Part shown: positions 1 to 64,000 of the stretch, piece after piece
Numbering within the stretch: the first letter of the stretch is position 1
Layout of the letters: every line of letters starts with the position of its first letter
From: Octopus vulgaris
Lineage: Eukaryota
Reading direction: 5' to 3'
Length of the DNA stretch: 64,000 bases
Assembly (NCBI GenBank): GCA_951406725.2
Contig: OX597815.1
Location: 195,424,001 to 195,488,000, forward strand
Notes under the pieces: model-generated
What the model was told of the DNA's origin: nothing
What the model saw: only the letters and a program-made list of their open reading frames with translations
The model's database searches: none
Position numbers and translations under genes: made by a program

Positions 1-2342
1 ACATCTATGAATAAGAAGTGTAACTATGATAACTGGTTCTCTGGGCATAATAGCAAAATGCGTTCTTAAATTCTATGACCAAATGGAAGAAACCCTCAAA
101 CTACAACTATTTCATCCTTATGAAATTACTGTTAACTAGAAAATACGTGATTCTATTACAACATTGAAACTGAAATGTTACAAATTTACCAGAATCTGTC
201 TTCTCAGAGTCTGCTCTCCGTTCTCTAAAACATACCACTGTTAGACATGAATAACACTCAAAATAAAGCATCTAGCTTCAGACTTGGAATACATTGTATA
301 AGACAAAGAAACGAGTTAAAGATCAGTAACAATAATATTAATCTTAGAATTTATTACTCAGAATGACTTGGAAAGTTATGGAAATATGGAGTGTGAAAGG
401 AAGTTGAGCACGCTTACGAACACGGAGAAGGTGTAGGCTGAACATGTGTACGTGCCTCTAAAATATGGAAATTCTTGCTAAGAATTTGAAAGGTAGACAG
501 ACATACAAAAGCATCTATACACACACGTACACACAAAAATGTATGTATGGATATGTGTATATATGCTGCTGCACTTACTCACATATGTAACTGCATACAC
601 GCAGAATTGCTCTGAATTATATTAATGAAAGAAACGAAGAAAGTTGACTGGTTTGGTTGAGTTAGAGCACTCCACGACTCTGTTTACTTAATTATTTCCG
701 TTGTTAGTAAATGCAACCAATTTCACTCTGAGACTTTTTTTTTCAGATATCTTGAGTATAGTCTCTTTCATGTTGGGTATAATATGTATGCTGCCTTCTT
801 TGTGTACATAATTGCTTTTGAGTCTACAAATCCTTCAGCGAGACATTAGCACCAGTGATGCGTAATATTGTCTATTAACCGTTTGCTAGTTTGTCGAAAA
901 TTAAAACAACAAAGTCACAAAAATAACAAAACCATAATATTAGTTCATCGTTGCTATCAGTTTCTTTGTTCTAAGTATAGTACCGAGGAATTTCCATATC
1001 TCAAAGAACTTGCATCTTCTCAACTCTTCGCTTTGTTTTAAATTATGTTTTCGTTTCAAGTACTTCACCCATCCTTTATACATTTTCAGCTGTATTGTTT
1101 TTTTACTCATCTCCTGAGGAAGGTCAGATATTGAACATTTTTACTTCAATAGGAAGCGGGTTTTAGCTAATTGATTTTTTGATACTCTATCTAAAATGAC
1201 TTCACTTTGCCATCCCCCGAAAGTTAGCCGATGGAGCGCTTATGATTGGGTTACGTTGTTGTTCTTGTTTTTATTATAATTCTTCCTTACTTATTTTCCA
1301 TTTTCCCTTACTATATGCATTTCAGCTCCTTCTAATCAAAAGCATATTTTACTTAAACAAATGCAGAAACTAGGCTTTCAGCGTTCTGTCAGTTATTTTA
1401 TTATTCTATACTCTTTCTCTCTATGCCTTTTACTAGGTACAGTATTTGTATAGCTAGTCGGTCTTGTAAATTCATTTTCAAACCCCCTCCATGCGCGAGA
1501 AGACAAACACTTTCGATGGCATTCTATCTCACACCGATACAAGTGTGACGACCAATCACGAATCTATTTCGTTTCCAATATTAATGTAACTACCATCACT
1601 CGCGTGTCTATTTCGCCAATAAAGTGTACAAAATTTATATATGTATGTATATATAATTGCACGTATGCTGCACAATCTTAACCCATGTTTTGGCACTTTG
1701 TCCAATTGTAAAGTTACAATTAAGATTGGGGTATCCTCCCCCGATAAAACTTGAAAAGTTTAATGCAATACTTCACCAGAAGGTTATTTAATCCATTCAC
1801 GCGCTTTCGTTATCAAAGATATACATTTTCCTGTTTACCGCCCCTGGTTTAGATCCCAGGGAAGAATCCGTATTCTGTTTTATGAAGTTCTTCCAGTTTT
1901 CTTGTTTTATTGCAACAATTGAATGAGTTCGTGCCTTCAGACCACAGACAACAGTATCTGATATCTCGACTGGGCTGCTTCTGCTCTTGTAGTTGTTATT
2001 ATATTCAGTGTCTCCAGGACTTATCTATGAAGAATTCGAGTATTTAATTTTTCACTAACCTGTTCATTTTCTTCATCTACTTCAAGATATGTGCTGAGTT
2101 ATATGATTTGTGGCATAGCTATGAATGGTAAACAATTTAAATATGGAAATGTAACGTCTGTATATCAAATTGTAGTTCAGTTTGAAAAGCATGGGACGGA
2201 AATTTCATCGGGTAATGATGTATGAATGAGACGCAAAAAAATTATATATATATATATACATATGTATATACTTATTCGTACTACGTCAGTCAACACTAGA
2301 AAAACCACAATAATGATAATAATAATGATAATAATAATAACA

Positions 2343-2421
<79 letters not shown>

Positions 2422-2584
2422 TAATAAAGCTGTGCAATGGCAATGATAATGATAATATTAGACAGGAAAACAAGAAAAATAATGACATGATTTAGGATGC
2501 ACTACATAAAATTTGACATAGAAAGACGATATATACAAGGTATCGAAGGTTGTAATGCATGTACCTAGTATACTATTAGTGGGG

Positions 2585-3325
2585 TATTCCTGATGGGTAT
2601 ATTAGGCTTTGTATATTTGTATCTCAGTGTCACTTTGATGGCTTGCGCAGCTCTGATTTCAACTTATTGCAAGTGTTACAATGTACATTGTTTTGTGTTG
2701 GTATAAACGATGGGCTACAGCAAATATTTTGCTCAATACCACTGATTTGCTGGTCAGTTGCTTGACCATAGCCAATTGAGTATGTCTGTTTGTGGCTGAC
2801 GATATGTGTATTTCTGATCACACGCAGAAGTAGTGGGGAAGCATCATAAGCATGTGTTCAGGGGAATTCTGTGAAGTTTGGTTAATTCACCTCTGGAAAG
2901 ATGAGTGTTTCATTCAACAACATTAAACAGACCTTATTCACGGACCGTTTGAGCGGGATATGCTACTGGACCTGAAGAAAATTCTATCTGGCCCTACCTG
3001 CAAGGTCATGCGCTGTTTATCTTCACATGAAATCACCATGTCGCGCACATATGGTTGTGATGCATGTGCCTGGTGTACCCTTACCAGACGGGTAGTCATG
3101 ATGGGTATACTGTGTTACGCATATACATCCCTCTGTCCTTTGGAAATGTTATCATGTATATTGTTATTTCTAGGTATAAAAGATGGGTTACAGCAAATAT
3201 TCTGCTCAATACCACAGATTTTCTTGTCAGTTATTTGACCTTAACCAGTTAAGAAGGTTCCTTAGTGGCTGACGATATGTGCATCACTGACCACTTTGAT
3301 GGCTTGCGTTGCTCTGTCACTCAGT
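2585..3325 (+). mobile_element. (AAT/AAC)n-associated ~600-bp non-coding repeat, rearranged copy
   Basis: Homologous to 3399-3650, 11668-11887 (-) and 32803-33270; ends ...CTCT.TCACTCA followed by (TAA/CAA)n. Confidence 0.75.
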
Positions 3326-3328
3326 AAT

Positions 3329-3381
<53 letters not shown>

Positions 3382-3719
3382 CGACGACAACAATATAATG
3401 CCCTGATGCAATACAAGGCAGTGTTTCTCAAGGCTTTTGCGCTTAACTGATTAGAAGTGTTTTCATGCATATTCTTTTGTATTGCTATAAAAGATGGGCT
3501 ACAGTAAATATTCTGCTCAATACCACAGATTCACTTATCGGTTGTTTGACCATCACCAATTGAACATGTCCCTTAGTGGCTGATGCTATGTGCATCTCTG
3601 ATCACGAGCAGAGTACTTGGGAAGCATCATAGTCATGTGTTTAGAAATACCGCGAAGCATTTCGTCCAGCGAGCTAACGGTGATGATGATGATGATCATA
3701 GTAATGATATTAATCATTT

Positions 3720-4600
3720 TTACTATAGGCACAAAGCCTCGCATTTTAGTGGGGGATAGTTGATTACATCGACCCCAGTACTTGACTGGGTATACTCCGA
3801 TACGATGAAAAGCAAAATTGACCTCGGCCGAGTGCGTAACTGGTACTTATTTAATCGACCCCGAAAGGATGAAAGGCAAAGTTGACCTCGGCGGAATTTG
3901 AGCTCAGAACGTAACAGCTGACGAAATACCTATTTCTTTACTACCCCCAAGGGGCTAAACAAAGAGAGGACAAACAAGGACAGACAAACGGAATCAAGTC
4001 GATTACATCGACCTCCGTGCGTAACTGGTACTTATTTAATCGACCCTTAAAAGATGAAAGGCAAAGTTGACCTCGGCGGAATTTGAACTCAAAACGTAGC
4101 GGCAGGCGAATTACCGCAAAGCATTTCGCCCGGCATGCTAACGATTCTGCAAGCTCGCCGCTTTTCTCACAGACGAAATAATACCTATTTCTTTACTACC
4201 CACAAGGGGCTAAACACAGAAGGGACAAACAATGACAGACAAACGGATTAAGTCGATTATATCGACCCCAGTGCGTAACTGGTACTTAATTTATCGACCC
4301 CGAAAGGATGAAAGGCATTGTCGAACTTGGCGGAATTTGAACTCAGAAAGTAAAGGCACACGAAATACCTATTTCTTTATTACCCACAAGGGGCTAAACA
4401 CAGAGGGGCAAACAAGGACAGACATAGGTATTAAGTCGATTACATTGACCCCAGTGCGTAACTGGTACTTAATTTATCGACCCCGAAAGGATGAAAGGCA
4501 AAGTCGACCTCGGCGGAATTTGAACTCAGAACGTAACGCAGACGAAATACCGCTATGCACTTCGTCCGACGTGCTAACGATTCTGCCTGCTCGCCGCGTT
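3720..4600 (-). mobile_element. Cluster/tandem array of a tRNA-like SINE with a conserved central domain
   Basis: Repeated ~180-bp units with GTCGACTTTGCCTTTCATCCTTTCGGGGTCGATAAATTAAGTACC (resembles the Meta/Nin-type central domain); junctions read AAAGAAATAG|GTATTTCGT. Confidence 0.85.
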
Positions 4601-5193
4601 GATTTTAGCAATGATATTAATAACAACGACAACAACTTTAGAAATAATGAGAATAATAATTGTTACTATTGAAAAGAAGAAAATGAACAAAGAAGAAAAC
4701 TAGTTTAATATAGGCGTAAGGTCTGAAAATTGGTATGGGGGCAAGAATTTGTTGATTACATCAACTTAGTACCAGTAATTCGATTAACCAACCTCGGAAC
4801 GTGAATAGCAAAGTCAATCATATTATGATTTTTGCTATTCCTATTTCGTTATGACTGTTGCAGATGTATTACTGTTAATAAAATATTCTCTAATTATGAA
4901 TTTCAGTAAACTCTCACACCAATAGCCTTCTTTGATTGGATATCGCTATTTGAAAAGATATAAGAGAGCAGGAAGTAAATGTGAATAAGTGCATAGAGAA
5001 CAAATTTATAGCTACACTAATTATTGCAGTACTTGTTTATCGAATTAAAAGAGAAAATTCTAGTTACTGGAAAGTTGTTTATCTGTTTAACGTCGGTTGT
5101 ATTGTATGCTTATATGGAAAAATGATTTATGTATTATGTCTGTCACCTTAAGGAAGAGAAAGCCTATATAAATAATGTTTATGCACAATGATA

Positions 5194-5577
5194 TGTATAT
5201 AAAGCTGAAGTTGTCTCTGTATGGTAGGTTTGTAGCCTTCAACTAACAATATCTCCTCCGACACCCTGCGGCGCAAGTTGACCAAAATTGACAGTATGAT
5301 AGAAGAAGGTTTGCTCTTCCTTTCATAGAAGACAAAATTCAATTCGGACCATGTTAACACCAACAATTATTTACATCAAAAAGGTGGTTTTTTCTATGAA
5401 AATCCCTATTTTTACGATTTTCTGACTGCTGTGTCGCCATTTTTCGGTGTATGTCAACCAGAAAAATGTTCACTTAAAGAGAATAACAAGCTACATAATG
5501 CAAAATTGTTACTTTTCAAAAGTTCCAATTCTAAAGGGCGGAAACAAACCCGAGCAACGCCGGGCGATACTGCTAGT
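5194..5577 (+). mobile_element. Non-autonomous Helitron-like element
   Basis: 3' GC hairpin CCCGAGCAACGCCGGG (5549-5564) followed 8 nt later by CTAG-T; 5' T.TATATAAAG start. Confidence 0.65.
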
Positions 5578-7221
5578 GATATATAAAACGAAGCATTCAA
5601 AGAAGTCTCAAAACTAATCAGCGATACAAACATTTAAAGCATAGTTACAAGGGGCTGGATACCATAATGTACATTAAACATTATATTATACATACATACA
5701 TACATACATACATACATACATACATACATACATACATACATACATACATACATCTGTCTGTCTGGAAAAGCTTGGATTTTCGGAGAAGGAAAACAACCAT
5801 TTGATTCGCACATCACAAATGCAATCTGAAAACGGAACAATAAAACGATGCAAGACTTTTCTAAGGTTTAAAATGTGACATTACTTTCTTTGTTTATATT
5901 TCAAAGGCGGTATATATTCAAGCATTCATATATATTCAGAAAGGAATCCCTTGACTCTGAAATAAACTGAGGATCGAAAGAGCAACGAAAGCTCATGGAA
6001 AGTACGTTAAAATCGTGTGTGGACTGGTAGAATTACCATCATTAAAATCAAGCCACATGTCTAGGAGTCGTGTGTCATAACTGCCTTTTATTCTCTTTTG
6101 AGCCTCGGTTTATAAACTGTTGTCGCATTTAAGCCTTGGAAAAATTCTATCAAGTGTAACTTAGGAGGATATTAAAATTTAAACGGCAGTGTTTAACATC
6201 AGCCATTATTGACTTCCAGCTCGTGAAGATATTAAGTAATGAGATGCTCCTTACATGCAATCAGATGCATTGGGCTGGTAACTTTAACAGGATGTAGTAT
6301 ATCATTTTATATAGGCAATTGTTTAACATTGATCGGACAGAAGCTAATGAAATGTTTTATGACTGAAAAAGAAAAATGGGAGTAGATGATGGAAAATCGA
6401 TCGACTAGGAAAGAAGTGGTCTATGATCGTTGCAAATTTTTTAAAGATAGAGAAGCGAACAGTCAATTTTGAAGCGGGAACTTCGTAGACAGGGCTCTGA
6501 AAATGTTTATATCGTCTGCAGTTTTCCGACGCCGGATTTGCTCGTCATATGAGATATCATAACAACAATTACTAATAGAAGAGATAGCTTTCTGTAAAGG
6601 AGTGGTAATAACCATATTATGCATTACTTATGAGAGAATACAATTACAGAAACAAAATGTTAGAAGTATATATTTATTATACAGTATTGTTAGATGCAGA
6701 TATGTGTCAAAACTGTCAGCTTGTGTTTCATCATGAATTTTTGATCATACATTTCCAGGCATAATGAAATAGAGAAGCGAGTATATTACATCTGTACTGT
6801 GGAGAACTGTAGAAGGTATATATCGCAGATTTTAAACGTATTCCATATAACTGCTGCTGTTGTCATTCTGGCTGATTATTCTGGCATGTTTCTGAGAAAT
6901 TTCATATTGTGTAAACAAGACATTGCGTTCTTTTAATTGAGTTCCTGACGTCAAATTATTATTTCTATTACTGCTGTTATTTCTGTTGCTGCTTGCTGCT
7001 TATACAAGAGTTGCAATGAGTTGCAAGTAATGCGAAATCCTGTTTACATGCTTAAATCTGTACTCTGCAGATTGGAAGGCGTATGTTTCATGTACACTGC
7101 ATTTGAATGCACATTAATATAGACCTACAGATTTCTACTTCTTTGGGAATGTGTATCAGAATCTCAGTTCAATGACAAATTCATGCTGGGCACTAAAAGT
7201 TCATGATCGTCTGCATATTTA

Positions 7222-7410
7222 GGCGCAGGAGTGGCTGTGTTATAAGTAGCTTGCTTACCAGCCACGTGGTTCCGGGTTCAGTCCCACTAGGTGGCATCTT
7301 GGGCAAGTGTCTTCTACTATAGCCTCGGGTCGACCAAAGCCTTGTGAGTGGATTTGGTAGACGGAAACTGAAAGAAGCCCATCGTATATATGTATATATA
7401 TATATGTGTG

Positions 7411-7443
<33 letters not shown>

Positions 7444-7628
7444 CCAACATCACTTGACAACCGATGTTGGTGTGTTTGCGTTCCCGTAACTTAATGGTTC
7501 GGTCAAAAAGACCGATAGAATAAGAACTAGGCTTACAAAGAATAAGTCCTGGGGTCGATTTGCTCGACTAAAGGCGGTGCTCCAGCATGGTTGCAGTCAA
7601 ATGACTGAAACAAGTAAAAGAGTAAAGA
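7222..7628 (+). mobile_element. tRNA-derived SINE with an internal (TA/TG)n tract and (AGTAAAAG)n tail
   Basis: Head GGCGCAGGAGTGGCTGTG..TAAG...GGTTCAGTCCC (A/B boxes). Paralogues at 16824-17202(-), 19447-19846, 39549-39966, 45984-46257(-), 46601-47058, 63013-63433(-). Confidence 0.85.
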
Positions 7629-8254
7629 TAAAAGTAGTATTGAAAGCATAGGCACCGAGATTATAATTTACAAAAACATCAACTCTAAATGTGAAGAACA
7701 ACACACGGTGTAAAGTTTACCGAATAAAGAATAGAGAGTACAGAAAAACTGTAAACCTAGCGACATCCAAGTATTGATGTGCATGAAGGATAAACTTCAT
7801 TTATTACTGTAGAGCTCTTTTAGGCCATCTGTGAATTTTCTCTTGGGTATGCAATTTCTAGGCAAACCATCACATGGTTTAATAAGACGTGAACATATAC
7901 GTCGTGGATTGGCTAGGTCAGTTGCCTTCAACCTTGGCGGGTATGTGATTTTGACGAGCCCTACAAAAATAGTGAAACACCTGGTATCCATCATTCTTTA
8001 ATGAGATTGAGGGGGAGTTACCTCGCCTGTCCATTACTCTTATGTGTTTTAAGATTCGGCTTTTGAGAGGGTATATTGCAAACACTGCAATATACACGAG
8101 AATGAAATGTATGTATTTAATAGACAATATCAATAATATTGACACGTCTATTCAAATAGTGAGTTTAAAATATAATATTTACTATAATATAATATATATT
8201 ATAAAATATAAAATATTACAAAATATATTATATTATAAATTATAATATTGATAT

Positions 8255-8375
8255 ATTATAAAATATAAAATATTATGAAATAAAAAATATTATAAAATAT
8301 AAAATATTATGAAATAAAAAATATTATAAAATATAAAATATTATGAAATAAAAAATATTATAAAATATAAAATAT
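8255..8375. repeat. AT-rich 34-bp minisatellite (~3.5 units)
   Basis: ATTATAAAATATAAAATATTATGAAATAAAAAAT repeated. Confidence 0.9.
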
Positions 8376-9465
8376 AATATTTACTCTTTAAAATATAATA
8401 TTTACTATCAATGCAACATTTCTGGAAACAGAATTTCACAGACACTAAGATTATTTGATTGATAATGTTTAAGTTGAGGTAGATCATGTAATCTGTATAT
8501 TACTTGAACAGAAATCTCGTAGAGCCGCGAAAAAGCATGTGTGTATATATGCATATATCGACATACATATACGCTTGTATCTTTAAATTCTTATATTCTT
8601 TTATACGTTTCAGTCCTATGCCACTTCATGCGAATCCCAGGCATCAGTCTGCCGAACGGTGTCACCCGGTGGGCGTTGTACTGCATCGTGGTGCGTCTTA
8701 GTACTTCTCCACTATTCGTCGAATGTTGTGATGGCAGAAACGAAGGGACAGCGTACTTCCGTGACATTCTGATTTCTGATGGGGGAAAACGTCAGCCAAA
8801 ACAGTCGTTATGCTTCAAACAGCTTACCAGGACGTTGCCATGAGCAAAACAAGTTTATGTGTGACTCCCAAGCTTTGGGAATGTATAACTTTCCATTAGT
8901 AATTTAAAATTTTAAAGGAAAAAATACTCGATAATTGATGAACGCATAAAGAAGCATTAATATATATTCATTGGGGAATTCGCGAATACATCCAGGCTAA
9001 AATGATTTATATTCAACACAAGATTTTCAATTGATTGGACTTCGCAAAAGAAAATCCAATTAACCAGGCGCTAGTGACGAATCACACACCAGGTTGAGTT
9101 AACCACCCAAGTACATTTTGGCTTGATTAGATCAAAGGTTGGAAAAACTCGGTATTTATAAAAAAAAATCTCGATTGCTTCATGGTTACCAAGTCCACCA
9201 ATACTTCTAAAATGGTACATTTTCATTGACACCGAAATTATGGACAAATCGATCTGACAAGATTTGCAATCGAAAAACAGTATCCGTAATATCAAATGAG
9301 GGGTATTCAATCTTACGATGTAATGCAAGGCCGCCTATGCCTGCATGTAAAAACATGATTATGTTTTATGTTTCACGTCTCACATTTGAAAAATAAGTCA
9401 ACGTATACTCTCTAATACTTCTGAGGCTGCCATTCAAAAGCCAACGACTAATTCTATTATTATTT

Positions 9466-9525
<60 letters not shown>

Positions 9526-9599
9526 GACAGAGAGAGAGAGAAAATATCATTATTTCTAATTCTCTCTAAAGGAGACTACGACAGCGGTTCTGGATATTA

Positions 9600-9880
9600 A
9601 TAGTTATTACCAAGCTAACATTGCAATCCAGAAATATAGGACGAATGCTGTCGTTGATTAGCTCCAAGACGCCATTGCCTCTATCTAACTATGTGACACA
9701 CAAACCTGTGTCCATTATAACCTTCGAACAGGGGAGGTCAGCAGCTCCTGTTCGAAGGTTATAATGGACACAGGTTTGTGTGTCACATAGCTAGCTAGAG
9801 GCAATGACCTCTTGGAGCTAATCAACGGCAGCATTCGTCCTATTTTTTCTGAACTGCTATGTTAGCTTTGCGATAACTTT
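9600..9880. repeat. Fold-back (inverted duplication) of the hammerhead-repeat family
   Basis: ~130-bp arms. The inner 44 bp are perfect (9689-9732 vs 9747-9790) around a 14-nt loop; the outer arms carry mismatches. Confidence 0.9.
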
Positions 9881-9893
9881 ATATATATATCAA

Positions 9894-10119
9894 GGCGGTG
9901 AGCTGGCAGGACCGTTAGAACGCCGGGCGAAATGCGTAACCGTATTTCGTCTGCCGTTACGCTCTGGGCTCAAATTTCGCCGAGGTTGACTTTGCCTTTC
10001 ATCCTTTCGGGGTCGATAAATTAAGTACCAGTTACGCACTGGGGTCGATGTAATCGATTTAATCCATTTGTCTGTCCTTGTTTGTCCCCTCTGTGTTTTG
10101 CCCCTTGTGGGCAATAGAG

Positions 10120-10123
<4 letters not shown>
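9894..10123 (+). mobile_element. Monomer of the same central-domain SINE
   Basis: GGCGGTGAGCTGGCAG head through a ...GCCCCTTGTGGGCAATAGAGAAAT end. Confidence 0.85.
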
Positions 10124-10169
<46 letters not shown>

Positions 10170-10627
10170 CTATCATTCACTCCTTTGAATATGTTGTGAC
10201 GTGATGATATAAATATTCAAAACTTCCATCTGATAAGTATAGACACGCAGGCACACACATACAAAAACACACATTACACACTCACAGATCAAACACACGT
10301 ATACACGCATACACTGTCACACACACACACACATACACACATACTGACAGACATATATTTACAAGATGTAGCTTTGTAGATCGTTACTTTTAACTTTTCT
10401 ATTCTCCACTTCGACTATTTTATTTATGTGCGAATGTGTTTGCAGCCCGTCCATGTGTGCGCATATGAATCGTCTTTGTTTTCTAATTATTGCATCTTGT
10501 CACATTATAATTTCCCCCTCAATCTCTCGTCGTGGCAATATACTACACAGAGGCACCTTAATTTATGCGCAAGTAACTTCATATTTAATAGAAATGCCGG
10601 TGAAATATTCAGCTATCACTAAACTGT

Positions 10628-11008
10628 GGAGGCGCAATGGCCCAGTGGTTAGGGCAGCGGACTCGCGGTCATAGGATCGCGGTTTCGATTCCCATACCGG
10701 GCGTTGTGAGTGTTTATTGAGTGAAAACACCTAAAGCTACACGAGGCTCCAACGGGGGGTGGTAGCGAACCCTGCTGTACTCTTCCACCACAACTTTCTC
10801 TCACTCTTACTTCCTGTTTCTGTTGTACCTGTATTTCAAAAGGCCGGCCTTGTCACTCTCTGTGTCACGCTGAATATCCCCGAGAACTACGTTAAGGGTA
10901 CACGTGTCTGTGGAGTGCTCAGCCACTTACACGTTAATTTCACGAGCAGGCTGTTCCGTTGATTCGGATCAACCGGAACCGTCGTCGTCGTAACCGGCGG
11001 AGTGCTTC
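10628..11008 (+). mobile_element. tRNA-derived SINE, head A + tail X
   Basis: GGAGGCGCAATGGCCCAGTGGTTAGGGCAGCGG...GTTTCGATTCCC head; tail ...GTGCTCAGCCACTT.CACGTTAATTTCACGAGCAGGCTG...GGAGTGCT. Confidence 0.85.
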
Positions 11009-11469
11009 CTCCTCCTATCACTAAACTAGATTTGTAACTCTTAATCACATTAAAAGCAAAACAATATAAATAATATCATTTCACCTCTAACCTCAACGAA
11101 GATGTAGAGCTGTGTTTATTTATCCTATAATAACTAGACAATGGTTAATACGATAAATAAACACAACACTGCTTCTGTGCGTCTGCCATCACCGGTAATA
11201 CATATTTTTCCATGGCGTTTGTAACATTCTCCTCTGATATTAACTTTATCGATTTCTTCCATACCGTACAAGTAATGTTTTCAATATTCGTTATTGCGTT
11301 TATCTTAACAATTCTCTCTTTCTTTTGATCTCTTACAATTTAATCTGCCAGTGTATCTTAACGTCTCAAAACTTACTTTCGTTTCATTTGTTCTTTCTGA
11401 TGTGACATGTAAATGTGTACCTTATTATTACAGCACCAGCAGGAGACAGAACCGTAGCAGGAGCTAAAG

Positions 11470-11652
<183 letters not shown>

Positions 11653-11667
11653 TACTAGTATTGTTAT

Positions 11668-11887
11668 TGAGTGAGAGGGCAGTGCATGCCATCAAAGTGA
11701 CACTGGGGTAAAACATACAAAGCCCAGTATACCCATCATGATTACCCGTCTGATAAGGGTACACCAGGCACATGCTTCACAACCACATGTGCGCGACATG
11801 GAGATCTCATATCAAGATTAACAGCATATGACCTTGCAGGTGGGGCCCAGTTAGAATTTTCTTCTGGTCGAGTAACCCATCCCGCTC
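11668..11887 (-). mobile_element. (AAT)n-associated repeat, 3' fragment
   Basis: Reverse complement of ~33050-33270; co-oriented with and adjacent to the Dong/R4 fragment. Confidence 0.8.
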
Positions 11888-11945
<58 letters not shown>

Positions 11946-12511
11946 GCTTTCACTTCACTACTGAGCGCAGCTCTGTGTGCCTTGGGTATGTGCTGTGATT
12001 TGTTGTGATGCTCTGATGGTTATTGTATGGAAAGTGTTCTGCGTAGGATGTGTGCAGTGCCTAGTAGTGCAATTTTATGTATGTTATATGTGTTTGTAAG
12101 TCCTGGTGTTTTTGTTATGTATTTGTCTGAATATTTTTTTACCATGCCTAATGCACCTACTATGATAGGAATTGTTTCTGTTTTCAGATTCCACATTCTA
12201 GTTACCTCTATTTCCAGGTCTTTGTATTTTGAGAGTTTCTCCATTTCTTTTAGAGACACGTTGTCATCTGCCGGTATTGATACATCAATGAGAAAGCATT
12301 TTTTTCCTTCATGATCTCTGACAACTATATCTGGTCTGTTGGCCTTAATTTCTCTATCTGTGTGTATCGGCATATCCCAGAGTATGGTTGCTTTCTCGTT
12401 TTCTGTGACCTTTTCTGGTGTGTGCCTATACCATCTTTTTTCTGTTGTTATTCCATAATGTTGGCATAGCTTCCAATGTATGTAGGTTCCAACTCTGTCA
12501 TGTCTGTGAAT
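11946..12511 (-). mobile_element. 5'-truncated Dong/R4-type non-LTR retrotransposon (restriction-like endonuclease domain + 3'UTR)
   Basis: Minus frame IHRHDRVGTYIHWKLC...ILWD...NRPDIVV...LIDVSIP...EKLSKYKDL...IPIIVGALG (RHD and PD..D RLE motifs), stop at 12020. Embedded between (TAA)n tracts at 11888-11945 and 12511-12548, the known Dong target. Confidence 0.85.
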
Positions 12512-13108
12512 ATTATTATTATTATTATTATTATTATCATTATTATTAGTAGTAGTAGTAGCAGCAGCAGCAGCAGCAGTAGTAGTAGTTATAGTAGTTG
12601 TAGTAGTAGAAGTAGTAGTAGTAGTAGTCGTAGTAGCTATATTAATAGTAGTAGTAGTAGTAGTATTGTTGGAGGCATTGGTGGTGACGGTGTTGCTGTT
12701 GATGATGGCAGTAATAATGGTGGTGATGGTGTGGCGATGGTGGCGGCGATAGATGTAATTCTCTTTATCGTTTTAAGCATTTAGGGAGACGGAGCTGCAA
12801 CAGCAGCAATGGCGACAATCATAAGACTGGATATCTTAGGCAAGTTTTGGAAGCGATTGTTTGAAATGCAGTAGTGTCGCGTGTCATAGTGTTTATAGTG
12901 TTAATCTCATTATTGAGGGCACCACCACCACCAGCAGAACTAACAGAAGCAAAACCAGCAAAAGTAGCAGTAATAGCAGCGGTATTAGTAGCCACAGTAT
13001 TGTGAGGGGGGGGTACTAGTATTAGTGGTAGGTGCACCAGTAGAAGCGGCAGCAGGAGCAGCGGCAGTAGCAATAGTAGTAGTTGTAGTAGCAGCAGCAG
13101 CAGCAGTA

Positions 13109-13236
<128 letters not shown>

Positions 13237-14004
13237 ATTGATGTAAACAGCAGTAGAAGTAACAACAGTAAAACTTGTCAGATTGTTATTAAATGACTAG
13301 TATTCGAGAAGGTCTATTGATATATTTTGCCCCTGCGCGTCCTGACACGCCCTAAAGGAGTTCAGACTGTAACTGTCTATAACTTATTTTCTGATATATC
13401 TAAAAGTACATTCTGTAATGTGTCTTACCTACTTTAAGAGGATAAAGTTTTATTTGAAAGTGAAGTCTATTATATCCAGAAACCTATTTCTTATTGGCGT
13501 TATCCTTCCGAAGGGATTAGTGTTTGATAGTGTGCACTGCTAGAGAAAAAATATGGCACATTGTCGACAATTCCTGTCATTTCGAACTAGGTTTTGGGTG
13601 TTAAATATTACGCTGGGTTTAATTAAAAAATTGCTTTACTGTTTCATACCTGACCAGTGGGACTTTCTAAGGGTATTTCGACAAGTATTTCTTTCGTTTC
13701 TATTTTCCTGTGATTTAAAGGAGAATTGCCAATCATATGTCGCAGTTCAAACAGGCATGTAAAGGACATACAGTTTCATGTTTACCATTATGTTTATTAT
13801 CATTACTAAATTGTATTATTAATCAACCAGCTTGGCTCCTTTTACGATAGATATCAAAAGCCTTTCAGTTTCGAATTAACCTTTCCTCTCGCAAGATTGT
13901 ATGAAACAATGTAGTAATAATCAAGGCATGTTATCATTTGAAATCTGTACATACTTCCACTGAAATGTGTGATCTCGTGACACTGTTATGAGATCATTAT
14001 TAAT

Positions 14005-14195
14005 ATTCTTTTCTACTCTAGACACATGTCCCAAAATTTTGGGGTTGGGGCCAGTCGACTGGTACTTAATTTATCGACCCCGAAAGGAAGAAAGGCAAAG
14101 TTGACTTCGGCGGAATTTGAACTCAGAACGTAAAAACTGACGAAATACCGCTAAGCATTTCGCTCGGTGTGCTAACGATTCTGCCAGCTCGCTGC
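14005..14195 (-). mobile_element. Central-domain SINE, internally deleted copy
   Basis: Matches the head and core of 9894-10123. Confidence 0.75.
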
Positions 14196-16823
14196 TTTAG
14201 ATCATTGTTAATATTAACACAAAATGCATTCCGTTATTTTTGTATATTCCACGGTGTTCTGTGTCCCAATATTCTTCTTATCCTGCCTTCCAAACACATT
14301 ATAATCGTCGGTTCCATCTTCGAAGCTTTGTGCTTAGGTAAGAAATCTATGTTATCGTAAGTGTGTGTAGATATTTTTTATTTAACCCCAGTCACTCCCT
14401 ATTGTGGACAGTTGTAGATAAAGGTATCCAGAATCTCCTCACTCTGTCAGTTTTAAGTATATCCTGGATGACATCATGTTTCATACATATTTATCTTTTC
14501 TTTAGTGAGAAATGTGGTGAGTATTTCGATGCTAATTAAAGCTAGACTAGCAGCCAGGTAGGATCTATATTGTGACATATTCTAATAGTTTATTATTCGT
14601 ATAGGTAGCAGAATATGGATGAACAGACGGGGAAGAAGCTTTTTTTAATAGCTGCACTTCTTATACAACTTGCATCATAAAGTGTTAAGATGAAATGATT
14701 AAACCAAATCTTAATGCTGCTTCAGTCCTTTTAACTCCGATATATTTTGTTTCTTACGTATATATTCGCTCAATTCTGTTTAATATTTGTTATCATTTTG
14801 CAAGTCTTTTAAGCGCAATTCATATTTTCGTTGCATTCAATATCCTATTTCATTCATGTCATTTTCAAAAACAATATTCATATTCGAATCTGTGTTTTGA
14901 ATCTAACACTAAATCTGGTTAAGAGCTCTAAAATCTGTACTACTTGTTCACTTCAAAGACTTGGGCACATGAATTGTAACATTGAAGTATATTTAGATAA
15001 GACCAGAGATTCAGATTTAGTACAAGATTAGCACATCATTAGAAAGTATTATCAGCTTCAAAATGTTTGAAAGTGATCACTAAATAATATCATATATAAT
15101 AGTATCAGGTATTTCTATGATCAATTGTGAAGATAATATGTCAACCAAATATGCTTGATTAAATCTGTTGAAATACAAAGAATTAATTTGAAAGTAATCG
15201 GAAGTACTTCGAGATGAAAGTAATCACAAAGCCGACGGGTTTCCATAGTAGATGGTGACTTAATATACAGCAAAGGACGCTGATGAGAGCGCTGCGTTGA
15301 TGATTAGGTTAATGATAAGAATTTTTGAGATGAACAACAAAGACGATAAATAGCAATGAAATTGGAAGAGAAAAAAAAACGCCATGAATATTGTGAATAA
15401 GATAAAGATGGCGATAATAACTTGCATTAATCGTTGTTATCAATAAGCTGAGAGCTAGCAAAATCATTAGCACATCGGGCAAAGTGCTTAACAGCATTTC
15501 GTCCGTCTTTGCTTTTCATCATTTCGAGTTTCATCGTTTCGAGGTCGATGAAATAAGTACAAGTCCCGAACTGGGGGGAGGTCGATGTAATCGATTAATT
15601 CCCGCACACCACCCACCACCACTACCAAACAGAAACCAGCATTGCAGGCCTTCTGCTTATTAGTAGAAATGATTAATTGCTGTTATCATTAACAAGGTCA
15701 AAAATCAATACAATATTAATTGCCGAAATGACACTCATCATGGATGGTCTGTATCATGTGTGCATTTGTCTCTCTGAAGTCTACGGTATAGCCAGTTGTA
15801 TTTTGTAATCATGTGTATACACTGAGATATTGAGATCCTTACTAGTGGTTATTATTTATATTAGGCCTTAGTGTTTGAAACGAAATGCTTTTATATTGAT
15901 AATATATAATTAGTAGTCACGTGCTAAGCCCGTATTAAAACCTGATAAACAATACCTTCAAAATTTTGATCTATGTAGGACATCTTGTGGCATAAACAAT
16001 TTAATGAAATGAACAATAATTACTGATTTTAGATCATTAAATTACCCTTAAGTCAACATAAGATATTAAAAAAAAAACTAAATATATAAAACATTGTTAC
16101 CAAGACACGCTACATACATTCTGTATATTTGTCATTCAGATACATGAGATCATGGCGCAGGATAATAGGCATGCCGGGATATGTTAATCGAATTAGACAC
16201 TATTTGTTAAACGAAGTAAAATTTCAATATTTTAAAAATATGAGTAGAAAATACTTGATATTTTGCCAATATTTGGAAAATTAGTCTCATTTTTACATCT
16301 GAAGAAGATTAAGAATAATATGTTCGGCAAGCGAATAATTATTTGTGGTTAATACGTTCATGTTTTGTATGACATTTGAAATACTTTCTGGAAGATAGAA
16401 TATAGGCGTCTGATTATGCTATGATTTATAGATATTTGCAAAGAATTACATAAGCTCATTACACACGCGCAGACACACACATGTGTGTGTATACAGAGTG
16501 AGAGAGAGAGAGAGAGAGAAATAGTGAGAGAGACAGAGAGAGAAATAGTGAGAGTGAGAAAGAGAAATAGTGAGAGAGAGAGAGAGAGCGAGAGAGAGAG
16601 AGAGAGAGGGGGAGAGAGATACCCTGCCAGACTAATACATATTCTAAACTTATTTACTGTAGATACACACAGTTTGCCGAGGAATAAGACACACATTCAC
16701 GTTTTACAGGGATATTCAATAGAAATGAAAAATTGAGTATATTTCATCATACACATACTGAAAGACATTTTAAAGTAGTTTTGTCACAATATATATTGCA
16801 TTAGAGAATGAATTTCTATATTT

Positions 16824-17202
16824 CCTCTTTACTCTCTTTTACTTGTTTCAGTCATTTGACTGGGGCCATCCTGGAGCACCGCCTTTAGTCGAGCAAATCG
16901 ACCCAGGGACTTATTCTTTGTATGCCCAGTACTTAATCTATCGGTCTCTTTTGCCGAACCGCTAAGTGACGGGGACGTAAACACACCAGCATCGGTTATC
17001 AAGCAATGCTAGGGGGACAAACACAAACATGTACACACATACATATATATATATATATACATATATACGACGGGCTTCTTTCAGTTTCCGTCTACAAATC
17101 CACTCAGAAGACATTGGTCGGCCCCAGATGCCACGCAGTGGGACTGAACCCGGAACCATGTGGTTGGTAAGCAAGCTACTTACCACACAGCCACTCCTGC
17201 GC
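16824..17202 (-). mobile_element. tRNA-derived SINE (same family as 7222-7628)
   Basis: Reverse-complement match with an internal deletion. Confidence 0.85.
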
Positions 17203-17649
17203 TCCTGTTATAATTAACTACGTTGTGAGTGTACCACATTTGAACTTTATCTACTCTCAAGTAAAAATCAATGTTACTTACGATATACTCTTAGGAATTG
17301 TCATACAGAGTCTAAAATACTTAAAACTCTGGATGTAACCATAATCAGTCACAAAGATAGCACACCAATGTTATAATGCTTTTTGTCAATACCTCCTTGC
17401 AAGTAATTGATGGGCGGATAACATTTGTTACTTTTTTTTACCCCTTTCGGATAATTTTTTTTTTTTAGCTAGACAATTAAAATCTCGTTTCGTAAAAGTA
17501 AGAATTTCATTTTTGGAGAGGGGTAGGTATCCTAGGGATGTGGATATACTGAAATTTTGTGACTTCCACACTTAAATGCTGACATACCGTAAGCAAATAT
17601 TTTAGCCTGGATGACATTAGCTCATTCGGTTCCCTTCCCAGTGATATTC

Positions 17650-18031
17650 ATTTCTACTCTAGGCACAAGGCCTGAAATTCTTGGGGAACGAGCCAGTCGA
17701 TTAGATCGACCTCAGTATGCAACTGGTACTTAATTTATCGACCCTGAAAGGATGAAAGGCAAAGTCGACCTCGACGGGGAATTTGAACTCAGAAATACTT
17801 ATTTCTTTACTATCCACAAGGGGCTACACACAGAGGAGACAGACAAGGACAGACAAACGCATTAAGTCGATTATATCGACCCCAGTGCGTAACTGGTACT
17901 TAATTTATCGACACCGAAAGGATGAAAGGCAAAGTCGACATCGGCGGAATTTGAACTCAGAACGTAACGGCAGACGAAATACGACTACGCATTTCGCCCG
18001 GCGTGCTAACGTTTCTGCCAGCCCTCCGCCA
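17650..18031 (-). mobile_element. Central-domain SINE dimer
   Basis: Two cores, with the head at ~18030. Confidence 0.8.
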
Positions 18032-18328
18032 TACATGCATTAATATATTATTGCTGAAATGATACAAAAGCAGCGAACCGAGTGGCATTTATTCTTGATA
18101 GTTAGGTTCTGATTTCAAATATCACGGAGGACAACTTCGCTTTGAATCTTTTCTGGATCGATGATATAAAGTACTATTGATGTTTTGTGGTGGTGTAATC
18201 CATTTGAACCCTTCTCCGAAAATGCTTCCTTCCAAAATTTGAGAAAACGTATTGAAAATATTTATCTATAATAGTATTTAAACAAATGTCACACTCAAGA
18301 CACATATCATATCATCGGGAAATATGAA

Positions 18329-18975
18329 GGGCAACGATTTGGCTGAGTCATTAGCCCACCTGGAAAAATGCTTAGCAGTATTTCTTCTGCCGCCACGTTC
18401 TGAGTTCAAACACCGCCGAGGTCGATTTTGCCTTTTATCCTTTCGGGATCGATTAGATAAGTACCAATTACGCACTGGGGTCGATATAACCAACTTAATC
18501 CGTTTGTTTGTGCTTGTTTGTCCTCTCTCTAGGTTTAGCCCCTTGTGGGTCGTAAAGAAATTGGTATTTCGTCCGTGTTTGCGATCTGAGTTCAAATTCC
18601 GCTGTGTTTGACTTTACCTTTCATTCTTTCGGGGTCGATAAATTTAGTACCTATTTCTTTATTACCCACAAGGGGCTAAACATAGAGGGAACAAACAAGG
18701 ACAGACATAGGTATTAAGTCGATTACATCGACCCCAGTGCGTAACTGGTACTTAATTCTTCGTCCCCGAAAGGATGAAAAGGCAAAGTCGACCCTCGGCG
18801 GAATTTGAACTCACAATGTAACGGCAGACGAAATACCGCTAAGCATTACGCCCGGCGTGCTAACGTTTCTGCCAGCTCACCGATAAATTTAGTACCGCTG
18901 ATGCACTGGGGTCGATGGTAATGGACTTGCCCCCTCCTGCAAATGTGAGGCCTCGTGCCTACAGTAGTAAAGATT
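18329..18975. mobile_element. Central-domain SINE dimer (+) with a nested antisense monomer (18652-18880)
   Basis: 16-bp TSD CGATAAATTTAGTACC at 18636-18651 and 18881-18896. Confidence 0.85.
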
Positions 18976-19446
18976 ATCGGGAAATATGCAAGATTTAACA
19001 TTTATGAAACCATATTAGGACGGTTTGGTTTGGATAAATTAGATTCCTGGAGATAGGAAAGCATGAGTCATTCAATGCCAATAAGTCAATGTGACATTTC
19101 TTGAACAAACAAGTAACTTTTCTTAAAATATCCTTGCCCTCACAGCTATCAAAGTTATTTGCTGAATCATAATAGAAATACTAATTATATCATTTGATTC
19201 CAAAAAGGATAAATTTAGCATCGAATATTGCATACTTTAACAAATAAGCTTAATCAATATATTACTACAGCAAATTCACTTACTCTCCTCTGTCACTGGA
19301 TAAACATAGAGGCGTACGCTCTGGCATACACACATACACACGTATAAATATGATTGTGTGTGCTCACATTCACACACATATGTGTATGTAAAATTTAATA
19401 TACACAGTTACAAAAGTGCTACTAGTAGTTTTTTTGGTGGGTGGGG

Positions 19447-19846
19447 GGCTGTGTGGTAAGTAGCTTGCTTACGAACCACATAGTTCCGGGTTCAGTTCCA
19501 CTGCGTGGCACCTTGGGAATTTGTGTTCTACTATAGCCTCGGGCCGACCACAGGCTTGTGAGTGGATTTGGTAGACGGAAACTGAAAGAAGCCCATCGTT
19601 TATATATGTTTATTTTTATATATGTATTTGTGGGTGTATGTGTGTGTATTTCTGTGTTTGTTCCCTCAACATCGCTTGACAATCGATGCTGGTGTGTTTA
19701 CGTCCCCGTAATTTAGCAGTTCGGCAAAAGTGACCGATAGAATAAGTGTTAGGTTTGTAAAGAATAAATCCTGGGGTCGATTTGCTCGACTAAAGGCGGT
19801 GCTTCAGCATAGCTACAGTCAAATGACTGAAACAAGTAAAGAGAGT
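19447..19846 (+). mobile_element. tRNA-derived SINE (same family)
   Basis: Direct match, lacking the first ~10 nt. Confidence 0.85.
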
Positions 19847-20732
19847 ATATATTAAACTGGCAGATATACACAAAAATGCCATGTATCTCCAAGCAATCGT
19901 CCAGGCTTATTTTATGACGTTAGGTATATTTAAAAATCAGAACAATACTCTATGAGAAAACATGAGAAAAAGTGAGACGAACAGAAAAAAGTGAAGTAAG
20001 AAAATACGAAGAAGGTTCATGCAAAAATTGGAACGTGAAGAAAGAAAAGTAAGGAAAGTAAAACCCAAGACCTTCGTCCGATTTGTCTCAGGAATCATAA
20101 TTGATGTAACTAGTAGAAAATAATATAATAGAAACTAGGACAAAATCAGTGAAATATTAACTTAGTCCGGAGCAGGTGCTGACCTCAGCATCATAAAAAA
20201 CCTGCAAAAAATTTGGACCGAAAATAAAGGAGGAATCTTTCAGGTTATGGACGTAACGTGCACCGCTTTGAACCAAAATTATATTTTTTCCCGATACTTT
20301 ACTTGGTTGTATACGCTATGCATTTGGTCTTCTGGTTTAATAAATAGCAAGCCGAATTTATTTTTATCGATGGCTAGAGAAGACTGGTAGTTTCCACAGA
20401 AGCTTTTATAATTTTCTTCGCATAAGCTGATGTAACATTTATTTTTTCAATTTTGTTGATTTGGAGCACTGCTCTAACACACACATGCACACATACACAC
20501 GCACACACACACACGCGTACACACTTACACACCCAGAAATACACATTCACATATTCTTATGTTCTCTCCAGGCAATAAATCTCAGTTGCCATTTAGTTAT
20601 TGTGGCACATCTTCAAAAGACGCAGTAATGTTTAATAAAGTATAAATGTTGCATGTTTGATATAAGTTGTATTTTTGTGTCTCTCTCTGTATATGTCTGT
20701 GTCCGTGTCTATCTATCTGTCTGAAAGAGACA

Positions 20733-20766
<34 letters not shown>

Positions 20767-20849
20767 ACGCGCGAATATGTTTCTACCAAACCACTAATGT
20801 ATACACTCATCTTATGTTGATGTTCCTATTTCTTTCTTTCCTCATCATT

Positions 20850-22620
20850 TCAGTGTCTTTATATTTTGCTTGAAAAAGCACGTAATCTGAAACATTGAAT
20901 CCTCCTCGATACGTTTCGTTTGACATATTCATTTTCATTTCACGCATTCTGCATCAGTTATTGTTTCTATTCTGTTTTCCATATTGTTCCTCTATGACCT
21001 TCACTTGCTTACTTTCATACTTAAATTCACTGTATAAAACGATTTTTGGCCCTGGGTTACAACTGTAATTTCTTATTTGTTTATACTCGCAAAGTATGAA
21101 AATGGCTAATATTTACTTCAAACAGGTTTTCTTATATTTATTTAACCCCGAAAGCTAGGATGCTGCCCCTCTACTCCTACTCATTATTAGAGATGCACTT
21201 ATTTTCAACCACTAATGTTCGATTGGTATTGAGCAGAATATTGGCTATAAAACAAGTAGAAAGTGTATAACCATTATGTAATTCTCAAACTTAAAAGATA
21301 TCATACACTTCATATATCTTTAATTCATATGATAGCCATGTGGCTATGCACAAATGGTCGTTTGAATTTTCTGTTTAGTTGCTATATTTATGAGTGTGAG
21401 TATAGATTTAACATGTGCTGAGAAGCTCTGGCGTTATCTTTCTGACTACACCTGGTATCACATGAAATTGCTTTTACAGTAGTAGTTCACTTCTCGCTAG
21501 TGTTTCTTTTATTCGAATCTTTCCATTTTGTTATTTCTTTCCCTCAGTATCACGTGTAGTTGTTATAGGTTAGAGAATGCCAAGGCTTCGACTTAAAAAC
21601 ATAGACGGGTACTTTCTTCGATGAATCCATAGTTGATACCGTTCCTAGATTCTACATTCGGAAATCAGTTTGCGAAGTTTTTTATTCATATTCACCTTTC
21701 GAACCCTCTCCCCATGAAATACTAAATTTGCTTTTACAACTACATGTATTGAAGCTGTCCTTTCTACCTTAGATGTTGAATCATGACACTTTTCCTTCAT
21801 CTCTTGAAGAGATCACTTGATCTCTTTTATCTATGGGATTGCCTTGTTGCTTTGAAGGATGAAGCATACTTAAATCTATAGAGACTTAGCTGACTACATT
21901 TCACTGGAGTTTACATCACAATCCACCATTTGCTCGTATTGGACAAGAAACATGTGTGTGCCAACACCCGCAGCTATATCCTTCTCTTATTATTTACTAA
22001 GTATTTTCTGGCTACTTTATTGATTCGTGAGTCTCTTACTGCTTCAGCTGGTGTTTTCACATCATTCTGTAGTTTGAAATCTTAGTTTGTTACATGTGTT
22101 TAGTTTTCCATATGAAGACGTGCCTATCCCTGTTTCTTCCATTGCTACTTCTATCTATTTTTGGATGTATCTAAGAATATCCTAATGTCTTGGCATGGTA
22201 TAGGTATGTCATAATTCTTGCAAGCTTGGTTAATATACTCTTCTGAAAACGAAACCGTCATTTGAACGTTTCTTAAAATGTCTTACAATCGATCGGACCT
22301 TTTTTCTTTTATATATGCAAATCGTTCATTTGACGCTGTAGGTGTGTACATCCGAATGTGTCTGTCCCAAACAATGTATTCTCCACGTTTAAGATCAAAC
22401 AAATTTTCGCCGGCCATTCTCTAAAGTAACATGTTTCTTCAACTAGAACCATAACTATTTTCTAGTCTATCCTCTGCATTTTACAATTGTTGATTCTTTC
22501 CTAAATCCGAAGTTAATTTTATAAATTCTTTAAGTTATGGACATTCAGCAGCTGATGCTCACACTCTGATAATTCCTATGTATTTATATAGCTAACGTAT
22601 TTGTATTCGGTGTAGCGAAA
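20850..22620 (-). pseudogene. Highly decayed APE-type LINE (RTE-like) RT region
   Basis: Ordered remnants NKA (~21845), QTDFR (~21665), KAFDS-like (~21580), FHVIPGV (~21460). Confidence 0.4.
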
Positions 22621-23391
22621 TTGATGAAACATTGGAAAGTTTACGCTTTGCAAACCGCGTAACTCGACGATTATTCTATCACCTAAACGCGCTCTGAGTG
22701 ACATAGTGCGACTTTACAATATATAGTTGCGCATATTTCACGAGTCTGTGTATCAAAAGGGGTGGAACTACCTCCGGGGGTTTACAATCCCCCGCACATG
22801 TTTACTGCATTCACATGTACGTTCTAGATGTCACTCTAAACAGCCCATTAAGAGAAATTGCTCTGATGTATTTCATGAATGTCTAGAGATGTTTAACCAC
22901 ATCTACCGTTCCTTTCACAGCCTCAAACTTCAACTATTATCCACACATAAAACCATATAAATCCAGGTCATTCATTTGGATGCCAGCCAGTACAGATCGA
23001 CTGAAAGTGCTCGTAAACCGACTAGTTTGCCAGAAACAGGGGGAGCAATTGCATCTCGAAAATCTTGATTTCTTAATGACAATTTCTTTACTATAGATAT
23101 GAAAGATTCAATTTTTCATTGTTCATTTTACTGTTCTTGTGATTGCATCATTCAGATGCGGGATAGAACTCTCAACGATGTCATGTTTTACAGCAAAGAT
23201 ATTTTTGTTCCTATCTCTTACAACTAACTGTTTCTGGCAGTTGCTTGAACGTTACGTTCCTGTTAAATTTTCTGTAAATAGAAGAATAAAAAATCTTGTT
23301 AACACAATACGTGAATGAAGACTGCGTCCTAATTGTTTGATTAGAATTATATTTTTTAAACGCTTTGCGTATTCCTATTTGGAACACTGCT

Positions 23392-23454
<63 letters not shown>

Positions 23455-24798
23455 AAACACACACACATGCACGTACACACAAAGACACCCACCCAGAAAC
23501 ACTACTACTAATTTTCTTAGGGTACTAGGACTTCGCCTGTGATATAACTAATGGAATCATTGGAGCAAAATAAACTATATAAAGAATGTATCATTCCCAC
23601 TTCAGAGAATATTTAACATTTTCTAACAGATTTATGGAGCATATCTACTCATAGAGGTTGCTGTTGCACTCTTACTTCTCACTAATTATGGAACTTTGGA
23701 AAAATACCTGCCAATTTATACCCTTTAAATTTATACTGCACTTACGTCACACACAAATGACTTCACTGTATCCACTGTACACCAAGTGTGAGTGCTGATT
23801 TTGTTCATTAAACTTAGAGAAAATTGAACCAGAAATGTTTTTGTTGATGGTGATGTATTTGTCGTTTCTTTTACTTTTCTGTTCGTCAAGCAGGATATTT
23901 ATGATATGAGTCGTTATACTCACGAGTCACCCCACCTACTTAAAATACATACTTCAAATGGAACACCATTAATCAACGATCATTTAATTTTTAAGCTACT
24001 AGGGTATGATCAAAATTGGGATCTGTGCGCTAATTCTAAGCCAAAAATATCTCGACAACAATTATGACGATAGTGTGCCGCTTCATGTTAGCAATTCTTC
24101 ACAAAAGCACGATACTCTAACTTTTGTATTTGTGATATAATAATAATTAGAATACTTAGAACAGAGTGGTAATTACCGCTCAAGAATACTAGTATTGTGT
24201 GAGGAATGATAAACGTAAACTAAATATGCTATTAAATATAGAAGAAAGAAGTCTGAAGATCAGACGAGTAATATAAATGGTAATAAACATTTTACTAATT
24301 ATAGGGTTGCATCTGTCACAGAAAGTTAAGTATTTCTGTGTGAACAAAATGACTTAAAAGAGAACAAAAGCTAATAGAGGACATAGCTGGAAGGGCATGT
24401 TGATGAAATCATTACATCAATTAAGTTACCATAGTTTTCGAAGAAAATGTATGAAAATAATTATTGATAATGAATTACTAATTTAATATAACTTCTGAGA
24501 AACATGTTTGCATAAATCATTGCAGGGAAAAAGGAACACATAAAGAGGTTAAAGTGCGAGAACTTGAATTAAAGCGGGGACCTGCTGAAGTAATATCGAC
24601 GAAATATGTAAGAGGAAAAGTTCGAGGACAATCAAACGTATTTATATTTAGATTCGTTCCTATTAAAGAATATATTAACAAAATTAAATGTCAGAGAAAA
24701 TATATCTTCGAATGAACCGTCCGTGGTTTTTCTTGTGCCCATTTTGTATCATGTAGCTGTTGGGATGTTTTGCGTTCTTTTTCCACCTTTTGCATTCC

Positions 24799-24854
<56 letters not shown>

Positions 24855-24859
<5 letters not shown>

Positions 24860-25057
24860 AAAGTTTACGAAAATATACAAAAGACGAAGGCAGGTGGAGA
24901 ACAAACAAACAAATGTATTAGTATAGCACTCAGGAATAGAAAAAGTATTTTATGTTTCGAGCCTACGCTCTTCGACAGAAAGCTACACAGAAAAAAAACA
25001 AGGATAGAAAAAAATGCGTGTAGGAGTTAACGATCTATCTTGGCGTCCTGACTTCGG

Positions 25058-25060
<3 letters not shown>
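24855..25060 (-). mobile_element. Short non-autonomous hammerhead-bearing repeat in (TA)n (paralogues ~43005-43100 and ~50795-51000)
   Basis: Shared sequence GGGAA.GTTTACGAAAATA.ACAAAAGACGAAGGCAG.TGGAG.ACAAACAAACAA.TGTATT at three loci, each abutting (TA)n. Confidence 0.7.
24948..24982 (-). ncRNA. Hammerhead-like motif, A6U variant (paralogue of 50893-50930)
   Basis: Minus strand CTTT-CTGTCGA-A-GAGC(GTAG)GCTC-GAAACATA-AAA; stem II is perfect. Confidence 0.5.
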
Positions 25061-25090
<30 letters not shown>

Positions 25091-25266
25091 CGTTTAAATA
25101 TTTGTTGTGCAAGATTTTTTATGTGAAGTCGTGTGTTGAAACAGATATTGTTATATTTCGGAATGGTCATATTGCCAGTTTAGCCAATAAAAACACACGC
25201 ACTATATATTTGGTGTTATTTTGCTTCAGTGATATTTATTTTTTACATTAATCTTAATCTTATTTC

Positions 25267-25311
25267 GGCCAAAGTTCTTTCGTCACACTCCTGTGACCGC
25301 ATCAGTGGTCC
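25267..25311 (-). ncRNA. Mirror copy of the PLE pseudo-LTR hammerhead-like motif
   Basis: Exact reverse complement of 30853-30897, within the inverted arm. Confidence 0.6.
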
Positions 25312-25830
25312 TTTGTTTTCTTCTCACTTACTTGTGTCTCTCCTTACTAACCGTCAGCCATTTTGTATTTCTATTGTATGTCTTCATTTGCGCATGCTTA
25401 TATCTCTATGTGCGTCTATGTTTATTTAGTGTGTGTGGGGGGGATGCCTGTAATATTTGTATCTTCTGGTTATATACATTCTTGTAATTTGTATTTTGTT
25501 TTTGTTGTTGTTGCTTTTGTTCTAATTTTATTCATGTGTTTACATCCACCCATTATTATCATTACATATGCTTGTATGTATGTATAACAACAATATTAGT
25601 AATAATAATAATAAATCTAATCGAGAAAAAAAAAAAAAAAAAAGAATATACATATACATATATATATATACATATACATATACATACATATATATATATA
25701 TATATACATATATACACACATATATACACATATACATATACATATATATACACATATACATATATATAGATATTCATTTCTATTTCTTTAATTACCTGTG
25801 TATTTATTATGTTTGCAGGATCCACTATTG

Positions 25831-27078
25831 TCATATGTTGTGGTGTGCGCTATTGCTCCATTCTAGTTTTCTATTCAGGCTAGGTTTATTTTCTATTATA
25901 TGTGTAGCTTCTGTAATTTGTCTAATTGTTGCATCTGTTCTATGTGTGGACAATATCTTAATCTCTATGTTATTGATTGATCCCCCGTGTTCTTGTTCGG
26001 CGTGTTGGTACAGAATCGATGAGCTTTTACCTTCCTTGAGTTGTCTCCAATGTTCATTCACCCGCTCACCAATGCTTCTTGCAGTTTCCCCTACGTATGT
26101 TACTGTCTTGTTACTGCATCGTCCCTCTATACATCTTATACTATAGACCACATTTCTGGCTTTACAGTTCGTTTGTGGGCTAAATCTACATACAGTGCAA
26201 TAGTTATCCGTACAGAGAGTTCTACTAAAAGGATAGGTTCTACCAATTATAGATCTGATAGGGTTGCCTGGCTTTTCAACAACCTTAATTCTTAGTTTAA
26301 GTTTATCTAGGGTCCTTCTAAAGCGGTACGCTAGTTCACCTCCAGGGGTGGTGTCAACGAACATGACACTCTGGTATTTATGGCTATCATACCAAGAGTT
26401 GGCCTTCCTTATTTTCTTTTTTGTCCTTTCTATAGTGTTCCATGACTTGTTCCTATAGAGTGGGCAAATCCCATTCCTATCATTACATAATATATTATCA
26501 AATTTCTTCATGGCTCCTTTGTATACTCTGATCCTTTCTTTATGGCTGTAACCTGAGAACTGCATGCGGTGAATGAAATACTGTATGTGTCTCTTTAATT
26601 CTGTAGGCTCGCACATGCGTGACACATTTCTCATTATTCTGACGAGGTCTGCCATCAAAATATTGAATTTGGCATTGCCCGCAATGGCTGAGTTCCGGTG
26701 GATCAGGTATTTTGAGGCCATAGGTTTTGCATAGTATGAATGAAGGATTTGGGTTTTATTTTTCACAATTTCTAGCCAGAGTTCAGTGTCTAGTACTGGT
26801 AGTCTATGGTTGGGGTGTTTAGTGGGGTAGTTTATTGTGACCTTAATACTCTGGTGGATGGAGTTAGCTATTTGCTGGATGCTCTCCATAGTATTAGTTT
26901 CTATTACTATATCAACAGTACTTTCTTGTGGGGGTGCCTTTACTACTATATTGATATCATCAACATAGCGAGAGTACATGTTTACGAGTATGGATTTCTG
27001 CAGTAGGCATTCTTTAAGCCTTCTGTCCCACCATACCATGAAGAGGTTGGCCACATCACCAGCGATACTAACACCGAT
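25831..27078 (-). pseudogene. Inverted duplicate of the 3' part of the PLE ORF (RT motif C, thumb, GIY-YIG)
   Basis: The 407-aa minus-strand ORF matches the C-terminus of the + ORF except TINYP vs TIDYP. It starts mid-RT at the junction, so it is not an independent gene. Confidence 0.92.
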
Positions 27079-27087
27079 ACTAACACC

Positions 27088-30000
27088 ATCAAATGCCTGT
27101 CCGAGATTGAAAAGTCGTTCACAAAAATACGTTGGAATTTAAATAGATACTATGACAACAACACTTGCGACAACAACAACAACGCGAAAAACACTAACCG
27201 CAGCAACAACAACACAAACAATAATGACCGCAACAATAACAACCGTAGCAACAAAAGCAACACGAACCCTAACAGCGGCAACAACAACAACAACAACACG
27301 AACCCTAACAGCGACAACAACAATAACAATAGAAAAAATGTATGCATAGACACAAACAATAGATACAAAAACAAAAACACAAACAGAGAGAGAAAAATCG
27401 TATACAACAGCAACAACAACAACAATTATAGGGAGAACCGACACACAAACACACACACAGATAGCCATAGTCACAAAAACACGAATAAAAGTTGTGTCAT
27501 AGGGGTCACGATGGAGAATAAAGTTGAATGCAACAGGATCCTTGGACAGGGAGTCAGCGGACTTGAAACAGATAACAATACTCATAGGAACAAAAATAAC
27601 GACCGCAACAGGGGGATTGACAGGGACCAACAGACAGACATAAAACCCAACACTAATATAAACAACACATATACCAGAAACAGGAACAATGAATATATCA
27701 CTAGCGATGATAGTAATAATGGCAATGGTAGGAATAAAGGTAATAACAATAATAGTGGTAGTAGTAGTGGTGATGGTAACAGTAGAAGTAGTAATGAGGA
27801 TAGTAGTGATAGTTGTGGTGGTAATAGGAATACTAGTAGTAGTAGTAGTAGTGGTAATGGTGATAATAATAATAGGAAGGCTGATGTTGGAAACAGTAAC
27901 GATAATGAAGATAACCCTAGAGAGACCATTGACATGTATACCCATCCCTTTGACACTCAATTCTTCAACGTATGCGACAAAACTTACTGCATGAACCGAA
28001 TTTATCCAACAACATTACCCTTCAACAAAAGGGTATACATCCCAAGACGTACTAATGACCACATGGAAGCACAGTTCACTATAGCTAGGACCAAACTTAG
28101 ACAGATTTTAGGTTTATACATTAAGAGACAGAGACAGAATAAGACAGATGCCCAACAACTAGGGATTAAACCTGCATGTGGCCTACAGAAGCTCATTCAG
28201 CGCACGAGGAACGGAGAGGTGATATGCCTTCCCACGGATAAGTCCGGCAGGATGTCAATAGACAGCTTACCGAACTACATCCAGGCAATGCAACCTCATA
28301 TCGCCAATACAAAAGTAACAACTGTACAGGCGCATGAGGAGAGAGAAAAGGTCCTCAATGCCCACATGATGATGTGGACAATTGTTCTGGGACCTCAGAA
28401 ACGTACTGCAAAGAATTTCCAAGCCTGGAACAATGATATCCCGGCACTGTATGGACTTCGCAAGGACCATAAAGGTTTTACTGACCCTATAGCAGGACCA
28501 CCAACAAGACCAGTCTGTGGAGCGAATATCGCTAGCAATTACAGAATCTCCTACTTCCTCTCAATGATCATACGCCCTATAATCAGGATGTCACCTGATG
28601 TATGTGACAGCACAGAAGATCTCCTAAGCAGGATCAGTGACTGTAACAAAACTTGTGACTTGACAGGATGTATAGTAGGTAGCATGGATGTGGTATCCCT
28701 ATACCCATCGATTGACGTAGATTTTGCAGTGGAGAAGTGCGTGGAGATGATCAACGAGAGCCAGGTGGAGTTCTGTAATGTCGACACAGAAGAACTGGGC
28801 CTCCTACTTAGACTGACATATAATAGTGAATACTTAGATAAACATAATCTTAGTAGTTTCTGCCCCAGTAGATGTTTAAGAGGTAGACCGCCTACAATTA
28901 CTTCTATGGCTAGGAAGACACATATAGAAAGATGGCGCGGATGGACCAGAGCCATACGGAGCCCCGCAAGTGTCCATCAGGTAAAGAAAATGATCGCACA
29001 TGCACTAGGAGCTAGTATAAGAGTTACCCTAAAAGGCCACACATTTAAATTTAATAATAAAATATATGCCCAGGACGAGGGGGCAGCCATCGGTGTTAGT
29101 ATCGCTGGTGATGTGGCCAACCTCTTCATGGTATGGTGGGACAGAAGGCTTAAAGAATGCCTACTGCAGAAATCCATACTCGTAAACATGTACTCTCGCT
29201 ATGTTGATGATATCAATATAGTAGTAAAGGCACCCCCACAAGAAAGTACTGTTGATATAGTAATAGAAACTAATACTATGGAGAGCATCCAGCAAATAGC
29301 TAACTCCATCCACCAGAGTATTAAGGTCACAATAGACTACCCCACTAAACACCCCAACCATAGACTACCAGTACTAGACACTGAACTCTGGCTAGAAATT
29401 GTGAAAAATAAAACCCAAATCCTTCATTCATACTATGCAAAACCTATGGCCTCAAAATACCTGATCCACCGGAACTCAGCCATTGCGGGCAATGCCAAAT
29501 TCAATATTTTGATGGCAGACCTCGTCAGAATAATGAGAAATGTGTCACGCATGTGCGAGCCTACAGAATTAAAGAGACACATACAGTATTTCATTCACCG
29601 CATGCAGTTCTCAGGTTACAGCCATAAAGAAAGGATCAGAGTATACAAAGGAGCCATGAAGAAATTTGATAATATATTATGTAATGATAGGAATGGGATT
29701 TGCCCACTCTATAGGAACAAGTCATGGAACACTATAGAAAGGACAAAAAAGAAAATAAGGAAGGCCAACTCTTGGTATGATAGCCATAAATACCAGAGTG
29801 TCATGTTCGTTGACACCACCCCTGGAGGTGAACTAGCGTACCGCTTTAGAAGGACCCTAGATAAACTTAAACTAAGAATTAAGGTTGTTGAAAAGCCAGG
29901 CAACCCTATCAGATCTATAATTGGTAGAACCTATCCTTTTAGTAGAACTCTCTGTACGGATAACTATTGCACTGTATGTAGATTTAGCCCACAAACGAAC

Positions 30001-30336
30001 TGTAAAGCCAGAAATGTGGTCTATAGTATAAGATGTATAGAGGGACGATGCAGTAACAAGACAGTAACATACGTAGGGGAAACTGCAAGAAGCATTGGTG
30101 AGCGGGTGAATGAACATTGGAGACAACTCAAGGAAGGTAAAAGCTCATCGATTCTGTACCAACACGCCGAACAAGAACACGGGGGATCAATCAATAACAT
30201 AGAGATTAAGATATTGTCCACACATAGAACAGATGCAACAATTAGACAAATTACAGAAGCTACACATATAATAGAAAATAAACCTAGCCTGAATAGAAAA
30301 CTAGAATGGAGCAATAGCGCACACCACAACATATGA
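27088..30336 (+). CDS. Penelope-like element polyprotein (RT + C-terminal GIY-YIG endonuclease), 5'-truncated at the inversion junction
   Basis: 941-aa ORF from ATG 27511; the frame stays stop-free back to 27088 ([16 protein letters not shown]...). Motifs: PTDKSGR (DKG-like), [24 protein letters not shown] (motif A), QDEGAAIG (B'), RYVDDI (C), LPVLD, YAKP, Cys linker CTDNYCTVC, endonuclease [15 protein letters not shown]...R..EH..H...H and E..HI...PSLN. Confidence 0.95.
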
Positions 30337-30454
30337 CAATAGTGGATCCTGCAAACATAATAAATACACAGGTAATTAAAGAAATAGAAATGAATATCTA
30401 TATATATGTATATGTGTATATGTATGTATATGTATATGTGTATATATGTGTGTA

Positions 30455-30495
<41 letters not shown>

Positions 30496-30852
30496 GTATG
30501 TATATATATGTATATGTATATTCTTTTTTTTTTTTTTTCTCGATTAGATTTATTATTATTATTACTAATATTGTTGTTATACATACATACAAGCATATGT
30601 AATGATAATAATGGGTGGATGTAAACACATGAATAAAATTAGAACAAAAGCAACAACAACAAAAACAAAATACAAATTACAAGAATGTATATAACCAGAA
30701 GATACAAATATTACAGGCATCCCCCCCACACACACTAAATAAACATAGACACACATAGAGATATAAGCATGCGCAAATGAAGACATACAATAGAAATACA
30801 AAATGGCTGACGGTTAGTAAGGAGAGACACAAGTAAGTGAGAAGAAAACAAA

Positions 30853-30897
30853 GGACCACTGATGCGGTCACAGGAGTGTGACGAAAGAACTTTGGCC
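30853..30897 (+). ncRNA. Variant minimal hammerhead ribozyme in the PLE pseudo-LTR
   Basis: GGACCA-CTGATGC-G-GTCACA(GGAG)TGTGAC-GAAA-GAAC-TT-TGGCC: perfect 6-bp stem II, GAAA, very short stem III, stem I CCA/TGG. The core deviates at A9. Confidence 0.6.
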
Positions 30898-31011
30898 GAA
30901 ATAAGATTAAGATTAATGTAAAAAATAAATATCACTGAAGCAAAATAACACCAAATATATAGTGCGTGTGTTTTTATTGGCTAAACTGGCAATATGACCA
31001 TTCCGAAATAT

Positions 31012-31049
<38 letters not shown>

Positions 31050-32287
31050 TTAATGCTTCACCAGTAAGTTACCAGGTACATACCACACCTTACCTTTCAT
31101 GTAATAATATGTACGTGTATTTGTACATATGTGCGCGTGTATCTGTAAGTGTCTGTATGTCTGTCTATGTCTATGTGTGTGTCTGTCTGTGTCTATGTGT
31201 GTGAGGTGCGTGTATTTATATTAAGGGATTTAGCATCACCTCTAACGGATACTATGTGGTTCATATTGAAACAGATCCAATCACGGTTCCGTGCACCAGC
31301 ATGAAACTACTTTCCAATTGTTATTTACTGATTATCAATGCGACAAATGTGTATTTAATCTTTTCGAAATATGTTTTGTAATACACATAGAAGATTGCCA
31401 ACAATCATGCCTTACAAACACACAACTTTGTATTTACGCAATTAAGCAAAATTTAATCTTGAAAGATTATATACTTGCAAATATACTTGCAACGAAGTAT
31501 GTTTAATAAGAGTATTATCTCATCTTTACACATGTTTCTGTATGCATTTGGTTTCCTTGAAGGAAAACCATTTTTCATTGGATACATGGAAATGATCATG
31601 CTAGCTTCTTTTAAGATGAAATAATCAATACCACCTGCACAATACGTATCGATATATGTTTCACAAAGTAAATGTCTTGTATGTATATTGGTTCATTGTT
31701 ACGTGGATAAAGTGGAATACCCACTAGAAATTGAGTAAATACAGGTATTCATTTGGCGAAAGTTTATTCAGTAATCAATGAGGAAATATTTTGTGGAACG
31801 TAAATTCTATTACTTCTAGATACCTAGTCTAATCCTTGCACTTAGATATAACAATATAGAGTGGTATAGAGAAGTTGTATGGAGAGAATAAATATAGTTT
31901 GCAAGAATTATTTTTGTTTACGATAAGTAAATGTGTACACTGACGGTGGTTGTTATAAAAGAAATAAATAATAGCCAATGAATAGATTGGTCGGAACATA
32001 AAAACGAAACACGATGATATAATATTATCATAGTATTCTGGGGGGATTACCAATATTTAAATACGAGTCAGCTGTCAGTTAAAGGAAAGTGAAAGTGATA
32101 AATTCAATTTTAGTTTTATAACGTGGTAAAAAATATACAATGATGTTTTCCTTATAAGAATGCAAAGAAGAAACCTGTAAATTTTGCAATAGATACAGAG
32201 TATTAAGAAGTTTCTCAGTGAGTATAACTATACATTATTTAAATTATTTACAATTGAGGGATATTTGTCCTCATCTTGTTTGTTGTT

Positions 32288-32334
32288 AACACAAGGATTC
32301 GGCTGATTATACGCTCCAGCCTTCATCAGGTGTC
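32288..32334 (-). ncRNA. Degenerate hammerhead in a tRNA-headed repeat
   Basis: Minus strand GACAC-CTGATGA-A-GGCTG(11 nt)CAGCC-GAATCCTT-GTGTT. Canonical CUGAUGA with stems I and II intact; GAAA reads GAAT in this copy. Confidence 0.6.
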
Positions 32335-32456
32335 TTGTAGAAATTTCGACCCTGGGTTCTTATTCCCAAGGTATGTTTCGAAGCTGTTGCTGTTTTTGTT
32401 GTTGTTGTTGTTTTTATTATTATTATTATTATTTTTATTCTTCTTATTATTATTAC

Positions 32457-32515
<59 letters not shown>

Positions 32516-32575
32516 TATTACTATTATTATTATTATTATTATTATTACTATTACTATTATTATTATTACTATTAC

Positions 32576-32614
<39 letters not shown>

Positions 32615-32709
32615 AGTCCCTGCCTGGAATCGAACTCGGAATATTGGGATTAGTAGCCATATACCTGCACCCTTAACCTCAATATTCCGAGTTCGATTCC
32701 AGGCAGTAA

Positions 32710-32796
<87 letters not shown>

Positions 32797-32802
32797 TAAC
32801 AA

Positions 32803-33270
32803 TAAAAGATGGGCTACAGCAAATATTCTGCTCAATACCACAGATTTGCTTGTCAGTTGTTTGACATTAACCAGTTGAGCATGTCCCTTAGTGGCTGACG
32901 ATATGTGCATCTCTGATCACGAGCAGAAGTAGTGGGGGAGCATCATAGCCATGTGTTGAGAGGGATTCTTTGGGGTTTGAATAGTTCACCTCTGGAAACA
33001 TGGGTGGTTCTTTCAACATCCTTAAAAGACCATTATTCAGGGACCGTTTGAGCGGGATGGGCTACTCAACCTGAAGAAAATTCTAACTGGGCCCCACCTG
33101 CAAGGTCATGTGCTGTTTATCTTGATATGAGATCACCATGTCGCGCACATATGGTTGTGATGCATGTGCCTAGTGTACCTTTATCAGACGGGTAGTCATG
33201 ATGGGTATATTGGGCTTCGTATATTTTACCCCAGTGTCACTTTGATGGCATGAACTGCTCTCTCACTCAA
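32803..33270 (+). mobile_element. (AAT)n-associated repeat, 5'-truncated copy
   Basis: GATGGGCTACAGCAAATATTCTGCTCAATACC...CTCTCTCACTC then (AAT)n; inserted within an AAT tract. Confidence 0.8.
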
Positions 33271-33810
33271 TAATGATAATAATAATAATAATAATAACAA
33301 CATCGAAAAATACCTTGGCAATGAAGAGAAATATCCGTCAATTGTAAATAATGTACATAATTCCTCATCTCTGAAATATAGAACTGTATTACTAGACATA
33401 ATTCGTTACATGGCAGCATGCTTACGAATGTTGCATAATATAGGTATCTTTTCTGACTTGCTCGAATTAACGGTAACATATGTACGGATTTATATTTTAC
33501 TGCTTTACAAAAGGAACGGAATGCTTGAAAGTTTAGGCACGTCACTTATAATATCTGAATTGAGACAGAATGGCTCTGATTGAACATATTTAGGAATTAG
33601 TGTGTTTTATAAACGATGAATTGGTGATATATGGAAACAAGATAGCTAAATAGGAACGGAGAGTATATAAAAAAAGTTAAAATCAGAATATAAACGGATA
33701 TAAAACAATAAGAATAGAAAACAAGAGTTTGAATAGAATTCATGTTATTAGGTTTAGAATATTAAGTTAGTGAACCTATTACTTAATGTCTTATCTGCAA
33801 TATATATATA

Positions 33811-34120
33811 GGAGCACTCCGTCGGTTACGACGATGAGCTGATACGATCAACGGAGCAGCCTGCTCGTGAAATTAACGTGCAAGTGGCTGAGCACACCAC
33901 AGACACGTGTAGCCCTAACGTAGTTGTCAGGGAGATGCAGCGTGACAGAGAGTGTATCAAGGTTGGCCCGCTTTGAAATACAGGTAGAACTCATTTTTGC
34001 CAGCTGAGTGAACTGGAGCAACGTGAAATAAAGTGTCTTGCTCAAGGACACAACGCGTCGCCGGGAATCGAACTCACGGTCTTACAATCGTGAGCCGAAT
34101 GCCCTAACCACTAAGCCACT
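33811..34120 (-). mobile_element. tRNA-derived SINE, head B + tail X
   Basis: Minus strand AGTGGCTTAGTGGTTAGGGCATTCGG...GAGTTCGATTCCC...GTGTCCTTGAGCAAGACACTT; tail shared with 10628-11008. Confidence 0.82.
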
Positions 34121-35674
34121 GATAAATATACTAATTGAACGACACCTTTTAATAAATGAGAATAGTCATATAATTGCAATAAGCTTACATAATTAAAATT
34201 CGTTTGCCGATTTTCGCTGCACTTCTGATTTCTTACTTGAAGTTAGAATTATCTAAAGAAGCATCTACAGAATTTTTAATTCTTGTGTCATAAATTGTGG
34301 AATCTTTGCACCATCCCCATTAATTTTAACGAAGATAACATTTTTGCTTTACGACAAATAAAGTTCAACAAACAAGTCCATATAAATCCATAATATAGCC
34401 TGACGGTTCATTGGTTGTTAGAAAGTCCTTCTGCGTTCTATATATGAATGAATTAGGTATTATTGCAACAGTTGTACTTTTAATTTATTTTCGTAGTTTT
34501 GAAAACCAGCCGAACTGTGTTATGTACACCATCGGTATGTAGAGTGATATTGTTGGCCCAACTGTAATGAAAGCACTCAAAGAAATGAGCATACACTGAC
34601 AAGCAGTGTTATCTATTGCATTTTGCATACGTGTAGGTTATTTTATGGATTTGTTTGCATCGATATTTATCACCCTTTCAAATATTATCATTATAGTATT
34701 TTCTCCTTTTCATTTCTATATTCTGGTTTTGTATATTTTAGCTGTATATAATTCGATAATTTCACCATTTATTACAATCAACTTACTGATGGTTAGAACT
34801 TATACTTAGGTCAGAAGGTTCAACTTATCGTGATATTCTTACATTTCTTATATCTCATTATGATATGTTTGCTTTACCAATTCCTGAGAGCGCGTTTATA
34901 GCAACCCATTTCGGTTGATACTCTGTGATATGGTATATATTGGACTGTACAAAAGAATGTTATCTTTCCCATCCTGATACGTGATTTTTTTTCTTCGTGA
35001 TGATTAGGCAGCCAGGAACGATGCTAATATATCATATATTTTGATTAATATTTTCCTTACAACCTCATATTATACACTTGGTGTAGTTTATATCGTTACA
35101 TGTACTCGATAGTTTCTGCTGGGAATGTATTTATCAAGCATCGAAATCAAAGCTTTGATTCATAACCATCGTAGCCCTCGCCAAATTGTTTCGTCGTCTG
35201 TTTACCCTGTCGTGTTCTCCAAGTACTGAGAAACTACCAACTTCCCTGGAACCATATTAGTATGCTATTTTCAAGGATAATCTTACTTTTATATAAATGT
35301 CTTTTTTTATATTTCAACCTCTGTTATTTTGTTTCATTTATATCTTCTGTGGCAGAACACTGGATGTAGACGTGTATTGTAGCAATTTGTATTAGTTTCA
35401 ATTGTTCGTTATTAATAGTTATGCAATAGATATTAAGTAATATTTTTATGATTTCATAAGATATCTACATTTTTGCATTAGTGGTAATGTTAATCGCTGT
35501 ATTTTATTTGACGTAGTGCATAGAAAGCAGTTGTTATTATTTACCAGTTTCTGCTTATCAATTCCTAACATTTACAACTAACAAAAACTTATGTTGAGAG
35601 AACAAGAATACTAATGCTTATTAATGTTTTCGTGTTTATTTCTGCTCGAAGTACTGATCTAATGTTGTTATTTG

Positions 35675-35968
35675 TTCCTTCTCGAGCCATGCCTGACTCA
35701 TAAGGGCCGGTTTTCCCGTTTCATTGACGCATAGGCTCACCACCTGAAGGGGACGCCAGTCAATCAAAGGCGAACTGGTAGCTGCAGGAGGAAAGAGTGA
35801 GAGAAAGTTGTGGCGAAAGAGTTAGTAGAAGTTCGCCATTACCTTCTGCCGGAGCAGCGTGGAGCTTAGGTGTTTCGCTCATAAACACACACATCGCCCA
35901 ATCTGAGGTTTGAACCCTCCCTCGACAGCGAGTCCGCTGCTCTAACCACTAGGCCTTGTGCCTCTACA
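35675..35968 (-). mobile_element. tRNA-derived SINE, head A + tail Y
   Basis: Head like 10628; tail GACTGGCGTCCC...GAAAC.GG...ATGAG.C.GGC, shared with 57474-57770. Confidence 0.75.
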
Positions 35969-37349
35969 CTGATCTAATGTCTGAATATTATTCGTTTCCA
36001 AACTTTGCTTCTATGTGCGCATGCATTAATTTTATATTTAAAGTACGTGATTTGTATAAGTATCATAAATCTTTTTCTCTATATAACACGCACTCGACGT
36101 TCTAAACTTTGCCTATTCAAATTTGTAATGGTTTATGCTTCTAAAAAGATTTTTTTATGGGAATATCATGCACAACATGTTACATTTCTTCTTTTTTATC
36201 ATCTTAATCGTACAGCATAAATGTGATCGTTTGCTTTGCATGGTTTATTACTCTTCCACAGCATGTTTATCTGAGATTATCACGTTCATTATAAGTGGTA
36301 CAGTTGATAGAATCTGAAAGGTGTGTCAGTATTTCATTAAAATAATAGTATTGTAATAAAACTGACATTTTAAATTCTTTCTCTCTCTCTCTCTTCTTTT
36401 CCATTTATTCATGACTCGTTAAATGTTATATCGTTTTTATGTTTTATGTGATATTTGTGGCCAGGGTTTCTAAGAACAACGTATAGTGAGCGGTGTGGAG
36501 AAATATTTCCTGGTAATGAATTCTTTATATGTTTACAGTTTCTCCTTTCCCAGTTCTGCCCCAATTAGGGTTATCTGGAACACCAACTCATGTGATCATT
36601 ATCATGGCGTGAGATTTTTCTTCTATTAATGTGTTGTTTCGCATATAATCGTAATCGTAGCGTTCCTGCCTTAGTTAGGACGTTGTACATTGTACTTTGG
36701 CAATATGTGTATTTATAATATATACAGCGCTTCGGTATTTTAGTTCTGGAAATACCGCTATTTCAGACAGCCAGTTGGCTGTTCTTTCTGGCACTTACAA
36801 AACATTAACTTTTCTTTTTCTCAGCATGCTTTGACTATATAATTTTTTATAAAATCACTTCTTTCTGTCAAACTTTTGTTCGTTCTGTTATTCGTATCAT
36901 TTCTATTCTACATTATGAGATATAGGTTTTTCCACTTTTCGGCAGATAGGAGAGCAGTGGCCTAGATATGCTTCAGAATTGAGAGAAACAGGTTTCCATA
37001 TTAGACTCCGGCAACGGTATCTCAGATGTCAAGTACTAAAATTATACAGGCTAATGTGGCATATCTATCACTAAAGATGGCAATATAATAGACCTGGAAC
37101 AAACGCCACAAGGCAATTAAAGTTGATGTTCATATATTCTCAGCAAGGCACTGTTCTGTAGTGGCATATTATGAAATTGTACCTCAGCAAGATTTGAGCT
37201 CTCGGCGCAGAGTCGGAAAAAATAACACGAAGTATTCTCTCTGCGGTTTTAACCGTTCTCTAAATTTACAACCAATTTTTTTAGTTTTCTTTCTTATAAG
37301 GAAGGTTGTTGTTCGACACAGACCCTATTTCTGACAATATTCGCACTCT

Positions 37350-38400
37350 CAAGGTTCATCTACTTTTCTCTTATTTATTTAATGCCCGCAAAGGGCCAAA
37401 TACAGAGGGAACAAACGAGGACAGACAAACGAATTAAGTCGATTACATCGACCCCAGTGCTTAACTAGTACTTATTTAATCGACCCCGAAAGGATGAAAG
37501 GCAAAGTCGACCTCGGCGGAATTTGAACTCTGAACGTAGCGACACACGAAATACCTATTTCTTTACTACCCACAAGGGCCTAAATACAGAGGGGACAAAC
37601 AAGGACAGACAGACGGATTAAGTGGATTATATCGACCCCAGTGCGTAAATCATACATATTTAATCGACCTCGAAAGGATGAAAGGCAAAGTCAACCTCGG
37701 CGGAATTTGAACTCAGAACGTAGCGGCAGACGAAATACCTATTTCTCTTTCGTTACTACCCACAAGGGGCTAAACACAGACAGGACAAATAAGGACAGAC
37801 AAACGGATTAAGTCGATTACATTGACCCCGGTGTGTAACTGGTATTTAATTTATCGACCCCGAAAGGATGAAAGGCAAAGTCGACCTTGCCGGAATTTGA
37901 ACTCAGAACCTAACAGCAGACGAGGTACCTATTTCTTTACTACCCACAAGGGTCTAAACACAGATGGGACAAACAAGGACAGACAAACGGATTAAGTGGA
38001 TTATATTATTTAATCGACCTCGAAAGGATAAAATACAAAGTCGACCTCGGCGGAATTTGAACTCAGAACGTAGCGGCAGACGCAATCCAGCTACGCATTT
38101 CGCCCGGCATGCTAACGTTTCTGCCAGCTCGACGCCTTTGCTTACAACACCTATGTTTCCCAAGCGGTCGCCCAACTAAGTACTAACTAGGCTCGACGTT
38201 GCTTAATTTCGGTGATCGGTGATCGGACGAGAGTCGTTGCTTTCGACGTGATATGGCCGTTTTTCGCGTGAAGCTTAGGTATTTCGCTCATAAACACACA
38301 CATCGCCCGGTCTGTGATTCGAAGACGCAATTCCCCGACCGCGTGTCCACTGCTCTAACCACTAGGCCATGTGCCTCCACAAGGTTCATCTACTTTTCTC
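37350..38400 (-). mobile_element. Chimeric retroposon: tRNA-SINE head + 5S rRNA + SINE tetramer, 21-bp TSD
   Basis: Identical CAAGGTTCATCTACTTTTCTC at 37350-37370 and 38380-38400. All three modules are on the minus strand, with an A-rich 3' end at 37371. Confidence 0.85.
38140..38260 (-). pseudogene. 5S rRNA retro-pseudogene
   Basis: Minus strand ACGGCCATATCACGTCGAAAGCAACGACTCTCGTCCGATCACC[GATCACC]GAAATTAAGCAACGTCGAGCCTAGTTAGTACTTAGTTGGGCGACCGCTTGGGAAACATAGGTGTTGTAAGC. This matches metazoan 5S from about nt 5 to the 3' end, with a 7-bp duplication. Confidence 0.9.
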
Positions 38401-39548
38401 GCTATATTAATTCCCATATTATTTTTAATCTCTTACTATTTATTAATTTGTAAGGTGATACACTGGAACTGTTTGTTTTGCTGAAAGAAACTTTACAATT
38501 GTTGTTATTTGGTGATATTCCCTTGTTTCTTGATTATTATTAGAGTTGTTGCCTTATTATTGTAGTATTTACAACCATTCTTTATTTCATTTGTGTTTTT
38601 TTTTTATATTGATTTCATTCAGGATTGCGAAATATTTTGACGATGCTTCAATGCGTTTTTATAATCTTGTTCGAGTAAATTTGAACGAGTAGGAATTTTT
38701 CTTTCAAATGAGTGCTGCTGTTGCACATGATGTAATCTTGATTATATTCATGTGTAGGCTTGTTTTCATTAACTCAACTACAGTAAGTGTTCAATCTTTA
38801 TTCATGTGCTGATTTTAACAGAAACATTATATTTAGAAATGGATCCGGTTGACCCTGAGAAAAATCATTCTATTGATTAAAATCTGTTGTACTTAATTTT
38901 AACTTTATAATCATATTCAGAATATCAATTTTAGAATTTTGTATTCTCATAACTCTCTCAGATTTATTACTTTTCCCGCTTTTATATAATGTTTCTCTTA
39001 TTTGCATATTATCGCTCACTGCTTTATAGATGCTTTAGATCTTGATGTGCTTATGTTTTATTATTTAGCTTTTCCATACACCTTGTTTTTCACATCAACG
39101 TTAACACTTACGTTATTCCCGTTTGTATGCACACTGTTTTTCGTAAAGTCCTCCTATTTTCGTGCGAAATACTTTATTCTGCATGTTTTGTATATATGTC
39201 TGAAAGCATAATCTTCCATTTTTTTTTTTTTAGATAAGATCTTACAGTATGTTTCGGTCAAAAATTATTTTTAAATATAGATGATTTATTCCAAGTATAA
39301 CATGTGTAGTTTGATAAAGTTTTCATATTTAGTTAGTGCAAAAATATATAATGTGCTTGTAGTTTATAATCATGTTCATCTTGTATCCATTTATAATTCC
39401 TAGGTTCTGTTTGCGTCTCTCAAGATAAGATCGTCATCATTGTTCACCTGTTTGGTTCCGGAGATTTATGGTTTTTCTATAAATTGTGCTTGCTTGGGAT
39501 TGTAATAGGTTCGCTTCGAATGTTTTATTTCAAAATCTATTACATAAA

Positions 39549-39966
39549 GGCGCAGGAGTGGTTGTGTGGTAAGTAGCTTGCTTACCAACCACATGGTTCC
39601 ATGTTCAGTCCCACTGCGTGGCACCTTCGGCAAGTGTCTTCTGCTATAGCCTCGGGCCGACCAATGCCTTGTGAGTGGATTTGGTAGACGGAAACTGAAA
39701 GAAGCCTGTCGTATATATGTATATATATATAAGTGTGTGTGTATATGTTTGTGTCTGTGTTTGTCCCCCTAGCATTGCTTGACAACCGATGCTGGTGAGT
39801 TTACGTTCCCGTCACCTAGCGGTTCGGCAAAAAGAGACCGATAGAATAAGTACTGGGCTTACAAAGAATAAGTCCTGGGGATCAATTTGCTCGACTAAAG
39901 GCGGTGCTCCAGCATGGCCGCAGTCAAATGACTGAAACAAGTAAAAGAGTAAAAGAGTAAAGAGTA
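39549..39966 (+). mobile_element. tRNA-derived SINE (same family), full length
   Basis: Head through the AGTAAAAG-repeat tail. Confidence 0.88.
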
Positions 39967-40519
39967 ATGTAAAATAAATTCATTTAATATAACAGTATTT
40001 AAATATGAACTGCTAACAGTTTCATGCCATGGGTACCCGATAATTTGGCTGATTTATATAACATGCCTTGTGCCTCCAAGCCACATTTCAAGCAATATAA
40101 AATTCTGCAGAATTATCTTGTCGCCTTGCTATGAAACAATTGGTAGCTTTTACTAATACTGCATGTATTAATTGTTCATCTCTAAATGGATGGAATACTG
40201 CTTGGTTGATTTTTAGCTTTAGCCGTATAAATTAAAGTAGAATGCATACATAGGTTCCCAGCGTGGAAGAGCATGGTTTGGTGGGGAGCATTGTTTTATT
40301 GTTCTGTTGTCGTTCGTGGACCGTTAGTTGCTACTCACATCTGTCATGTGGTAGTACTTTTTTTCCTATCAAAAATTGGAATTTATGAATTTTCGAAGGG
40401 ATCTATATGTCTCCCCACAACATTCACTCTTTCTCTCTCATTCTCACTCATTCTCGGTCTCCCACTTTCTCACATACACACACAAACGAACACACACAAA
40501 GGCACGTATGCACCCACGC

Positions 40520-40555
<36 letters not shown>

Positions 40556-42001
40556 ATATGGTATTCTATGTAAGCAGGTATTGTAATTCTACAATTGTGC
40601 AGGTCTCTCTCTTACCCTCTCTCTCCCTCTCTTCTTCCGTATATATTTGTGTGTTTGCTTCGTGTGAGTATCTGTGTGTCTATGTCTGCTTATGTGTGTG
40701 TCTGGATGTGTGTGAATGAATGTGTGTGTGCACGCTTGCATGTCTATGAGTGTATATACGCGTGTGTACCTTCAGATAGATATTTGTACTTTGGCTAGTT
40801 TTCGTTTAGTTTTTCCTAATATAACAGGAAATATAGAATTTGATGTACCAAAAGCTATAGAAGAAATCTGGTAGGTATGGTTCCTCATTGCTGTATCCGA
40901 CTCTTCTTGCTCTGTTCCATTCACAATTTTCATCACTGTTGTCTTAAATCATCCACCCTAGCACCTGCATTATTAAAAGTATATATAGCATCAGCAATTT
41001 TATCACGTCCACAACATTTTAATAATAACCTACTGGTCGTTGACACAGCAGCAGTCATTGTCACTCACCTTATTTTTAGTGTCCCTATTATGAAGGACAT
41101 GGTCAGGTAGTAGTATTTCACTCAAAATCAATACACACGAAACATTCGAGCTATAAATTGGAAAACAATTATCGGAGCATTAACAAAGCTATTAATATTT
41201 TACGATTGAAAGCACTTGGGCGAAAGCAACAATATATGAACCCCCCCAAGTAAAATAAGGCAATTTAATTATTCTGAAATGCTGATCGTATCGTACTTCA
41301 GCAGTCGGCTTTAACAGAACCATTATTAACAAAGCTGTCACATGCTGAACAGAAACAGCTCGATCGTGTTAAGGAATATTAAATAATGCAAATGACAAAC
41401 ATTAGCCACCGCGAGTATGGTTTTGGCTTATCTGTTTTGGATTGGATTAATTATAGCTTTGCAATATTTATGTTCAAATATCTATATCATAATAATTAAT
41501 TAGAAGTTTCTTTCATATTGATAGCCACGAGTGATAACCATACAATAAGGTGTTTAAATGGCGGTAAACGTGAGAAATAGAAAATTATTTTTTGAAAGCT
41601 TTTCTATCAAAAATGACAAGACGCACATCAATTTATTTAAATTATATAAGCGTGGAACTGTGTTATAAATCTGTTAGTAATCCCGTGTGCCTATGTATGC
41701 GGGGGTAGGATCGCACAGGCCGCTTACCACCTACACTTCATCAAAGTGGGTTTGGAATCTATGTGCTACTAGTTATTATTTATGAATGGATTAGCTTCGA
41801 GTTATAGTGTTTATAAAGGTTGTTGATATAGTGTTCGATGTTTTTACGCATGCGTCCCAAAATGTGCACAGATATTTCTATATTGTACATCCACATATAC
41901 TTATATGCATCTTCGTACATATGTGTATGTATGTACGTATCTATGAATCTATATATATCTATATCTATCTATCTATCTGACTATCTATCTATGTAACCCT
42001 A

Positions 42002-42992
<991 letters not shown>

Positions 42993-43382
42993 TTGTAAAG
43001 ACTCGTTTTATTTATATTCCTGAGCGCCATACTAATACAATTGTTTGTTTGTACTCCACCTGCCTTCGTCTTTTGTTTATTTTCATAAAGCTTCCCGTTA
43101 TATATATATATATATATACAGAGGAAGAGAGAGAAGGGTGTAGAAAGAGAGGATGGCACACGAAAGTGTAGCGTAACGTAAATTCAAAAGTAACTTTACA
43201 TACACAAAATTGCTCCTAACCTTTCCTTTGCAAGAGCCATTGTGTTATTTCGACCGCTTGTAACTGCTGAACAAAAATAGCGCACTAGTCAATTGTTTCA
43301 TGCGTTATTCTCACCGTATCCTCACCACATTAGTTGATTGTAAGATTTCATTGAGTGAAAATCATTTGTCTTTTCTGCAATG

Positions 43383-44352
43383 ATGTACTCAATATGAGAA
43401 AGAACGAAGATTGTGTAACCACATGTGAGAACAGCTTCAGATAAGCAAATGCTTGAAATTTTCTATGTCAAGTTTTTGGTTAAAAGATTGTAAGAACAGA
43501 GAACGGTGCAAGTGTTAGTTTATAAGTGGCGTGCTACAGGGGCAGTGCACAATGCACCAAAAACAAACAGTTTCAACGTCGGAGGTTTACTAGAACATTC
43601 GCCAAGGAGTTGCCCGAAGACCAAATAAGTCAACGCGAAAATTGGTGCAGCAGTCTCACATAAGGAGGCGGTCTTACCAACAGGTTTTTAAAAGCTTAAA
43701 TTTCAAGCCATATCATTGCAGTAGTTAAAGTGGATGGCAAGAACAATCGATTAAATTACCTCACACGGTTTCCGGATAGAACTGCTAATGTTGAGCTTCA
43801 CCCGTTCCAGTACGTAATGAGTGACGAAGTTTTGGTTCATCTCTCTGCCCACGTATATTCCTGTAGATGAGCAGCCGTTCCACAATCAAAACCGCGGTGC
43901 TTGCTGTGCTGTTTCAGTGACAACCATCAATGGATATTGATATTTTTGACAGTACATTCAACATGGATGTCTACATGAAGATTTTTACCCATTTTGTGTC
44001 CAATTTACTGAAGGTGAATCACAAGTGTATATGCTACTTCCAACATGACGGGGTGAGTTGCAACACATCTCATGTGTCCATGTAACGATTCCATGAGATA
44101 TTCTCTGAGGAACGCACGATTAGCAGAAAGTTCTGGCTACCACGTTTTCCTGACATTTTCAAAGTGTGACTATTATCTCTGGAGACAAATGAAGAACACG
44201 TTTTAGGAAGAAATCTGCCTATAATATAGCAACTGAAGTACAATATCCCGCAAGCTGTCACCGACATCGATGTCACTATGTTAAGCCTGGTGTAACAATA
44301 CAGGGTTAGACGTGCTGACGCTGCGGCGAATCATTTTCAAAATCATCTGTGA
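43383..44352 (+). pseudogene. Tc1/mariner (maT/rosa-like DDD) transposase fossil
   Basis: Broken frames give MYSI*ERTKIV..., LVYKWRATGAVH, MSDE..HLS, YFQHDG, WLPRFPD..CDYYLW..MK and a HFQNHL* end; many stops and frameshifts. Confidence 0.8.
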
Positions 44353-45467
44353 TGGTGAGAACATTCAAACACTTGTAAATTATTTCCGTATTTACACTCT
44401 ACAAAGAAATGTGGGTTACTTTTTCGTATTCAAGTGTGTGAATGTGTGTGTGCATGTTTGTGTATGTGTGTCTGTGTACGTGTGAGTTTGTGTGTGTGTT
44501 TGTGTTTGTGTGTGTGTTTGTGTGTGTGTGTGTTTGTGTGTGTGTGTTTGTGTGCGTGTGTGTTTATGCGTTTGTGTATGTGTGTACGTATGATGTATTT
44601 TTCGGGTACGAATATAAATTATATCTAATAGGGAGGTTCTGGTTTGTGACTTCCAGAGTTTTGAGTTGAATGGAACCATCTCTTAACCACTATTGTTTCC
44701 AGATGTATTCTGTCCCGAAATAGCAGCACCAGCTCCAGTGCTGGGTTAACTAGCATTTGTGATGACAATCCGTTTGAGTGATGGGACGCAGAAATATCCT
44801 CGATTGGTGTCAGAGTTTGCGGTATCATCACTGTGATTGAGACACCCCTCACCGTTGTAACAGTATACATTCTAGGGGAGGAACACCATGCTGTAAAATC
44901 TTCACTTTCAAGTGTTTCTGATCGGTATACCTGAGCTGAGATGTGAAGAATATCTGCTTTTCCAGCACCTCAACATTTGTATGTAGATGTTATATTTGCG
45001 TGAGGGAGGCATAGAATTTGAAACAATATTGCGAAGAAAATTTGCTATATGATTAAATGTCAAAAAAGGAGATTGGAAAAAATATATGTTATGTTATTTA
45101 AACACTATTACACATGTTTCCTTTCCCACTAAGGAATTTGTTAGTTATATCCTAGAAATTTTTCAGAAAGAGAATCAAAATAACACAAAACTTGCATTTC
45201 CTTGAAGCTATAATTTATATTCAAGATCATGAACAGCTATCCAGTACATGGTTAAAGGAGTGAATAAGGGAAAATGCTGTAATTTTAGAAAAGAGAGTTA
45301 GACACGGTTGTAATAGACACGTACACACATACCCATTCAGATTTATATGTATGTATATATATGCCGGCGTAAGCACATTAATGTGAAACATGGTGAAAAG
45401 AAGAGTACTCAAATAGAAAAGGTAGAGTTATATGCTTTATTTAAAAGCAGCAGAAATATAACAGAAG

Positions 45468-45505
45468 CTGTTAATCAGAGTTTCACGTTTCCGTTCGTCT
45501 GACAG
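45468..45505 (-). ncRNA. Degenerate hammerhead-like motif
   Basis: Minus strand CTGT-CAGACGA-ACG(GAAA)CGT-GAAA-CTCTGATTA-ACAG. Stems I and II are present; U4 and stem III are mutated. Confidence 0.4.
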
Positions 45506-46600
45506 TTTTGTTAATATGGAAGAGAAATAACGATATGATCAAAACTAGTTAAAGTATACACGTTTAAAAATGGATTTGTTTCATTGGTCCTTCCAATTAA
45601 CAGTGTTAAGTATGCAATGAACAAAATAAACAAAATGAATGAATTCAATATAAATTAATCCTAATATAAAAATCGAGGAAAACCTTAAATTGAAAATCCA
45701 AAATACAAATTGTAAATAATTATATACGAAATATAATTAAATTAATACATTTAAATTAAAATTAAAATTTTCACGCTGCATTACATACATATTTTACAAC
45801 AGTATATACGCATACTAAACCATCAATATACATATATACATCAAAATACACATACAGATGCACATAGACTACATACATATATATGTAAGGCGTAAATACT
45901 TAGGCAAATACACATATACACATGCATACATATGTACTGTTGTAAAATATTTATGTAATGCAGTGTGAACATTTTTACTTATTCGTCCCTTTTGCCGAAC
46001 CACTAAGTTAAGGGGACGTAGAGACATCACCGCAGGTTGTCAACGATGATGGGGGACGAAGACAGACACTAAGACACACACACACATACATACATCGATT
46101 CATACGATGGGATTCTTTTAGTTTCCTCTAAGAAATCCACTTATAAGGCTGTGGTTGGTCAAGGCTATACTAGAAGAGAATTATCCAAGGTGCCACGCAA
46201 TGGGACTCAGCCTGAAACCATGTAGCTGGGAATCAAGCTTCTTACCACACAGCCACGTTATATGGAATTATATCTTACACCCACCTAACGTACCCAGAGC
46301 AGATGAAGTCCTTTAGTTAGCATCGCATCTAATAGAAATTAACAATATACAAAACTTGTATTTTGTTAGCTACTGAACTAGTGGCAGTTGTTGAAGTAGA
46401 TCGATACAAGTGTTAAGGACGAGAGAATAGGACTCAGATAGGAAAATCGAGGTAAGCTATATTTATCATACCGGTTGTTCAAAAAACGAAAGGAGCGGCC
46501 CAGCAATATCACGCTTCCTTCATAACTTCCATTGGTAACGACATCACCAAAGGAAATATGTACAGTAAGCTACTGGTATTCTTCAAATTTAATCATCATA

Positions 46601-46799
46601 GGCGCAGGAGTGGCTGTGTGGTAAGTAGCTTGTTTACCAACCACATGGTTCCGAGTCCAGTCCCACTGCGTGGCTCCTTGGGCAAGTGTCTTCTACTATA
46701 GCCTCGGGCCGACCAAAGCCTTGTGAGTGGATTTGGTAGACGGAAACTGAAAGAAACCCGTCGTATGTATGTATATATATATATATATATATATATACA

Positions 46800-46845
<46 letters not shown>

Positions 46846-47058
46846 TGTGTGTGTTTGTGTGTCTGTGTTTGTCCCCCTAGCATTGCTTGACAACCGATGC
46901 TGGTGTATTTATGTCCCCGTTACTTAGCGGTTCGGCAAAAGAGACCGATAAAATAAGTACTGGGCTTACAAAAGAATAAGTCCCGGGTTTGAGTTGCTCG
47001 ATAGGAGGCGGTGCTCCAGCATGGCCGCACTCAAATGACTGAAACAAGTAAAAGAGAG
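46601..47058 (+). mobile_element. tRNA-derived SINE (same family)
   Basis: Full-length match. Confidence 0.88.
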
Positions 47059-48067
47059 AGAGAGAGTATCTGCACAGGCTATCATAGAGTGATAATAAAT
47101 TCACAAATGCCTGGTACCTGCACAAAAAAAAACATTAAGATGCAGGAACCTCATTCGCGGATGTAACTACAATCCACCACTAACACTACCACGGTCACCA
47201 CCACCAACAACAACAACAACAACACCATATCTGTGCCACACATGATTTCCTTATCATCCGTATGATTATCGACAAATGCAAATATTTATCAAACCCTGAC
47301 GATATACATTAAATACAACACTCAGCTACACCCACCACATTTTATATATGTATATAATACGAGACCTGTAATATGGAAATAAAGAAGATACAAAATATGT
47401 GCTTTGCACACTACAAAAGATGTTTTGTTTTATAGTATTGCGTTCCCATGCATAAATATATTAAACATAACCTTATTCAACAACAACATCAATGTGTATC
47501 GCATAGTTTTCAGAGTTGACTGAATGGATCCATTGAATATTACTCCATTACTGGTAAAGTGTTATAAATACATTCAAGTCGAGTTATGCACAATGTACCA
47601 TTAAAAAGCCAAATAGATGAAAGAACTATGGATAATTTTATTGAATTATGAACGATCAGAAGAATTTCAATATGGAGGCATAATACAAACTGGCCATGTT
47701 TTTTTATAGAAAATACTGAATATTATCATTATCATCACCATTATTAATATTATTATTATTATTATTATTTACTCATTTATTTATTTATTTATTTATAGCG
47801 ATATTTGTAGCAACAGTGTTAGTAGTAGAAGGAAAAATATGTTGGTTGTACTCTTGTTATTTTTAGTTTATGCATATATATATGCATGTATATACACACA
47901 TATAATATCTATATATGTGTATATGCATGAATATATATACATATATATATATATACATATATACACATATATAGACATATATATATACATGTATATATAT
48001 GGACATATATATATATTCACATATATATACATATACATATATTCACACACACACACACACACACACA

Positions 48068-48109
<42 letters not shown>

Positions 48110-48156
48110 CTTATATATATATAGATATGAAACATGCGTGCAAGGCATACAATATC

Positions 48157-48647
48157 CTTAAGATTATAAACCTGGAAAAGTTCAGGACAGGTTATTACAT
48201 CTGGTAAAGTACAAAGCAAGACAAATCTTACTTAAACTAATGCAGCTAAGGATAAGTTTCAAATAAAATATTGAAATTTAGAAAATATTAGCTTTTATAA
48301 AGACTGAAAAATTTACTAAATGTTGTTCTATTTGTTATTATTTGTTATTTCTATTAAAAATAAAACATAACTCAAAATATTTTTCGAACGTTGAAAAAAT
48401 TTGTTTTTTGACTTATTAATTAAAAATTAGAAGTTTGAAAATAAGTTATAACAAATAATAGTTGTACGTAATTAGTTAGTACAATAAATAGAAGAATGCC
48501 AGTATTAGTTATATATTACAGCAAAATTTACATTTAACAACAAATTCACTGTAAAATTTGCTTGAGTTATTGCCTAAGATATTGCCATGCCTTGACATTT
48601 TTAGGGTAACAGCTTGTCCTAAACTTTTCCAGGTTTATAATCTTAAG
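48157..48647. mobile_element. MITE with long TIRs and TTAA at both ends
   Basis: CTTAAGATTATAAACCTGGAAAAGTT.AGGACA at the left end and its reverse complement at the right end. Confidence 0.75.
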
Positions 48648-49057
48648 AATTTTATTTTTCTTGCTTCTATTTTCCATTTACTCCATATTTTTTCCAGGCT
48701 ATGCTTTTACGCTAGTTAATAATGCGTCACAAAATAATTTAAGATTTTACCTTGTTGAAAATTGAATAATAAATTTAAAGTGTGTGATCTGTGTATGCGC
48801 GTGTGAGAGAGAGGTGTGTATTGTTAGAGTGAGAGAGACAGAGACAGAGACAGAGAGAAATAGAGAGAGACAGAGTCAGAGAAACTGTGTGTTGCTCTGT
48901 GTGTGACAGAAAGTGAGAGAGAGATAGTGTGAGAGCGTAAATTCTATGTTTAATTTTTATCGCACATTTTTCCAGTTTATGTTTGTCTGAGAGTGAGACA
49001 GAGAAAGAGGTGTTGACATAGAGAGAGAGGGAGAGAGAGAGAAGGTGTCCTTTGCTC

Positions 49058-49089
<32 letters not shown>

Positions 49090-50892
49090 GAAGTGTGTGA
49101 TAACGTAAATTTCATTTATTTAGTCTTCATTGCATATTTTTAGTGAGTATATGAGTGAATGACTGAGAGAGAGAGAGACAGAAAGAGAGAAAGTGGGATT
49201 GTTATGTATATGTAAAATGGCTAGGGTCAGTCACACACGCACACAAACACATACGTGCACATATTATCTGTCGTATACATGTACAGACATAAATACATAT
49301 GCATGGATGTTTTTTTTATATACTTATGTGCGTGAGGGAAATAAAAAGTTAGTCACTGAGTGAAGGTGTGTGTTCTCATGAAAACTTTTTTTTTTTTGCA
49401 TGTATGTTGAAGTAGGTAAGTAAAATTTACGCCCTCTCTCTCTCTCACTCTTTCTCTCTCAGTCAATCACTCACACACACTGAAAAAGATGTGAAAAAAA
49501 TAAATAAAATATATAAGCTCTCACTCTTTCCCTCTCTCTCTCTCACACACGCGCACACACATACACATACAACACACACTTTCTCTCTCGCTTTCTCCCT
49601 TAAAATGAAAGATTGCCAAATTGGCTAGACTTTTGCTAAAATTTCTAAATACTATTTTAATTTTTTTCATTTTTATGATATAATTGCTTTAATTAATACA
49701 GATGACGTAATTAAACTAATTGCAAATTACCGATGTCGTTGATCATTTTCCTTACCTCAATGATACCGGTGACATATTAAAACTCCCTTACAGAAGTATA
49801 TTCGTAAAAAGTATAGAACTTTTCTGTCACTCTCAAATTTTAGAAACAAACACTCATAACTATTTCTTAAAACTTCAATGCATGAGATTGATGCCAAGAA
49901 ATTCCTCGAAATGAGCGCTATCATTTAAGCTTAATTAAAATAAGTTGTTCCTAAAATTTAAAAAAATGTTAATTATACTTAAATCCAATTTTTGGCCGTA
50001 TATTTTTTTTCATATTTTACATCAACTTTTTTTTATACAACTATGAATTTCTTCATGCTTTCATCTATCGGTGAAGCCAAGATAAATATACTTTGCTTTT
50101 AAAATAAAAATGTTATTAAGAACTAAACTCGATTGTGATTGTTACTTACTCTCCTATAACGTTGCTACAAATTTTGACGTAATTTTTTTTTCTACTGGTC
50201 CAAATATCAATTTGTTATGCCAAAATGTAGCTATCGACTAGCCCTCTTCGAAAATGTTAACAGTTTTCAATTTGATTAAGAACTAAATTAGCGACAAGGT
50301 TCTGAAGATGCTACCTGTGAGTAAATTGTGGCCTTAAGAGTTGGGAAATGGAATTCAAATGTTTCAAAGAATAACAGAAAAAAGAAAACTGAACTGTCTT
50401 TGAATTTGATACTTGCTGGTGGCAAGGCAACACTTAAGGTTCAGACGTTCAAATATGTTCATCAAAATATGCCATACGACGAGTTTTGTGCTTCCATGTA
50501 TGTGTGTGTATTTGTGTGTGTGTCCGTGAGTGTGTGTGTGCCGGCGTGCGTGCATATGTGTTTGTCGGCGTGCGTGCATATGTGAGTAGGCGTGTGTGCG
50601 TGCGTGTGTCTGGTGGTGGGGGTGTACGTGCGTGTGTGAAAATATTGGTCTATCCAGAGAATTCGCTCATTTGCTTCCAATTCTATATGAATTAACACAA
50701 AATATACTTTAACTGTATTACTTTTCGGTTGTTGCAGTAGTATTTTTTCTCAACATATTCTCAAATATGAATATATATATATATATATATATATAACGGG
50801 AAGGTTTACGAAAATAAACAAAAGACGAAGGCAGATGGAGTACAAACAAACAAATGTATTTGTGTGGCGCTCAGGAATAGAAATAGAACAAG

Positions 50893-50930
50893 TCTTTTAC
50901 GTTTCGAGTCTACGCTCTTCGACAGAAAGA
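50893..50930 (-). ncRNA. Hammerhead-like motif, A6U variant (CUGUCGA)
   Basis: Minus strand TCTTT-CTGTCGA-A-GAG(CGTAGA)CTC-GAAACGTA-AAAGA. Perfect 5-bp stem I, ACGU palindrome, GUA triplet. Confidence 0.55.
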
Positions 50931-51095
50931 TACACAGAAAAAAAAAACAAGGAGAGAAACAAGGAGAGAAAAAAATGCGTGTAGTAGCTAACGATCTAAC
51001 ATATCACATATATATATATCACATTACTGAGAAGAAATATATTTATATATATATATATATATATAGATATAGATATAATAGAAATATTAAAATTA

Positions 51096-51347
51096 CTAAG
51101 TCTCTCTAAAGGAGATTACGGCAGCGTTACTGGAAATTAATAGTTATCGCCATACTAATATGGCAATCTTATAAATATAAGACTAAAGCTGTCGATGATT
51201 AGCTCCTAGAGGCCACCGCCTCAAGCTAGCTATTTGACACACAATCTGCGTCCATTATAGACTTTCGAACAGGGGAGGTCAGCCGCTTCATCCTGCTAGT
51301 CAGACAGCTGCAGACGCGTTTCAGGGTAGTTGCCCTTTATCAATGTA
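51096..51347 (-). mobile_element. Short hammerhead-bearing repeat family (paralogues 9555-9880 and 59105-59310)
   Basis: Shared block ...AGCTCC.AGAGGCCA..GCCTC.AGCTAGCTAT.TGACA.AC.A.CTG.GTCCATTATA..CTTCGAACAGGGGAGGTC at all three loci, all next to (TA)n. Confidence 0.75.
51309..51347 (-). ncRNA. Minimal type I hammerhead, U3:A8 variant
   Basis: Minus strand TACA-TTGATAA-AGGG(CAACTA)CCCT-GAAACGCGTC-TGCA. C3-G8 is replaced by the compensatory U3-A8 pair; palindromic ACGCGU stem III; GUC cleavage triplet. Confidence 0.75.
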
Positions 51348-51613
51348 TGTATATATATATATATAAATATATCTATCAAATTATCTATCAATTTGTCAAG
51401 CTGCCTGTATGTCTGTCTGTCTGTCTATCTATCTATCTAACTATCTATCTATCTATCGATCTATCTGTATATATGTCTCTCTGTATGTCTATCTATCTAT
51501 CTATTTATCTCTCTCTCTCACTCTCTCTCTATATATATAAATATATATATATATAAATCTATCTATCAATTTATCTATCAATTTGTCTAGCTGTCTGTCT
51601 GTCTGTCGGTCTG

Positions 51614-51650
<37 letters not shown>

Positions 51651-52327
51651 ATATCTATCTATCTGTCTATCTGTCTATCTGTCTGTCTGTCTGTATGTCT
51701 GTCTATCTGTCTGTCTTTCTGTCTCTCTGTCTCTCTGTCTATCTATCTATCTATCTATCAATCTGACTGCCTGTATGTCTGTCGACTGAACCTGGAAATA
51801 CGTAGCTAAAATGCGAACTTCTTACACACACCATAATGCCTATATATTTCCGTAATAGCAGCCATGTTGTGGTAAGTGTTTAGAAGAGTTTTAGTAAAAA
51901 GAAAAATCCACCACAGGAATTAGATTTAATGATTTGTATGTATTCAATTGTTCAATTTTGATGAACTGCCACGTAACGCATATATAAGCAAACCAACACC
52001 TCTTTCTCGTGCAGTGAGAGTCGAAATCAACACAAGCACAGACACACACACATATCTATGTGTGTGTGGACACACCTATATATATGTGTTTTATATATGT
52101 ATATATATATACAAATTGAGATAGGGGTTGTAAGTGCAACCCTCCATGGGATAACATATATCCAATATACTGCTAGTAAAGCATCCAACAAAGTTAATAC
52201 ATAAATGTTAAGAATTGCGATGCAATTAATTCATTTACTGTATTATATGGGCAAAGGTAAAATGTTTTACCACAAATTAATAATACAAAATAAGAAAATG
52301 GAGATGTGTTTCTCCATTTTCTTATTT

Positions 52328-52367
<40 letters not shown>

Positions 52368-53353
52368 AACATACACAAATGCTCACAGAGAGACATCCCA
52401 CACACACATATATATATTAATATTTGTTTTATCTTTGGTTATAATGAAAGCGATTTTACATTATTTACAGACTTTACTTTTTGTAGAACACATGTTTATT
52501 GCTTGTTAACAAGAATATCACTGACAGGGACTTCGAAGTTTCAACCAGATAACTCCGGCGGTGGCTAAGGTGGCCAAAACTTCAAAGCCACTGTCTAATA
52601 TACTTGTTCAATAATAATACACACACACAGGCAAGCACACATGCACACGCACGCATGCGCACATACACGCACATATTTCTTTTACTTGTGTTACAGCTAG
52701 ACTGAGAGTACATATTCTATTGAATTATTGAAACTGAGCCCCCCCTCCCATCGCAGACTCCATTCAGCCGGACATTATAATGTGTTTCTATTCCATGGCA
52801 TTTGATCATCAACTGTTTATATGTTTGTTTATTATGCAATAATATCTTCCTTAATATTTACCTTTCATTTATGGAAGGATAATGGAATTTCTTTTTGGAG
52901 CCGATGTCCAAACATAAATCATATTTTATAAGAAAGCTTTTTCTTTCATTCTTATAATGACATAATTTTTACCGAATGGATTGATTTATTTCGGCATTAT
53001 ATGATTGGAAGAAGCTATACTGGACTTTGAATGCAAAAGACAAAATCAATACGATTTGGGGGTTATTGTGTGAGACAATCTTAGAAGTTCTTGCTTATCC
53101 GGATGTTTCAATGCATCTTACAAATCTACAATACAATAAAAGTGCTTAGGATATTATATGATATACACTTGAATATTTATACATATGTAGTCACGCGGAT
53201 AGTCTAGTCAAATTCACACATGCGCACACCCATAGACACATACGCATATATCTATGTATCTCTCTGTCAAGGCGTACATAGATAATATACAAATAAGCAA
53301 ACACACATATATTACACACACATACACACATAATCACACACACACATGCACAA

Positions 53354-53400
<47 letters not shown>

Positions 53401-55009
53401 CATATATATTCATATATGTAATATGTATAAGATATATGTATGTACTTTTCGTATATATCTGCATATGTATGTGACTGCATATCAGTTAGTATATATATAT
53501 ATATACAGAATTTTTTGCAATCTTCTCATTTTATTCCTCTAAGTAAATCACTGCAAATATTTGATAATCTATTGCAATAGTTTTAAAGATAAATATCAGT
53601 GTTATTGTCCTGGACTATCTGCTTGTCTCGAGGTATAAAACTAATAAAACTTTAGAGAAGTAATTCGGCTTGTGTAATTGTATTCACTTGCATTCCAAAT
53701 GGAAAGATTATGAGATATGATTGAGTTACACGATGCAAATGTCTTTTGCTTAAGATGAATATTTGTATCGTTTGATTCAGATTTTATTGAATTAAACGAA
53801 TGTATGAGGTTATGTTTCCAGATCTCTCCAACATCGCGATAGTTTTCGAAATTCGCTATGAGAGACAATCGATCAGATCTCATCATAGTTTTAACTAATC
53901 AGTAATACAACAATGACGAAAATTTGGCTTTGTCTGTTCCCATCTTATACTAATTTTGTTTGTTGTTTGCATAAGATAATGTTATGGGTAAAAATAAGCT
54001 TAGGCGTACCTATGGTAAGCATCTAAAGCTGTATCGTATCTAAGCCCGCCTTATAGTAAAGCAATGCTTATTCAGGACAATAAAATTTTCGGGCTGGACA
54101 GTGAAATTGAATTTCCTTGTTTTAAGTGATTTCTTTTTCCGGTGACAGAAATTGGAATATCACAGAAATATATGTGGTTGAGGATATTGTATTGTGTATT
54201 CTAATGTAGATCCTGATTTTAAGAAATAGTGATGAAATGTCTTAAAGAATATCGAGTAACACATTCTATGTGATCAAACACATAGAATGTGATTTGTCAA
54301 GCTTTAACGATGGACAGCATTCACATAAGAGAAGCAAACGTCGGATTACAATTGATGGTTGTAAATGTTGCACTTAAAAAGTTTTTTTTTAAATGCGGCA
54401 ATTTGTGAGTTTTCTCTGAATCAGGATAACTGCGGCCCGTCTACGAGTTGTGTTCCACGAAGCGGACTGGCTGTTGCAGACAGTGACGCTGGCCATCCCA
54501 TGTGACAACACCTTTGCAATCATTATCCATGATATGCGGCTGAACACACCATTTGGTCTGGAGTGTACGATTCATTACTCCTTATATTCCCATCTTCTGT
54601 CGCTTAATTCACCTTATTCTTGATAGTTCTTCATTCTCAATTATATTTTTCTTTTTCCTCTTCCTTCCTGTAAAAATCTATTGATGATAAATTTTGCCGC
54701 TAAAGCATTGCTTAATGCTTCCCTCATAAAATATATTTAATTCAATAAACAATAATCTGGGGTTAAACTGAAAATCCATTGTTGGAGGAGGAATGCAGAA
54801 ATAAATTAAAATTGTATTCAATGTGTAATATCGGAATTAAAAATAGTTTACATAAAAAGAACCTGAATTAAGAATGATGTAGTTACAAAAATGACCGCTA
54901 TTACGTTACTGTAGTTTTATAGTTTCATGAAGAATTGGAGTAAATATATTTTTCAAAAGAGCTAATTTTCTACAATATCAAAGGTATATACATGAGGATA
55001 AATTATCAA

Positions 55010-55230
55010 TAATAATAAAAGGTAAAATTAATTAATTAATTAATTAATTAATTAATAATTAATAATTTTCCAAGTAGTTCGGTTTGTTAAAAGAACCATT
55101 ATCGGTAAACTTATACAACAATTCTATAATTGTTAGTATAATTATAATTAAGGGTTCGGCAAAATTTGCTTCACCGCATACTGAAATTTAGAAATAGCAG
55201 TTACACTACTATTTCGCTACCATAAAATAT
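55010..55230 (+). repeat. Dispersed AT-rich repeat (paralogue ~61377-61575)
   Basis: Shared AAATTAATTAAT...CCAAGTAG...ACCATT...GGTAAACTTA...ATTTGCTT.ACC.CATAC.GAA.TTTAGAAATAGCAG. Confidence 0.65.
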
Positions 55231-55301
55231 CTCCCAGACAGCAATACTCAGCAACTCACGCAGGTAAAGAGAAACAAAATAACGAATCCACCCGGCTCTC
55301 A

Positions 55302-55635
55302 TTAAGTGTATACGCGTTTTGGAGTTAGACAGGTGTGAAAAATGTAAAATCGTATTTCTGCTCACTCATTCTCCTCATCAGTACAGTATTTCAAGATTTT
55401 AAATTCGAGGGTGAGTGAGAAGGAATACGAGATCTCATTTGTCAGTTTGAATTCGGAAGTACTTGTCTTTGGATATACACTGTTTGCTGACGCTTGGTCA
55501 AATATGCATGTTAATTATCAGTGCTCTCGAATTTAAAGTCTTCAAATACTGTATTGAGGATCAGAATGGGTGATTAAGAAATATGATTTTTATATTTTTC
55601 ACATCTCTCTAACTCGTAAACGCGTATACTGTTAA
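55302..55635. mobile_element. MITE/fold-back with ~110-bp imperfect TIRs bounded by TTAA
   Basis: GTATACGCGTTT..GAGTTAGA.AG.TGTGAAAAAT...TACAGTATTT.AAGA.TTTAAATTCGAG at 55308-55410, mirrored at 55525-55629. Confidence 0.75.
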
Positions 55636-55644
55636 TTAAATCAT

Positions 55645-55826
55645 TCTAACGCTCGGTTACTCATTGTATGGACGATCGTCCATGCCGTTTGTGGTACTAT
55701 ATCGTTTTCTCAGCCGCTCAATTGTTCGAATGCTGCAGTTCAAGTCATTAGCAATGATTCATGGATGTTGACCAGCTTGGAGACATCCAATGGCTTGCTC
55801 TGTCTGTGTTTGGTCGGGCTTGGCAT
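55645..55826 (-). pseudogene. Tc1-like transposase N-terminal HTH fragment
   Basis: MP.../AIGCLQAGQHP*IIANDLNCSIRTIERLRKRYSTTNGMDDRPY, the paired-like domain pattern of Tc1 transposases. Confidence 0.65.
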
Positions 55827-56230
55827 GCTCGCTGCGTTCGAGAAATGTATGACATTCTGATAAATTTGGGTGTCTTTTATACCCAAGGAATCAAAGATTT
55901 GAACGTGCATCATGAATTTCGTGAAGATGTGTTCGCGAGCATTATCATGTTCACGAAAATTGAGCGAATTCTAAACCTGCATGCAATCCTTGTTTTATAA
56001 AGAGAATAGTGTTGCGGGTCAGTGACATCTACCTACAATTGTTATAACATCCATAGAATCACAATACCCTGAGTGAAGCAAATAATCTTATAAGAACGAC
56101 GTTTCTTTTGTAGCACAGTAAGACATCGGCGCTATGTAGAGATTCACTGATGTTTCCAGCGAGAGATATTTGCGGGCGGTGAATATTTGTCTTACCTCTG
56201 TTTCTGTCTAACCTCCATTCATATTTCTTG

Positions 56231-56262
<32 letters not shown>

Positions 56263-56296
56263 CGTGTGTGTGTGTGTGTGTATGTGTGTGTGCGTT

Positions 56297-56330
<34 letters not shown>

Positions 56331-57107
56331 TGTGTGTGTTTGTGTGTATGTGTGTGTTTGTGTGTATGTGCGAATGTGGTTTTGTCTGAATATTTCTCCT
56401 GAACACTCTTTGCCCTTGAAATGTATGTTTTATCTTCCCGTAGCATCGTAGGAGATATTTCCTTCGTTCAAATTTCGTTGTTGCTCCATTCGTTATTTTT
56501 AATGGGGTAAATCTTATAGGAAATAGAAATTAAGTCACTTGCCAGCTGTTAAAATACGTACTTACTTCTTGGAGCACACGCTATCTCTCTTTTTGACTCT
56601 CTCTCACTCTATCTTTATGTGTGTATGTGTGCGTGCGTATGCGAACTTCCCTGTTGTTTGAAATACAAAGCTATTTCCATTCCTCGCTCTGTTCCTAGTA
56701 GTAAAGTGGACCTGCGCTAATCATTTTGAGCACTGTTGCTAATACAGTATTATTGTATGGTAGTTCAGAAATATTTATCCTTCAAACCTCTGATATTCTG
56801 CTACAATTCACATCTGAACAGACTAAGAAATTTTGAATAAAAAATTTCGTCTTCATATTGTATCTCACGGTCATTTTTTTATTTCTCTGTTTGATCTTGC
56901 ATGTTTTGTTTTATTTCATGCGTGATAACTGATCCTTGACACGTTCCGCCTTCTGGCTCTCCACGTCCTCATATCTCTGGTGCTCGATATTTCTTGGTAC
57001 TGTTATGTTCACTACATTCATTTCTTTTAACCCTTTCTTCTGTACACACTCACACACACACACGCACACACACTCACATACACACAACACACACATTCAC
57101 ATATGTA

Positions 57108-57303
57108 CAGTAATCCATCACCACATCGAGGTTCACTTATCGCGGTTTATTATTTGAGTGTACGCCGATTCCTCCGTGATGTTGTTATGCACTTATAATG
57201 AAATAAATATATAAAACGAACATACAGTACTATTTCTACTACGCAGATTTTCACATATCGCGAGGGGTTTTGGAACGCTACATCCGCGATAGTCGAAGTA
57301 TTA

Positions 57304-57306
<3 letters not shown>
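57108..57306. mobile_element. pogo/Tigger-like MITE
   Basis: TA|CAGTAAT... to ...ATTACTG|TA ends, with internal TATCGCG motifs. Confidence 0.55.
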
Positions 57307-57359
<53 letters not shown>

Positions 57360-57363
<4 letters not shown>

Positions 57364-57768
57364 GAGAAAATTAGTTAATATGCACCCAACGCATACTTTC
57401 ACTTACTCTTGCATTAAGTCCTAACATTTTACGTTTCTGTTTAATTATTTTCCTCCATTTGCACGATAAACGACCTTTTCAAGCCTAGCCAGGCTCATTC
57501 GCCCGGCTTCCCGGTTTCTGTGGCGTATGTGTCCCTCCCCAACTGGACGGGACGCCAGTCCATCACAGCATTATTCAAGATGCATGAAGTGAGAGTGAGA
57601 GAAAGTTGTGGCGAAAGAGTACAACTGGTCGCCACCACCCCTGCCGGATCCTCGTGGAGCTTTTGGGTGTTTTAACTCAATAAACACACACAGCGCCCGA
57701 TCTGGAAATCGAAACCGCGATTCTCCAACCGCGAACCCGCTGCCCTAAACACTGGGCCAATGCGCCTC

Positions 57769-57809
<41 letters not shown>

Positions 57810-57918
57810 TTGTAAATAACTTTCCAACATAATTGTCTCATATTACATTTACAGATAAATTCCTCTATTTCCATAATATCGTGGTCTCTTTCTTTCTTTT
57901 GCTGTTTTACCATCTTAT

Positions 57919-57975
<57 letters not shown>

Positions 57976-57993
57976 TAAATGAAATAAAACACA

Positions 57994-58041
<48 letters not shown>

Positions 58042-58059
58042 TAAATGAAATAAAACACA

Positions 58060-58135
<76 letters not shown>

Positions 58136-58364
58136 TAGAGAGAGAGAGAATACTATATATATATATATATTCACAGATCCATACACAGTTCGGTAAATAG
58201 AGATAAGCAGAATACAGTCATAGAAGAAGATAGAAGAGATAAAGGGTGGAGAAAGGACGTGCAAATGGAGGGAAAATAATTAAACAGAAACGTAAAATGT
58301 TAGGACTTAATGCAAGAGTAAATGAAAGTATGCGTTGCGTGCATATTAACTAAATTTCTCGTAT
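57360..58364. repeat. ~105-bp near-perfect inverted repeat pair
   Basis: 57360-57465 vs 58258-58364 with about 4 differences; encloses a SINE and (TA)n tracts. Confidence 0.9.
57474..57770 (-). mobile_element. tRNA-derived SINE, head A + tail Y
   Basis: GGAGGCGCATTGGCCCAGTG head; GGACTGGCGTCCCGTCCAG...GCCACAGAAACCGGG tail. Confidence 0.8.
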
Positions 58365-59227
58365 TATAATTTATGCGTGGTTTCGAGTCACACCATTTAA
58401 TGAATTCACTGAAGAGAACAACGTCGTGAGCTTCTGCAAAGAAGCTCTGTTCAACGTTTTATAAATTATTAATGATTATGCAAAAATTAAAACTGGACTT
58501 CATCTGTATACAAAAACAGAATATTAGCTTTAGCGGGAGAGAACATCTTGTTTGCAGTGTATCATACGAGGATTAGTAGCATTTGGGTGAATTAATTGAC
58601 TTTGAAATATTCACGGATACATGCAGCAAGCATTGTATGTTTGATCTGAATATTAATTGATTTGTCTGTTCATTATATTTAACATTTGACGCTGGGAGCT
58701 CGGCGTGTACAGTGGGAAAGAAGTGAATTATGCAACTTTATATTTTGTAACGTAGCGAGCTCAAATTCCGCCAGAGTCATATTTGACTGTTATCCATTCA
58801 TGTTAATAGTGATTAATTTGTTTCCAAATTTTGGTACAAGGCCAGCAATTTCAAGGGAGAAATAACTCAAGCAGCAAATTCTACCTTGGCGAAATTTGAA
58901 CTCAGACGGACAAGTAAGTCGTTGACATATTAAAACTAGGCTAGAATAGTCCCGATTATGGAATTTTAAAGTGAAGTATGCTCAAAATCGTTCCAAGCAT
59001 TGTATTTCCCTACGTCGTATTTTTGCTTTGATGAATGAAAAAATACATTGTCGAGAGGGTATTCATGTTTTCAGGTGTTAGAAATCTTATGCGATTTCAA
59101 AGACTCATGGTTGCTATGTCTAGCTCCAAGAGGCCATCGCCTCTAGCTAGCTATGTGACAGACGAACCTGTGTCCATTATAATCTTCGAACAGGGGAGGT
59201 CGGCCCCTTCCCCTTGCTGGTCTGGCA

Positions 59228-59270
59228 TCTACGGACTAGTTTCAGGGTATTTGCCCCTTATCAATGTAGA
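59228..59270 (-). ncRNA. Minimal type I hammerhead, U3:A8 variant (second copy)
   Basis: Minus strand TCTACA-TTGATAA-GGGG(CAAATA)CCCT-GAAACTAGTC-CGTAGA. Palindrome ACUAGU, GUC triplet, stem I TCTAC/GTAGA. Confidence 0.75.
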
Positions 59271-59315
59271 GTAGCCGACCGCTGCCATAGTCTCCTTCAG
59301 AGAGACTTAGAAGTA

Positions 59316-59356
<41 letters not shown>

Positions 59357-60335
59357 TGTTAAAAATCTGTGATTACTCTCTTGCTCGCATGTGTGCTAGC
59401 TTGCTTGCTTGCGGGCGTGTTTTTCTGTAATTTAATATAGCCAAGCTGGTGCATATTGGCAAATTACTCTGAAAGTAAGTCTCCCCTGAAATGCGAATAG
59501 ACACGGAATAAAACTAGTTTCGCGTGATTCGGACCACGGATTCCCGAGATAAGCGGTTTTTTGTGGATGGGGATGCCTTCATAAATAGCCAAAACGGTGA
59601 ACAAAGGAAAAATACTCCGAAAGTAACATTACATTAATTTCATGTTTACGTTATATAACAATTCCTTTTGCATTTTGTAGAAGTGTGCACATATGCCATA
59701 AATTAATGCTGTTACTGGAGTTTCGAGTTTATCTGGGCAGTTCTTTTTTGTTATTAGATGCTGTAAATAATTAATAAAGAATTAACTTGTAAACCAGACC
59801 TACGATGACACGAACGATTTGAAACATTTAACAGAATCATCATAAATTTAACTTTCATTTCACTGCAATGTTGAAATCAGCTTCAGTGTTTTATTAGCAG
59901 AACTGTCAGTGACCCAACAGGTCACGGGCAGCATAGTATTGCATAAATACGGTTTTGTTTGTTTTATATCACTTTTAGCTAATATCTCACCAAAGCAGCA
60001 ATTCAAAAATAAAGTAGCAAAAAGCACAAAAATAAAACAAAACAAAACAAAACAGTTTTGATATGAATGGAGAAATATTATCGGAGGTGTTAATAGGTTT
60101 TTAAGTACCGCAATCATTTACACTAGGTCTCATTTGTGTTACTGAAAATACTGATCGGTGAATAGTTCAACATATGGTGCTATATTTCGTATATTTTGTG
60201 TCAGATGGTAGTCTATCTCTATCTCTCTCCTACTCTCTCTCTCTCTCTCTCATACGCACACACAGACGCACACACATGCAGGAAGAAAGATAGTTAGGTA
60301 GATGTATAGTTAGTTGTATCTATCTGTCTGTCTGC

Positions 60336-60380
<45 letters not shown>

Positions 60381-61045
60381 AATCTCTTTCATTCTCTGAA
60401 AGAGTGCAAATGCTGTGTAGGTTCTTGTAATACAATTGTGTTACGTGTTGTCGGAGCCATATACCATGACTTTCAACTGACATGATATTCTCAGCGAGAA
60501 GATGGTAGGATTTCGGAAAATACAGATGGCGGTTTGATTCTGTTGCAGTGTGCAATGTGAGAAATGTTGTCGTCTAAGCATGAATAACTAACTTTAACAT
60601 TATGGGCGATAAAACGCTTATGTAAGTTGGTCTCGGGAAATCAGGCATATATTACGCAACAAGCTTTCGTCGCAAGAAACAAACCATCTTCATCTTTCTC
60701 CTTTTTATTCTAAATGTTTGGCAAGCTGGTTACAGTTCTGGTCTTCACATTCACAAAGCATTAAATAACAGGAGACGTTCAGTCACTATTTTACTCTATA
60801 GGTGCAAACCCCACTCTATATCCTGCATGCTACTTTTGTTCATTCCTTCATGCATATCCCCACCTCCCATATATATATATATATATATATGTAAATGTAT
60901 GAAATAAACATACAAATTTCCACACGAAAGCACGTAATCTATGCCCTAGGCACGTAACTTCAACCGTGTATTTTCTGATGTGAATTTGCTACCCAGGTAT
61001 CGGTTAATTCGAATTATCCTTAATAAGATAATTCATTCAACTACT

Positions 61046-61129
<84 letters not shown>

Positions 61130-61331
61130 CAAAACTGGATTTCATTTGGTATTATCTATTCAGTGTTAGAAGTGTTTTATATGTTAATAGGAAAACAGCT
61201 GGGGGTTTAATTTAATAACCTTCATAACATACATATATACATACATACATGCATACACACACCCATGCACAAACACACACATCTACACACATATAGGTAT
61301 ATATATACATGTATGTGTTGTGGGTGTGTCT

Positions 61332-61380
<49 letters not shown>

Positions 61381-63012
61381 ACAAAGGATAAAATTAATTA
61401 ATAATTAATTAAGAAATAACCAATAATTTCACCAAGTAGAAATCGTTATGAAAAAAAGGACCATTTGATGGTAAACTTAAGTAATACTTAATAAATAAGG
61501 TTCAACAAAGATTTGCTTTACCACATACCGAAGTTTAGAAATAGCAGCCCAAAACCGTTAGCTATTTCTTCTACTTTAATAAAGGACTCCCAGAAAAATC
61601 AAAATACTTGAAAACAATCCACACAGACAGAGAGGAAAAGTAACGAAAATCAATCAATATCTGGTCATATATATATATATATATATTGACAGAAAGAGAA
61701 AGAGAGATAATTTGATACATACATATATGCATACATACATACATACATACATACATACATACATACATACATACATACATACATACATACATACATACAT
61801 ACATACATACATGCATACATACGTATAAATGGATGTAGCTATATAATATATTAAAACACCGAAATTTTATTTGTACATGGATGGATTGTCGAGCATATTG
61901 AGACCAACCCATTGCCCTCAGCTTCTATGTTAACTAATGGTTTTTTCCCTGAAGAAATAGGCACAAATAACCTTTATATAAATTCAGGATGCAAAATGAG
62001 CTCACAATGAATTTAAATATGCAAAAATCATCTGAATGCGAGTAATGTTATTTATTACTTGTAACCGTATAGTGATTATTTTCATTGACGGTGTGGTGCC
62101 ATAAAATCGATATCAATTTAATCATCCTTAGTGTATCAAAAATGATTTTATTATCTAACTTCAGATCACGAAGGCAATGTGAATCTCGATATTAGAAGTG
62201 CTACTCTAATAAAATTGACATACTGCTTACATCTGCCGCTAGTTTCTTCCGAAGTTATCTCATTTCTATGGCAGACGAAATCAATATGCTATAATAGTTC
62301 TCATATGCGAATGGGTTTTATAAATGTCTATGAATTCACTTCGTGTCAATTTGATAACATCTCCAAAATGTAAAATTAAAACTTGTTTCCTTGCATTGAT
62401 ATTTGTAATAGTCCGAAGCTATTAATATATAAAGCTGTAATTAAGTAAATTAAAAATATAGTTGCTTTGTGGAAATAAACGTGCACTATTATTAGCAATA
62501 CTTGAAAATACTTCGATATGAAAGTTGTGCTGATGAAAGATTAATTAATTTCAATTATGATAATGATGATTTTATACATTGAGCATAAGATCTCATGTAT
62601 GAACGTGTGATACAAAAGAGTTACCGAAGTTTTAATGACGTACATGTATCTACATGTAAAACGATATATTAAAAATGGTTAAAATTGTGTAGGAGTTATA
62701 ATAAGTAGAAATAAGCATAACACACACATTGAAGGGAGAGAAACTTCTATTTATACACGGGCAGGATTCCGGATAGTACTATTTACCCTCCGCTTATACT
62801 TTAAAGCAGAGCATATACTCGTGTATTACCCATTTAGTAAAACCGGGGAGAGTTCTCAGTTATCTCTGCTGTAATGAGTTAACGCTCGATGAACCCCTGA
62901 ATTCGTCGCCAACAAAATTGTTAATGTAGCGACGTCTCTTTCTTGACCGCATCCCTTCTCGCCTTGGATTTCTGGTTAGAATAATTGTAACTCCAGTTTA
63001 TTTAGATGGTAC

Positions 63013-63433
63013 TCTTTACTCTTTTCCTCTTTTACTTGTTTCAGTCATTTGACTGCGGCCATGCTGGAGCACCGCCTTTAGTCGAGCAAATCGACCCCGC
63101 GACTTATACTTTGTGAGCCCAGTACTCCATTCTATCAGGGTCTTTTGCCAAACCGCTAGGTGACGGGGACGTAAACACAAAACACACCAGCATCGGTTGT
63201 CTAGCAATGCTAGGGGGACAAATACAGATACACAAACACACACACACACACATATATATATACATATATACGACAGGCTTCTTTAAGTTTCCGTCTACCA
63301 AATCCACTCACAAGGCATTGGTCGGCCAGAGGCTATAGCAGAAGACACTTGCCGAAGGTGCCACGCAGTGGGACTGAACCCGGAACCATGTGGTTGATTA
63401 GCAAGCTACTTACCACACAGCCACTCCTGCGCC
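63013..63433 (-). mobile_element. tRNA-derived SINE (same family)
   Basis: Full-length reverse-complement match. Confidence 0.88.
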
Positions 63434-63911
63434 TATACAACGACTAAAATTTTCATTTGCCTTCTGTTGAGTGAAAATCATGCCACCCAGTTTGCCGCCT
63501 CTTTTTTTGGAATGTTTCCCAGTCACTGTCTTCTTTTTATATTTTCTTATTCTAAGAAGTAGACGATTTTGGTGATGCTACAACTAACTGCCTTTACCCC
63601 ATTCAGAATTGGAGGAAGTACTATTTGCCCCTTGGTCATAGTCAGTCTTTAGTGCGGTTGTTGTAGAGGAAGTATCCATTTATTTAACTTCTTCTTTGGT
63701 ACTCTGCCATCGTGTTAGCCACAAGCATTCTTTTCTCCTCAAGATTATGATACCATTATTACTATTAAAACCTCTGCTGCTTTTGTAGATCTGTTTCTTA
63801 AATCTAACATCTGTCACCTTGTCTGTGAGACAGGCTAAGGTAATATTTAATAATGCAGGTTTCAAATGTAGGCTACCCTCCTTGAAGCACAACGTTAAGT
63901 AATTTACTCTT

Positions 63912-64000
63912 CTTATTTATCTATTGCCAACAAGGGGCTAAATATAGAGGGGACAAACAAGGACAGACAAAGAGATTAAGTCGATTACATCAACCCCAGT
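63912..64000 (-). mobile_element. 3' end of a central-domain SINE (runs off the window)
   Basis: CAAGGGGCTAAA.A.AGAGGGGACAAACAAGGACAGAC... Confidence 0.8.

What the first reader, a model, noticed from the sequence alone, without database searches (positions are those of the whole stretch)
37350..38400. One TSD-flanked insertion fusing three Pol III RNAs: tRNA-SINE head, 5S rRNA and a SINE tetramer
Seen, minus strand 5' to 3': ~115 nt of SINE head A (38379-38265), near-complete 5S rRNA (38260-38140) whose 3' end abuts the 5' end of a central-domain SINE, then three more units and an A-rich end. An identical 21-bp TSD bounds the whole. Established: non-LTR RTs can jump from a template 5' end to another RNA's 3' end, and SINE3 elements derive from 5S. 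Inference: serial end-to-end template jumps in one TPRT event, or a nascent tRNA-5S hybrid SINE.
Basis: partly seen in the sequence, partly recalled or inferred. Interest (0 to 1): 0.72.

Follow-up and report, generated by a model that had tools for sequence, protein, structure and literature searches.

The report
Three-RNA chimera from double template jump
Inside one exact 21-base insertion footprint sit the front piece of one short mobile element (SINE), a decayed 5S ribosomal RNA copy and four units of a second SINE; it is a single-copy relic, likely made when a borrowed reverse transcriptase jumped twice between RNAs, and similar joins recur throughout this genome, though it is not a spreading family.

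Summary
Observation confirmed: TSD 37350-37370 = 38380-38400, SINE-A head, 5S (Rfam 62.5 bits), four SINE-B units. The triple is single-copy, but each joint type recurs independently. 83 of 96 sampled 5S copies run, in sense, into a SINE start or LINE/SINE tail within 28 nt (controls 26/600; antisense 0/96). Linkers vary, and TSDs enclose the whole 5S+B unit (11/22) rather than B alone (1/22). The A head breaks 2-3 nt past a predicted closed terminal stem, followed by oligo(A) and a B head, at seven further events; one is a second triple (A head / 5.8S fragment / B, 15-bp TSD). Best reading: serial template jumps by a LINE reverse transcriptase from a SINE 5' end onto trimmed, A-tailed RNA ends. 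Not a hybrid SINE family. The B tetramer is a native array form and may partly have grown later. Tripartite chimeras are published (mouse B2-U6-L1, Magnaporthe), and this scan already noted two-part 5S, U6, 5.8S and pre-tRNA chimeras elsewhere in this genome. New here: the recurrent fixed-length SINE-head acceptor and two triples of one design. The partner LINE of B was not found; no empty allele was seen.

The parts
38380..38400 (-). Target-site duplication, 5' copy (21 bp; its last base is also base 1 of the SINE-A head)
38265..38380 (-). SINE-A (subfamily A2) head, nt 1-116, ending 3 nt past a predicted 6-bp terminal stem; the remaining ~190 nt of A are absent
   Evidence: 10 of 116 differ from subfamily consensus
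38261..38264 (-). Junction 1 linker, four A (inferred oligo(A) tail or untemplated bases)
   Evidence: same kind of linker at seven other events
38139..38260 (-). 5S rRNA retrocopy, about nt 5 to the mature 3' end, decayed, with a 7-bp tandem duplication at 38224-38211; no T-rich trailer
37930..38138 (-). Junction 2 (1-2 A) and SINE-B unit 1 from its first base, with a 24-nt internal deletion; internal-type tail
37740..37929 (-). SINE-B unit 2 (headless, different subtype from units 1 and 3)
37556..37739 (-). SINE-B unit 3 (headless; shares two rare variants with unit 1)
37371..37555 (-). SINE-B unit 4 (headless) with terminal-type tail and A-rich end; inferred priming end
37350..37370 (-). 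Target-site duplication, 3' copy (21 bp)

Best explanation
This is a single-copy, three-part retro-insertion (SINE-A head, 5S rRNA copy, SINE-B array) inside one 21-bp duplication, likely written by a LINE reverse transcriptase that jumped templates twice. Inferred order: (1) the enzyme nicked the target and primed on the A-rich 3' end of a SINE-B RNA; (2) on reaching the SINE's 5' end it jumped to the 3' end of a mature 5S rRNA; (3) near the 5S 5' end it jumped again, to the oligo(A)-tailed 3' end of a ~115-nt SINE-A head RNA that had been trimmed back to its closing stem; (4) second-strand repair made the TSD. Shown: the anatomy, the uniqueness of this triple, the recurrence and variability of both joint types, and whole-unit TSDs at sister loci. 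Inferred: the enzyme, the jumps, and the existence of the trimmed, A-tailed head RNA. The number of B units present at insertion is left open.
For: Junction 2 type: 83 of 96 position-ordered 5S copies (of 232 exact matches) have a retroelement start within 28 nt downstream in sense; controls 26 of 600 random flank stretches and 0 of 96 antisense. 76 of 83 partners begin within the first 3 nt of their reference; none of 93 non-cluster copies shares the upstream flank of the three clustered putative genes; 12 of 83 are clearly 5'-truncated. 22 exact 5S-to-B joints occur genome-wide with mostly different linkers, and one 5S variant pairs with different B subtypes. A TSD encloses 5S+B in 11 of 22 scorable loci (window included) against 1 of 22 for B alone, at the 95th percentile of a shuffled-pair null; 6 vs 0 at the 99th. 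Junction 1 type: of 39 distinct places where an A-run follows the A head within 30 nt (hand count of 53 matches), 9 break 2-3 nt after the stem; 8 of these (7 events) continue into a B head. Five of the seven events show a 13-16-bp TSD around head+B with no rest of A. The stem G1-C113 is predicted with pair probabilities of 0.99-1.0. L277 is a second triple: A head, A6, 25 nt of 5.8S rRNA, A/G-rich run, B variant, 15-bp TSD. Simple B insertions with a scored TSD did not show such A-runs at their 5' joint. U6 behaves alike: 16 of 30 by script, 6 more by eye. Precedent: mouse B2-U6-L1 triples with 15- and 16-bp TSDs (PMC2104539 section 8); template jumping by R2 RT needs untemplated addition (PMC8857657, abstract).
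Against: All six modules are 5.5-9% diverged from their families while the TSD is perfect; the chance of that is 0.06 at 6.5% and 0.024 at 8.5% divergence, which fits re-retroposition of an already aged composite. L266 shows a B dimer nested in an intact A with a TSD ending at the same position as the breaks, so a nested route to this junction exists. The LINE that mobilises B was not found among 30 RT loci. Half of the 5S-B loci gave no significant TSD. B units 1 and 3 share two rare variants and unit 2 is of another subtype, so the array was probably reworked or extended.
Confidence: 0.68

Rival explanations
1. Two steps: a 5S-B chimera (one jump) first inserted into a genomic SINE-A copy at nt ~115; a read-through RNA from the A promoter was later retroposed from the B tail, giving a fresh TSD.
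For: L266 is a B dimer nested in A with a 19-20-bp TSD ending at this position. B primes internally in longer RNAs: 13 of 25 flank-ending internal-type tails are followed by GGT, like the next unit. It explains a perfect TSD around aged modules.
Against: No source locus: one match for the junction pattern, best non-self hit 88% over only the 5S+B part. B's TSD lengths vary from about 10 to 21 bp, so independent nested insertions should not all end within 1 nt, yet 7 events plus this one do, each with an A-run. Unit 1 carries a TTTT run at 38033-38030, a possible Pol III stop, though it may postdate insertion.
Confidence: 0.15
2. Nested insertion then deletion in place: SINE A made the TSD, 5S-B inserted inside it, and a later deletion removed the 3' part of A exactly up to the TSD.
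For: Nesting of these chimeras in older SINEs is common (L007, L023, L090, L227). Both SINE tails are A-rich, which could guide a deletion.
Against: Needs the same precise deletion at five further TSD-bounded loci. The TSD joins the B tail with the overlap seen in other B insertions. Both ends are already as here in organism C, whose flanks differ by 2.3-2.6%.
Confidence: 0.06
3. RNA ligation before reverse transcription (RtcB-type, as for human U6/L1) joined the three RNAs.
For: Shown for U6/L1 (PMC6789731, passages); end-to-end joints look the same in DNA.
Against: That route needs a 2',3'-cyclic phosphate and a 5'-OH, and a 5'-triphosphate partner was not ligated (PMC6789731, passages). Here partners mostly begin at the SINE's first bases (76 of 83), expected from general knowledge to be triphosphorylated, and the upstream RNAs end in trailers, T-runs or A-runs.
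Confidence: 0.07
4. A nascent composite tRNA-5S SINE family amplified from a master gene.
For: The unit has a Pol III-type head and a tail that the B machinery recognises. A few 5S-B loci share trailers.
Against: One copy of junction 1; linkers 77 distinct of 83 when counted within partner class; 5S variants and B subtypes are unlinked; the 5S carries 9 substitutions and a duplication that no sampled locus shares as a set.
Confidence: 0.04

Closest known systems
Tripartite chimeric retrogenes: mouse B2 SINE-U6-L1 (two, 15- and 16-bp TSD) and Magnaporthe WEIRD-Mg-SINE-MGL (14-bp TSD); PMC2104539, abstract and section 8 read
   Same: Three RNA-derived parts in sense, one TSD, single copy; a SINE, then a small Pol III RNA, then the primed retroelement; explained by a double template switch.
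   Different: Here the primed template is a SINE array copied to its first base, not a 5'-truncated LINE; the middle part is rRNA; the 5' part is a 3'-trimmed SINE head whose break point recurs at seven other events.
U6/L2, U6/Mon-1 (platypus) and U6/RTE, U6/AnolisSINE2 (anole) chimeras; PMC4476161, section 10 and passages read
   Same: In genomes with stringent LINEs, small-RNA retrocopies occur almost only fused to a LINE or SINE 3' part; the small RNA is often 5'-truncated; several LINE clades do it.
   Different: Shown there for U6 only and for tens of copies; here 5S (83 of 96 sampled), U6, 5.8S, pre-tRNA and a SINE's own head are acceptors, and whole SINEs are frequent donors.
Human 5S/L1 chimeras; PMC11838501, passages read
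   Same: 5S rRNA and a retroelement in one TSD-bounded insertion, each a separate event.
   Different: Human cases are described as frequently antisense and truncated (twin priming); here sense, 3'-complete 5S, 0 of 96 antisense.
5S-derived SINE3 and hybrid families such as HaSE3; PMC3272025 passages, SINEBase definitions PMC3531059 passages
   Same: 5S sequence in front of a tRNA-SINE body; such families are thought to start from this kind of switch.
   Different: No amplification: one copy, no shared junction, decayed 5S.

Membership tests
Template-switch chimeric retrogenes (bi- and tripartite) | Parts from different RNAs directly fused in the same orientation | tested here: met
Template-switch chimeric retrogenes (bi- and tripartite) | One TSD around the whole, none around the separate modules | tested here: met
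   21-bp TSD; no repeat of the linker or 5S end after the tail. Repeats between B units cannot be told from internal TSDs.
Template-switch chimeric retrogenes (bi- and tripartite) | 3' part is a LINE or a LINE-mobilised element with its tail | tested here: inconclusive
   B has a simple-repeat tail and makes TSDs, but its partner LINE was not found in 30 RT loci. The D1 tail does belong to an RT-coding LINE.
Template-switch chimeric retrogenes (bi- and tripartite) | Each copy is an independent event (junctions vary) | tested here: met
Template-switch chimeric retrogenes (bi- and tripartite) | Whole unit absent as one block from the orthologous empty site | tested here: inconclusive
   Both ends present in organisms A and C, the B end in organism B; no skipping joint among those shown, and contigs break in the repeats
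Template-switch chimeric retrogenes (bi- and tripartite) | Joint made by RT during insertion rather than by RNA ligation | not testable with these tools
   needs biochemistry; argued indirectly from 5' and 3' end types
SINE family (SINEBase definition), 5S-derived or composite | At least 100 interspersed copies | tested here: not met
   1 match for junction 1; 22 exact 5S-B joints, not from one master
SINE family (SINEBase definition), 5S-derived or composite | At least 60% identity to tRNA, 5S or 7SL over 60 nt | tested here: met
   5S part; tRNA likeness of the heads not tested beyond ARAGORN, which found none
SINE family (SINEBase definition), 5S-derived or composite | Diagnostic changes shared among copies and not with the cellular gene | tested here: not met
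SINE family (SINEBase definition), 5S-derived or composite | Transcribed by Pol III as one unit | not testable with these tools
   no RNA holder listed, which is no evidence either way
RtcB-ligated U6/L1-type chimeras | Upstream RNA ends in cyclic phosphate, downstream RNA begins with 5'-OH | not testable with these tools
   end chemistry is invisible in DNA; junction positions argue against

The most novel reading that the evidence does not exclude
In this genome a LINE reverse transcriptase routinely concatenates RNA-decay intermediates end to end, and one abundant SINE sheds a discrete ~115-nt, stem-closed, oligo(A)-tailed head RNA that is captured again and again as a portable Pol III promoter module. 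The genome would thus hold a fossil record of small-RNA 3' ends (trailers, oligo(U), mixed A/G tails) and a live example of how SINE heads are swapped, with machine-specific preference: U-ended acceptors for the CR1-like tail group, A-tailed acceptors for SINE B.
Probability: 0.4. Interest if true: 0.62.

Novelty: new variant of a known kind. Interest (0 to 1): 0.45.

Why it matters
The locus itself is a dead, single-copy relic. Its value is as a clean in vivo record of serial template jumping, known from few TSD-bounded genomic cases, and as the entry to a genome-wide set of such joints. The recurring stem-end, A-tailed SINE head gives a concrete and testable route for the head and module exchange long invoked in SINE evolution. 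Practically, most dispersed 5S and U6 hits in this genome are chimeric retrocopies rather than genes, which matters for annotation and copy-number estimates.

Tried and rejected
Amplified composite family: rejected. Site-specific insertion behind genomic 5S genes: rejected, as no chimeric copy shares the genes' upstream flank (best score 31 vs 54-82 among genes) and TSDs enclose the 5S. Apparent other triples with a B or C piece upstream of 5S (L002/L046, L007, L009, L044, L062, L090, L227) were set aside as insertions into older SINEs. Partner LINE of B or A: 30 top RT loci gave two main LINE groups and no shared tail. U2 as a Pol II control: the 30 best hits were genes with shared flanks, none fused; uninformative because no retrocopy was reached. 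Expression: no RNA holder listed. Empty allele: none seen; contigs fragment inside the repeats and most joints were not shown. Recent tandem duplication as origin of the tetramer: rejected, units are 6-18% apart, and adjacent units elsewhere are as far apart as units of different loci (0.091 vs 0.087). Rfam on the L277 middle piece alone found nothing; it was identified through two near matches lying in 5.8S copies. Look-up of earlier findings by sequence found nothing.

Full report
Setting. The window is G000:C2:195424001-195488000 in a 2.8-Gb, 227-contig genome. That the animal is an octopus is my recall of its repeats plus earlier scan notes; no call here names it. The labels A, B, C, D are mine; I did not match them to published family names.

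Observation. On the minus strand the insert reads: 21-bp TSD (38400-38380), SINE-A head to 38265, AAAA, 5S rRNA from about nt 5 (38260) to its mature end (38139; RF00001 62.5 bits, E 9.6e-11), one or two A, SINE B from its first base (38137), three further headless B units (from 37929, 37739, 37555), an A-rich end, and the second TSD copy (37370-37350). Full SINE A is about 305 nt, so about 190 nt are missing and do not follow downstream.

Is the triple repeated? A degenerate pattern for A head + 0-15 nt + 5S start matches once in the genome, at this locus. A DNA search across both junctions scored the 40 best of 1658 candidates; none but the locus itself covered junction 1 beyond 9 nt, and the best other hit was 88% over the 5S+B part. 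So there is no sibling and no visible source locus.

Junction 2 is a recurrent type. An exact 21-nt 5S 3'-end pattern has 232 matches. I took the first 96 listed places, all of them (plus six loci). 83 of 96 have a retroelement start within 28 nt downstream in sense: SINE C head 36, tail D1 21, tail D2 11, B head 9, A head 3, others 3. Controls: 26 of 600 random flank stretches, 0 of 96 antisense. Of the 13 others, three are clustered putative genes on C4 with shared upstream flanks; no other copy shares that flank. 76 of 83 partners start within 3 nt of their reference start; 12 of 83 5S copies are clearly 5'-truncated; linkers are 0-22 nt and mostly differ, many being 5S 3' trailers with T-runs. 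The census is biased to little-diverged copies by its exact pattern. D2 is the tail of SINE C. D1 (1851 exact matches) is the 3' end of a LINE with an RVT_1 domain; of 30 D1 copies 8 extend into the LINE and 22 start at one point, some behind U6 or tRNA-like pieces with T-rich trailers (tRNA labels by eye). U6 shows the same: 16 of the 30 best hits by script, 6 more by eye, 5 of the remaining 8 in a tandem gene cluster. For 5S-to-B there are 22 exact joints; one 5S variant is paired with different B subtypes. In 22 scorable of 24 5S-B loci, a repeat encloses 5S+B in 11 (window included) and B alone in 1 at the 95th percentile of 462 mismatched pairs; 6 and 0 at the 99th. These are independent chimeras in which the 5S arrived together with the SINE.

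Junction 1 is also a recurrent type. A search for A head followed by B head gave three loci: two with a TSD around head+B and no rest of A, and one (L266) with B nested in an intact A, its TSD ending at the same position. A wider pattern (A head motif, then an A5 run within 30 nt) gave 53 matches at 39 distinct places by my count; 9 break 2-3 nt after the motif, and 8 of the rest are at +11, where the native sequence is itself A-rich. I examined 21 of the 39, including one of each pair or single among the 9: eight places (seven events; two are a local duplication) are A2 head + A-run + B head, and one is an A1 head joined to another element. Five of the seven have 13-16-bp TSDs around the whole; two lack the B 3' end and cannot be scored. 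Break points (GC or GCG), linkers and B variants differ, so they look independent. The A2 consensus head folds with its first six bases paired to 108-113 at probability 0.99-1.0, so the break lies just past a closed stem, where 3' trimming would be expected to stop (inference). L277 has a third piece between head and B: 25 nt that match 5.8S rRNA copies with two mismatches, followed by an A/G-rich run. It is a second triple of the same design, with a 15-bp TSD. A-runs of four or more occur in 5 of 12 linkers before A or B heads against 2 of 71 before other partners (Fisher p = 0.0005; small numbers, test chosen after seeing the data).

The B array. Dimers and longer arrays are common. All 32 tails that continue into another unit are of the internal type and none of 25 terminal-type tails continues; the window follows this rule. 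B also inserts into older B copies at the unit-boundary motif (L227, L002, L009), so arrays could grow in place. Window units differ by 6-18%; units 1 and 3 share two rare variants and unit 2 is another subtype. Whether four units were copied at once is unresolved.

Age and the awkward point. 5S differs at 9 of 96 non-CpG sites, the A head at 10 of 116 (consensus of 14 copies including this one), and B units privately at 5.5-7.7% against a median of 3.3%. A perfect 21-bp TSD then has a probability of 0.02-0.06. Contigs from public runs run from both flanks into the element in organisms A and C (11 of 476 and 16 of 609 letters different in C) and into the B end in organism B; no empty allele was shown and no contig spans the element.

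Mechanism. Best reading (0.68): target-primed reverse transcription on a B RNA, a jump from its 5' end to mature 5S rRNA, and a second jump to a trimmed, A-tailed SINE-A head RNA. Rivals: nested insertion then read-through re-retroposition (0.15), RNA ligation (0.07), nested insertion then deletion (0.06), amplified family (0.04). The enzyme is unidentified for B.

What is known. PMC2104539 (abstract, section 8): TSD-flanked triples in Magnaporthe and mouse (B2-U6-L1). PMC4476161 (section 10, passages): platypus U6 copies are alone or fused to L2 or Mon-1, and anole has U6 fused to L1, L2, RTE and a SINE. PMC11838501 (passages): human 5S/L1 chimeras are frequently antisense and truncated. PMC6789731 (passages): RtcB ligation and its end requirements. 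PMC8857657 (abstract): jumping needs untemplated addition. PMC6007223 (abstract): TSD starts correlate with tail repeats in RTE-related elements. PMC3531059, PMC3272025, PMC4758252, PMC5804259, PMC9115989: passages only. Searches listed no paper on such chimeras in cephalopods or on a trimmed SINE head as recurrent acceptor; the library lacks most subscription papers, and I opened no supplements, whose chimera tables could hold similar cases. Earlier notes of this scan report two-part chimeras with 5S, U6, 5.8S and pre-tRNA in this and another genome; they agree with my census, were read after it, and are not independent support.

Verdict. Real, single-copy, a tripartite template-switch chimera by every test that could be run; not a SINE family. 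New variant of a known kind, for the recurrent fixed-length SINE-head acceptor and the repeated SINE-rRNA-SINE design. Interest 0.45.

Noticed in passing
window 25145-31019: A 1109-codon open frame (27007-30333, +) with RT-like and GIY-YIG-like motifs (recalled; Pfam found nothing) and a 1934-bp inverted duplication at 99.5% identity: looks like a very young Penelope-like element.
   Followed up: partly
L277 (G000:C1:192567636-192570660, minus): Second triple chimera: SINE-A head, A6, 25-nt 5.8S rRNA fragment, A/G-rich run, SINE-B variant, 15-bp TSD, nested in an older repeat.
   Followed up: yes
L303 1459-1650: Full-length 5.8S rRNA copy joined to a SINE-B head (Rfam 78.2 bits).
   Followed up: partly
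L182, L189, L192, L201, L211: Among 30 random copies of LINE tail D1, one follows U6 and up to four follow tRNA-like or other pieces with T-rich trailers, one looking like an intron-containing pre-tRNA (by eye).
   Followed up: partly
L227, L002, L009, L090, L280: SINE B and its chimeras insert into older B copies at two motifs that match the B tail, a route to self-growing tandem arrays.
   Followed up: partly
L062, L074: A partial 5S 5' end is duplicated in front of a full 5S copy inside the insertion.
   Followed up: no
L110 about 1500-1700: A 5S-D1 chimera abuts a SINE-A head in opposite orientation, head to head.
   Followed up: no
L037, L085: Two 5S copies sit at the same point of a palindromic repeat; in L085 the downstream sequence is the inverted repeat of the upstream one.
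   Followed up: no
L020, L079, L080 (C4 near 35.25 Mb); L130-L134 (C1 near 139.42 Mb): Clusters of putative true 5S genes and U6 genes with shared flanks.
   Followed up: partly
L159-L181 and many listed places: A young LINE family with many 949-codon open frames, 94-99% identical, ending in (ATT)n; its tail matches none of the SINEs studied here.
   Followed up: no
window 3828-4600: Two SINE-B arrays joined tail to head on the minus strand.
   Followed up: no
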